64,000 nt of DNA, from the NCBI GenBank assembly GCA_949296775.1, contig CASFQA010000005.1, forward strand, positions 3,320-67,319, read 5' to 3'. Source of the DNA: an uncultured bacterium. Its GTDB lineage: Bacteria; Bacillota_I; Bacilli_A; RFN20; CAG-826. The notes under the pieces were generated by a model. The model did no database searches, was not told the origin of the DNA, and saw nothing but the letters and a program-made list of their open reading frames with translations. Positions 1 to 64,000 of the stretch are shown here, in pieces. Both the position numbers and the translations under genes were made by a program. Every line of letters starts with the position of its first letter. The stretch's first letter is position 1.

Positions 1-81
1 TCAGGGATTCCAAAAGCCGAGGCAAGGTCCTATCGGCCTCGAAGCAAGGGATGATAAGGGAGAATAAAGGGCGCATAGAAC

Positions 82-104
82 AAGAAAAGCCGGCCGAAGC
101 CGGC
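82..104 (-). terminator. Rho-independent terminator downstream of the BI-1-family gene
   Basis: Perfect hairpin GCCGGC-CGAA-GCCGGC at 89-104. It is preceded on the plus strand by an A-run, which reads as a T-run on the minus strand, directly after the stop codon at 110-112. Confidence 0.6.
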
Positions 105-109
105 GGTGA

Positions 110-883
110 TCAATTCCTATTTCGGGAAGAGAAGATGATAAGCAGGTACAAGACCCGGATGAAGATCATGATGAAGTCGTTGTACATCGTGAAGGCGCAG
201 TAGAGGACGATGTTGTCGCTCCCCTGCCCTTGGGTCAGGATCTTCTTGATGTTGTAGGCGTCGATCGCGGCGACGACAAGCGAGATGATGAGGATGGCCA
301 CCATGCAGATAAGCGAGAGCAAAACGCTCGCCCCGGGGGCAAAGAAAACCATCAGCAAGGACACCAAGGTCCCGATAAGGACCAAGATCCCGGCCACCCC
401 TAATACCATCCACATCCGGTTGAGGTCTTTTTTCGAGTAGTAGCCCCAAAGCCCGACCGCCCCGAAGGCCAAAGCCGAGATAAGGAAGGCCTCGCCGAAG
501 ATGTAGAAGTCGACGCCAAGCAAAATGAAGGAGGAAAGGCAAACCCCCATCGCCACCGAGTAGGTGATGAACCCCGGCCAAAGCGACCGGTTGGTCCCGA
601 CTTTCCTCAGCATCGAGAACGGGACGACGAGCATCACCACCAAGGTCACGACCGAAAGGATCAAATAGGTGACCATCGGGGCGCTCGAATCGGGGGCCGC
701 CTGCATCCAATAGGCCAACCCCAAAGCGAATAAGAAAGAGCAAACCGCGGTGATGAGCAGCCCCAAAGCCATATAGAGATAGGCTTTGCCGAGCTTTTTG
801 GAGACGTTAGTCAGCTCAGGCGAAGGGGCGACGAAGGGCTGCTCCGGGTTCGGGGCTTGGTAATCGTAAGTCGAAAACGCCAT
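110..883 (-). CDS. Bax-inhibitor-1/YccA family (TMBIM) integral membrane protein
   Basis: 257 aa with about 7 TM helices. The C-terminal stretch AIDAYNIK...LYCAFTMYNDFIMIFIRVLYLL is typical of BI-1/YccA family tails. ATG at 881-883. Confidence 0.6.
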   Translation of the reverse strand: MAFSTYDYQAPNPEQPFVAPSPELTNVSKKLGKAYLYMALGLLITAVCSFLFALGLAYWMQAAPDSSAPMVTYLILSVVTLVVMLVVPFSMLRKVGTNRSLWPGFITYSVAMGVCLSSFILLGVDFYIFGEAFLISALAFGAVGLWGYYSKKDLNRMWMVLGVAGILVLIGTLVSLLMVFFAPGASVLLSLICMVAILIISLVVAAIDAYNIKKILTQGQGSDNIVLYCAFTMYNDFIMIFIRVLYLLIIFSSRNRN

Positions 884-884
884 T

Positions 885-1646
885 TTATCCGATTAAGCCT
901 TTCAATAACCCAAGATAGGAGTCGAGGGTGAGGGAAGCGCCCCCGACGAGGGCCCCGTCGATGTCGGGTTCGCTCATGTATTCGGCGATGTTGTTCGGCT
1001 TGACCGAGCCGCCATAGAGGATGCGGATGGCGTCGGCCGTTTCCTTATCATAAAGCTCAGCGAGAAGATCGCGGATGGCCTTAATGGTCTTCTCGGCGAT
1101 TTCCTTGGTGGCGTTTTTGCCAGTCCCGATCGCCCAAATCGGCTCATAGGCGATGACCACTTTCTTCGCCTCCGCAGCCTTAAGCCCGGCAAAGCCGACC
1201 TTAATCTGCCTAGCGACGAATTCGTCGGTCTTCCCGGCCTCAAAGGTCTCAAGCGATTCCCCGCAGCAATAAAGCGGGGTCATGTTCGCGGAGAGGATGG
1301 CTTTGATCTTCGCGTTGCAGTGCTCGCTGGTCTCGCCATTATAGGTCCGTCTTTCGGAATGGCCGATGATCACCCAGTCGATCCCGATCTCGGCGATCAT
1401 GTTGAGGGCCACTTCGCCGGTATAGGCGCCATGGTCGAATTCGGAGCAGTTTTGGGCCGCGACCTTGATCGAAGGATCGATGTTCTCCTTCACGGTCTGG
1501 AGGCAGACATAGGTCGGGGCGACCCCGATCTCGATGTTATGTTCCTTGGCAAGGGAAGCGATCTCGCCCGCCCCCAAGGCGAATTCCTTCGCCTCGGAGG
1601 GGGTTTTGTTCATCTTCCAGTTGCCGAATAGCAACTTGGTCCGCAT
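885..1646 (-). CDS. tpiA: Triosephosphate isomerase
   Basis: 253 aa. N-terminal LLFGNWKMN, plus AYEPIWAIGTG and GGSVKP motifs. ATG at 1644-1646. Confidence 0.95.
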   Translation of the reverse strand: MRTKLLFGNWKMNKTPSEAKEFALGAGEIASLAKEHNIEIGVAPTYVCLQTVKENIDPSIKVAAQNCSEFDHGAYTGEVALNMIAEIGIDWVIIGHSERRTYNGETSEHCNAKIKAILSANMTPLYCCGESLETFEAGKTDEFVARQIKVGFAGLKAAEAKKVVIAYEPIWAIGTGKNATKEIAEKTIKAIRDLLAELYDKETADAIRILYGGSVKPNNIAEYMSEPDIDGALVGGASLTLDSYLGLLKGLIG

Positions 1647-1652
1647 CGCTAT

Positions 1653-2879
1653 TTACCGTAAGACGTCGACGCCGGGGAGGTGGCCGTCGTTCTCGATCAT
1701 CTCGAGCGAGGCTCCGCCGCCGGTGGAGACGTGGGAGAAGTCGGCTTTATAGCCGAACTGCTTGACCGCCGAAGCGGAATCGCCGCCGCCGCAGACGGTG
1801 AAGGCATTGCCTTTAAGCTCGCGGATGGCTTCGCAGATGGCTAAGGTGCCAGCCTGGAATTCCTTCTGCTCGAAGACCCCCATCGGGCCATTCCAGAACA
1901 CCATCTTGGCTTCGAGGATGGCTTTCTTAAAGAGTTCCCGGGTCTTGGGGCCGATATCGACGCCCTGGAATCCTTCGGGGATCCCGCCTTCGCATTCCTT
2001 GATGGTCCGGGTTTCGGTCGGCTCGAAGGAATCGGTGATGATGGAATCGACCGGCAAGAGGATGCGGCCATGGGCTTCCTCTAGGCACTTTTTCGCATAG
2101 TCGAGCTGATCCTCTTCGCACGGGGAATTGCCGATCTCTTCGCCCATCGCCTTCTTGAAGGTATAGGCCATGGCCCCGCCGATGATGATCTTGTCGCACT
2201 TCTTGAGTAAGGAATCGATGACCTTGATCTTGTCGGAGACCTTAAAGCCGCCGAGGATGGCGACGTAGGGGCGGTCGGAATCGGCGACCTCGACGCAACG
2301 GGTGAGGTTATCGACTTCCTTAACCATTAAGTAGCCTTCGGCGACCGGCTTGCCCTCTTCCTTGAGGATGGTCGGGACGCCGACGGTCGAGGCATGGGCC
2401 CGGTGGGCTGAGCCAAAGGCATCGAGGACATAGACATCGGCTAAAGCCGCCCATTCCTTGGCCAATTCGGGATTGTTCTTCTCTTCGCCCTTCTCATAAC
2501 GGGTATTCTGCATGAGGAGGATCTCGCCGTCTTTGAGTTCGGCGACGGCTTTGGCGAGTTCTTCGCCGTGGGTCGCCGGGCAGAAATGGACTTTGGTGGT
2601 GACGAGTTCGCCTAAACGGGTGGCGACGCAAGCCATGTCATTGGCTTTCTTCATCTCCTCGATCTTGGCCGGATCGGGTTCTTTCCATTTGATCTTGCCA
2701 AGATGGGACATGAGGATGACCTTGGCCCCTTTGTCAGTGAGGTAGTTGATGGTCGGCAAAGCCGCCCGGATCCGGTTGTCGTCCCGGATGACGCCGCCTT
2801 TCTGCGGGACGTTGAAATCGACGCGGACTAGGACCTTCTTTCCCTGGAGGTCCTTGAGGGATTCGATGGTTTGAAGCAT
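1653..2879 (-). CDS. pgk: Phosphoglycerate kinase
   Basis: RVDFNVP N-terminal motif and the overall Pgk fold. The ORF-track start at 2903 is a TTG. The ATG at 2877-2879 has an AAGGAGAT RBS 8 nt upstream, so the gene is trimmed to that start. Confidence 0.93.
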   Translation of the reverse strand: MLQTIESLKDLQGKKVLVRVDFNVPQKGGVIRDDNRIRAALPTINYLTDKGAKVILMSHLGKIKWKEPDPAKIEEMKKANDMACVATRLGELVTTKVHFCPATHGEELAKAVAELKDGEILLMQNTRYEKGEEKNNPELAKEWAALADVYVLDAFGSAHRAHASTVGVPTILKEEGKPVAEGYLMVKEVDNLTRCVEVADSDRPYVAILGGFKVSDKIKVIDSLLKKCDKIIIGGAMAYTFKKAMGEEIGNSPCEEDQLDYAKKCLEEAHGRILLPVDSIITDSFEPTETRTIKECEGGIPEGFQGVDIGPKTRELFKKAILEAKMVFWNGPMGVFEQKEFQAGTLAICEAIRELKGNAFTVCGGGDSASAVKQFGYKADFSHVSTGGGASLEMIENDGHLPGVDVLR

Positions 2880-2970
2880 TGGTATGTATCTCCTTGCGGT
2901 CAATATATTACCACCCTAAAAGGGTGAGGAAAATAGAAACGGGGAAAACGGCAAAATGGTCTAGTTTGTC

Positions 2971-3795
2971 TTAAAGCCCTAGATAGCCATCCATTTCCCG
3001 AAACAAAGTAGGGATATAACGCGAGGCCGCAGAATAATGGACCGTTATATTGTCCAAAACCGACTTCCTAAGCCCAATAACATAGTAGCTGTTCATGCCG
3101 AAAGTCGGAGCCACCCCAGGGCGACACAAACAATGGAAATAGAACGTTCCATTAATTGAAAAAGGGTAAGCCAATGAGATGTTGCCAAGGCTAACGAAAA
3201 GAAGGAAATTGGTCTTAAAGTAATCCTCTTCCCTAGCGAACGTCGGAAGATCGGCGAGCCCATATTCTCCAGCCGAATCAACGATCATGTAAAGCTTAGA
3301 AGGATCGCCAAAATCTTGTATCCGAGATTCCTCGATGCCAATGGGGGTGACGGTTCCATCGAGGATGCGAACATCTAAGGAAAAGAGGGTTTCCTCCCCA
3401 CGCTTCAAGGAAATGGTCGACTCGGATGGATAGACGAAAACCACCGTAAAAAGAATCCAGTCATTATCATTGCCGACGAGAGTGTTCGGCGGAAGATAAG
3501 TGTAATAATCCTTAAAAATCATCATATAGCCGGGGTCATAGTCCCAATACAAGTCGCTCGGCAGACGATAACCCTCCGGCAAATCGGAATAAACGGTGTA
3601 GGAAGTCCGGGTTGAAAAACATGCGAACCGCCCCACCACCTGCGACTCATCGATATTCATAGCGAACGAAATATCGCCATCGTAAGCCGGAAGAAGGGAA
3701 TCATCCGAGCTCGAGGAAGAATCGCAATCGGGTGCGCATCCCAACAAAACCAACATCATCGGGATCAAAGAAAGAAGTTTCTTAAAGCTTTTCAT
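2971..3795 (-). CDS. Hypothetical lipoprotein
   Basis: Signal peptide with lipobox (MKSFKKLLSLIPMMLVLLGC). No recognisable catalytic motif. Confidence 0.6.
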   Translation of the reverse strand: MKSFKKLLSLIPMMLVLLGCAPDCDSSSSSDDSLLPAYDGDISFAMNIDESQVVGRFACFSTRTSYTVYSDLPEGYRLPSDLYWDYDPGYMMIFKDYYTYLPPNTLVGNDNDWILFTVVFVYPSESTISLKRGEETLFSLDVRILDGTVTPIGIEESRIQDFGDPSKLYMIVDSAGEYGLADLPTFAREEDYFKTNFLLFVSLGNISLAYPFSINGTFYFHCLCRPGVAPTFGMNSYYVIGLRKSVLDNITVHYSAASRYIPTLFREMDGYLGL

Positions 3796-4058
3796 AAACT
3801 ACCATCCGTAAATGTTTCGTTAACCACAAGCGGCTCATCGATAATTCCGATCTTAACGCCCTTGCCGGTATATGGGGTATCCAAGGAAAGGCCAATATCG
3901 CCTTTAAACAAAGCATTGGTATAGAACAATCCTGGTTCGACCGTCGCGCTATAGGTTGGATCAACTTCGTTTCTGGAACTTGATGCTTGTTGTTGGACGT
4001 TAAAAGAATTGGGCGAAATCAACGAAAGGACCAACGAGAGCAAGCAAACCGAGTCCAT
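3792..4058 (-). CDS. Small secreted hypothetical protein (88 aa)
   Basis: N-terminal hydrophobic signal-like segment. Its stop overlaps the start of the downstream lipoprotein gene (ATGA overlap), which suggests co-transcription. Confidence 0.4.
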   Translation of the reverse strand: MDSVCLLSLVLSLISPNSFNVQQQASSSRNEVDPTYSATVEPGLFYTNALFKGDIGLSLDTPYTGKGVKIGIIDEPLVVNETFTDGSL

Positions 4059-4152
4059 AATAGGCTTCCCCTAACGACGCTATTATTGTAATGCTGTCAT
4101 TTTGTGAAATCAACATGCGTCCATTTTCTACATTTAAGTCCATCTGTCGTCA

Positions 4153-4180
4153 ACAAAAAAGCCCCCGGTTGCCCGGGAGC
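4153..4180 (-). terminator. Rho-independent terminator after gap
   Basis: Minus-strand GCTCCCGG-GCAA-CCGGGGGC hairpin followed by TTTTTTGTT, immediately downstream of the gap stop at 4204. Confidence 0.65.
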
Positions 4181-4203
4181 TTTAATTGGTTCAGATCAGC
4201 TGA

Positions 4204-5265
4204 TTACTTGCAGCCGAGGACTTTGCCATATTCGCCAGCGAGGCGGACGTATTGGCAGGTGAAGGAGTTCTCGTTGTCGTACCAGGAGACGACCTTGACG
4301 TGATGGAGGCCAGCCTTGTCGGTGAAGACGACGGTCTGGGTGGCATCGAAGATCGAGCCATAGGTCGAGCCGATGATATCGGAGGAGACGATCTCGTCTT
4401 CGGTATAGGCGAGGACGTTCTTGAGATAGCCTTCGGACGCTTCCTTCAAAGCGGCATTGATGCCATCCTTGGTGATGTCTTCATCATCGAGGACGAGCGA
4501 GAGGTCGACGAGCGAGCCGGCCGGAACCGGGACCCGGATCGCGCCGCCCATGAGCTTGCCATCGAGCGAGGGGATGACGGCCTTGATCGCCTTAGCAGCC
4601 CCAGTGGTGGTCGGGACGATGTTGGCGGCAGCCGCCCGGCCGCGACGGAGGTTGCCCTTGGCGAGGTCGAGGATGGTCTGGTCATTGGTGTAGGCGTGGA
4701 CGGTGGTCATGAAGCCGCCGGAGACGTGGTATTTCTTGTCGAGGACGTCCATAACCGGAGCTAAGCAGTTGGTGGTGCAGGAGCCGCCGGAGATGACTTT
4801 CATGTCCTTGGTGAGCTTGTCGGTGTTGACGCCGTAGACGAAGGTCGGGATGTCCTTCGAGGAGGACGGGGCGGAGATGATGACGCCCTTGGCGCCGTTG
4901 TCGAGATGGACCTGGCCATCTTCTTTGCTCTTGAGGCGGCCGGTGCATTCGAGGACGATGTCGACGCCGTATTCGCCCCACTTCAAATCATGGGGATCCT
5001 TCTTCCCGAGGACCGGGATCTTGTGGCCTTTGAAGACGATGTAGTTCTCGATGATGTTGCCATCTTCGTCTTTCTTGACGTCGGCTTCGATCTCATCGGT
5101 GTGCCACGAGCCCTGGGTGGTGTCGTACTTGAGAAGATAGGCGAGGGTCTTCGCGTCGACCAAGTCATTGATGGCGACGACTTCGAAGCCGCCGACTTCG
5201 TAGGCCCGGCGGAAAGCGAGGCGGCCAATGCGCCCGAATCCGTTGATTGCTAGTTTGATGGACAT
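4204..5265 (-). CDS. gap: Glyceraldehyde-3-phosphate dehydrogenase (type I)
   Basis: INGFGRIGR NAD-binding motif and ASCTTNCLAP active-site motif. ATG at 5263-5265 with an AGGAGG RBS. The ORF-track N-terminal extension was rejected. Confidence 0.95.
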   Translation of the reverse strand: MSIKLAINGFGRIGRLAFRRAYEVGGFEVVAINDLVDAKTLAYLLKYDTTQGSWHTDEIEADVKKDEDGNIIENYIVFKGHKIPVLGKKDPHDLKWGEYGVDIVLECTGRLKSKEDGQVHLDNGAKGVIISAPSSSKDIPTFVYGVNTDKLTKDMKVISGGSCTTNCLAPVMDVLDKKYHVSGGFMTTVHAYTNDQTILDLAKGNLRRGRAAAANIVPTTTGAAKAIKAVIPSLDGKLMGGAIRVPVPAGSLVDLSLVLDDEDITKDGINAALKEASEGYLKNVLAYTEDEIVSSDIIGSTYGSIFDATQTVVFTDKAGLHHVKVVSWYDNENSFTCQYVRLAGEYGKVLGCK

Positions 5266-5480
5266 ATTTTTCTTGTCCCTCCTTATAAAAACTGCACGCA
5301 CATTATACAAAGGGGGGCTTTCCAATAAAAGAGGATAAATCAAAAAGCGGATTACCGATTGTTTACCTCTAGGTAAAAGGCGAGGCCAAGCGGCGACCGC
5401 GCTCGAGGATCACCGGGCAAAAGGATGAAACGAACCGCGCGAATTTGCCTAATCGCCATCGCCGTATAAAATATAGGTAT

Positions 5481-6050
5481 ATGCGGAACCCCCTTGCCCT
5501 ATTGTCGTTGCTATTGGCCCTAACCGGCTGCACCGCCTCCCTAAGCTCGCAAAAGGAAACGGCTCGCGAGACAAGCCCGAGCGAAGCGAAGGAGTCGGCT
5601 TATTTGGATTACGACGTCACCACCTCGCCGAAGGTTATCGATTATGGGTTCCCGATGCTTTTCAATGACGAAATCCTGCCCTATGTCGACGCGACCGACT
5701 ATGGGAATCGGCCCTTGATCCCCGGGGATTCCCTCCGAATCGAATACCAAGGGGATATCCTGATAAAGGAAACCTACCCGGCGACCGCCGACTTAAGCCA
5801 AGCGGAGATAAAAGGGGTCGAGGTCTACGAGGCCCGGATATTCGAGTTCACCGTCGAGGACGGGAAACTATGGGAACAGGGAAAAGAAACGATCTACGAT
5901 ATCCCCGAAGTCATCTACCTCGATGATTGGCAAGGGTATGGCAAAGGGGCGGATGTCCTCGAAGAGGGGATGACCGTTTACGGAATCAACCCGGCTTATT
6001 TCAATTCCTTCAACTGCATCTATTTCTGCGCTTTCGCGCCCCGCCTCTAA
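5481..6050 (+). CDS. Hypothetical lipoprotein
   Basis: Signal peptide MRNPLALLSLLLALTGC with a lipobox. The ORF-track start at 5445 is a TTG, so the ATG at 5481 is preferred. Confidence 0.55.
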   Translation: MRNPLALLSLLLALTGCTASLSSQKETARETSPSEAKESAYLDYDVTTSPKVIDYGFPMLFNDEILPYVDATDYGNRPLIPGDSLRIEYQGDILIKETYPATADLSQAEIKGVEVYEARIFEFTVEDGKLWEQGKETIYDIPEVIYLDDWQGYGKGADVLEEGMTVYGINPAYFNSFNCIYFCAFAPRL

Positions 6051-6210
6051 ATTGCTTAGCGCTCAATCCTTCCGCCGATAGCCAAATAACTCAACATACC
6101 GTCGCCGAAAATACCCGCAAAAAGGGAGGGTTCGGCAAAAAATAGCAAACGCAAACCCTTTGCAAAAAGGAGATAGCGACGATTCCTTCCGCTTTTGCGG
6201 TCTTTTTATG

Positions 6211-6244
6211 GAAAAGAAAAGCCCGCCTCGAGAAGGAAGCGGGC
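6211..6244 (-). terminator. Rho-independent terminator after the alcohol dehydrogenase gene
   Basis: Hairpin GCCCGC-N12-GCGGGC at 6221-6244 with a T-run on the minus strand (plus-strand A-run 6211-6220). A weaker plus-strand hairpin CCGC-TTTT-GCGG plus T-run at 6189-6209 may terminate the convergent lipoprotein gene. Confidence 0.5.
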
Positions 6245-6257
6245 GATTCGCCGCGAA

Positions 6258-7406
6258 TCACATCAGCGACTTATAGAGGGCGATGACTTGCTCTTTGGTC
6301 GGGGCGACGGGATTGCCGCCCATGCAGGCATCGGCTAAGGCCGAGTCGGCGAGGAAGGAGAGGTCCTCCTCCTTGACGATCCCTTTCAGATCGGTCGGGA
6401 TGCCGACGTCCTGGGAAAGCTTGGAGACCGCTTGGATCGCCGCTTCCCGATACTGCTCGGTGCTCATCTGGTCGACCCCTTCGACCCCCATGGCCCGGGC
6501 GAGTTCCCGATATTTGGTGCCGGTGTATTCGGCGTTGAACTTCATCCCGGTCGGGAGAAGGATCGAGCAGGCGACCCCATGCGGGGTGTCGTATAAGGCC
6601 GATAAGGGATGGGCCATCGAATGGACGATGCCCAAGCCGACGTTGGAGAAGCCCATGCCGGCGACGTATTGGCCAAGGGCCATCCCTTCCCTTCCCTCTT
6701 TCTCCCCGGCATAGGCCGAGCGGAGATTGGAGGAGATGAGCTTGATGGCCTCAAGGTGGAGGCAATCGGAAAGTTCCCAAGCCCCTTTGGTGATGAGCCC
6801 TTCGATCGCATGGGTCAAAGCGTCCATCCCGGTCGAGGCGGTGAGCCCCTTCGGCATCGAGGACATCATGGTCGGATCGATGAAGGCGACGATCGGCATG
6901 TCATGGGGATCGACGCAGACGAACTTCCGCGATTTCTCGACGTCGGTGATGACGTAGTTGATGGTGACCTCGGCCGCGGTCCCGGCGGTGGTCGGGATGG
7001 CGAGGATCGGGGCGCAGGGGTTCTTGGTCGGGGCGACCCCTTCTAAACTCCGGACATCGGAAAATTCCGGATTGGTGGCGATGATGCCGATGGCTTTGGC
7101 GGTATCCATGGCCGAGCCGCCGCCGATGGCGATGAGGTAATCGGCCCCGGCTTTCTTGAAAGCCTCAACCCCTTCTTGGACGTTCTCGATGGTCGGATTG
7201 GGCTTGATGCCGTCATAGATCTCATAAGCCAGCCCCGCGGCGTCGAGGAGCTTGGTCACGTTGTCGACGACCTTGAACTTGATGAGCCCCGGATCGGTGC
7301 AAAGGAGCCCTTTTTTGAAGTGATGGGATTGGATCTCGGTCACCACCGAGTCAATCGCCCCGTACCCATGATAGGAAACGGGGTTCAAACAGAAACGATT
7401 AGCCAT
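6258..7406 (-). CDS. Iron-containing (group III) alcohol dehydrogenase, FucO/lactaldehyde-reductase-like
   Basis: GGGSAMDTAK motif and the His-rich metal site (MDALTHAIE, HSMAHPL). ATG at 7404-7406 with an AGGAGGAATACA RBS. Confidence 0.85.
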   Translation of the reverse strand: MANRFCLNPVSYHGYGAIDSVVTEIQSHHFKKGLLCTDPGLIKFKVVDNVTKLLDAAGLAYEIYDGIKPNPTIENVQEGVEAFKKAGADYLIAIGGGSAMDTAKAIGIIATNPEFSDVRSLEGVAPTKNPCAPILAIPTTAGTAAEVTINYVITDVEKSRKFVCVDPHDMPIVAFIDPTMMSSMPKGLTASTGMDALTHAIEGLITKGAWELSDCLHLEAIKLISSNLRSAYAGEKEGREGMALGQYVAGMGFSNVGLGIVHSMAHPLSALYDTPHGVACSILLPTGMKFNAEYTGTKYRELARAMGVEGVDQMSTEQYREAAIQAVSKLSQDVGIPTDLKGIVKEEDLSFLADSALADACMGGNPVAPTKEQVIALYKSLM

Positions 7407-7497
7407 TGTATTCCTCCTACTGGCCAGGCAATTATAACAATTCAAAAAGCCCCGCCGTAAGCGGTTATTGTTCCGTTTTCTAGGATTTCGTTCCCTT

Positions 7498-7749
7498 TTA
7501 ATAGTCGAGCAGTTCCGATAAGCGGATGCCCAAGGCGGAAGATAGGCGCCGCAAAACGACGAAGCTTGGGTTCCGCCGTCCGTTTTCGAGGTCGCTGAGG
7601 TAATGAGGGCTGACTTGGGCGGAGAAGGACAGAGAGAGCTGGGTCAGCCCCTTGGCCTCGCGGAGTTCTTTCAAATGGAGCCCGAAGCCGATTAAGGCCT
7701 CTTTGTCGGCCCGCTTAAGCGTCTTGGTCCGTTTCGGGGTCAATTCCAT
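7498..7749 (-). CDS. XRE-family helix-turn-helix transcriptional regulator
   Basis: 83 aa. HTH_3-like segment LKELREAKGLTQLSLSFSAQVSPHYLSDLENGRRNPS. Its start overlaps the 3' end of whiA by 35 nt. Confidence 0.7.
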   Translation of the reverse strand: MELTPKRTKTLKRADKEALIGFGLHLKELREAKGLTQLSLSFSAQVSPHYLSDLENGRRNPSFVVLRRLSSALGIRLSELLDY

Positions 7750-8683
7750 GCTTTATCTGATACTCCTCGTGCAGTTTCCTGAATAGGTGGTTGATGTTGC
7801 TTTTGCTTATTTGGCAGGAGAGCTCCTCGCTAAGCAAAGCGGCGAGCTCGGAGAGCGAGGCATCGGGGTTATCCTCCCTTATCCGCATCAAGGCCTTCAG
7901 CTTCTCCGAATATATTTCCGGGAAAGCCTGCCCTTTCTTGAAGAAGGCGATCTCCTTCAATTGGCGGGAAGCGGCCGAGACCGTCTTCTCCATATTGGCG
8001 GCGTCGAGGTTATTGAACCGATTGCCGACGTTGCTGAAATCCCGGTCGATCCGGATGTTCTCGAACTCCAAGCAGGAAGCGGTGGCCCCGATATAGGTGA
8101 GGAAGGCGCTGATCTGCTCGCTCCGCTTCAAATAGGCGATGAATTGGCTTCGCCGCCTGGCGACTTTGGCGTTGAAGGGGAAGGAACGGGACTTATTGAT
8201 GAGCTTGGCGAGGGCTTTGGCGTAGCCTTCCTCCTCGCAGGCGATCTCAAGATGGTAATTGGAGGAATGGGGATCGTTGACCGAGCCTTTGGACAAAAAC
8301 GCCCCCGCTAGATAGCTTTGCTCATCTTGCTCGTTCGCCAATAAGGATTTGGGCAAGGAGGGGGAAAGCAAATCCACCTCCAAATCGGAGAGGATGTAGT
8401 CGAGGTCGGAGCAAAGGACGTGATATTGGACGGCTTTCCGGAGCCGCATCTGCTTGGAATAGGCGAAACGGACCGGGACGCCGTAAATCGAAGACAGCCC
8501 GGAGTAAAGGAGCTTGGCGATCTTCGACGATTCGGTCGAAAGGTCGAGGACGCGTTCGGAAAGCCGAATCGAGCCGCTGCCTTTGGCGAAAGAGGAAAGC
8601 AAGGGCCGGAGGCTCGCGTCGTCAAAAGGCAACGACGCGATCTCTTCCTTGACCTTAAGCGCGAAGGAGAAATTAGGAGCCAA
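7715..8683 (-). CDS. whiA: DNA-binding protein WhiA
   Basis: 322 aa, the length and architecture of a WhiA. The N-terminus FALKVKEEIASL aligns to the B. subtilis WhiA start, and there is a C-terminal HTH. Start codon is TTG. Confidence 0.85.
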   Translation of the reverse strand: MAPNFSFALKVKEEIASLPFDDASLRPLLSSFAKGSGSIRLSERVLDLSTESSKIAKLLYSGLSSIYGVPVRFAYSKQMRLRKAVQYHVLCSDLDYILSDLEVDLLSPSLPKSLLANEQDEQSYLAGAFLSKGSVNDPHSSNYHLEIACEEEGYAKALAKLINKSRSFPFNAKVARRRSQFIAYLKRSEQISAFLTYIGATASCLEFENIRIDRDFSNVGNRFNNLDAANMEKTVSAASRQLKEIAFFKKGQAFPEIYSEKLKALMRIREDNPDASLSELAALLSEELSCQISKSNINHLFRKLHEEYQIKHGIDPETDQDA

Positions 8684-8689
8684 TTTTAA

Positions 8690-9535
8690 TTACCCCCTCC
8701 GATAACGCCGCATTTCCCGATGGGAGACGAAGCAGATGTATTGGCTTTTGTAATGATCATAAAGCCGCTGGGCGAAATAGACCGATCGATGCTGCCCTCC
8801 CGAACACCCCAGATCGATGTTGATGTAATTCCGCCCGTCTTGCTTGGCGTGGGAGAGGAAATAATCCAAGTAGGCGACCATATGGGAGAAAAGCTCGTCG
8901 CATTCTTTTTTGCCGGAAAGGAAATCGATGACCCCTTGGTCTAAGCCGGTTTGGTTTCTTAGCTCCGGATCCCAAAAGGGATTCGGGACGTTCCGGCAAT
9001 CGAAAATCACCTCGGCGTCTTGGGGGATGCCGTATTTATAGCCGAAAGAGGAGAAGGTGATGACCATCGTCGACTCATTCCCCTTGAAATGGGCGAAGGC
9101 CATCTTCCGGAGCTCTTGGGCCGAAAGCCCGGTGGTATCGACGTAAAGATCGGCGAAGGGCCGGACCTCCTTCATCGTCTGCTCGTCGAGCCGGATGCAT
9201 TCCTCCAGCGGGTACCCTTTTGCTTGCAATGGGTGGACGTGCCGGGTCAAGCGATAACGGGTCAATAGCTCAGTCGCGGCGCAGTCGAGAAGAAGGAAAA
9301 CCGAATGGAGCCCTTCCGCCTGCTTCAAGATCTCATTGGCCCGCTTGGCATGGCGGAGCTCAACGATCAAAACCGTGTCGTTATAGGCGTCGTTAGAGCC
9401 GATTTCCTCGCAAAGGGCCGGCAAAACCACATTCGGCACGTTCTCGATCAGCCGATAACCCATCTCCTCAAAGGCATGGGAGATGGTTGATTTGCCGGCA
9501 CCCGAGACGCCGGAGAGCAAGACGACGTTGTTCAT
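8690..9535 (-). CDS. rapZ: RNase adapter protein RapZ (YvcJ family P-loop NTPase)
   Basis: N-terminal Walker A LLSGVSGAGKST. About 280 aa. Sits in the conserved position next to whiA. Confidence 0.85.
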   Translation of the reverse strand: MNNVVLLSGVSGAGKSTISHAFEEMGYRLIENVPNVVLPALCEEIGSNDAYNDTVLIVELRHAKRANEILKQAEGLHSVFLLLDCAATELLTRYRLTRHVHPLQAKGYPLEECIRLDEQTMKEVRPFADLYVDTTGLSAQELRKMAFAHFKGNESTMVITFSSFGYKYGIPQDAEVIFDCRNVPNPFWDPELRNQTGLDQGVIDFLSGKKECDELFSHMVAYLDYFLSHAKQDGRNYINIDLGCSGGQHRSVYFAQRLYDHYKSQYICFVSHREMRRYRRG

Positions 9536-9546
9536 ATCCAAGCCTA

Positions 9547-19382: not shown

Positions 19383-20159
19383 ATTCAAAATATAGGCCCT
19401 TAGGAATATTAATCAATAAGCACCTGTACAGCAGTCGCCCTCTCAGCGCTCAATTTGGGCAAGCGCAAAAGCAAGGGTCGCTGTCCACCAGGGCCACCGG
19501 AAAGATCTTCCGGGAGTCATCAAGCCAGCCGAAGACGAAGATGGCTACGACGATCGAGCCATCACTGACTTTGAAAAACAATGGGAGGCCGACGTTGGAT
19601 TAATGTTAAAGGTGAATGTGATTCCTCTCGCGATCTGCCGGTGGGTGACACCGATTTGGACCACCCCCTTTGTTCGAAGGTGAACCGCCGATAGGGTTGT
19701 ATTACCACGTCTACTGTCCCTTCGTTTCTTGGTAGGAAACGGGGACATTTTTGTTTTGAACCAACTGATAGTAACGGGCTTTGGTCGAATACCTAACGGC
19801 GATGGCTTTCGAAAAAGGCTGAAAAAAGCCACGCTTATAATCGGGGACTTTCCGAAAATAACAAAATCGTTCCATCGATTCGCTTTCATATAAAGATTAA
19901 AGATGGGAAATAGCCAACCGGACGATCCTTCCGCTCAAGATCATTCCATGCAACAGGTTAAAATCAATTCCCCATGGCCGTTCCTGAATGGCAATTATTC
20001 AACGGCAGCATGCACCGCCAGTATATTTTGTGTAAAAGCACCTGTACCAAGCGTCTGTTTTTGCAGGCTTCAGCCGTCTAATCCTGAATAGATTGTTGAA
20101 ATTCTACCGATTATTACTGGAAATTGTGGTTTATGAATGAATAAGGATATGGATTTATA

Positions 20160-20441
20160 ATGCCGGCAAAACTAGCGTCTGATATAGAAACCGCGGGTTT
20201 CCTTTTCGAAGCCTTATGCGAACACGACCTTCGAATCTACGCCGAATCATTCGGTGGCAAGTTGTTACATTGCCAGGATTACAACCGAAACGAAATTGAC
20301 GCGGTAATAGAAATGCCGAGTGGGGAATGGACGGCCATCGAAATCAAACTTGGGGCTAAGCGAATCGACAAAGCGGCGGCCAATCTTCTCCGAATCAACG
20401 ATTTCTTCATCGAAAAAGGCTGCCCCCGCCTGCCAAATTAG
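20160..20441 (+). pseudogene. C-terminal remnant of a DUF4143 AAA+ ATPase
   Basis: NRNEIDAVIEMPSGEWTAIEIKLGAKRID matches the C-terminal nuclease-like motif of the intact DUF4143 ATPase at 20776-22092. No ATPase N-terminus is present. Confidence 0.5.
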
Positions 20442-20581
20442 TTGTGCTGTCTGGTCTAAGTTCCGCGGCTTACCGCCGAAAAGACGGGGTCTATGTCATC
20501 CCGCTTACGGCCTTAAGAAACTAGGCGACGCAGGACGAAAAATATAGCAAACCGGGTCGGTTTGAGTATAATACGCGTTGC

Positions 20582-20658
20582 CGGGACGTAGCACAGCTTG
20601 GTAGTGCACTACCTTGGGGTGGTAGGGGTCACGGGTTCGAATCCCGTCGTTCCGACCA
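20582..20658 (+). tRNA. tRNA-Pro (anticodon GGG)
   Basis: Hand-folded cloverleaf: acceptor CGGGACG/CGTTCCG, D-arm GCAC/GTGC, anticodon loop TTGGGGT, T-loop TTCGAAT, encoded CCA. Confidence 0.85.
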
Positions 20659-20671
20659 GTTCGATAGATAA

Positions 20672-20699
20672 AGCGCTCGCAGAACGGGCGCTTTTTTCT
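20672..20699 (+). terminator. Putative terminator after tRNA-Pro
   Basis: GC hairpin (AGCGC...GCGCT) followed by TTTTTTCTT. Confidence 0.4.
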
Positions 20700-20775
20700 T
20701 GTTTTGCCCTACTAATCAAAACAGCCAAAAGGCTCGAACCTTCGAACCCAGGAAATAGTGAAAAGGCCGCAAAAC

Positions 20776-22092
20776 CTATATGAACATGACCATATAGATC
20801 GGAGCGGTCAATATATTGTCCGCAAAATCCAGCCGATTGGCGTTTTGCAGCACCATTCCCTGACCTAACCGATAATTGCCATTTGGATCAACAAGCTTCG
20901 GCAACGCCCGGTACTCATACCCCATTCGACCGGATTTAACCTCGATTGGCAAAATCGAAAGCGAGTCATAATCATTGACCAGATAATCGACTTCCCCCAC
21001 CTTCTTCGAATCGAAGTAAAACAATTGGTGACCATGGGCAATGAGTTCCTGGGCCACCACCGTCTCATAGACCGAGCCAAGGTTTATCGCCGGGACGTCG
21101 TTAAGAAAAGGCTTAACGTTGTAGTTGAACAGCAGATAAGTCAGGATTCCGACGTCATTGTAATAAAGCTTCATTAAATCCTTCGCGCTCGATTCGCCAA
21201 GAGGAAACCGCGGATCGGAAACGGCTTTGACTGATAAGGCACACCCGGAATCGACCAAATAATCGATCTCATCCTCGTATTTGATCAGGCTGGCCCGCAC
21301 ATCGCCTTCGATTTGCTTCGCCCTAATCCGTTTAACTTTATTCTGAGTATAGGAAAGCAAAGAGTCGTATATCCGGCGTGTCTTTAAGGAATGAGTTTGA
21401 TCATAGCGAGACATATCACCCTTATACGATTCATAAATGGATGATTGGATTTCCCGCGTTTTGTAAACATCGCCTTCTTCCAAAAAGGCCTTGACCGCCT
21501 CCGGCAGACCACCGCAAAGTAGGTATTCCTTGAAAGCCTTAAAAAAGAATTCGTGGGCCGATTGGTTAATTGGTTTCTTTTCGACAAAACTCTGCCGTAA
21601 GGAATCGATGCTTTCTTGCCCCGCCCCACGGGCCCAGAGGAACTCCTCAAAATCCATCGGCCGCATCGAAAGGGACCGGACACTACCCGTTGGAATGAAA
21701 GAAGACCGCATCGCGACCCCAAGTTGCGAACCGGAGCAAATATAATGGAAACGCCGATCAGCCTTCAATGGCTTGAGCATGGAAATAAGGTGAGGATAGA
21801 CCTGGATTTCGTCGAGAAAGATTATTGTGTCTTCGTAAGAACCTAAACTCGCCCCATACAAGGCTGAAACTCGAAGATAAAAATCTCGCATGCCATTAAC
21901 CACTGCAAAATTTTTGCCGCCATCAAAATCGTCCTGCAAGTTAATTTCGACATAATGGGGATATATCGACTTGGCAACATTCCGGCAAATGAAGGACTTT
22001 CCAATTTGCCGCGCTCCATTGACTAAGAGAATGGGCGCATCAGGATCTTTTAATTTTTTTTCGATTAGTTCTGATATTTTTCTTCGATACAT
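20776..22092 (-). CDS. AAA+ ATPase with a C-terminal DUF4143 domain
   Basis: Walker A GARQIGKSF and Walker B IIFLDE. C-terminal EVDYLV...PIEVKSGR motif characteristic of the DUF4143 family. ATG at 22090-22092. Confidence 0.8.
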   Translation of the reverse strand: MYRRKISELIEKKLKDPDAPILLVNGARQIGKSFICRNVAKSIYPHYVEINLQDDFDGGKNFAVVNGMRDFYLRVSALYGASLGSYEDTIIFLDEIQVYPHLISMLKPLKADRRFHYICSGSQLGVAMRSSFIPTGSVRSLSMRPMDFEEFLWARGAGQESIDSLRQSFVEKKPINQSAHEFFFKAFKEYLLCGGLPEAVKAFLEEGDVYKTREIQSSIYESYKGDMSRYDQTHSLKTRRIYDSLLSYTQNKVKRIRAKQIEGDVRASLIKYEDEIDYLVDSGCALSVKAVSDPRFPLGESSAKDLMKLYYNDVGILTYLLFNYNVKPFLNDVPAINLGSVYETVVAQELIAHGHQLFYFDSKKVGEVDYLVNDYDSLSILPIEVKSGRMGYEYRALPKLVDPNGNYRLGQGMVLQNANRLDFADNILTAPIYMVMFI

Positions 22093-22126
22093 GGTATTTG
22101 CCCATAGGAATTATATAGGGTATTTT

Positions 22127-22212
22127 TGTAGTTTTCCAATGTTTTAGGAGACAAAAAAGCGTAGTTTTCCAATGTTTTAGGAGACAAAAAAGCGTAGTTT
22201 TCCAAAATTGTG
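22127..22212. repeat. Tandem direct repeat, 33-bp unit about 2.5 copies
   Basis: GTAGTTTTCCAATGTTTTAGGAGACAAAAAAGC occurs twice in full, followed by a partial third copy. It lies in the upstream region of the DUF4143 ATPase gene. Confidence 0.85.
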
Positions 22213-22235
22213 TCTATAAAGCCTAATTCGCTATC

Positions 22236-22480
22236 AGGATCTCGTCGGCCAAGTCGAGGCACCGCTCGACCAAGCCAGGCTCAATCGTAAAAAACGATTC
22301 GAATCGGCGAAACCGTCACGAATATAAACGCTGTTGAAAAATAGGATAGGGAATAATCCGATGAAACGGGATCGTGGCCAAAGGTAATATCACTCACCCT
22401 GTTTCCAAAGTAATTGGGCGGCAGTCTCCCGGATTCAACTCAAAGTCATTATCCATCGGAAAGAATAACCCAAAACAGAT
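22236..22480 (-). pseudogene. Decayed C-terminal fragment of a paralog of the 23887-24420 lipoprotein gene
   Basis: Minus-strand frames give MDNDFELNPGDCRPITLETG*, then ...SLSYFSTAFIF..., then IEPGLVERCLDLADEILIAN*. These match FPDDFPTSECGIYQITLG, SQRYFSIEP and IEPELVAQCFDLADRIVSESNQSI* of the intact protein. The DNA is also similar (22270-22330 versus 23920-23985). Confidence 0.6.
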
Positions 22481-22494
22481 CTTGAAAAAGAAAC

Positions 22495-23826
22495 TCAATA
22501 TCTGTGGACTTCCTTGTCAAACGCTTTCTTCCCATCTACAAAGGAAAGATTAGGATGCCTTTTTAGATACCGATCGAGTGCTGGATCTCGAACGTAACGA
22601 GCAAACTTTTCAGACACGAATTCCCGAAGACGGATATAAAAGCTAGGGTTGTCTCTTTTTGCTCTCAAAGCAATATAGGCCGAAAATTTGATGATCTCCC
22701 CGGTCAAATAGCACTCTGCGGGGTTTGGCCCTCCGACAGCGGCCTTTTCAATGGCACAAGGCCCTCCGCAATAAGTTTTGTAAAGACAATCCGGACACTC
22801 GCGAGCTTGCTCATCCAGTCTCACGCCGGCATCGGCAAGAACGCCGGGCTCTATAATGGTTCCGAGCAACCCAATAGAGGGGGAGCAAGGATAGACAAAG
22901 CCATCTAAATCAAAGGCGAAACGAGTGATGCCGCCGTCACAACGGTTAATTGTCTTCTTGTTGCCGAAAAACCGGCACAAAAATCTGCCAAACCAATCGT
23001 CTCCATTCATTAAACGCAAAAATCTAGAATCATCTCCAGCCAAAGCATCATGAAGCAAGGCGCGAGATAATCGTTCGTATTCAATCGCCCATGCGTGGGC
23101 GTGTTCCAAATCAAGACGAAAACCATCGCCGCGGACATAACGGTAGCTTAGGGTTTTAAAGATTTTCCCGAGTTCATCAATACTTTCCAGTAAAGGAAAC
23201 GAATCGTTTCCGATAGTCGCCGCGCAACCAATGTAATCCCTGCTAGCAATGGACATCACATTATCCAATATAGTTTTATAAGTGCCTTTGCCGCGATATC
23301 GATCATTTATTACTTCGTTCCCGTCAAGCGATACTCCGAACAATATTTCATGATCTTGAAGCAACTTAGCAATCTTAGGGGTCAGCAACGTGCCATTGCA
23401 AACAAATTGAGGCAAAACCTCGGTCATTATGCGATTGCTGATTTCATGACAGTAATCAGCTAGCGGGAGAATGACATCCAGATTTAACAAAGGCTCACCG
23501 ATTCCTGACAAATCAACGAAATATTTCTGACCGTCCGGAAAAAGAGAAAAGAGGTTATCCAAAATATCCTTAGCCTGCTCAAGGCTCATCCTCCGTCCAG
23601 ACTTGTTCTTGTTAAAACAGTACGAACAACGGAGATTGCATCGGTCAGAAACCGCCAAGCAAAAAGTATAAGCGGTCCTGGGGACAAACTGCGCAATCTG
23701 GGTTAAATCAACAGCAGGAGGAGCGGACGGAAAAAGGCTTGGGTTAAGCGAAAATGCGCGCGAATCTTCATCAATATACAAGTTATCCTGCAGTACCGTA
23801 AAACTTTGTACCATTGCGTATTTCAC
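22495..23826 (-). CDS. Radical SAM enzyme with a C-terminal SPASM domain (peptide/protein-modifying maturase, anSME-like)
   Basis: CNLRCSYC radical-SAM cluster motif. SAM-binding GIGEPLLN. SPASM CxxCx5Cx3C (ECPDCLYKTYCGGPC). About 60 aa precede the cluster motif. Start is either GTG at 23826 or ATG at 23814. Confidence 0.8.
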   Translation of the reverse strand: MKYAMVQSFTVLQDNLYIDEDSRAFSLNPSLFPSAPPAVDLTQIAQFVPRTAYTFCLAVSDRCNLRCSYCFNKNKSGRRMSLEQAKDILDNLFSLFPDGQKYFVDLSGIGEPLLNLDVILPLADYCHEISNRIMTEVLPQFVCNGTLLTPKIAKLLQDHEILFGVSLDGNEVINDRYRGKGTYKTILDNVMSIASRDYIGCAATIGNDSFPLLESIDELGKIFKTLSYRYVRGDGFRLDLEHAHAWAIEYERLSRALLHDALAGDDSRFLRLMNGDDWFGRFLCRFFGNKKTINRCDGGITRFAFDLDGFVYPCSPSIGLLGTIIEPGVLADAGVRLDEQARECPDCLYKTYCGGPCAIEKAAVGGPNPAECYLTGEIIKFSAYIALRAKRDNPSFYIRLREFVSEKFARYVRDPALDRYLKRHPNLSFVDGKKAFDKEVHRY

Positions 23827-23886
23827 TCGCTATAATGCCAGATAGAGAGAATCCATAAAAAGAAAAGAAACCCTAGGCCCCAAAAA

Positions 23887-24420
23887 TTAAATTGATTGAT
23901 TAGATTCAGAGACAATTCTATCGGCTAAGTCGAAGCACTGAGCAACTAGTTCAGGCTCAATAGAAAAATATCGTTGTGAAACGTAAAGCTCATCAGATAA
24001 AACGCGAATCCACCTTGGCAAAAACAATTCCATAAACGGCGGATCTGACCCGAATGCGTGACCAAGCGTGATTTGGTAAATTCCGCATTCAGAGGTAGGA
24101 AAATCATCAGGAAATTGTTCGGGCGCATCAGGATAGCACTTATCGCAAACATTAACTGGGGTGGCCTTTTCGAGTATGTCGATAAAAGGAAGCGAGTCAT
24201 CTCCGAAAACAATTGGTTTCGAATCAAAGGTTAATGAATAGCCTTTCCGAAGAGAAACGCTGCTTAAAACGCTGAAATAAGAAGAGTTCTCGCAGGCGGC
24301 TTTACGCGTGTGATAAGCCAAGAGGCTGCACGAGGATAAGTCGACCGCAGCGAGAACAAAAATCCCGAAAACACAACGAAACAGCCCGTTTGCAAATCTT
24401 TTAGCAAAGCCCGAAAACAT
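23887..24420 (-). CDS. Cysteine-containing putative lipoprotein (candidate rSAM substrate or partner)
   Basis: Signal peptide with an LSSC lipobox, and cysteines including CDKCYPDAPEQ...SECG. Ends 60 nt upstream of the rSAM gene and overlaps the preceding gene, consistent with an operon. Confidence 0.55.
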   Translation of the reverse strand: MFSGFAKRFANGLFRCVFGIFVLAAVDLSSCSLLAYHTRKAACENSSYFSVLSSVSLRKGYSLTFDSKPIVFGDDSLPFIDILEKATPVNVCDKCYPDAPEQFPDDFPTSECGIYQITLGHAFGSDPPFMELFLPRWIRVLSDELYVSQRYFSIEPELVAQCFDLADRIVSESNQSI

Positions 24421-25501
24421 AATCGCTGAAAAGCTCCGTCACCTTGGCTCGAACGTTTACTGGTTTCTTGTCCTCGCTCGAAGGATAAGTTTTATTTCCG
24501 TTCAACAAGTAATACTTGGCCACATCGGTTCCGTTTGAATAAGAAGACGATTCCTTCCAAACGCCATTGTTATAAGTCAAGCCAAGCATGTCCCCTACTT
24601 CGCAGAGGAACTTTTGCTTATTCGACCCACTCCAAGAGGAATTTGATTTTGAAAGTACCGCATCAACAAAATGGTTTTTTCGGAAAGTATCATTGAGATT
24701 ATGGTAATAGTTTTCCACCGCTGTCGAAACATGCTTATCGGATGGCAAAAAATCTCTGGCAATAATCATTCCGTCGATATCGGCCAAAACATCTTCCTGG
24801 GAACATTGCCCAAAAACTGACATAAACTTGCCAAAGTTGTTCATGCCAAGAACAGTTGAATATTGATCTATGCGAATCGAATTCACCGCCGTTTGCAAAT
24901 CCCCGGCCCAAGAAGCTAAATCCATGACATATTCATCACCCAAGGGTACGGAAGGGGACACAAAACCAATATCCAAGGTATTTTCATAAGCAGCATCCAT
25001 AACGGCGAACATATGGATCAAATCTATGCCGCGGTAGGACTTAACAGGATCTTTAAAACACAAACTTTGCCAAGAAGAACCTCTAGGATGACTAAAATTA
25101 TCGCCACGATGGGCTGAGCCACCCCATTTGCCGCCATCGACAAACTGCGAAAAATAATAACCTGATTGGTTAAAGGCGTCGACGGTCGATGAGACCAAGA
25201 AAATGTTAGGATCATATCCGGCTACATACGCCCAAAGGGCGGCCTTATCAAGTCCGTTGCCGGTGTAGCCGATATAATCCTCATTGAAGCTTCGCAAATA
25301 CATCATAGTGATATTCGGTTCAGCCGAAGACATAAATTGAGCGACTTCAATGCAATAAGCCTTAGCAAAAGGCTCAACAAATTCGATATGGCTAACCAAC
25401 TCGGAAACAGTCGTCGACGAGAAAGAAGTCGACGAAGTAGTTGCCGTTATATTAGTTAATGCTGACAAGGCAACAGGAACAACAGATATAAACGATCCCA
25501 T
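24401..25501 (-). CDS. Hypothetical exported protein (366 aa), first gene of the rSAM operon
   Basis: N-terminal hydrophobic segment and a GGAGG RBS. No recognisable enzymatic motif and no sulfatase C/S-x-P-x-R motif. Confidence 0.55.
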   Translation of the reverse strand: MGSFISVVPVALSALTNITATTSSTSFSSTTVSELVSHIEFVEPFAKAYCIEVAQFMSSAEPNITMMYLRSFNEDYIGYTGNGLDKAALWAYVAGYDPNIFLVSSTVDAFNQSGYYFSQFVDGGKWGGSAHRGDNFSHPRGSSWQSLCFKDPVKSYRGIDLIHMFAVMDAAYENTLDIGFVSPSVPLGDEYVMDLASWAGDLQTAVNSIRIDQYSTVLGMNNFGKFMSVFGQCSQEDVLADIDGMIIARDFLPSDKHVSTAVENYYHNLNDTFRKNHFVDAVLSKSNSSWSGSNKQKFLCEVGDMLGLTYNNGVWKESSSYSNGTDVAKYYLLNGNKTYPSSEDKKPVNVRAKVTELFSDYVFGLC

Positions 25502-25591
25502 ATGGCGCCTCCAAAATTAATATAGACCTTTTCCCGAATGAGTAAAGAAAAGCCCGTCGCGATGGACGGGCTAGACATTCAGCGAAGGAGG

Positions 25592-28500
25592 TTATTCGCC
25601 GAACTTCTTGATGTCGTGATACCGCTGCTCAGCGTACTTCTCGCACTTGGTAAGGAGTTCTTCGGCATGCTCGGGGTTGACGATCGGGAGCTGGCTGAAG
25701 CGGGTCTCCTGCATGATGAAGTCGCGGAGTTTGGAGAAATCCGGTTCCTTGCAGTCGAAGGTGAGCGGGCTCTTGCCCTCTGCCTTTAGGCGCGGATCGT
25801 AACGGAAGGTGGTGAAGTAACCGCATTCGACGGCTTTCTTCTCCTCGGAGATCGAGTTGACGAGGCCGCCTTTGATATGCTGCTCGGCGCAGGGGCAGTA
25901 GCAGATGACTAGGGACGGGCCATCATAGGACTCGGCTTCCTTCAAGGCCTGGATGGCTTTGGCCGGGTTGGCCCCAAGGGCGATCTGGGCGACGTAGACG
26001 TGGCCATAGGCCATGGCCATGAGGGCGAGGTTCTTCTTCGCTTCCTTCTTGCCGGAGGCGGTGAACTTATTGATCGAGCCGGTCTGCGAGGACTTCGAGG
26101 CCTGGCCGCCGGTGTTGGAATAGACTTCGGTGTCGAGGACTAGGACGTTGACGTCGGCTTCATTGGCCAAGACATGGTCAAGTCCGCCATAGCCGATATC
26201 ATAGGACCAGCCGTCGCCGCCGACGATCCAAACCGACTTGTCGATAAGGTCGCGCTCATAGAGTTTGACTTCCTTGACCGCTTCATCCTTCGATTCGTCG
26301 ACCAACTTCATCAGGGTCGGGACGATCGAGCGGACGTATTCGCGGTCTTTGACGTGAGCGAGGTAATCGTCGATGACGGCTTTGAGTTCGTCGCTGACCT
26401 TTTCCGAGGCTTTGGCCGCGGTGAGGATATCGGCGATGCGGGCGAGCTTCTGATCGGTCGCGATCCGCATACCGAAGCCGTATTCGGCGTTGTCTTCGAA
26501 TAAGGAGTTGGCCCAAGCCGGACCATCTTTGCCGTTGTCGTTAACGAAGGGAGTCAACGGAGTCGAGCCGCAGTAGATGGAGGAGCAGCCGGTGGCGTTA
26601 GCGACCAGCATATCCTTGCCGAAGAGCTGGGAGACGATCCGGTAGTACGGGGCTTCGCCGCAGCCGGCACAGGCACCCGAGACTTCCATGTAAGGCTTCT
26701 TGAAGCCGAGCCCCTTGACGGTGGCATCGCTCACTTCGCCCTTCTTCTCGCTGCAGTGGTAGTAGAGGTAATCAGCACCTTTTTGCTGTTCGGCCTGCCC
26801 GTGGGCATCGACCATCTTAAGCGCGTAATGGTCATTGCCCATCCGCTTGGCGGTCGCGTTGGCCATACACTCGGAGACGCAGAGGCCGCAGCCGATGCAG
26901 TTCTCGGTCGAGACCTGGATCCGGTACTTCAAGGTCTTGTCCTTGGTCCCGAGGGCCGGTTTGAGGCCGGCTTTGACGATATCCGGAGCGTTATTGACTT
27001 CCTCTTCGTTGAGGAGGTAAGGACGGATGGTGGCGTGGGGGCAGACGAAGGCGCATTGGTTGCACTGGATGCAGTAAGTCGGATCCCAGACCGGCACCCG
27101 GTCGGCGATGGCCCGTTTCTGGCGGAAGGTGATGTTCTCGTTCATCGTCCCATCAAGCAGCTCGTGCTTGGTGAAGGCCGAGGTCGGGAGCTCATCGCCG
27201 TCGAGCCGATCGATGACTTCGACGTATTCGTCATAATAGGTGTCGCCGGTGTCGGCGGTCGCGACTTTCTGGTAGGGGAGGTTGATCCATTCCGGATCGA
27301 CCTCTATCTCGCGGAGCCCCTTCGGGCCGGCGTCGATGGCGTCCCAGTTGTTCTTGACGATGTCCATGCCTTTCTTCGCATAGGACTTCTCGGCGAACTT
27401 CTTCATCCACTTCTCGGCTTCCGAGTAATCCATGATGGAGGGCGAGAGCTTGAAGAAGGCGGCTTGGAGGGTGGTGTTGGTATGCCGCCCCATATGGCAT
27501 TCGGCCGCCAGCTTGTTGGCGTCGATGACGTAGAACTTGGCGTGCTTTTTGGCCAACAGGTGCTTCATCCGGTTCGGCATCGACTTAACGAGGGTCTCAT
27601 CGTCCATGTTGGTGTTAAGCAGGAAGGTGCCGCCATCTTTGAGGTTGGAGATGATGTCGAACTTGAAGATATAGGTGTCAAGCGAGCAGGAGATGAAGTC
27701 GGCGTTCTTGACGTAATATTCGGAATGGATCGGATCCTTGCCGAAGCGGAGGTGGCTCCGGGTCGTGCCGCCGGCTTTCCGGGAGTCGTATTGGAAATAG
27801 GCTTGGGCGTATTGGTGAGTGGCGTCCCCGATGATCTTGACCGAGCTCTTGTTGGCCGAGACGGTGCCGTCGCTCCCTAAGCCATAGAAGAGGCAGGAGG
27901 TGTAGGAATGCGGGATGACGAATTCCTCATCGACCGGGATCGAGAGGTGGGTGACGTCGTCTTTGATGCCGACGGTGAACCCGTTCCAGTTCTTCTCCGC
28001 GTCGAGGAAGTCATAGACCGACTTGACGTCTTTGGGCTGGGTATCCTTGGAGGAGAGGCCATAACGCCCGCCGATGATGGCATCGAACTTCCGCCCGACC
28101 GAGGCCATGGCGGCGATGACATCGAGATAAAGCGGCTCGCCCATCGCCCCGGTCTCTTTGGTCCGGTCGAGGACGGCGATCTTCTTAACCGACGCCGGGA
28201 TGGCTTCGGAAAGGAGTTTGGCCGAGAACGGACGATAGAGGTGGACTTTGACTAAGCCGACCTTCTCGCCCCGCTTGTTGAGCTCATCGACGACTTCCAT
28301 CGCGGTCTCGGTGACCGAGCCCATGGCGATGATGACTTTAGTCGCTTCCGGATCGCCATAGTAGACGAACGGAGCGTAGGTCCGGCCAGTAAGGCGGGAG
28401 GCTTCCTTAAAGTATTTCTGAGCGACTTCGATGACGTGCTCGAAATGGCTGTTTTGGGCTTCACGGGCTTGGAAGTAGATATCGTCGTTCTCCGCCCCGC

Positions 28501-29161
28501 CGCGAGTGACCGCGTGGGTATGGGGGTTGAGGGCCCGGGCGCGGAATTCCTCGACCTTATCCATCGGGAGGAGCTTTTTCCACTCTTCCTCATCGACGAA
28601 TTCGACGTTTTGGACTTCGTGCGAGGTCCGGAAGCCATCGAAGTAATGGAGGACCGGGACGCTCGAATCGATCGCGGTGAGATGGGCGACCGGGGTGAGG
28701 TCGGCGATCTCTTGGACCGAGGAGGAGCAGATCATGGTGATGCCCGACTGCCGGACGGCGTAGATGTCTTGGTGATCGCCGAAGATCGAAAGGGCCCGGG
28801 TGGCCAAGGAACGGGCGGCGACGTGTAGGACCGCCGGCAAAAGCTCACCGACCCACTTGTAGATGTTCGGGATCATGAGGAGCAAGCCTTGGGAGGCGGT
28901 GAAGGTGGTCGCGAGGGCGCCGCCTTGGAGGGCGCCGTGGACCGCGCCGGAAGCGCCGGCTTCCGACTGCATCTCGACGACCTTAACCGGGGCGCCGAAG
29001 AAGTTCTTGTCGCCTTTGGCCGATTTGGCATCGACGAGCTCCGCCATCGGGGAAGACGGGGTGATCGGATAAATCGCCGCTACCTCAGTGAAGTAGTAGC
29101 TCTCCATCGCGGCCGCGCTATTGCCGTCGACGGATTTCATTGTTTTTTTGATTTCTGCCAT
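25592..29161 (-). CDS. nifJ: Pyruvate:ferredoxin (flavodoxin) oxidoreductase
   Basis: 1189-aa single-chain PFOR. Ferredoxin-like CIQCNQCAFVCP and CIGCGLCVSEC motifs. TPP-binding GGDGWSYDIGYGGLDH. Confidence 0.95.
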   Translation of the reverse strand: MAEIKKTMKSVDGNSAAAMESYYFTEVAAIYPITPSSPMAELVDAKSAKGDKNFFGAPVKVVEMQSEAGASGAVHGALQGGALATTFTASQGLLLMIPNIYKWVGELLPAVLHVAARSLATRALSIFGDHQDIYAVRQSGITMICSSSVQEIADLTPVAHLTAIDSSVPVLHYFDGFRTSHEVQNVEFVDEEEWKKLLPMDKVEEFRARALNPHTHAVTRGGAENDDIYFQAREAQNSHFEHVIEVAQKYFKEASRLTGRTYAPFVYYGDPEATKVIIAMGSVTETAMEVVDELNKRGEKVGLVKVHLYRPFSAKLLSEAIPASVKKIAVLDRTKETGAMGEPLYLDVIAAMASVGRKFDAIIGGRYGLSSKDTQPKDVKSVYDFLDAEKNWNGFTVGIKDDVTHLSIPVDEEFVIPHSYTSCLFYGLGSDGTVSANKSSVKIIGDATHQYAQAYFQYDSRKAGGTTRSHLRFGKDPIHSEYYVKNADFISCSLDTYIFKFDIISNLKDGGTFLLNTNMDDETLVKSMPNRMKHLLAKKHAKFYVIDANKLAAECHMGRHTNTTLQAAFFKLSPSIMDYSEAEKWMKKFAEKSYAKKGMDIVKNNWDAIDAGPKGLREIEVDPEWINLPYQKVATADTGDTYYDEYVEVIDRLDGDELPTSAFTKHELLDGTMNENITFRQKRAIADRVPVWDPTYCIQCNQCAFVCPHATIRPYLLNEEEVNNAPDIVKAGLKPALGTKDKTLKYRIQVSTENCIGCGLCVSECMANATAKRMGNDHYALKMVDAHGQAEQQKGADYLYYHCSEKKGEVSDATVKGLGFKKPYMEVSGACAGCGEAPYYRIVSQLFGKDMLVANATGCSSIYCGSTPLTPFVNDNGKDGPAWANSLFEDNAEYGFGMRIATDQKLARIADILTAAKASEKVSDELKAVIDDYLAHVKDREYVRSIVPTLMKLVDESKDEAVKEVKLYERDLIDKSVWIVGGDGWSYDIGYGGLDHVLANEADVNVLVLDTEVYSNTGGQASKSSQTGSINKFTASGKKEAKKNLALMAMAYGHVYVAQIALGANPAKAIQALKEAESYDGPSLVICYCPCAEQHIKGGLVNSISEEKKAVECGYFTTFRYDPRLKAEGKSPLTFDCKEPDFSKLRDFIMQETRFSQLPIVNPEHAEELLTKCEKYAEQRYHDIKKFGE

Positions 29162-29279
29162 TTGGGTTATGAAATCTCCTTGCCGTTAAAGTATAGGGCG
29201 AATAGGGGCCACTCTCAACGAAAAAAAAGCAAAAGCCCCTTAAGGGGCTATAGGTTAATTTTACTTAACAGTTCCCGCC

Positions 29280-31184
29280 CTATTTCTGCTTCAGCCGGTA
29301 AAGCAAACGGGAAAGGTCCCGGCGGAGGGCCCCGACCCTTAGTATCAATGGCAAGAACAAAATGCCGGCCGCGACGAAGACGGCGGGGAAAAGAATCGCG
29401 TCGGCCCCAATGCGAATAAATGGCATGGCATAACCCAATAAAGACGAAAGGTAACGGTATTCAGCCCAATAAGCGGCCCCGATCCCCAATGGTACTGAGC
29501 AAAGATAGGCGATTATCGAAGTAAGGGAGAAAAACGCAATCCGCGGATGCAAAAGATAATCCCGGGAAGCGCCGGTTAACCGAAGCAACAAGAGCCGGCG
29601 GTTTGATGCCAAAACATATGCCGATGCCATCGCCAGGCAAAGGGCAGTGGCCAAACACCCGTAAAGCAATAGGTCGTTGAAATTGGCCTTTATGTCGGCG
29701 TAGCGAAATATCTTGGGCGACCCTTCTTTGTCGACAATAAGAAATCTCCCGATGGCGACATAGGCATCTCGCTTTAAAGCCAAGCGTTTGACCTCGTCAT
29801 TCTTGAATAGGATACGGGAGCTTAACGGCAAAGAACCTGCGCCTTCGTTATTGGTGATGCCGACGGTCGAATAGAAGGAAAAAGCCGAGAACGCATTGTA
29901 ATTGATCCGTTCGGAATGGAGATACAGTTCGAAATTGGGGACGCTGTCGGCTTTGAAAACGCCGGATAAAGTCCACTCGACTCCGCTATTGACCCGGAGG
30001 ATCAATTCCGATTGGGCTTTGGTAAAGCCATCTTCGCTATAAGGATCGTCGATGCCATAGCTTTGACATATGCCCAAGTAGGACGGTTCGGGCAAGGCGT
30101 ATTCCAACGGATCATCCGGAAACGAACCGAGCTCGAAATCATAGGTTTCCCGGCTCAACAAACCATCGGTGAAAAACTCCTCCGACACAAAAGCCATCAG
30201 TTGGTTTTTGGCGGTAAAGAACTCCCGCCCTTGAATGGTGTAGTTCGAGGCGGAGCGGATCATCAGAGTATATTCCTCGGGGCTGCCGGAAAAATATGGG
30301 AGCATGTCGCCTTCTTCGATCATCGCTCGCGTCTGATAGCTGGGGACGACTTCATCGGATATAATCCCGGAGAAAACATTATCGGTTCGGCTGGTCAGCA
30401 TGATTCCGTGGAAAATCGACGTCGACATCAAGAAAACCGAGGCCAAGAACGCCAAAGCATGAGAACAAGGGAATTCGCGAAGCAAAGACCGCAAAGGCGG
30501 CCAGCGCTTCCTTGACGGCGAATCACGATGGGTTTTCTGCTTGTCTAAAAACGGGACCCCGCCCCCTTCGACTCGTCCTCCCCCAACCTTTAGATGGGGA
30601 AAGGAAGCATAGTCGGATGACAAAGTCTCATTGGTGCTAAAAATCACCAAATGATGGTGGCTGTAAGCTTTCGCCGCGCGCAAAACCGCCTCTGCGTTTT
30701 CCCGATCGAGGTTGGAGGTCGGCTCATCAAGCAAAAGAATAGGCCGATCGCTATAAAACGCCCGGGCCAGCGCCACCCGTTGCCTCTCGCCGGTTGATAA
30801 GCTCCGACCTTTCGAATGCCGCAAATGCCCAAGCCCTAAATCGACAAGAATCCGTTCCGCCTTCCTCCTATTCCGTTTGGCAAAAGGCAACAGCACGTTG
30901 GATAACGCCGTTTGATCATCGAATAGCAAGGCATCTTGAAAGCAGTAGGCAGCGGTTTCGGTTGAATAGTAGTCGCGGTTCGCCGGGCCGATGGTTTGCC
31001 CATCAAATATTAGTTCGCCGTCGAAGTCTGAATCGCGGCCAGATAGCATAGACAGCAAGGTGGTCTTTCCCGAACCGTTGGCGCCGAAAAGGAAAAACAA
31101 TCCGGTTTTAGGAAACGAAAGGCAAACATCTTTGAAAACGATGTTCCCTGCAAAGGTTTTTTCTTTGATACGGAGTTCAATCAT
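29280..31184 (-). CDS. MacB-like fused ABC transporter (N-terminal ATPase plus FtsX-type permease)
   Basis: Walker A GANGSGKTT, ABC signature LSTGERQRVALARA, Walker B LLLDEP. A C-terminal FtsX-like 4-TM domain with a large extracytoplasmic loop. Confidence 0.8.
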   Translation of the reverse strand: MIELRIKEKTFAGNIVFKDVCLSFPKTGLFFLFGANGSGKTTLLSMLSGRDSDFDGELIFDGQTIGPANRDYYSTETAAYCFQDALLFDDQTALSNVLLPFAKRNRRKAERILVDLGLGHLRHSKGRSLSTGERQRVALARAFYSDRPILLLDEPTSNLDRENAEAVLRAAKAYSHHHLVIFSTNETLSSDYASFPHLKVGGGRVEGGGVPFLDKQKTHRDSPSRKRWPPLRSLLREFPCSHALAFLASVFLMSTSIFHGIMLTSRTDNVFSGIISDEVVPSYQTRAMIEEGDMLPYFSGSPEEYTLMIRSASNYTIQGREFFTAKNQLMAFVSEEFFTDGLLSRETYDFELGSFPDDPLEYALPEPSYLGICQSYGIDDPYSEDGFTKAQSELILRVNSGVEWTLSGVFKADSVPNFELYLHSERINYNAFSAFSFYSTVGITNNEGAGSLPLSSRILFKNDEVKRLALKRDAYVAIGRFLIVDKEGSPKIFRYADIKANFNDLLLYGCLATALCLAMASAYVLASNRRLLLLRLTGASRDYLLHPRIAFFSLTSIIAYLCSVPLGIGAAYWAEYRYLSSLLGYAMPFIRIGADAILFPAVFVAAGILFLPLILRVGALRRDLSRLLYRLKQK

Positions 31185-32131
31185 GCAAAGTAATCAACGG
31201 TTGAGGGGTTATACCCAAGATTCCACCGAAGCTCATAGTCGTACCCGAAGCCAACATAAAGCGGCGATTCATCAGTCGAATCAACATCATCGTAATTTAC
31301 AACCTCCATATCGATGCCATAGCGAACGACGAAGCCGTTGCGATTGAAATTAGCGACGTTATAGGCGATTTCATATAGCGAATAGGTGTTCATCGTATAG
31401 GTAATACGGCCATATTGTGCATATTCGATGAAATAAGAGAAGCCATTGAATTTCAAACCATCATTAGGCAGTCGCTGACTAGAATAGATCGGGTCGATAG
31501 TGGAAATGGTCGCCTCCGAGGTAAACGTATATGAAATCGTGGTTTCCCGTTCATATTCCAAGTAAACGCCGTCTTGGTTAATCCCTCCTCTGAAAGCGGA
31601 AGTTAAAGTTGTGGATTCGCCGTAAGAAGAGGTATAAGTGGCTGTCCCGGTCGGAGAATCTTCCCCGGACATCGGCCAATAGATGATGCGATTGACCGAA
31701 CCGGTGTGGCTGCCGTTGCTGGTGTCCATAATTCTGGGGATCTGAACTTCAACTTTGAGGAAATAAAGGTTGTAGTTAGAATCAAATGTACTGCTGCCGC
31801 CGCGATAAGCGACGTAGCCGGATGTAGCAGAGGTCTCCGTGTGAATCAAAACCAACATCGAATTCTCGGTGAAGGGGGTCGTGAAAATGTCCATGTCGTA
31901 ATAGAAATACCCGACGCGAGAATCACCATACTGACCAACTCTGATGCCAGGACTATCAAACCCGAAAACATGGTTAAAGCCATCGGTTGAGACGGCGGAT
32001 CGACCGTTTTTGGGTTTCTCCTCAGCATAGGCAATCTCATACTCATCGCCTAGGAACGAGTAAGTATCGGTCACGGCTTTACCCGTTAAAGTCGATAAGC
32101 ACAAAGAAGTCAAAAGAATGGCTGCATTCAT
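31181..32131 (-). CDS. Secreted beta-rich hypothetical protein co-transcribed with the MacB-like transporter
   Basis: Signal peptide MNAAILLTSLCLSTLTG. Rich in S/T/Y/G. Its ATG overlaps the ABC gene stop (ATGA). Confidence 0.55.
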   Translation of the reverse strand: MNAAILLTSLCLSTLTGKAVTDTYSFLGDEYEIAYAEEKPKNGRSAVSTDGFNHVFGFDSPGIRVGQYGDSRVGYFYYDMDIFTTPFTENSMLVLIHTETSATSGYVAYRGGSSTFDSNYNLYFLKVEVQIPRIMDTSNGSHTGSVNRIIYWPMSGEDSPTGTATYTSSYGESTTLTSAFRGGINQDGVYLEYERETTISYTFTSEATISTIDPIYSSQRLPNDGLKFNGFSYFIEYAQYGRITYTMNTYSLYEIAYNVANFNRNGFVVRYGIDMEVVNYDDVDSTDESPLYVGFGYDYELRWNLGYNPSTVDYFA

Positions 32132-32252
32132 ATGTTTTCTTCCGCAAAGATAATATGGGCAGTTATTTTTTTGTCAACAGGCCACTGATCCAGATGCGTA
32201 AAAGGCACTTAGGGAATTACAAAGCAATTATGAAGAAGAAATTGGGATAATT

Positions 32253-32711
32253 TTATTTCCCGGCCTTGTTTTTCTTCAGCCGGCGCCGATCCCTTTCGAT
32301 CAGTTTCATCATCAGGCGGAGGTCGTGATCGGTTAAGACGATGGAGGTATCGATTAAGCCGGAAACGCTGGTGAGTTTTTTGTAGATATAGTCCATCGTC
32401 GATGAATAGCCCTTAAGCTCGGCGGAGGCTACGGTATCCTTTCTCGCTACCGACGCTTTCTTTTTGTTCGGCTCTAACGGGGTGGCGAGATATTCGCGGA
32501 ACTTCTCCCCCAGATCGCGGACGTTATAATCCGGATCTAAGCGAATAAGGGGGTAAAAATAAGCCAGGGTGTCGCCCAAAACGTCGGGATAGACCCCAAT
32601 CAAATTCGAAAGGTCATAGAGGGTGACGACTTTCCGTCTGGTCCCCGCGAGTGCGCTGATAATGCGCCGAATCGTGTTCTTGCTGGGCTTGGCCATAGAA
32701 GTATTATACAC
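32253..32711 (-). CDS. Hypothetical cytoplasmic protein (152 aa)
   Basis: Basic N- and C-termini. Last gene of the ABC-2/GNAT operon. No recognisable motif. Confidence 0.45.
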   Translation of the reverse strand: MYNTSMAKPSKNTIRRIISALAGTRRKVVTLYDLSNLIGVYPDVLGDTLAYFYPLIRLDPDYNVRDLGEKFREYLATPLEPNKKKASVARKDTVASAELKGYSSTMDYIYKKLTSVSGLIDTSIVLTDHDLRLMMKLIERDRRRLKKNKAGK

Positions 32712-32712
32712 G

Positions 32713-33165
32713 TTAATTTCGGTATTTCCGCATAAAGTAGTTAGAAAGATTTATGCCCAAGCGAACGACGATATTCTCTTTTTCAACCACGTAACCTTGG
32801 CTTGCGAAAAACGGCAAAGCGGTTTTGCTGGCATAAACCTCCAACGGATATTGCTCGCCCTGCTCCAAATAGCTAAGCAACGCTTTCCCAACCCCTAAGC
32901 GGAAATAGTCCGGGTCGACGTAAAGCCGGTCGATATACGACCCCTTGGCGTCCCCGAAACCAACGATCCGCCCGTCGATAAAGGCGACGGCGGTTTTCTT
33001 ATCGAGGAAAGAATCCCGCCACCAGGCTAAATCATGCCGGCCGATCCAGGCGGATTGCTGGGCCGGCGAATACTCCTTCCCCGTCCCTAGGCGGATCGAA
33101 CGGATGAAGACATCCTCGACGGAAGGCAGATCCGCCTCCTCGATCGGGCGGATGAGGATACTCAT
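32713..33165 (-). CDS. GNAT-family N-acetyltransferase
   Basis: 150 aa with an acetyl-CoA-binding-like R/Q-x-x-G-x-G/A block (QGYVVEKE...). Overlaps the upstream permease gene by 4 nt. Confidence 0.65.
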   Translation of the reverse strand: MSILIRPIEEADLPSVEDVFIRSIRLGTGKEYSPAQQSAWIGRHDLAWWRDSFLDKKTAVAFIDGRIVGFGDAKGSYIDRLYVDPDYFRLGVGKALLSYLEQGEQYPLEVYASKTALPFFASQGYVVEKENIVVRLGINLSNYFMRKYRN

Positions 33166-34067
33166 TTCCGGGCCCTCTTCCCTTGCCAGCAGGCGATTAA
33201 GACGAAAAGCCCAAGCATCAGCAAATCGGCGGCCCCGATGACCAAATACATGGCATAGAGGGGGACCGAGTGGCCGAAGAAGGCGAAGCTGACGTCGAAG
33301 CCATCGCCGATTCCCGCGACCAACGCCCCCGGCAGCGTCTCCCCCATCGCTTCCAAAGCCCCATTGAGAAAGTGATTACGGAACAAGACGGTCGAATAAG
33401 TTCCGGGCAAAAGGGAGGTAAAGTTCCTCACCGCTTCCCCCATCGAGGATAAAGGCATGTAAGCCCCGCAGATGAAGCCATATAAAGCCGAAATCAAGGC
33501 GCAGATCGCCGAATTGACCCCTTGGCTGCGGGTGAAGCTCCAAATGAGGTTGGCCAGCAAGCAGGCGAAGGCGCTGGTCAAGACGATATCGACCGCGATG
33601 AGCAAAACATCAAGGAAGGAAAGATAAAATCCGACCGCCGACAAATAGATGAGCCCGATCCCCAGTAAGGCAAAGCTGACGATGAGGGTCGAAATCAGGT
33701 TGGACAAAACATAACTAAGGGTCAAAAGCCATCGGGGCAACGGGGTGACTAGGAAGTCGAGGTCGGCTTTATTGACCTTATCGATAATCATGACGCCGGA
33801 GCAGAAACTGACGGTAAAGCAAGAGGTGGCCAAGACCGAGGAGACAAGCCAGCCTCCGGTGAAGCCGTCGATCAACGTTTGCTCGATCGTTAACCCGCCC
33901 AATAGATTAAGCAAGGTCTGCTCGTAGTTCCGCCCAAGGAAGGTGATGAAAAGCAACAAAAGGATCATCGGGGTGATGAGGGAAACCAAAAAGGTCATCG
34001 GATCCTTGAAATAGAGTTTGCAGTTCCGCCTTATCAGGGCGGAGAAAGCCCGATAGTTCTGCTTCAT
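33162..34067 (-). CDS. ABC-2 type transporter permease
   Basis: 301 aa with 6 TM helices. Translationally coupled to the ABC ATPase gene. Confidence 0.7.
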   Translation of the reverse strand: MKQNYRAFSALIRRNCKLYFKDPMTFLVSLITPMILLLLFITFLGRNYEQTLLNLLGGLTIEQTLIDGFTGGWLVSSVLATSCFTVSFCSGVMIIDKVNKADLDFLVTPLPRWLLTLSYVLSNLISTLIVSFALLGIGLIYLSAVGFYLSFLDVLLIAVDIVLTSAFACLLANLIWSFTRSQGVNSAICALISALYGFICGAYMPLSSMGEAVRNFTSLLPGTYSTVLFRNHFLNGALEAMGETLPGALVAGIGDGFDVSFAFFGHSVPLYAMYLVIGAADLLMLGLFVLIACWQGKRARK

Positions 34068-34975
34068 TGATTGGCTAATTCCTTCCCGGTGACGGCGAGG
34101 AAGACGTCATCCATCGTCCCTTTGATGATCTCGGCATCCTCGATGTAGGCGGAATGGCGGGACAAAAAGCCCATCGCCTGCTTGGTCGAGCGGAATTTGA
34201 TTTCAACCCCGACCTTAATAGGCCGATACTCAACCCGTTGTTCCGCCAATAGATTGAGGAAATCCGGCTCATAACGGTAAATCCGGAGATAATCGCCGGC
34301 GTAACGTTCCTTCAATTCGATCGGTTTGCCTTCGGCGACCGCCTTCCCTTTGTCGATGAGGAGGACGTAATCGGCGATGGCCGCTTCCTCCATATAATGG
34401 GTGGTCAGGATGACGGTCAGCTTCCTTTCCTTCCGCAAACGCTCGATTAAGTCCCATACCAGCTTTCTAGTCAAAGGATCGAGCCCAGTCGTCGGCTCAT
34501 CCAAAATCAATATCCGGGGGTCATGGATCAAAGCCCGAGCCAAGTCTACTTTCCGGATTTGCCCGCCGCTTAATTGGTTGAGCGGCCGCTTCAGAATCCC
34601 CCGCAAATCCAAAGCCGATGAAAGAAAAGCGAGGTTCTGCGCGAATTGGTCGCGTCCTAGCCCGTATAAGCGAGAACGATAGTAAAGATTATCGTAAACC
34701 GAAAGCCGTTTATCGAGGATTGATTGCTGAAAGACGATGCCGATTGAAGGGAGGAAGGCGGCTTTTTCCTCAATCGGATGGCCCAAAACCGTCAAACAAC
34801 CGGAATCGGGCCGCAAAAGGCCAACCAAAATGCTGATGGTGGTCGATTTGCCAGCCCCATTGACCCCTAAAAAAGCGAAAAGCTCCCCTTCGCGGACGCG
34901 GAAGGACAGACCATCAACCGCGGTTAACTCGCCATAGCTTTTACGGAGGTCATGGATCTCGATGACGTTGTTCAC
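34064..34975 (-). CDS. ABC transporter ATP-binding protein
   Basis: Walker A GVNGAGKST, signature LSGGQIRKVDLARAL, Walker B LILDEPT. GTG start. Confidence 0.85.
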   Translation of the reverse strand: MNNVIEIHDLRKSYGELTAVDGLSFRVREGELFAFLGVNGAGKSTTISILVGLLRPDSGCLTVLGHPIEEKAAFLPSIGIVFQQSILDKRLSVYDNLYYRSRLYGLGRDQFAQNLAFLSSALDLRGILKRPLNQLSGGQIRKVDLARALIHDPRILILDEPTTGLDPLTRKLVWDLIERLRKERKLTVILTTHYMEEAAIADYVLLIDKGKAVAEGKPIELKERYAGDYLRIYRYEPDFLNLLAEQRVEYRPIKVGVEIKFRSTKQAMGFLSRHSAYIEDAEIIKGTMDDVFLAVTGKELANQ

Positions 34976-35043
34976 TCGGTTATTTTATCGAAAATTCCCC
35001 GATGTGGCCTATAAAAGTTTTGTTAAATCGGAACGACAAAAAA

Positions 35044-35268
35044 CTCAAAGCGTTTCCCAATAGCCCGATTTCCGTGATCCGACTCTCCGGACATATCCCT
35101 TTTTGACAAGGGAATCGATGTGCCGGTGGACGGTGGGAACGGAAACGCCAACCAATTGAGACAGCTCTATCAGATTGAGATATTTATCTTGTTTCAAAGC
35201 CTTGATTATCTTTTGGTCAATGGCGTTTATCTTATCATTTATCTTATCATTTATCTTATCATCGAAGG
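35044..35268 (-). CDS. Small winged-helix (AsnC/Lrp-type HTH_24-like) DNA-binding protein lacking a canonical start codon
   Basis: Not in the ORF track. Minus-strand translation gives DDKINDKINDKINAIDQKIIKALKQDKYLNLIELSQLVGVSVPTVHRHIDSLVKKGYVRRVGSRKSGYWETL*. No ATG, GTG or TTG lies in frame after the upstream stop. Confidence 0.45.
35228..35265. repeat. Tandem 12-nt repeat x3 (ATTTATCTTATC)
   Basis: Seen directly. It encodes DKIN x3 at the 5' end of the small HTH gene. Confidence 0.8.
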
Positions 35269-35320
35269 CTAAGCCGATAAGAAAAACGCCTGGCGGGGGC
35301 CGGCGTTATCAATCGTTTTT

Positions 35321-35396
<76 letters not shown>

Positions 35397-35458
35397 GTGG
35401 CGCTATTTAGCGCTCAACAAGTATACCCCTACCCCCTAATGGGTACAATAGGCAATTT

Positions 35459-36514
35459 TCACTCCGAACCCTGATCGTCATTTTCTTCGATGCCATCGTG
35501 ATTATCCACGGTTTCTTCTGTTCCGATTACCCCATAGACCAAGGTCCCCGACAGCCGATCATGCAGGCTTTGTTTCCGCTTGCTCATGAGCAAGACGATG
35601 AAATCGACCAAGAAGAGGAAACCGGAAAGAAGGATCAAAAACGAAGCGTTGAAAGGCAAAGCCGGAAGCATAAAGAGGAAGGCGATAAATAGATAATGCC
35701 GAAGACATTGATGCCACCTGGCTTGCTTCCCGTCTTTATCGACTAGATGAAGGCGGAAAACCAACTTACCGACCGTCCGTCCTTTGAATAGCGATGGAAC
35801 CAAGCCGAAGATAAGGAGAGGGGGGATCAAAATAGAGGGCAACGATTCAAAATAAAGGATGTCCGAGCATTCTTGATAAAGAGAAAGGTAAACCGGCTGC
35901 TCGCTGAAATGGTAAAAGGCGTCGACATAAGCCCCTTTCGCCACCCCATCCTCGACTCGATAGTAGAAAGATAGAAGCCGCTCCGCCGCCTCCTCTTTGC
36001 TCTCTTCATCGGCAAGCTGCCCCTTAATCGAATCGGAATACTCCGGCTTATCCGTCAAGGAGGACGGCAGAGCGAAATAGGGGTTGATGGAAGAGCCGTC
36101 ATAGCCATAGACGTGTTCATAAATCCAGCGCCCCACCGCTTCCGCGTCGCTTTCGTCGCCGAGGAAACCATCCTCGGGATAAAACCGCAGGTCGGGATTA
36201 ACGGCGACCGCGAAGTAATAATCCCACACGATCGATCCATATTCATCGGCCCCCAGGGTCCCGTCCTCGCCGATCGGATCGAAATAGAAGGCCGTCCCCT
36301 TCTCATCGGCTAAGCCAGACTCATCGACTAAAGATGACATCGCCTCACGTTTCGCCTCATACCCCAATGGGGATTCGATTCCATATTTCCCCAAGGTGAA
36401 ATACAAAACGATCGACAAAACGAGGGAAACGCCGGCGTCGAGTAAGAAGGCGAAGCAACGGGTGCCATAGCCTTTGAAGCCTAAAACCTTATCCATGCTA
36501 GGCGATTTTAGCAT
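35459..36514 (-). CDS. RDD-family membrane protein
   Basis: N-terminal RDD-like TM domain (YGTRCFAFLLDAGVSLVLSIV). GGAGGG RBS. Confidence 0.6.
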   Translation of the reverse strand: MLKSPSMDKVLGFKGYGTRCFAFLLDAGVSLVLSIVLYFTLGKYGIESPLGYEAKREAMSSLVDESGLADEKGTAFYFDPIGEDGTLGADEYGSIVWDYYFAVAVNPDLRFYPEDGFLGDESDAEAVGRWIYEHVYGYDGSSINPYFALPSSLTDKPEYSDSIKGQLADEESKEEAAERLLSFYYRVEDGVAKGAYVDAFYHFSEQPVYLSLYQECSDILYFESLPSILIPPLLIFGLVPSLFKGRTVGKLVFRLHLVDKDGKQARWHQCLRHYLFIAFLFMLPALPFNASFLILLSGFLFLVDFIVLLMSKRKQSLHDRLSGTLVYGVIGTEETVDNHDGIEENDDQGSE

Positions 36515-36561
36515 AAGAAAAGCCCTCCGCCGAAGCAGAGGGCTAATTTGGCTAAATCCTA

Positions 36562-37755
<1,194 letters not shown>

Positions 37756-37844
37756 TTGTTATTTCCTCCAAAAATGGTTTAAGACTTTCTGGCTTGCTAA
37801 TGATAAGACAAGCGGATTTTCTTTACAATACTTATCAGTATTGC

Positions 37845-39938
37845 TTATTTGCCGGAAGCCTTCTTCACGACCGCGTCTTGGATGAAGCGCGGGCATTCGC
37901 CATAGTGGTCGAAGGTCATCGTGAAGTTGCCGCGGCCTTGGGTCAACGAGCGAAGGTCGGTGACGTAGCCGAACATCTCGGCGAGCGGGATCTCGGCGTC
38001 GATCTGCTTGGCGTTGCCCCGCTGGGTTTCCCCGGTCATGTTGCCGCGCCGGCGAGCGATATCGCCGATGACGTCGCCATAATACTGCTCCGGAACGGTG
38101 ATCTCGACCTTCATGATCGGCTCAAGAAGGACCGGGTCGCACTTCGGGGCAGCGGCCTTGAGGGCCATCGAAGCGGCGATCTTATAGGCGGCTTCCGAGG
38201 AGTCGACGTCGTGGTAGGACCCGTCGAAGAGGGTGGCTTTGACATCGATTAGCGGATAGCCGGCGATGACGCCGCGGGTGAGGGCATCCTCCAACCCTTG
38301 CTGGGTCGGTTTGATGAATTCCTTCGGGACGGCGCCGCCGACGATGGCGTCGACGAACTCGAAGCCTTTGCCCGGGTTCGGCTCGAAGCGGATCCAGACA
38401 TCGCCGTATTGGCCGTGGCCGCCGGTCTGCTTGACGTAGCGTCCCTCGGCTTCCCCGGTCTTGCGGATGGTCTCGCGGTAGTTGACCTGCGGGGCCCCGA
38501 CGTTGACCTCAACCTTGAATTCGCGGCGCATCCGCTCGACGAGGACGTCGAGTTGGAGCTCACCGACGCCGGCGATGATGGTTTGGCCGGAATCGGGATC
38601 GGTATGGACGCGGAAGGTCGGGTCTTCCTCGGCGAGTTTGGTAAGGGCGACCGACATCTTCTCCTGGTCGGCCTTGGTCTTCGGCTCAACCGCTTCTTCG
38701 AGAACCGGTTCGGGGAAGACGAGGTTTTCCAAGACGACCGGTTCGTCCTCGGTGCAGAGGGTGTCGCCGGTGGTGGTCGACTTGAGGCCGACGATGGCCC
38801 CGATTTCGCCAGCGTGGAGCATCTCCACTTCCTGACGGTGGTTGGCGTGCATCAAGACAAGGCGGGCGATCCGTTCCTTGACCCCGTGGGAGGAGTTATA
38901 GACATAGGAACCGCTCTTGAGGACGCCTTGATAGACGCGGACGTAGGCTAACCGGCCGATGAAGGGGTCGGTCGCGATCTTGAAGGCCAAACCGATGAAA
39001 GGCTTGTCATCGGTCGGCTCGCAGACGTAATCCTCGCCGTTGAGGGTCCCTTTCTCGCCCGGGATGTCGAGCGGGGATGGGAGGTATTCGACGACGGCGT
39101 CGAGCAACGGCTGGATGCACTTGTTCTTGTAAGCCGAGCCGCAGAGGACCGGGAAGAACTCGCCGGTCAAGACGGCTTTGCGGATGGTCTTCTTGATGAT
39201 GTCGGCCGGGACGTCTTCGCCTTCGAGGACCATCATCATGAGGTCATCGTCGAAGGCGGCGAGCTTCTCAAGCAGGGTCGAGCGGTATTCGTCGACCTTG
39301 GCTTGGTATTCGGCCGGGATGTCGGTGATGGTCGGGGCATCGTTTTTGTCGTCCCCGTAGACATAGGCTTTCTTCTCGATGATGTCGATGCAGCCTTTGA
39401 AGTTCGATTCGCGGCCGATCGGGCATTGGATGGCGGCGGCGTTGGCGGCTAGCCTCTCATGAAGCGAGGCGACACACATATCGAAGTCGGCCCCGGTGGC
39501 GTCCATCTTGTTGCAGAAGACGATCCGCGGGACGTTGTACTTGGTGCCTTGGCGCCAGACGGTCTCGGTTTGCGGCTCGACGCCGTTTTTCGAATCGAGG
39601 ACGGTGACGGCCCCGTCAAGGACGCGGAGGGAGCGCTCGACCTCGACGGTGAAGTCGACGTGCCCCGGAGTGTCGATGATGTTGAACCGGTTGCCTTTCC
39701 AGAAGCAGGTGGTCGCCGAAGAGGTGATGGTGATGCCCCGCTCCTGCTCCTCTTCCATCCAGTCCATGGTGGCGGTGCCTTCGTGGACTTCGCCGATCTT
39801 GTGGGTCCGGCCGGTGTAATAGAGGATACGCTCGGTCGTGGTGGTCTTGCCGGCGTCGATGTGGGCCATGATCCCGATGTTCCGGGTATGGGGAAGGTCG
39901 TAGGATTCGGTTTCGCTAATGATGTTTTCGTCAGCCAT
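37845..39938 (-). CDS. fusA: Elongation factor G
   Basis: [17 protein letters not shown] motifs. 697 aa. Confidence 0.98.
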
Positions 39939-39956
39939 AAATCTTTTCCTATTGGT

Positions 39957-40427
39957 TTACCAACGATAATGGGCGTAGGCCTTGTTGGCTTCGGCCATTT
40001 TGTGGACGTCTTCCTTCTTCTTGACGGAAGCGCCGGTGCCATTGGCGGCGTCGATGATCTCAGCCGCGAGTTTGTTCTCCATGGTCTTCTCGCCGCGGAG
40101 CCGGGCATAGGTCACGAGCCAGCGGAGGCCGAGGGTCTGTTTCCGTTCCGGGGAAACCTCGACCGGAACCTGGTAGTTGGCGGCGCCGATCCGGCGGACT
40201 TTGAGTTCGACTTCCGGCATGATGTTGTTGATCGCGGTCGCGAAGACGTCGATCGCCGGCTTGCCGGTCTTCTCCTCGATTTGCTTGAAGGCCTTGTAGA
40301 TGATGGTTTGGGCGGTGCCCCGTTTGCCATCATACATAACCCGGTTGATGAGGCGGGTGACGAGCTTGGAGTTATAAACCGGGTCGGGTAGGACGTCCCG
40401 TTTCTCAACTGAACCTTTTCTTGGCAT
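39957..40427 (-). CDS. rpsG: 30S ribosomal protein S7
   Basis: 156 aa. Conserved position after rpsL. Confidence 0.97.
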
Positions 40428-40441
40428 GGTTAATTATCTCC

Positions 40442-40861
40442 TTACTTCGATTCCTTCGGCTTCTTGGTGCCGTAGAGGGAGCGGCCTTGGCGGCGGGCTT
40501 CGATGCCGGCGCAGTCGAGGCAGCCGCGGATGATGTGGTAACGGACACCCGGGAGGTCTTTGACACGGCCGCCGCGGATCATGACGGTCGAGTGCTCCTG
40601 GAGGTTGTGCCCTTCCCCGCCGATATAGGCGGTGACTTCGTAGCCGTTAGACAAACGGACACGGGCGTACTTCCGAAGAGCCGAGTTCGGTTTCTTCGGG
40701 GTCATGGTGCCGACACGGGTGCAGACGCCCCGCTTCTGGGCGGAGGGCTGGTTGCTGCTCCGTTTGGTCAACGAGTTCCATCTCTTCCCGAGAGCCGGGG
40801 ATTTGGACTTCTTGACGGCGGAGACGCGGCCCTGCCGAACTAACTGATTGATGGTTGGCAT
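40442..40861 (-). CDS. rpsL: 30S ribosomal protein S12
   Basis: [13 protein letters not shown]-terminus and the [10 protein letters not shown] motif. Confidence 0.98.
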
Positions 40862-40956
40862 TTTGCGTGATTTCTCCTTAATTTTCTTTCACACGTATCC
40901 CGGCGTATCAGCGCCAGGGGTCCGAACTAGGGTGAACTAAGCCCTATTTCGCGTCC

Positions 40957-40996
40957 GGGCGCAATTTTAGACTAGGGTTAATTGGTAGTCAAACAA
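40957..40996 (-). promoter_or_regulatory. Putative sigma-A promoter of the str operon, with an approximately 95-nt structured leader
   Basis: On the minus strand, TTGACT is followed by a 17-nt spacer and then TAAAAT. Plus-strand coordinates are AGTCAA at 40987-40992 and ATTTTA at 40964-40969. The leader contains hairpins. Confidence 0.5.
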
Positions 40997-41049
40997 TATT
41001 TGAAGATCTTAATCGACCGCCATATAGGAAAACAAATTTAAATCCTTAT

Positions 41050-41082
41050 AAAAGAAATAAGGGCTTTTCCGCTAAGCCCTTC
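41050..41082 (-). terminator. Rho-independent terminator after the metalloprotease gene
   Basis: AAGGGCTT-AGCGGAA-AAGCCCTT hairpin followed by ATTTCTTTT on the minus strand. Confidence 0.6.
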
Positions 41083-41374
41083 CCGCCGATCGTTCGGATA
41101 TAGTTCTATTTGGTCTTGCAATAACCCCGTAGGACGGATCGATTTCCAACCACAGTAAACGATGCCGGTTTTTGATGAACCCTTCGTCGAGCGATTGGCA
41201 TCGGTAATCATCGAGCGTCAAGCCCAAGGCTTTGTTGTATCCGCGCAAAGCCTTCGTCTCGACTGAACCGGGGAGGAAAACTGATCGAGTAGCGGCGCCT
41301 CTTAAACCCAGATTCATCCACCGATTAAAATGACTGCAAAACCTTTTATTGACGGGCAAAACAATGGATGGGGA

Positions 41375-42889
41375 TTAACGCTTCTGGGTGAACCTGACCG
41401 TCGCCTCGCTCCCCGAAAGATAGGTAACCTCGAACTCAAATCCCAGGTCACCGAAACCAAAACCCAAATCGGCGAAGTCGTCGCCTTTAATGCCATCCCC
41501 TTCATAGAAGAGGGCTTCGGAGGTGGTCCGGGTCGCCCCATTCTCGCTGAAGGTTTTAACCGAGTCGCTGGCGACGTAATAATCGGCTAAGGCGGCCGAC
41601 CCGCTGCCCTTGTCCAGCAGTTGGATGAGATAGGGGGCGGTTAAGGCGTTGTCGTGACAATAATTCAGCCCTTGGCCTTCCCCGACCACCGAGTCCTCCC
41701 GGAAGGGTTCGATCAACCGGGTATTGTCGTAAACCCCGAGCTCAGAATTGACCCGATAGACCTTAATCCCGGGCTTTTCGGGGAGACGGGAGCTTAAGCC
41801 CCGATGAGAGGAAGCATCCTTGCCGTTTAGCAATCCCGGGGTGTAAAGCTCCAAAAGGATATATTCGTCATAAGGGGTCATGTTCCAGTCAGGGGCAAGC
41901 AAAATGCATTCGTTATTAAAGGTCGACTGGCGGATGGTGATCTCGCAATCCCCGGTCACGACGAAAGGGCGCGACCAATTGAGCAAGAGCTTGGAGAAGG
42001 CGTTTTGGTCCCCAACCGAGCAATCCATCATGTCCATCCGCCCCAAGGGGGAACGGCGAAGCGACCCATCGACCGTATCGTAATAATCCTCTAACCCCAA
42101 CAGGTGGCCGGTCTCATGGATGAAGGTATGGGCGTCAGGCAATATATCGTCGCCGGTCATATAGATGGAGGACCAGGAGATCGGGGCTGGCGAATTGATG
42201 GAGAAGGCCCAAAGCATCGAATTGGTCGAGGCGTTCACCCCCGCCATCCCAGCATAGGGGGAATCATAGAGGAAATAGGCCGGGATCGGGCTCTCCTTAT
42301 AAAAATCCTTCAACCGGATATAGGCTGAGTTGTAATTCTCCTCAAACCATTCCATGGCTTCGTTGTAAATGGCGGTCAAGGTCGATTTGGCCCCCGACCC
42401 CGCCCGCTCGGCCAATTCCTCGACCGTATAGGGGCAAGGGAAGAAGGAATCGGCGATCTCGAAATCCAATAAAAGCCGGCCGCCCGAGCAATACCAATAA
42501 TAGCTGCGGACCGATTGGTAGACCGTATCCTCCTCTTCCCCCATGAAGGCGGCGGCGATCCGGGTGAGGTCGGGGGCGGTCGAGGTCGCGAAGCCGACCG
42601 GGATCAGGGCAAGGGGCACCTCCCCGACGCTAGGCAGGCAATAGGACTTCTCCCCATAAGGGGCGAAGTGGCTCATCGTTTCCTGCCGAGTGGCGACCGA
42701 ATAATCCTTCTCTTTCCCCTTCAAGCTCTTCCATTCGGCTATGCGATAGTATCCATCCCCTTGAAAGGAAGCGAAACTAGGGTCGGTCAGTTCGGCGCTG
42801 AATTTCTCATAAGTCAATTCCGACCGGAAGCAAGAGGAAAGAAAAGGGAGCAGTAGCAAAGCCAATGCCGATTGCTTTTTCGCCGTCAT
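41375..42889 (-). CDS. M6 (immune-inhibitor-A)-like zinc metalloprotease lipoprotein
   Basis: HETGHLLGLEDYYD extended HExxH motif, which resembles the M6 InhA zinc site. Signal peptide with LSSC lipobox. ATG at 42887-42889 with AAGGAGG RBS. Confidence 0.65.
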   Translation of the reverse strand: MTAKKQSALALLLLPFLSSCFRSELTYEKFSAELTDPSFASFQGDGYYRIAEWKSLKGKEKDYSVATRQETMSHFAPYGEKSYCLPSVGEVPLALIPVGFATSTAPDLTRIAAAFMGEEEDTVYQSVRSYYWYCSGGRLLLDFEIADSFFPCPYTVEELAERAGSGAKSTLTAIYNEAMEWFEENYNSAYIRLKDFYKESPIPAYFLYDSPYAGMAGVNASTNSMLWAFSINSPAPISWSSIYMTGDDILPDAHTFIHETGHLLGLEDYYDTVDGSLRRSPLGRMDMMDCSVGDQNAFSKLLLNWSRPFVVTGDCEITIRQSTFNNECILLAPDWNMTPYDEYILLELYTPGLLNGKDASSHRGLSSRLPEKPGIKVYRVNSELGVYDNTRLIEPFREDSVVGEGQGLNYCHDNALTAPYLIQLLDKGSGSAALADYYVASDSVKTFSENGATRTTSEALFYEGDGIKGDDFADLGFGFGDLGFEFEVTYLSGSEATVRFTQKR

Positions 42890-43017
42890 TCCGCCCTCCT
42901 TTCGCGCACGCCGATTATACTCCCTCTTCCGAATAGGAAAAGGATTGCAAATCCTTCGCCAAAGCGCGCAAAACGGATATGTATGCCGAAAACCGCGCAA
43001 ATCGGAAACAAAAGGAA

Positions 43018-43040
43018 AAGGGCTGCCGCAGCAGCCCCGT
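43018..43040 (-). terminator. Rho-independent terminator after rpoC
   Basis: GGGGCTGCTGCGGCAGCCC hairpin followed by TTTTCCTTTTGTTTCC on the minus strand. Confidence 0.6.
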
Positions 43041-43054
43041 TGTTGTTGATAGCC

Positions 43055-46000
43055 TTAGTCAGCGAAGTCCGGACGATCGTGTTTCTCGATGTACTGGGCT
43101 TTGACCTTGCGCATAGCCGAGCCGACATCGAACCCTTCGAGGGCCTTCGCTTCCTCTTCCGCGGTCCGGAGGCCCGTCCCCGCCGGGATGAGTTTCCCGG
43201 TGATGACGTTCTCCTTCAGCCCGTGAAGCGGATCGATCTTGCCCTTGATGGCGGCGTCGGTCAGGACCCGGGTCGTCTCCTGGAAGGAGGCGGCCGAGAG
43301 GAAGGATTCGGTTTCCAACGCCGCCTTGGTGATGCCAAGGACGAGCGGAGTGCAGACGGCCGGATGCTTCCCTTCCATCAAGGTCTTGGTGTTGACCTCG
43401 GTGAATTTCTCCACCGAGACCCGCGAACCCGGGAGGAAGCCGGTATCCCCGCCATCGCGGATGACGACCTTGCGGAGCATCTGGCGGATGATGATCTCCA
43501 AATGCTTGCAGTCGATCCCGATGCCTTGGGCGGCGTAGACCTTCTGGATTTCCTTGATGAGGTAGACTTCGAGTTTCTCGACCCCGGCGACTTTGAGCAA
43601 TTCCTTCGGGTTGATGGCCCCGTCGGTGATCTTCGAGCCGGCTTCGATATGGTCGCCTTCCTCCACCCGGAGATGGGCGGCGGCGAGGGTCTCGTATTCC
43701 TTCTCCTCGTTGTCGTTGGCGACGGTGACTAAGAACTTCTCGCCGCTCGGCTTGATCGAGGTGATGGTCCCTTCGATCTCGGAGATGGTGGCTTCGCCCT
43801 TCGGGTTCCGGGCTTCGACGAGTTCTTGGACCCGGGGGAGACCCTGGGTGATGTCCGAACCCGCCATACCGCCGGTGTGGAAGACCCGCATGGTGAGCTG
43901 GGTGCCCGGCTCGCCGATCGACTGGGCGGCCATGATGCCGACCGCTTCGCCTTTCTCGACCAATTTGCCAGTCGCCCGGTTCAGGCCATAGCAATGACGG
44001 CAGACCCCGTCTTTGGTCTGGCAGGTGAAGACCGAGCGGATCTCGACCTCATTGATGCCGGCCGCCTCGACGGCTTTGGCCTGCTCGTCGCTGATGAGGG
44101 TGTTCTCCGGCACGATGACTTCGCCCGTCGCCGGATTGACGATGTCGTGCATCGAGAACCGGCCGCTGATACGGTCGCTTAGCTTCATGATGACGGTGTC
44201 GCGGCTGGTGTCGCGGATTTCCCGCACCTTGAAGCCATGGTCGCAATGGCAATCCTCTTCCCGGACGATGACGTCTTGGGCGACGTCGACTAGACGCCGG
44301 GTGAGGTAGCCCGAGTCGGCGGTCTTAAGGGCGGTATCGGCCGAACCCTTACGGGCGCCGTGGGTATTGATGAAGAACTCGCTGACCTTCATGCCCTCCC
44401 GGTAGGAGGAGACGATCGGGAGCTCGATTTCGATGTTCTTCGGGTTGGCGACGAGCCCCTTCATGCCGATCAGCTGCTTGAAGTTGTCGACCGAGCCACG
44501 GGAGCCGGAATCGGCCATGATGATCAGCGGGTTCCGCTTATCGGCCTTCATGGCGTCTTTGATCTTATCGGCGATCTCGTCGGTGATTTTCTTCCAGATA
44601 TCGACGATCCGGCGATGCCGCTCGATGTCGGTGAGGTAGCCGTCTTCGTAGAATTGGTTGGTCTCATCGACTTTCTTATACCCTTCTTGGACCAGCGGGT
44701 ATTTCCCATCGATATCCTTGATGTCGGAGATGGCGACGGTGACCGAGCTGACCATCGAGTAATAGAACCCTTGGTCCTTGATCTTGTCGAGGACGGCCGA
44801 GGTCTTAGACGCCCCATAACGGGAGAAGACCATGTCGATGATCGGGCCGAGCTGCTTCTTGCCGATGGCGTTTTTCAAGGGCAAGGTCGCGATGTATTGG
44901 GCTAATGGCGATGGCGCCCCGGCCGAAGTGTCGAGTTTATCGCCTAAGGCGGCGGCCACGTCGGATGGGGAGACGAACCAGGACCGCATCTCCTCTTCGG
45001 AGGCGCCCGGCTTATCGTTGAGATAGGGGAAATCGTCGGGGAAGACGTTGTTGAAGATGATCTTCCCGACCGAGGTGATGAGGTATTTGTCCTTAACCCC
45101 GCTCGGCATGCCGGTTCCCTCGTCTTTATGGATCGAACGGGCCGGGATGGCGATCCGGTTATGGAGCGAGACCTCGCGGTTCTCATAAGCCAACACCACT
45201 TCGTCGGTGGTGGCGAACACCTTGCCTTCGGCGGCGAGGTAACGCTTGTTGTCCTCGATCATCTTCAAGACGGCGTCATGCTCGATGAGCCCGACGTGGT
45301 CTTCCTTCTCCTTGGCGAGCTTCGCCTGGAGTTCATCGATCCGGGACTGGAAGTCGGCTTTCGATTCCTCGGTGGTGAGGTGGAAGTTGCCAAGGATCAT
45401 GTCCTGGGACGGGATGACGATGGCTTTGCCGTCTTTGGGCGAAAGGATGTTGTTGGAGGCGAGCATCAACTCGACCGCTTCCTGCTGGGCCGCTTTGCCA
45501 AGCGGGACGTGGACGGCCATTTGGTCGCCGTCGAAGTCGGCGTTGAAGCCCGGGCAGACGAGCGGATGGAGCCGGATGGCTTTCCCTTCCACTAGCTTGG
45601 GCTGGAAGGCCTGAATCGAAAGACGGTGGAGGGTCGGGGCCCGGTTAAGGAGGACCGGATGCTCGGAGATGATCCGCTCAACGATGGTCAAGACCTCAGG
45701 GTCATAACGGTCGATGTAGCGGTCGGCGGCCTTATGGGCGGTGACGAGCCCGCTGGAGATGAGCTCGGCGGCGATGAAAGGCCGGAGGAGCTGGACCGCC
45801 ATCTCCTTCGGGATGCCGCATTGGTACATCTTCAGGTCAGGGCCGACGGCGATGACCGAACGAGCGGAATAGTCGACCCGCTTGCCAAGCAGGTTCTGGC
45901 GGAACCGGCCCGGCTTGCCCCGCAGCCCCATTGAAAGGGACTTGAGCTTCCGGTTGTTGGTCCCGGTGACGGCTTTGGTCCGGCGGCCGTTGTCGATTAG

Positions 46001-47086
46001 GGCGTCGACCGCTTCCTGAAGCATACGCTTCTCGTTGACCATGATGACCGCCGGCGCGTTGGCGTCGATCAGTTTCTTCAAACGGGAATTACGGGAGATG
46101 ACCCGACGATAGAGGTCATTGACGTCGGAGGTTGCCGAACGGCCGCCTTCGAGTTGGATCATCGGGCGGAGATCGGGCGGGATGACCGGGATGACGTCAA
46201 GGATCATCCACTCCGGCTTTTGGCCGGAATCGCGGAAAGCCTGGATGACTTCCAGCCGTTTGGAGATCTTGGTCCGGGCCTGGACGGAGGTGGCAGACTT
46301 CATCTCCTCGGTGAGGAGCTGGAATTCCTTATCGAGGTCGGTCTCGTGGAGGAGGCGTTTGATGGCCTCGGCCCCTTGGCCGAATTCGGCCCCGGTGTAT
46401 TTGCCGATGAAGGCGGCGCCGGGGTAGAAAAGGAAGGATTCCTTTCGGTCGGGGAAACGGCGGATCAAATCCTTGGCCCGTTCCTCCTCGGCCGAGCCCG
46501 GTTCAATGTAAGGCAAAGGCTTGCCGTCGCCATCGACGTCGCCCGGCTGCCGTTTGAGGATGTCTTCGATGACTTCCGGGAAGCGGGCGCGGGCGGTCGA
46601 TTCGTCGAGGTATTCCTTCTCGTTGAGGATCGAGGTGCCTTTGTTCAGGCACACCCAAGCGTTGAAGTAGATGATGTCCTCAAGCTGCTTGGGCGGGATG
46701 TCGAGGACGAGGGCCATCCGCGAGGGGATGGACTTGAGGTACCAGATATGGGAGCAAGGGGAGACGAGCTCGATATGGCCCATCCGTTCCCGCCGCCACT
46801 CCTTGGAGATGACCTCAACCCCGCATTTCTCGCAGGTGATGCCCTTGAAGCGGACTTTCTTGTATTTGCCGCAGTTGCATTCGTAGTCTTTGGCCGGGCC
46901 GAAGATCTTCTCGCAGAACAAACCGCCTTTCTCGGGCTTTTGGCTCCGATAATTGATGGTTTCGGCGCGGGTGACCTCGCCATGGCTCCAGCTCCGGATG
47001 GTCTCCGGGGAGGCGAGTCCGATTTGGACGGAGGAAAGGTCGTTGATGTCAAAGGGTTGAATCGTGTCTTTTTCTTTGTCAGCCAT
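43055..47086 (-). CDS. rpoC: DNA-directed RNA polymerase subunit beta'
   Basis: 1343 aa. NADFDGDQM catalytic motif. Zn-binding cysteines near the N-terminus. Confidence 0.98.
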   Translation of the reverse strand: MADKEKDTIQPFDINDLSSVQIGLASPETIRSWSHGEVTRAETINYRSQKPEKGGLFCEKIFGPAKDYECNCGKYKKVRFKGITCEKCGVEVISKEWRRERMGHIELVSPCSHIWYLKSIPSRMALVLDIPPKQLEDIIYFNAWVCLNKGTSILNEKEYLDESTARARFPEVIEDILKRQPGDVDGDGKPLPYIEPGSAEEERAKDLIRRFPDRKESFLFYPGAAFIGKYTGAEFGQGAEAIKRLLHETDLDKEFQLLTEEMKSATSVQARTKISKRLEVIQAFRDSGQKPEWMILDVIPVIPPDLRPMIQLEGGRSATSDVNDLYRRVISRNSRLKKLIDANAPAVIMVNEKRMLQEAVDALIDNGRRTKAVTGTNNRKLKSLSMGLRGKPGRFRQNLLGKRVDYSARSVIAVGPDLKMYQCGIPKEMAVQLLRPFIAAELISSGLVTAHKAADRYIDRYDPEVLTIVERIISEHPVLLNRAPTLHRLSIQAFQPKLVEGKAIRLHPLVCPGFNADFDGDQMAVHVPLGKAAQQEAVELMLASNNILSPKDGKAIVIPSQDMILGNFHLTTEESKADFQSRIDELQAKLAKEKEDHVGLIEHDAVLKMIEDNKRYLAAEGKVFATTDEVVLAYENREVSLHNRIAIPARSIHKDEGTGMPSGVKDKYLITSVGKIIFNNVFPDDFPYLNDKPGASEEEMRSWFVSPSDVAAALGDKLDTSAGAPSPLAQYIATLPLKNAIGKKQLGPIIDMVFSRYGASKTSAVLDKIKDQGFYYSMVSSVTVAISDIKDIDGKYPLVQEGYKKVDETNQFYEDGYLTDIERHRRIVDIWKKITDEIADKIKDAMKADKRNPLIIMADSGSRGSVDNFKQLIGMKGLVANPKNIEIELPIVSSYREGMKVSEFFINTHGARKGSADTALKTADSGYLTRRLVDVAQDVIVREEDCHCDHGFKVREIRDTSRDTVIMKLSDRISGRFSMHDIVNPATGEVIVPENTLISDEQAKAVEAAGINEVEIRSVFTCQTKDGVCRHCYGLNRATGKLVEKGEAVGIMAAQSIGEPGTQLTMRVFHTGGMAGSDITQGLPRVQELVEARNPKGEATISEIEGTITSIKPSGEKFLVTVANDNEEKEYETLAAAHLRVEEGDHIEAGSKITDGAINPKELLKVAGVEKLEVYLIKEIQKVYAAQGIGIDCKHLEIIIRQMLRKVVIRDGGDTGFLPGSRVSVEKFTEVNTKTLMEGKHPAVCTPLVLGITKAALETESFLSAASFQETTRVLTDAAIKGKIDPLHGLKENVITGKLIPAGTGLRTAEEEAKALEGFDVGSAMRKVKAQYIEKHDRPDFAD

Positions 47087-47100
47087 TGTTTTTCGCCTCC

Positions 47101-50100
47101 TTATTCATTCGACTCGCCGCCGCTCGTGATGGAGAGCCCTTCTTCAGCGAGGGTTTCCTCGGAGAAGACCGGCATATCATCGCGGTTGATGGCGATGCTG
47201 GCGGTCGGATCGACTTCCGGCTCGGTCGGGGACATGGTCTTCCGGATGGAGGAATTGGTCCGCCGTTCGAGCTCGATGTTATTCCGGACTAAGACGTCCA
47301 TGTCGATCTTCTTCCCGGCCTTGTCGAAGAGCTTAACGTCGAGGCCGAGCCCCATAAGCTCCTTGGTGAGGACCCGGAAGGCTTCCGGCATGCCCGGGGT
47401 CGGGATGGGGTTGCCTTTGATGATCGACTCATAGGTCTTCCGGCGGCCGACCCGGTCGTCGGATTTGATGGTGAGCATTTCCTGGAGGGTATGGGCCGCC
47501 CCGTAGGCTTCGAGGGCCCAGACTTCCATTTCGCCGAACCGCTGGCCGCCGTTTTGGGCTTTGCCGCCTAACGGCTGCTGGGTGACGAGGGCATAAGGCC
47601 CGGTCGCCCTGGCATGGAGCTTATCGATGACCATGTGGTTGAGCTTGATCATGTATTGGACGCCGACCGAGATCCGTTCGGCGAACGGTTCGCCGGTCCG
47701 CCCATCGTAGAGGACGGTCTTGCCGTCTTCGGCGAGCCCCGCCTTCTTCATGATGTCAGCGAGTTCCTCGTTGGAAACGCCGTCGAAAGCCGGGGTCGCG
47801 ACCCGCATATGCAGCTTCCGGCAGGCGAGACCTAAGTGGATCTCGAGGATCTGCCCGATGTTCATACGGGACGGAACGCCCATTGGCGAGAGGAGGATGT
47901 CGATCGGGGTGCCATCGGCTAGGAACGGCATGTCCTCGACCGGCAATATCTTCGAGATGACGCCTTTATTCCCATGGCGGCCCGACATCTTATCGCCCTC
48001 GGAGATCTTCCGCTTCTGGACGATGTAGACCCGGACCATCTCGGAAACCCCGGCCGGCAAGGTATCGCCGTTTTTCCGGGAGAAGATCTTGACGGCATGG
48101 ACGATGCCCGCCCCGCCATGGGGGACGCGCTTCGACTCGTCTTTGCCCTCTTTGGTCTTCTCGGCGAAGATAGCCATGAGGAGCTTTTCTTCCGGCGTCG
48201 GCTCGGTCTGCCCTTTCGGGGCCACTTTCCCGACGAGGATATCGCCTTCTTTGACCTCGGCGCCGGGGATGATGATGCCCCGTTCGTCGAGGAAGGCCTT
48301 CGCTTCTTCCCCAACGTTGGGGATATCGCGGGTGATTTCGTCATTGCCGAGCTTGCCGATGTGGCATTCGCAGTCGTAATGGGAGATATGGACCGAGGTG
48401 AAGGTGTCTTCCTTGACCATCCTTTCGCTCATGATGACCGCGTCTTCGTAGTTGAAGCCGTTCCAGGTCATGTAGGCGACTAAGACGTTTTGACCAAGCG
48501 AGAGCTCGCCGCCCCTCATCGCCGGGCCATCGGCGATGATTTGGCCCTTCTTGACCTCATCGCCGGCTTTGACGATGGGGATCTGGTTAAAGCAGGTGTC
48601 CTGGTTGGAGGATTGGAATTTCTCCAGCCGATAGGTGACGGGGTCTTCGTTAAGCGACTGGGTCACGATGGTCGAGGAATCGACGAAGGTGACGGTCCCG
48701 TCTTTGACGGCGACCACCGCTTCGCCGGAGTCTTTGGCGATGATGGCCTCCATACCGGTCCCGACGTAGGGGACGGAGGGGCGCAGAAGCGGAATCGCCT
48801 GACGCTGCATGTTCGCGCCCATGAGGGCCCGGGTGGCGTCATCGTGGGCTAAGAACGGAATCGAGGCCGCGCCGATGGAGACGATCTGCTTCGGCGAGAC
48901 GTCAACGTAGTTGATCCGATCCCTCCCGACCATCAGGTTATCCTCATCGTGGCGGACGGTCAGTTCGTCATCGAGGATCTCCTTGACCATCTCGTCCTTC
49001 TCGGCGTCTTTGATGCCGACGGAAGAAGCGAGGACGGGCTCGCCGAGGGAGACGTTGGCTTCGGCGATATAAAGCCCCCGTTCGTCATCGGCGGTCAAAT
49101 AATGGCAGCCGCATTTGGAATCGGAGACGTAGGCCTTGTTGCCGACGTGGTAGACGATCCGGTACGGGGTCTTGATAAACCCGTGCTCATCGACTTTGGC
49201 GTAGGAGCAAAGATAGTTGATAAGACCGATGTTCTGGCCTTCCGGGGATTCGATCGGGCAGAGGCGGCCATAATGGGTGTAGTGGACGTCGCGGACTTCG
49301 ATCGAGGCCCGGTCGCGGGTCAAGCCGCCAGGGCCTAAGGCCGAGATACGGCGCTTATTGGTCAGTTCGGCCAGCGGGTTGACCTGATCCATGAATTGGG
49401 AAAGGTTCGAGGTCGAGAAGAACTCGCGGATAGCCGAGCGAAGCGGGCGGACGTTGACGACCGATTGAAGGGTGAAGTTCAAATCGGTGACGGTCAGCTT
49501 CTGCTGGATGGTCTTGACCATCTTGGCGAGGCCGACTCGGAATTGATTCTGAAGCAATTCACCGACGCAGCGGACGCGGCGGTTGCCCAAATGGTCGATG
49601 TCATCGGTATTTCCTAAGCCGTCCATGACGTTGAGGAAATAGGAGAAGCAAGCGACCATATCGGGGATGGTGACCCGGGAGATGGTCAAGTTGGTATCGG
49701 TCCCGATCATCTGGCAGACGTGTTCCGAGGGATTGTCGTGGGCATAGACCTTGACGATGTTGACGGTCCGGTGATCCGGATCGAGCCCGATGTTCGGATT
49801 GGGCTCAAGGGTGTATTGGCAGGCCCCGTTTTCGAAGAATTCGATGTCGCGGAGGTGCTCGACTTCCTCGGCGCTCAGCTTATGGCCGGACTTGAACAGG
49901 GTGACTTCTTCCCCGTTCTCGTCGAACCCTTTGAGGTCTTGGGCCAAGACCCGGCCCGGAAGCCGTTCGTAGAGCCCGAGCTTCTGGGTGTATTTGAAAC
50001 GCCCGGCCCGCCCGAGGTCATATTGCTTGTCGTTGAAGAATTTGTTGTAGATGAAAGCGATGTTGCCTTCGTTGGTCTGCGGTTCGCCCGGCTTCAATTT

Positions 50101-50859
50101 CGAGAAGATGTCGGAAAGGGCATCGGTCGCCTTGGCGAAGGATTCCTTGGCCAAGGAGTTCTCGAGGGCTTTCGACTCGCCGAAGAGGTTCTTCAGCTGA
50201 TCGACCCCATCGAAGCCCAAGGCTTTGAAGAATTCGGTCGCCGGCATTTTCCGTTGCCGGTCAATCCGGACATAGGGGACGAGCTTGGAATCGGTCTCAA
50301 ACTGGAGCCAAGTGCCGCGGTTCGGGGTGATTTCGCCGAAATATACGTGACCGGCCTCGCCAGTATCGAATTCCTCTTTGAAATAGGAACCCGGCGAACG
50401 GACGATTTGGGAAATGACCGCCCGGACCGCCCCATTGATGATGAAGGTGCCGGATTCGGTCATCTTCGGAAGGTCGCCCATGTAGAGCTCGGCTTCCTTG
50501 ATTTCCTTGGTGTCGTTGAAAATGAGGCGGAGAGTGACTTTCAGCTTGCTTGAATAATCGCTGGAGTGCTCCCGGCACTCGGCTGGGGTCTGCTTCGGTT
50601 CCTCGAGGCGGCAGCCGACATAGTCAACGGTGATGTTGCCGGAATTGGATTGGATTGGGAAAATCTCCTTGAAGACTTCGTCGATTCCTTTGTCGATGAG
50701 CCATTGATAGGAATCGGTTTGGATTTCGACGAGGTTGGGGAGATCGAGATGGCCGGAGATTTTCGAGAAATTGATCCGACCATTGATGCCGACCGGATAT
50801 TCTTTGCCATCCGGGCCAGCATAATGGGTGAACGGGATGATGTTGTCTTGTTCGGGCAT
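47101..50859 (-). CDS. rpoB: DNA-directed RNA polymerase subunit beta
   Basis: 1252 aa. Conserved beta-subunit blocks. GGAG RBS. Confidence 0.98.
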   Translation of the reverse strand: MPEQDNIIPFTHYAGPDGKEYPVGINGRINFSKISGHLDLPNLVEIQTDSYQWLIDKGIDEVFKEIFPIQSNSGNITVDYVGCRLEEPKQTPAECREHSSDYSSKLKVTLRLIFNDTKEIKEAELYMGDLPKMTESGTFIINGAVRAVISQIVRSPGSYFKEEFDTGEAGHVYFGEITPNRGTWLQFETDSKLVPYVRIDRQRKMPATEFFKALGFDGVDQLKNLFGESKALENSLAKESFAKATDALSDIFSKLKPGEPQTNEGNIAFIYNKFFNDKQYDLGRAGRFKYTQKLGLYERLPGRVLAQDLKGFDENGEEVTLFKSGHKLSAEEVEHLRDIEFFENGACQYTLEPNPNIGLDPDHRTVNIVKVYAHDNPSEHVCQMIGTDTNLTISRVTIPDMVACFSYFLNVMDGLGNTDDIDHLGNRRVRCVGELLQNQFRVGLAKMVKTIQQKLTVTDLNFTLQSVVNVRPLRSAIREFFSTSNLSQFMDQVNPLAELTNKRRISALGPGGLTRDRASIEVRDVHYTHYGRLCPIESPEGQNIGLINYLCSYAKVDEHGFIKTPYRIVYHVGNKAYVSDSKCGCHYLTADDERGLYIAEANVSLGEPVLASSVGIKDAEKDEMVKEILDDELTVRHDEDNLMVGRDRINYVDVSPKQIVSIGAASIPFLAHDDATRALMGANMQRQAIPLLRPSVPYVGTGMEAIIAKDSGEAVVAVKDGTVTFVDSSTIVTQSLNEDPVTYRLEKFQSSNQDTCFNQIPIVKAGDEVKKGQIIADGPAMRGGELSLGQNVLVAYMTWNGFNYEDAVIMSERMVKEDTFTSVHISHYDCECHIGKLGNDEITRDIPNVGEEAKAFLDERGIIIPGAEVKEGDILVGKVAPKGQTEPTPEEKLLMAIFAEKTKEGKDESKRVPHGGAGIVHAVKIFSRKNGDTLPAGVSEMVRVYIVQKRKISEGDKMSGRHGNKGVISKILPVEDMPFLADGTPIDILLSPMGVPSRMNIGQILEIHLGLACRKLHMRVATPAFDGVSNEELADIMKKAGLAEDGKTVLYDGRTGEPFAERISVGVQYMIKLNHMVIDKLHARATGPYALVTQQPLGGKAQNGGQRFGEMEVWALEAYGAAHTLQEMLTIKSDDRVGRRKTYESIIKGNPIPTPGMPEAFRVLTKELMGLGLDVKLFDKAGKKIDMDVLVRNNIELERRTNSSIRKTMSPTEPEVDPTASIAINRDDMPVFSEETLAEEGLSITSGGESNE

Positions 50860-50869
50860 TGTGGACTCC

Positions 50870-51466
50870 TTACTTGGTCGCGATGAGGATGCGATATCCT
50901 TTTTTCTGCCTGGCGAGCTCGACTTTCGAGAAGAGGGACTCCAGGTAGGTTTGGCAAGACGCGGCGCCTTGCTTGTTTCGGATGACTAGGATCAACCGGC
51001 CACCTTCATTAAGATGGCCGAGCGCGCCCGCGTACATCGCGTAGGTGACTTTCTTCCCCGCCCGGATGGGTGGGTTGGTGACGATGGTCGAGAAAGTCGT
51101 CTGAATGGCGGAATAGACGTCGGATTCGACGATGGTCACCCGGGAGGAAACCCCGAATGATTCGGCGTTTTTCCGCGCCAATTCCAGCGCCCTAGTGTTC
51201 ACGTCGGCTAAAGTGACGTGGCAGTTGGGCTGGAAGGAGGCGAGAATCAGGCCGATCGGCCCGATCCCGCAGCCGAGATCGAGGAGCTGGTCCCCAAGAT
51301 CGGTCTTGACTATGGTTTCAAGCAGCAATCTGCTACCATCGTCAAGGCCATCTTTCGAGAAGACCCCGGCGTCGCTATGGAAGAGGAATTCCTTTCCGAG
51401 GAACGTTACTTTGTAAGTCGTTTCCCTGTGCTTCAAGGACTCGACGTTATCGAAGTATTGCGGCAT
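50870..51466 (-). CDS. Class I SAM-dependent methyltransferase (YbxB-like, RsmC-type small domain)
   Basis: SAM motif LLDLGCGIGPIG and the NPPI motif. Lies between rplL and rpoB, the position YbxB occupies in Bacillus. Trimmed to the ATG at 51464-51466; the ORF-track start is a TTG. Confidence 0.75.
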   Translation of the reverse strand: MPQYFDNVESLKHRETTYKVTFLGKEFLFHSDAGVFSKDGLDDGSRLLLETIVKTDLGDQLLDLGCGIGPIGLILASFQPNCHVTLADVNTRALELARKNAESFGVSSRVTIVESDVYSAIQTTFSTIVTNPPIRAGKKVTYAMYAGALGHLNEGGRLILVIRNKQGAASCQTYLESLFSKVELARQKKGYRILIATK

Positions 51467-51543
51467 TGGATATCCCCCTTGGAAGCGCAATAACCCACCC
51501 CAGGCTTACACCTGGGGCGGGCATTGATTCGTTGTAAGCGAGA

Positions 51544-51924
51544 TTACTTGATCTCGACTTCGGCGCCGGCGGCGACGAGGGCTTTCTTGTGCTCCTCGGC
51601 TTCGACCGGGCTGATGTGCTCCTTGACCGGAGCCGGGACGCCGTCGACGAGCTTCTTGGCATCCATGAGGCCGAGGCCGGTGATGGCCTGGACGGCTTTG
51701 ATGATGGCGACCTTCGAGCCGGTGCCGAGCCCTTTGAGGATGAGGGAGACTTCGGTCGGTCCTTTGGCGACCGGGCCTTCTTCCTCAGCCGGAGCAGCGG
51801 CCGCGACCGGGGCGGCGGCGGTGACGCCGAATTCCTCTTCGACGGCCTTGACGAGGTCATTGAGCTCGAGGACCGTGTACTCTTTCAAAGAGGCGATGAT
51901 TTCTTCTTTGGTTAATTTAGCCAT
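51544..51924 (-). CDS. rplL: 50S ribosomal protein L7/L12
   Basis: 126 aa. [34 protein letters not shown]. Confidence 0.97.
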
Positions 51925-51940
51925 TGTGGTTTTCCTCCAT

Positions 51941-52450
51941 TTACTTGGCGCCTTCGGTGGCGGGGGCGCCTTTGTCCGCGATCGCCTTGACGGCGGCGGC
52001 GAAGCTGGTGAGCGGTGCGTTCAAGCACGATAGGAACATGGCGAGCATGCCGTTCTTGTCCGGGAGCTTGCTGATCTCCTTGACCTTAGCCGCATCGAGG
52101 ACCTGTCCTTCGGCGATGCCGCCTTTGATGACGAGGTGCTCGTGGAAGCGGGAGAATTTGGCCAAGGCTTTCGGGCCTTTGGAGAGGTCTTCCGAGAAGA
52201 CGAATCCGTTCGGGCCTTCGAGCAATTCGCCGAGATCGGGCTGATCGGCCTCTTTGAGGGCGCGGCGGACCATGGTGTTCTTGTAAACGGTGATGGTCGC
52301 CCCGACCCCTTCGAGGGTCCGGCGCAGCTCTTGCATCTCAGCGACGGTGAGCCCCTGGTAGGACACGACGGTGAAGGAAGCGGATTTGCTAAGCGAATCT
52401 TTGATCGCGGCAACCGCGTCTTTCTTGGCTTGCAGGGCTTTCTGGTTCAT
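51941..52450 (-). CDS. rplJ: 50S ribosomal protein L10
   Basis: 169 aa. Conserved position and sequence. Confidence 0.95.
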
Positions 52451-52594
52451 GTTTCTACCTCCTTTCGTTGATGTATGTGAAGCTTCAATATAACTAGCGG
52501 GTTATCGTGAATTACATCTACAACCTCAGCAGGGTGGATTTTTAAGGCACTTGCCCCCGGCTATCTTAGGTATACGAAGCCATTCACCAAGTGA
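52451..52594 (-). promoter_or_regulatory. Putative L10 (rplJ) autoregulatory leader
   Basis: A 144-nt untranslated gap between rplA and rplJ. In Firmicutes this position holds the L10(L12)4-binding leader. Assigned by position and size only. Confidence 0.3.
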
Positions 52595-53287
52595 TTAGTT
52601 GCGACCCGGGAAGGTGATCGCGACCGCCGGCCCCATGGTGGTGGAGATGGCGGCGTTGAGGATGAAGGTGCCCTTGACGGTGCTCGGGCGGGATTTGGCG
52701 ATATGGTCGGTGACGGCGACGAGGTTATCCATCAGATCGGCGTCGGAGAAGGAGACTTTGGCGATCGGCATCGCGAGGTTGCCATCCCGGTCGACCCGGT
52801 AGGCGATCTTGCCCTTCTTGATGTCGGTGACGGCGGTCTTGACGTCCATGGTGACGGTGCCGGTCTTGGGGTTCGGCATCAAGCCTTTCGGACCGAGGAC
52901 CCGGCCCATTTTCCCGAGTTCGCCCATCATGTCCGGAGTGGCGACGATGACGTCGAAGGCGAACCAGTTCTCGCGTTGGATCTTCTCGAGGATCTCTTTG
53001 CCCCCGACATAATCCGCCCCCGCTTCCTTGGCCTCATCGGCTTTGGCGTTGGTGACGACGAGGACCCGTTTGGTCTTGCCGTTGCCATGGGGAAGGGTGA
53101 TGGTCCCGCGGATCAATTGATCGGCGAGGGTCGGGTTGACGTTGAGGTTGAAGCTGATATCGACGGAAGCATCGAACTTGGTGGTCGAGGTTTCCTTGAC
53201 CAATTTGATGGCTTCGGCGAGTTCGTAGACTTTGCCGGCCTCGATCTTCTTGGCGGCTTCTTGGTACTTCTTGCTGAATTTTTTCAT
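52595..53287 (-). CDS. rplA: 50S ribosomal protein L1
   Basis: 230 aa. Conserved sequence. Confidence 0.96.
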   Translation of the reverse strand: MKKFSKKYQEAAKKIEAGKVYELAEAIKLVKETSTTKFDASVDISFNLNVNPTLADQLIRGTITLPHGNGKTKRVLVVTNAKADEAKEAGADYVGGKEILEKIQRENWFAFDVIVATPDMMGELGKMGRVLGPKGLMPNPKTGTVTMDVKTAVTDIKKGKIAYRVDRDGNLAMPIAKVSFSDADLMDNLVAVTDHIAKSRPSTVKGTFILNAAISTTMGPAVAITFPGRN

Positions 53288-53298
53288 CTTGGCTCTCC

Positions 53299-53709
53299 TT
53301 AGCGATCGATGGCGATCCCCATTTGCTTGCAGGTGCCTTCGACGATTTTCTTCGCGGCCTCGATGTCCTCGGTGTTGAAGTCGGGCAGCTTGTACTTGGC
53401 GATCTCCTCGAGTTGCGCCTCGCTGATGTGGCCAACGATGGTCTTGGCGTTGCTAGACCCTTTCTTGATGCCGGCGGCTTTGAGGATCCGCTCGGCGACC
53501 GGGCTGGTCTTAATGACGAAGTCGTAGGACTTGTCTTCGTAGGCGGTGATGATGACCGGAACGGTTTCGCCCCGACGGTCGCCGGTCTTGGCGTTGAAGT
53601 CGGTGCAGAACTTGTTCATGACGACGCCCGCGGAAGCGAGCTTCGGGCCGGGATGGGCTTCCCCGCCAGGGAGCTCCATCTTGACGACTTTGACGATTTT
53701 CTTGCTCAT
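53299..53709 (-). CDS. rplK: 50S ribosomal protein L11
   Basis: MSKKIVKVVKMELPGGEAHPGPKLASAGV. ATG at 53707-53709 with a GGAGAG RBS. The ORF-track N-terminal extension was rejected. Confidence 0.96.
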   Translation of the reverse strand: MSKKIVKVVKMELPGGEAHPGPKLASAGVVMNKFCTDFNAKTGDRRGETVPVIITAYEDKSYDFVIKTSPVAERILKAAGIKKGSSNAKTIVGHISEAQLEEIAKYKLPDFNTEDIEAAKKIVEGTCKQMGIAIDR

Positions 53710-54057
53710 GTTTCTCTCCTTTGTGGTAGATTTCCATGCAGTGGTTAAGCGGGCTTCGTCTAGCCCTCCCACGCATAACGCGTCGCGTAAAACGCGCTTG
53801 CATAGTATATGCGTGTGCGAGACAAGAAACAAAAGCTTTTTTCCAAAAGATTTATAGTTGACGCCGTTTTGTTAAAACGGAAATTGACTGATGATTGTGC
53901 TAAAACTAGTAAGATTCGGTCGCTACAATGAAAGTAATGATCATGTCAATATTTATAATTGACAATTTCAAATTTCAATCACGATGCGAACGTCGTCTTG
54001 CCTCGCATAGGCATTCCGGCTCGCGAGGATGCGGATCAAGGCTCAAGGCAAAGCCAT

Positions 54058-54228
54058 TTTCGGATAGGGGCCAGATACCTCGTCGTTATATTCCTCGGTT
54101 TGTTTTTTGGTTTTCCGCAAACGCACCCTGGCCTCCTTGGCTTGATAGTCGGATAATTTCGCTTCTACCAACGCATAACGTCCCTCTTTTAAAGCCAAAA
54201 CGACGCCGAATTCTAAGCCAATTCGATC
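54058..54228 (-). pseudogene. C-terminal remnant of a DUF4143 AAA+ ATPase
   Basis: Minus-strand translation EFGVVLALKEGRYALVEAKLSDYQAKEARVRLRK... matches the C-terminal motif of the intact ATPase at 20776-22092 and of the fragment at 20160-20441. There is no upstream ATPase domain. Confidence 0.45.
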
Positions 54229-54350
54229 GCGGTAATGGCAAACATTGACCCCGAAGCTCGATGAATAAACCCGCAGATCCCTAGTGTTTTAGCCATTTTT
54301 TACTTCAGTGTTTTGATTTCTTTGAATCTTATATTGGCAATGACTGGTTT

Positions 54351-56243
54351 CTAATTGGCTCTTCCAAGGCCGAGCAGCAATGACGACAATATCATCAATA
54401 ACGCCAAACCGGAATCGGCCAGCACCGCCACCCATAAGGGCAAGGTGAATAATGCCGTGGCTGAGGCGACGATGGAGACGATCATGACGGCGATCTTGAC
54501 CACTATGGAAAAGGCGATGTTGAATCCGGCCCGATTCTTGGTCCTCTTCGCCACCTTCAATAAAGTCAGGATCTTCTTCGGGTCGTCATTAAGGATGACG
54601 CAGTCGGCGTTGGCGACCGCCGCGTCCGAGCCTAAGCCGCCCATGGCGATCCCGACGTCGCTGATGGCGATCGAGGCGGCGTCGTTGATGCCGTCCCCGA
54701 CATACCCGACCCGGCCGTTGCCGTTCTTGATTAAGCGATCCAAGGAGGCGACTTTCTCCTCTGGCTTCAGCTCACCCTGAATTTGGAGAAAGCCCAATTG
54801 CTCACCGATGGCTTTGGCGTTGGCTTGCTTATCCCCTGAAAGCAATACCGTTTTGATACCCTGGGAATTCAATCCTTTGATCGTTGAGGGAGAGTTGGGC
54901 TTGATCCGGTCGCCAAGGACGCAATAACCGGCGTCTTTCCCGTCAACCGTTAGCCCTACCACCGTCCCTTGGGCGGAGATATGCGCGGTGCTTCCGGTCT
55001 TTCCGCAGAACAAGGCATGTCCTTTATAAATGGCTTTCACCCCTTGCCCGGCGATGTCCTCCATCCCGCTGACTAAGGATTGATCGATGGAGCAAAGGGA
55101 TTTCAAGCAAGAAGCCACCGGGTGATTGGAGATGGTCTCGGCCGCGGCGGCGTATTCGAAGAATTGCTCTTGGCTAATCCCTTCCGGATGAACCTCCAGC
55201 ACCTCGAACTTCCCTTCGGTCAGGGTTCCGGTTTTGTCGAAGGCCATGGTTTTCAATTCGTTCAGCTGATCGAAATAGGCTGCCCCTTTGACCAAAATCC
55301 CCGACTTCGAAGCTAAGCCGAGCCCCGAGAAATAGGCTAAGGGAACCGAGATGACGACCGCGCAGGGGCAAGAGACGACGAGGAAAGAGAGGGCGGTCCG
55401 AATCCAAGCGACCCAAGTCGCCCCATCGCCTATCCCGATGAATAGGGGCGGAATCGCCATAACCAAAATCGCAACCCCCATGACAATCGGGGTGTAGTAT
55501 TTGGCGAATTTGCTGATGAAGCGGGTGACCTTGCTTTTCTTCTCGGCCGAATTCTCGACCAGGTCGAGCAATTTGGCGACGGTCGAATCGGCATAGGCCT
55601 TGCTGGCCTCGACCTCCAATGAGCCTTTGGCAAGCAGGGTTCCGCTCGATACTGAATCGCGGGCGGATTTGGCAACCGGGACGAACTCCCCGGTCAAGGA
55701 GGATTCATCGACTTCCCCCTCGCCTTTAACAATTATGCCGTCGCAAAGGACCTTGTCCCCCGCCCCGATCAAGACCAAATCCCCAGGGAGGATATCGACG
55801 GCGTCTTTCTCGACTATTTTCCCGTCCACCCGGACCTTGGCTTTTTCTTCCCGAAGGTCGATGGCCTTGGTGATGGCCCTCTTGGATTTATCCTCGGCTA
55901 AGTCCTCAAAGAACTCGCCCACTTGATAAAGCAGGATGACCAAGACCCCTTCGAGATACTCGTTGTAATCCGGCCCGAAACAGCGCAAGGCAAAGGCCCC
56001 AATCGAGGCCACCACCATCAAGGTGCATTCGTTAAAGGGGTTATGCTCGAAGACGATTTCCTTGAAAGCTTTGATGATGACGTCATAGGCGATGAACAGA
56101 TAGCTTGCCAACATGACGATGAGGTTGACGTAGAAAGGAAAGTTTCGCTCGTTTAAATATAAGGTTCCAAGCAGCAGCAAAACGATCGATAGCAAAGCCC
56201 GCGACAGCAAAAAGACGATTTCCTTCTTCCGGTTATCTTCCAT
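54351..56243 (-). CDS. cadA: Heavy-metal (Cd/Zn/Pb-type) translocating P1B-type ATPase lacking an N-terminal HMA domain
   Basis: CPC metal site (SCPCAVVIS), DKTGTLT phosphorylation site, GDGINDA hinge. Trimmed to the second ATG, which has a GAGGAGTGAGG RBS. Confidence 0.85.
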   Translation of the reverse strand: MEDNRKKEIVFLLSRALLSIVLLLLGTLYLNERNFPFYVNLIVMLASYLFIAYDVIIKAFKEIVFEHNPFNECTLMVVASIGAFALRCFGPDYNEYLEGVLVILLYQVGEFFEDLAEDKSKRAITKAIDLREEKAKVRVDGKIVEKDAVDILPGDLVLIGAGDKVLCDGIIVKGEGEVDESSLTGEFVPVAKSARDSVSSGTLLAKGSLEVEASKAYADSTVAKLLDLVENSAEKKSKVTRFISKFAKYYTPIVMGVAILVMAIPPLFIGIGDGATWVAWIRTALSFLVVSCPCAVVISVPLAYFSGLGLASKSGILVKGAAYFDQLNELKTMAFDKTGTLTEGKFEVLEVHPEGISQEQFFEYAAAAETISNHPVASCLKSLCSIDQSLVSGMEDIAGQGVKAIYKGHALFCGKTGSTAHISAQGTVVGLTVDGKDAGYCVLGDRIKPNSPSTIKGLNSQGIKTVLLSGDKQANAKAIGEQLGFLQIQGELKPEEKVASLDRLIKNGNGRVGYVGDGINDAASIAISDVGIAMGGLGSDAAVANADCVILNDDPKKILTLLKVAKRTKNRAGFNIAFSIVVKIAVMIVSIVASATALFTLPLWVAVLADSGLALLMILSSLLLGLGRAN

Positions 56244-56247
56244 ATCC

Positions 56248-56544
56248 TCACTCCTCGCAGACGTGCTCGCACACGAGGTCGAGCAATTTGACGACATGCT
56301 CGTCGGCCAAAGAATAATAAACCGAGGTCCCCTGTCGCCTAGTCCAAACCAAATTGGCTTTCCTTAGAGTCTGCAATTGGTGGGAAACAAGCGATTGGGA
56401 CGCCCCGACTTCGCTCACGATCTCCGTCACGTTCTTCTCCCCTTCGGAAAGGACGTACATGATCTTCAAGCGGGTGAAATCGCTCGCGACGTTGAGCAGG
56501 CTTTCCATCCTGTCGATGATCTCGTCGTTTGGCATTTTGGCCAT
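56248..56544 (-). CDS. cadC: ArsR/SmtB-family metalloregulator (CadC-like)
   Basis: 98 aa. HTH LSEGEKNVTEIVSEVGASQSLVSHQLQTLRKANLV. Strong AAGGAGG RBS. Immediately upstream of the P-type ATPase. Confidence 0.85.
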   Translation of the reverse strand: MAKMPNDEIIDRMESLLNVASDFTRLKIMYVLSEGEKNVTEIVSEVGASQSLVSHQLQTLRKANLVWTRRQGTSVYYSLADEHVVKLLDLVCEHVCEE

Positions 56545-56650
56545 GGGGTTACCTCCTTATATGAACCGAAATTCATATTTCAAGGAGTAATATATGAACA
56601 TTCGCTCATATAGTCAAGAGTCAATATGAAAATTCGTTCATAATTGCTGA

Positions 56651-58057
56651 CTAGCGGTCAACGTAAGTCGCCCGAATGACATAGAGATAATCGCCGAATT
56701 CGAATATCGCCCCGATGGAGGAGGCGCCGGTATAAACCGAAAGGATCAATTCCTCGACTTGGTATTCGAAGAAATATTCCGGGTGGGTTTGATGCAAGAC
56801 GACGGTCCCGTCTTGACGAATATTGTTCAACTGCTCAAGGAAATTCTCGTTCGCGGGCTGATAATCAAGATTAACGCAGGTAAAGCTCAAGGAATCGAAA
56901 GGGTCCTTGGCCCCGGAATGATCGGGGTCGATGGTCGAGTAATAGAGACCATAGAAGGCCAGTTGCTTCGCTGGGGAACCAGCCTCGGAGGCGGTAACCG
57001 AATCAAAGGCCACCTCAAACCGATAATTACTGATGGGGTTAGCCTCCACGTAAGGGAAATAGGCGGGGTAATAAACCGAATCGGAAAGGTAGGATAGATA
57101 GGAGGTGTCGTAAGTATCCCCGTCAACGAAAACGTCGATGGATTCATTGCTATAACCCATTCTCCCGTCATCGACGGTCAAACCAACGAACAAAGAGGGG
57201 TCGTATTCGTAATAAGCAAGACCGTCGATTGTCGTTTTGAATTCCGAATAAACGGCGAGCTCGGCGATCGAAGAAGGCTTGCCGATGCTATCGGAGGAAG
57301 CGTCATTGACCTCGAGAGATAAATCATAGGTTTGATCGTTAATTTGCATTTGCATCCCCGCGGATCCCGAGGTCAACGGGACGAGGCGATAAATCGCGGC
57401 GAACTGGGAATCGATGTTATAGGCGTGATAGACGGAAACGGAAGCATCGGCATTGATGACGATATCCTGATCGATATCCTCCCTATAATCGAGGATCGGG
57501 AAGTTGATCCGAAGCTGGTATTCCTCGCCAAGAGTCAATTCGGCGGTTTGCTCTTTCCCATATTCAAACACCTTGTTTGCCCCGTATATCTCGATTCCGA
57601 ACCGATAAGCGTCCGTCGCTTCCTTTTCATCGAAAGTCCGGTAACCGCAGTTTAGGCAACGCCAAGCCATCCGCTCAGAACGGGAATCGATATAACCTTC
57701 GCCGAAAAGATGATGGCCGAGCCCGCAGTCGGGGCCGAATAGTCCGCCGCTGGTGATTTGGAGCAAACTCGGCTCATCCGGCATGGCGAAGGCGAAGAAA
57801 TATCCTTCCTCCCCTTCCTTAACCGTTTGCTCGACTTCGATTTCCCCGTTTAGGAGCGCCCCAGGACGGTCAAGCCGATCGGCCGAAAGTTCGAACGTCA
57901 CCCTCTCCCCAGCCTTATATTCCCCTTCGATATCCTCAACTAGGAAATCGTAACGATCCTCAACCGTCAAAAGGTAAGTCGGCGAGCTAGAGACAGGAGG
58001 CCGGCAACCGAGCAGAAGAAGCGGAAGCAATAGAAGGGGCAAGAAACTTTTTTCCAT
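56651..58057 (-). CDS. Hypothetical lipoprotein (468 aa)
   Basis: Signal peptide LLLLPLLLLGC with a lipobox. Contains a CxxC pair (CLNCGY). No recognisable catalytic motif. Confidence 0.55.
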   Translation of the reverse strand: MEKSFLPLLLLPLLLLGCRPPVSSSPTYLLTVEDRYDFLVEDIEGEYKAGERVTFELSADRLDRPGALLNGEIEVEQTVKEGEEGYFFAFAMPDEPSLLQITSGGLFGPDCGLGHHLFGEGYIDSRSERMAWRCLNCGYRTFDEKEATDAYRFGIEIYGANKVFEYGKEQTAELTLGEEYQLRINFPILDYREDIDQDIVINADASVSVYHAYNIDSQFAAIYRLVPLTSGSAGMQMQINDQTYDLSLEVNDASSDSIGKPSSIAELAVYSEFKTTIDGLAYYEYDPSLFVGLTVDDGRMGYSNESIDVFVDGDTYDTSYLSYLSDSVYYPAYFPYVEANPISNYRFEVAFDSVTASEAGSPAKQLAFYGLYYSTIDPDHSGAKDPFDSLSFTCVNLDYQPANENFLEQLNNIRQDGTVVLHQTHPEYFFEYQVEELILSVYTGASSIGAIFEFGDYLYVIRATYVDR

Positions 58058-58153
58058 ATAGGGATTCTATTCTTCCTTGGCAAAAAAACTAATAAATGGC
58101 CATTGGGGAAGATAAAAAACCAAGCAAATAATGCCTCTTTTGCGGATTTTGCC

Positions 58154-58654
58154 TTAGAATTGCGCGCTTTCTAATTCGCGAAAATCCTCGGCAGAATACA
58201 AGCTGATGCCCTTTTCTTCAATCACCCCATACCCCGCTTCCCCATCGCGAGGCTTGGCGATCGAACCCGGACAAACGAGTAGCGTGTCCCCAACCCTTCC
58301 AATGCCTTTAACGTGGGTATGGCCATGCAGCACGACGTCAGCCCTTACCCTCCCGCGGACCGGATAATGGGTTAAGTAAAAGGTCTTATGGAATAAGGGC
58401 AAGGTCGCATCTTCAGGAAGGGGGAACCCTAGCCGCGATTCATCGGAAAGGTAGTCGCAATTGCCGCGAACCGCCATTATTGGGCAGCCGAGGGCAGTCA
58501 GGGTATCGCAAAATTCATCTTTATCGTCAAAAGAGCCATGGAGGATATCGCCTAGGAGGAAAACCATGTCCGGATGATGGCGCTTCGCCGCCTCCAAAAG
58601 CCGTCTTGCCCCAACTAAGGAGCCATGCAAATCCGAGGCAAAGAGGAAAACCAT
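58154..58654 (-). CDS. Metallophosphoesterase (YfcE/MJ0936 family)
   Basis: DLHGS, GDILHG, GNCD and GHTH motifs. Trimmed to the ATG at 58652-58654. The longer ORF would overlap the divergent plus-strand gene. Confidence 0.7.
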   Translation of the reverse strand: MVFLFASDLHGSLVGARRLLEAAKRHHPDMVFLLGDILHGSFDDKDEFCDTLTALGCPIMAVRGNCDYLSDESRLGFPLPEDATLPLFHKTFYLTHYPVRGRVRADVVLHGHTHVKGIGRVGDTLLVCPGSIAKPRDGEAGYGVIEEKGISLYSAEDFRELESAQF

Positions 58655-58693
58655 GCGACTATGATAACCCTTTAAGGTATACTTTCCCACGTT

Positions 58694-59287
58694 ATGAAAA
58701 ACGCCATCAACGCCTATGAGCAACTCCTGGACGCCTTCCATTACGCCCTCCATAGTTGGCTCAACGTCAAAATCACCGAACATGGGAACATCGAAGCCAA
58801 GGAGATGACCGCGGCCGCCTGCTTTCTCCTGGATAATCTTTACGCCAAGGAAGAGGCCGGCCCCGAACTATCGTTGCTTGCCGCCGCCGATCTCGGCAAA
58901 GCCTACAGCCCAACTCACCTGATGGACAAAGCAACCGAGATGCGGGTCTTTATGTCGGGGGAGGATTTCTCGCTCGGCCAAAGCCCCGTCCGCGACTATA
59001 TCCGCTTCGTGGCCAAAACCGAGGAAAGCATAACCAAATGCTATTCCGACAACGCCGGGAAACTGGTCGTGGTCTATGCCGATATGCTGACCAACCTCGT
59101 GGTCGAGGAATGCCCGGAGGTCCACCCGATGCGGATCGCCGAACTCGTCTTCCTCGTCATCACCGAGGAATTCGGCCGCCTCTACCGGGAAATACTCCAC
59201 AACGCCTTCCTCGCCTTAGCCAGCGCCCCTTATTTCCTCGGGGTCGAGGAAGCGATGGAACGGATAAGAAAAGAGAACAACGACTGA
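58694..59287 (+). CDS. Hypothetical protein (197 aa)
   Basis: Clean ORF on the opposite strand, convergent with nusG. A bidirectional terminator hairpin lies downstream. No motif recognised. Confidence 0.45.
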   Translation: MKNAINAYEQLLDAFHYALHSWLNVKITEHGNIEAKEMTAAACFLLDNLYAKEEAGPELSLLAAADLGKAYSPTHLMDKATEMRVFMSGEDFSLGQSPVRDYIRFVAKTEESITKCYSDNAGKLVVVYADMLTNLVVEECPEVHPMRIAELVFLVITEEFGRLYREILHNAFLALASAPYFLGVEEAMERIRKENND

Positions 59288-59302
59288 AGGTAGGCAAACG
59301 AA

Positions 59303-59333
59303 AATCCCCAACGGAATCGCCCGCTGGGGATTT
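59303..59333. terminator. Bidirectional terminator between the hypothetical gene and nusG
   Basis: ATCCCCA-N14-TGGGGAT hairpin flanked by A-runs upstream and T-runs downstream. Confidence 0.5.
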
Positions 59334-59339
59334 GGCTTA

Positions 59340-64000: not shown

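Follow-up and report, generated by a model that had tools for sequence, protein, structure and literature searches.

The neighborhoods of one family of radical SAM/SPASM (rSAM) enzymes suggest that the member encoded in our window, the whole 64,000-nt stretch of DNA analyzed here, would act on the final Cys of a larger upstream protein, p366, and not on the small lipoprotein encoded between them, as part of an undescribed tag-and-maturase system of uncultured gut bacteria. With moderate confidence, we favor a maturase dedicated to a C-terminal Cys tag, in which a YkzU-family putative enzyme and a lipoprotein would be joined by an rSAM enzyme targeting the last residue of p366. Homologs of this enzyme are specifically associated with neighbors ending in Cys. 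To our knowledge, rSAM/SPASM maturases are known almost only for RiPP peptides and for two protein cases, sulfatases and QhpC. We found no description of a Cys-tail and rSAM system in the papers and curated families searched.

Table 1. Positions of the p366-p177-rSAM genes and of associated features in the window.
Feature	Coordinates	Strand	Basis
p366 (X), 366 aa	24401..25501	(-)	ORF; YkzU-family (PF27189) by annotation
p177 (Y), 177-aa lipoprotein	23887..24420	(-)	ORF; 20-nt overlap with p366
Radical SAM/SPASM enzyme, 443 aa	22495..23826	(-)	ORF, motifs, profiles, AF2 model
V-F-G-L-C tail of p366	24404..24418	(-)	Cys codon TGC 24404-24406, stop TAA 24401-24403
Relic of second Y (p177-like) gene C-terminus	22235..22300	(-)	Translated match to p177
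Terminator-like hairpin (25572-25551) and promoter-like site (25546-25519)	25519..25572	(-)	Consensus scans only
Low-GC variable island	15900..25550	(.)	GC scan, gene content

The ORF coordinates agree with the three-gene minus-strand operon, rSAM gene last, that had been proposed from the sequence alone (Table 1). In consensus scans, the terminator-like hairpin, a strong one, belongs to the PFOR gene upstream of p366 and the promoter-like site stands in front of p366, an arrangement that fits p366-p177-rSAM as a separate three-gene transcription unit. Translation of p177 is probably coupled to that of p366 through the overlap of the two genes. The gap between p177 and the rSAM gene is 60 nt, and the rSAM gene begins 575 nt beyond the end of p366.

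The rSAM gene starts with GTG, giving 443 aa, and the gene calls of sister contigs place its start four codons downstream, at the ATG at 23814, giving 439 aa. The rSAM motif CX3CX2C (CNLRCSYC; C63, C67 and C70; 23617-23640) is invariant in 27 homologs. The SPASM motif CX2CX5CX3C (CPDCLYKTYCGGPC; C344, C347, C353 and C357; 22756-22797) is accompanied by C296, C314 and C372, which complete the seven-Cys SPASM signature (CX9-15GX4C ... CX2CX5CX3C ... C). These seven Cys and G309 are invariant among the homologs, and the SPASM Cys align with those of CteB. Both motifs were thus located as the sequence-only reading had described them, and the extra N-terminal sequence of about 60 aa that it had noted corresponds to the ~55-62 residues ahead of the first cluster motif. 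The Pfam scan matched the enzyme to PF04055 (E = 4e-12), and its AF2 model (pLDDT 92) resembles rSAM folds, with a short beta-hairpin domain at the N-terminus and a helical extension of ~70 aa at the C-terminus.

The closest solved structure is that of the thioether-forming CteB (PDB 5WGG; profile E = 1e-43, Foldseek E = 5e-18), and the PapB model (NF047865) was the best match for all 27 family members tested (best E = 9.6e-55), the window enzyme scoring 126.4 bits against a cut-off of 340. Scores were also below the cut-offs for the SCIFF maturase (TIGR03974; 78.1 bits against 425) and for QhpD (TIGR03906; 75.2 bits against 453, N-terminal half only), and neither qhpA nor qhpC was seen among the neighbors of the rSAM gene; the MftC model gave 49.7 bits. 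The enzyme falls far below the cut-off of every curated family, and identity to it was at most 46% among the best 80 matches in species-representative genomes. Its nearest kin are the thioether-forming maturases CteB and PapB, and not the anaerobic sulfatase maturases (anSME). CteB and PapB, which form thioethers from a substrate Cys, share with it the rSAM core and the seven-Cys SPASM region, aligned residue for residue. CteB has ~95 more N-terminal residues, an RRE domain, whereas the window enzyme has only the hairpin of ~55 aa; its helical C-terminal extension is an addition relative to both.

Our comparison set comprised ~140 related loci in all, with 87 fetched loci carrying rSAM homologs (88 with the window). 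The recurrent neighbor in the 87 loci was an exported protein of 200-900 aa whose last residue is exactly Cys. Among same-strand genes of 150 aa or more, 62/298 located within 2.5 kb of rSAM homologs ended in Cys, compared with 14/483 elsewhere (Fisher p = 4e-16). The 70 distinct Cys-tail proteins belong to unrelated families, including YkzU, Peptidase_C39_2-like, NF045837 cysteine peptidase, PPC-domain protein and alpha-amylase, and their tail consensus is a hydrophobic residue, P/S/M, any residue and Cys-COOH. The stop codons of these genes are mainly TAA or TAG, which makes Cys the true protein end under either genetic code, and the tails occur with and without gene overlap; TGA read-through and overlap artefacts were rejected on these grounds. 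No Cys-ending gene was found within 4 kb in 29 of the 88 loci; many of these loci are truncated by a contig end, and in several such a gene lies at 4.2-5.3 kb. A lipoprotein gene follows most of the Cys-tailed genes. The diverse X and Y proteins of the fetched loci were not brought together by iterated HMM searches started from p177, p366 and p525 (another island gene), and these groups are linked here by shared end features, not by homology. The type of tail motif goes with the clade of the rSAM enzyme, both among unrelated X families and inside the YkzU family; tails of different clades include FGLC, WPSC and LMEC. Near-identical copies are numerous among the tailed loci, which leaves a modest number of independent lineages. 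A correlation between clade and tail could also arise simply because the cassette is inherited together.

In the window, p366 is the sole real gene ending in Cys. Its C-terminus, SDYVFGLC-COOH, has the hydrophobic-x-x-Cys-COOH form (VFGLC) and lies beside a member of the rSAM family. The protein is likely exported, although this is not certain because its N-terminus has no basic n-region. Precomputed annotation assigns PF27189 (YkzU) to p366 and its homologs, while our Pfam and NCBIfam scans assigned no family to p366 or p177. With a profile made from relatives of p366, 542 representatives were recovered; the YkzU-family profile had no significant match among PDB sequences, and the AF2 model of p366 is of low confidence (pLDDT 37.7, from a 7-sequence alignment). 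Residues R70, Y76, D160, H163, D169, D201, D237 and D241 of the YkzU domain are invariant. Only 17 of 149 YkzU representatives end in Cys. In the fetched loci, an rSAM gene is adjacent in 8/8 Cys-tailed YkzU lineages vs 0/13 untailed ones (p = 5e-6), and the untailed lineages retain the lipoprotein partner. What accompanies the rSAM gene, in the enzyme family at large and within YkzU, is a Cys at the very end of the larger protein encoded upstream, p366 in the window.

On comparative evidence, we infer an ancestral two-gene module of a probably exported YkzU-family putative enzyme (p366) and a membrane-anchored lipoprotein (p177), to which the maturase would have been added. In the cytoplasm, before export, the rSAM enzyme would bind the p366 tail, the Cys thiolate probably coordinating, as happens in CteB, the first auxiliary cluster at its open iron site, and 5'-deoxyadenosyl-radical chemistry would modify the terminal Cys. 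The likeliest product would be a thioether to a nearby carbon, closing a small C-terminal ring; oxidative decarboxylation or Cys oxidation would be less likely. The tail logo ruled out a conserved acidic acceptor before the Cys, as found in PapB substrates, and with no conserved acceptor residue there the product is not predictable. Export of the modified p366 would follow, the lipoprotein serving it as an immunity, inhibitor or tether partner. Chemistry directed at a C-terminus has a precedent among enzymes of this class, since PapB reportedly forms cross-links at carbons adjacent to carboxylates, the C-terminal residue of a peptide among them (PMC12373016). The need for Cys as the exact last residue suggests chemistry using both its thiol and the free carboxylate. 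MftC, which acts on the C-terminal Tyr of MftA, and LanD/EpiD, which decarboxylate a C-terminal Cys, need the last residue of their substrate and its free carboxylate, and a similar need would explain why Cys must be terminal here. MftC and LanD act on short peptides, and LanD enzymes are flavoproteins.

The neighbor, YkzU-lineage and clade-tail associations would equally be expected if p366-type proteins were substrates whose terminal Cys stays unmodified, serving either as a docking handle that ligates the auxiliary cluster while a different residue is modified, or, once the protein is exported, in a role that co-evolves with the enzyme, for instance by forming a disulfide with the lipoprotein or some other partner. 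The absence of a conserved acceptor from the tails is compatible with this explanation, and in the CteB structure study the substrate Cys reportedly ligates an auxiliary cluster. However, the unrelated X families share only the tail, making it hard to see where another site common to them could lie, and the exact-last-residue requirement points to the thiol and carboxylate chemistry described above; we consider an unmodified Cys unlikely.

Modification of the terminal Cys, as favored here, may extend well beyond p366. We propose, tentatively, that hydrophobic-x-x-Cys-COOH could be a tag appendable to any exported enzyme, directing the rSAM enzyme to the last residue for a new C-terminal modification in uncultured gut Bacilli (RF39, Acholeplasmatales, Erysipelotrichales and relatives). 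A C-terminal ring closed by a thioether, or a reactive end produced by decarboxylation, would be examples of its products, and the modification could stabilize, activate or anchor secreted hydrolases or toxins.

Most characterized relatives of the enzyme (PapB, CteB, CcpM, nif11-type) act on short peptides, and PapB and SCIFF systems have an adjacent short Cys-rich precursor gene. A small peptide that escaped annotation, or a small molecule, could likewise be the true substrate, with the X-Y genes as co-regulated or co-transferred cargo, and a hidden short precursor ORF had indeed been raised from the sequence alone. Yet no such precursor gene is present at the window locus, where p177 and the rSAM gene leave a gap of just 60 nt, and ORFs of 12-70 codons lying no more than 500 nt from the rSAM genes were conserved only among near-identical loci, none across clades. 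A small substrate would also leave the strict link between tail and rSAM within the YkzU family unexplained, and we regard it as quite improbable. Unlike those of CteB and PapB, the genomic partners of the window enzyme are full-length exported putative enzymes ending in a single Cys.

The sequence-only reading had favored the 177-aa lipoprotein family, p177 and its downstream relic, as the substrate, with modification at the CDKC...SECG cysteines. The protein itself is as described, with a signal peptide (a basic n-region and a hydrophobic core) and a lipobox L-S-S-C31 read from its sequence, conforming to [LVI][ASTVI][GAS]C, and with CDKC at 92-95 and SECG at 110-113. Its gene lies directly upstream of the rSAM gene with the paralog relic downstream, a lipoprotein gene adjoins the rSAM gene in most loci, and CDxC is also found in the closest relative, L003. 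However, the CDKC/SECG segment is limited to the window and that relative, and no Cys besides that of the lipobox is conserved in the partner lipoprotein family, which is divergent and has a conserved C-terminal RYYxID...D.A motif. The p177 family proper is very narrow (3 clusters), partner genes of the same type also follow untailed YkzU genes that have no rSAM gene within 8 kb, and in some loci X is followed directly by the rSAM gene with no lipoprotein between. Pfam and NCBIfam scans assigned the partner lipoproteins to no family, and their profile had no significant match among PDB sequences. We therefore abandon the lipoprotein cysteines as target, a role that is very unlikely; p177 is probably not the conserved rSAM target but the cognate partner of p366, possibly an immunity, inhibitor or tether protein.

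The fragment of a p177 paralog that had been noticed downstream of the rSAM gene is real. It encodes ESFFTIEPGLVERCLDLADEIL, which matches p177 residues 149-170 with 55% identity (30.4 bits, the best of 200 shuffles reaching 19.6), and the local DNA alignment scores ~7 sd above shuffles. Further pieces in other frames (ITFGHDP, 22397-22368) are collinear and correctly spaced, and singly score no better than shuffles, so that ~22 aa are certain and ~60 aa plausible; the full extent claimed earlier, three frames matching the last 75 aa, was not recovered. The relic is kept in sister strains, and an intact X-Y / rSAM / X-Y order occurs in three other loci (L025, L022 and L076). It represents what is left of another X-Y cassette on the downstream side of the rSAM gene.

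An anSME-type enzyme making formylglycine for a sulfatase encoded elsewhere is extremely improbable, since despite a similar SPASM fold (Foldseek E = 3.5e-13, behind CteB) the anaerobic sulfatase maturase model (TIGR03942) gave 58.8 bits against a cut-off of 349 and aligned only with residues 58-192, in the N-terminal half, CteB and PapB are much closer, and the C/S-x-P-x-R motif is absent from p366, p177 and p525. This agrees with the earlier view, which had likewise found no sulfatase motif in p366 or p177 and took the operon to encode a dedicated rSAM/SPASM maturase of proteins, as opposed to an anSME-sulfatase pair. The anSME-sulfatase and QhpD-QhpC pairs resemble the proposed system in that a SPASM enzyme works in the cytoplasm, ahead of export, on a Cys that belongs to a true protein and not to a RiPP. 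Their targets are an internal C/S-x-P-x-R and the internal Cys-Asp/Glu pairs of one dedicated subunit, respectively, whereas the mark proposed here would be a C-terminal residue in many unrelated families. In this respect the logic is that of LPXTG/sortase and PEP-CTERM/exosortase, where many unrelated exported proteins bear a short C-terminal tag served by a single processing enzyme; in both cases the variants of the tag go with the clades of the enzyme. The window tag differs from these sorting tags in that it consists of 3-4 residues, the last being Cys, and lacks both a transmembrane helix and a basic tail. Its enzyme is a cytoplasmic Fe-S radical enzyme and not a membrane transpeptidase; the likeness lies in the tag logic.

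One rSAM family has apparently co-evolved with a C-terminal Cys tag of 3-4 residues whose carriers are full-length exported enzymes drawn from five or more unrelated families. If true, this would represent a new protein-level modification and a minimal, transferable tag usable for enzymatic C-terminal protein modification, and would provide a functional handle on the secreted enzyme-lipoprotein pairs of never-cultured RF39-type gut bacteria. The predicted modification of the C-terminal Cys is clear and cheaply testable by mass spectrometry.

As had been suggested, the cassette sits in a variable island with a tRNA-Pro gene. The G+C content of the island is ~42-48%, compared with 55-61% over most of the surrounding window, and the tRNA-Pro(GGG) gene lies inside it at 20582-20658. 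Its other genes encode an AAA_14/DUF4143 ATPase, an ECF-type sigma factor, p525 and p182.

The 443-aa radical SAM enzyme encoded in the window carries a CX3CX2C motif (C63/C67/C70) and seven further cysteines (C296, C314, C344, C347, C353, C357 and C372), all invariant among 27 homologs. In an alignment, each of these seven matched one SPASM cysteine of CteB. The family profile matched CteB (PDB 5WGG) with an E-value of 1e-43 versus 5e-18 for anSME, and the AF2 model of the enzyme (pLDDT 92) had CteB as its top Foldseek match (E = 5e-18). The best NCBIfam model for the window enzyme, as for all 26 other members tested, was the PapB ranthipeptide maturase, on which it scored 126 bits, far under the cut-off of 340. 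Its score on the anSME model was 58.8 bits against a cut-off of 349, which agrees with the sequence-only reading that this is not a classical anSME-sulfatase pair. No curated family covering the enzyme was found when NCBIfam scores were compared with their cut-offs. Judged from the conserved cysteines, the matches to CteB and PapB and these sub-cut-off scores, it belongs to a distinct, uncurated family among the SPASM maturases of the thioether-forming branch and is not an anSME. About 180 homologs make up the family; almost all belong to metagenome-assembled Bacilli of the gut or rumen, and genomes often carry several copies. EF-G encoded in the window belongs to a 90%-identity cluster with "Mollicutes bacterium" and "Candidatus Enteromonas/Alloenteromonas" as its sole named members, which makes the host an uncultured RF39-type gut bacterium of the Bacilli. 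In the CteB structure, one iron site of an auxiliary cluster is reportedly open and binds the substrate cysteine; by analogy, with seven auxiliary-cluster cysteines conserved instead of eight, one iron site may be open here as well.

We fetched 87 loci with homologs of the radical SAM enzyme and called their genes. Sequence searches with p366 (a 366-aa protein annotated as YkzU-family), p177 (a 177-aa lipoprotein) and p525 (a 525-aa protein of the same low-G+C island) connected few loci. Among the gene neighbors a pair nevertheless recurred, consisting of a gene of 200-900 codons followed by a lipoprotein gene of ~170-230 codons, stop and start often overlapping, and these pairs lay upstream of the radical SAM gene, downstream or on both sides. 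Nearly all the larger proteins had a C-terminal cysteine. Of 298 genes that had 150 codons or more and lay on the same strand no farther than 2.5 kb from the radical SAM gene, 62 ended in Cys, versus 14 of 483 elsewhere in the loci (Fisher p = 4e-16). The last four positions of the 70 distinct Cys-ending neighbors followed the consensus L/W/F/I, P/S/M, any residue, Cys, and most had an N-terminal signal peptide. Since TAA or TAG directly followed the tail Cys in 63 of 73 cases, these ends are genuine under genetic code 11 or 4. The proteins belonged to unrelated families, namely YkzU (PF27189), Peptidase_C39_2-like, NF045837 "putative cysteine peptidase", a lipoprotein alpha-amylase and a PPC-domain family that includes p525; several had no family match. 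In the 64-kb window, p366 (...SDYVFGLC) was the sole real gene with a terminal Cys. No Cys-ending gene was present within 4 kb in 29 of 88 loci (the 87 plus the window), many of them cut by contig ends and several with one farther off, 4.2-5.3 kb away, heading a longer operon.

Eight comparison loci (L053, L062, L064, L068, L072, L075, L081, L087) carried a divergent enzyme clade (about 31-35% identity), encoded last in a longer operon with ABC-transporter-like genes. Five of them (L062, L068, L072, L081, L087) encoded a protein of 218-260 aa with a P-x-Cys terminus (VLPIC, VLPAC, VLPKC, VFPKC, VDPTC), located 4.2-5.3 kb upstream and at or close to the operon head. The alpha-amylase, a 918-aa lipoprotein ending in ...SIDC, was encoded 1.5-2.5 kb from the radical SAM gene in loci L011 (3701-6457) and L013 (2771-5527). 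Possibly this is a Cys-tailed substrate; belonging to a well-known enzyme family, it would then offer a convenient test case. The N-terminus of p366 is hydrophobic and without basic residues. This uncharged start (M-x-x-L-L-x-L-x-x-A-x-L-S-A-L...), in place of a K/R-rich signal peptide, was shared with many Cys-tailed proteins (in L003, L005, L008, L009, L012, L013, L015, L045 and L046) and some untailed YkzU members, and is possibly an export signal specific to the lineage.

Searching 1.84 billion proteins with a profile built from p366 relatives gave 542 representatives. Because Cys was terminal in 17 of the best 149 of these, the tail is an add-on and not a YkzU family trait. In 55 metagenome loci with YkzU genes, the radical SAM gene adjoined 14 of the 17 Cys-tailed members for which 2.5 kb or more of sequence was available downstream, and two of the other three loci retained a remnant of ~70 codons. 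None of the untailed YkzU genes in this set had a radical SAM gene within 8 kb. Counted by lineage, with the earlier set included, the enzyme accompanied tailed YkzU in 8/8 cases versus 0/13 for untailed ones (p = 5e-6). Downstream of untailed genes, too, lay a partner gene of ~165-200 codons, with a signal or lipobox and the C-terminal motif of p177. Since they keep this partner, the pair is the older unit, and since the partner persists there without the enzyme, gain and loss of the enzyme follow the Cys tail and not the lipoprotein. In L096 (2681-2899) and L104 (9551-9772), metagenome contigs that come from another species, nothing but the first ~70 codons of the radical SAM gene was left beside an intact Cys-tailed YkzU gene; L103 had no trace of the enzyme, and L098 and L107 had truncated copies. 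The enzyme seems to have been lost repeatedly.

If the enzyme recognizes the tail directly, tail type is expected to follow enzyme clade, both across and within protein families. In a neighbor-joining tree of the enzymes, loci clustered by tail type (LM-x-C, WP-x-C, CFCEYC, LP-x-C, S-[RK]-C). Tails of the window's clade, ...F/L-x-L/I-C, were found on unrelated proteins: YkzU (FGLC, FSLC, FDLC), a PPC-domain protein (LGLC) and a 492-aa protein (LAYC). Within the YkzU family, the enzyme adjoining a gene with a VKPSC end was nearest to enzymes that go with LPGC and LPNC tails, and the enzymes adjoining VLTLC ends were nearest to the partners of LGLC and FSLC tails. Co-inheritance of the cassette also contributes to this pattern.

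We propose that, in the cytoplasm, the enzyme would bind the C-terminal tail of p366 and then alter its terminal Cys by radical chemistry, with export following modification. By analogy with this branch of the superfamily, a thioether would be the default product. The consensus of the 70 tails had no conserved acceptor residue upstream of the Cys. A backbone alpha-carbon link, oxidative decarboxylation and Cys oxidation are other possible products, decarboxylation being modeled on MftC and LanD, which carry it out at C-terminal residues. The free C-terminal carboxylate may matter, since PapB was reported to cross-link at carbons adjoining a carboxylate, including at the C-terminal residue of a peptide (PMC12373016). 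In the full-text literature, we found no account of a radical SAM enzyme with Cys-terminated protein partners. Co-encoding of the putative substrate would be common to known SPASM maturases and this system; the kind of substrate mark would be new.

The sequence-only reading had instead taken the p177 family, with its CDKC...SECG cysteine pattern, as the likely substrate. The lipoprotein partners of YkzU-type genes aligned as one divergent family in which no cysteine besides that of the lipobox was conserved, and the CDKC...SECG segment occurred only in p177 and its closest relative; both this and the link of the enzyme with the Cys tail speak against the proposal. A hidden small precursor fared no better: the 12-70-codon ORFs lying up to 500 nt from the radical SAM gene formed no family beyond near-identical loci. 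The suspected relic of a p177 paralog downstream of the radical SAM gene is real, its certain part being shorter than claimed: 22300-22235 encodes ESFFTIEPGLVERCLDLADEIL, which matched p177 residues 149-170 with 55% identity and 30.4 bits (200 shuffled queries reached at most 19.6), and the other-frame pieces further upstream were collinear but singly no better than chance. The relic retains exactly the conserved C-terminal motif of the partner lipoproteins (RYY-x-ID...D-x-A), and fits a tandem layout, intact in L022, L025 and L076, with an exported-protein/lipoprotein gene pair on each side of the radical SAM gene. The stop/start overlap within pairs suggests translational coupling, lipoprotein type co-varied with enzyme type, and in other proteins cell-surface modules are fused to YkzU domains. 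On these grounds, the lipoprotein is best read as a putative cognate partner of the exported enzyme that serves as immunity protein, inhibitor or tether.

Features of the p366 unit and its low-G+C island
Feature	Position	Strand	Remark
p366	24401-25501	minus	ORF
p177	23887-24420	minus	ORF; 20-nt overlap with p366
Radical SAM enzyme gene	22495-23826	minus	ORF; 60-nt gap after p177
Strong hairpin and T-run	25572-25551		terminates upstream pyruvate:ferredoxin oxidoreductase gene
Promoter-like site	25546-25519		after that hairpin
tRNA-Pro(GGG)	20582-20658		within low-G+C stretch
ECF-type sigma factor	18846-19388	minus	second module of island
p525	17115-18692	minus	PPC-like domain; second module
182-aa protein	16556-17104	minus	two TM; second module

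The p366, p177 and radical SAM genes look like a separate transcription unit, since a strong hairpin is followed by a promoter-like site upstream of p366. The enzyme has 443 aa if the GTG start is used; sister-contig gene calls begin 4 codons later. In the gap before its gene, a weak hairpin with a T-run (23881-23867, minus strand) resembles a terminator and could reduce expression of the enzyme compared with that of p366 and p177. G+C content was 42-48% across ~15.9-25.5 kb, including this block, and 55-61% over most of the window around it. The low-G+C stretch also encodes an AAA_14/DUF4143 ATPase, the sigma factor, and p525 followed by the 182-aa membrane protein. A second sigma copy (~15922-16410) is broken into two ORFs. 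The p525 homolog in L010 ends in ...FLGLC and starts 6 nt past the radical SAM gene of that locus; p525 itself stops ~7 residues earlier, without the Cys. A 93-aa ORF beside the tRNA gene (20160-20441, plus strand) corresponds to the C-terminal part of a DUF4143 ATPase and is probably left over from an earlier insertion there. Just upstream of the AAA_14/DUF4143 ATPase gene (start 22092, minus strand), a 33-bp perfect tandem duplication (22128-22193, two copies of GTAGTTTTCCAATGTTTTAGGAGACAAAAAAGC) overlaps a promoter-like site (22139-22110).
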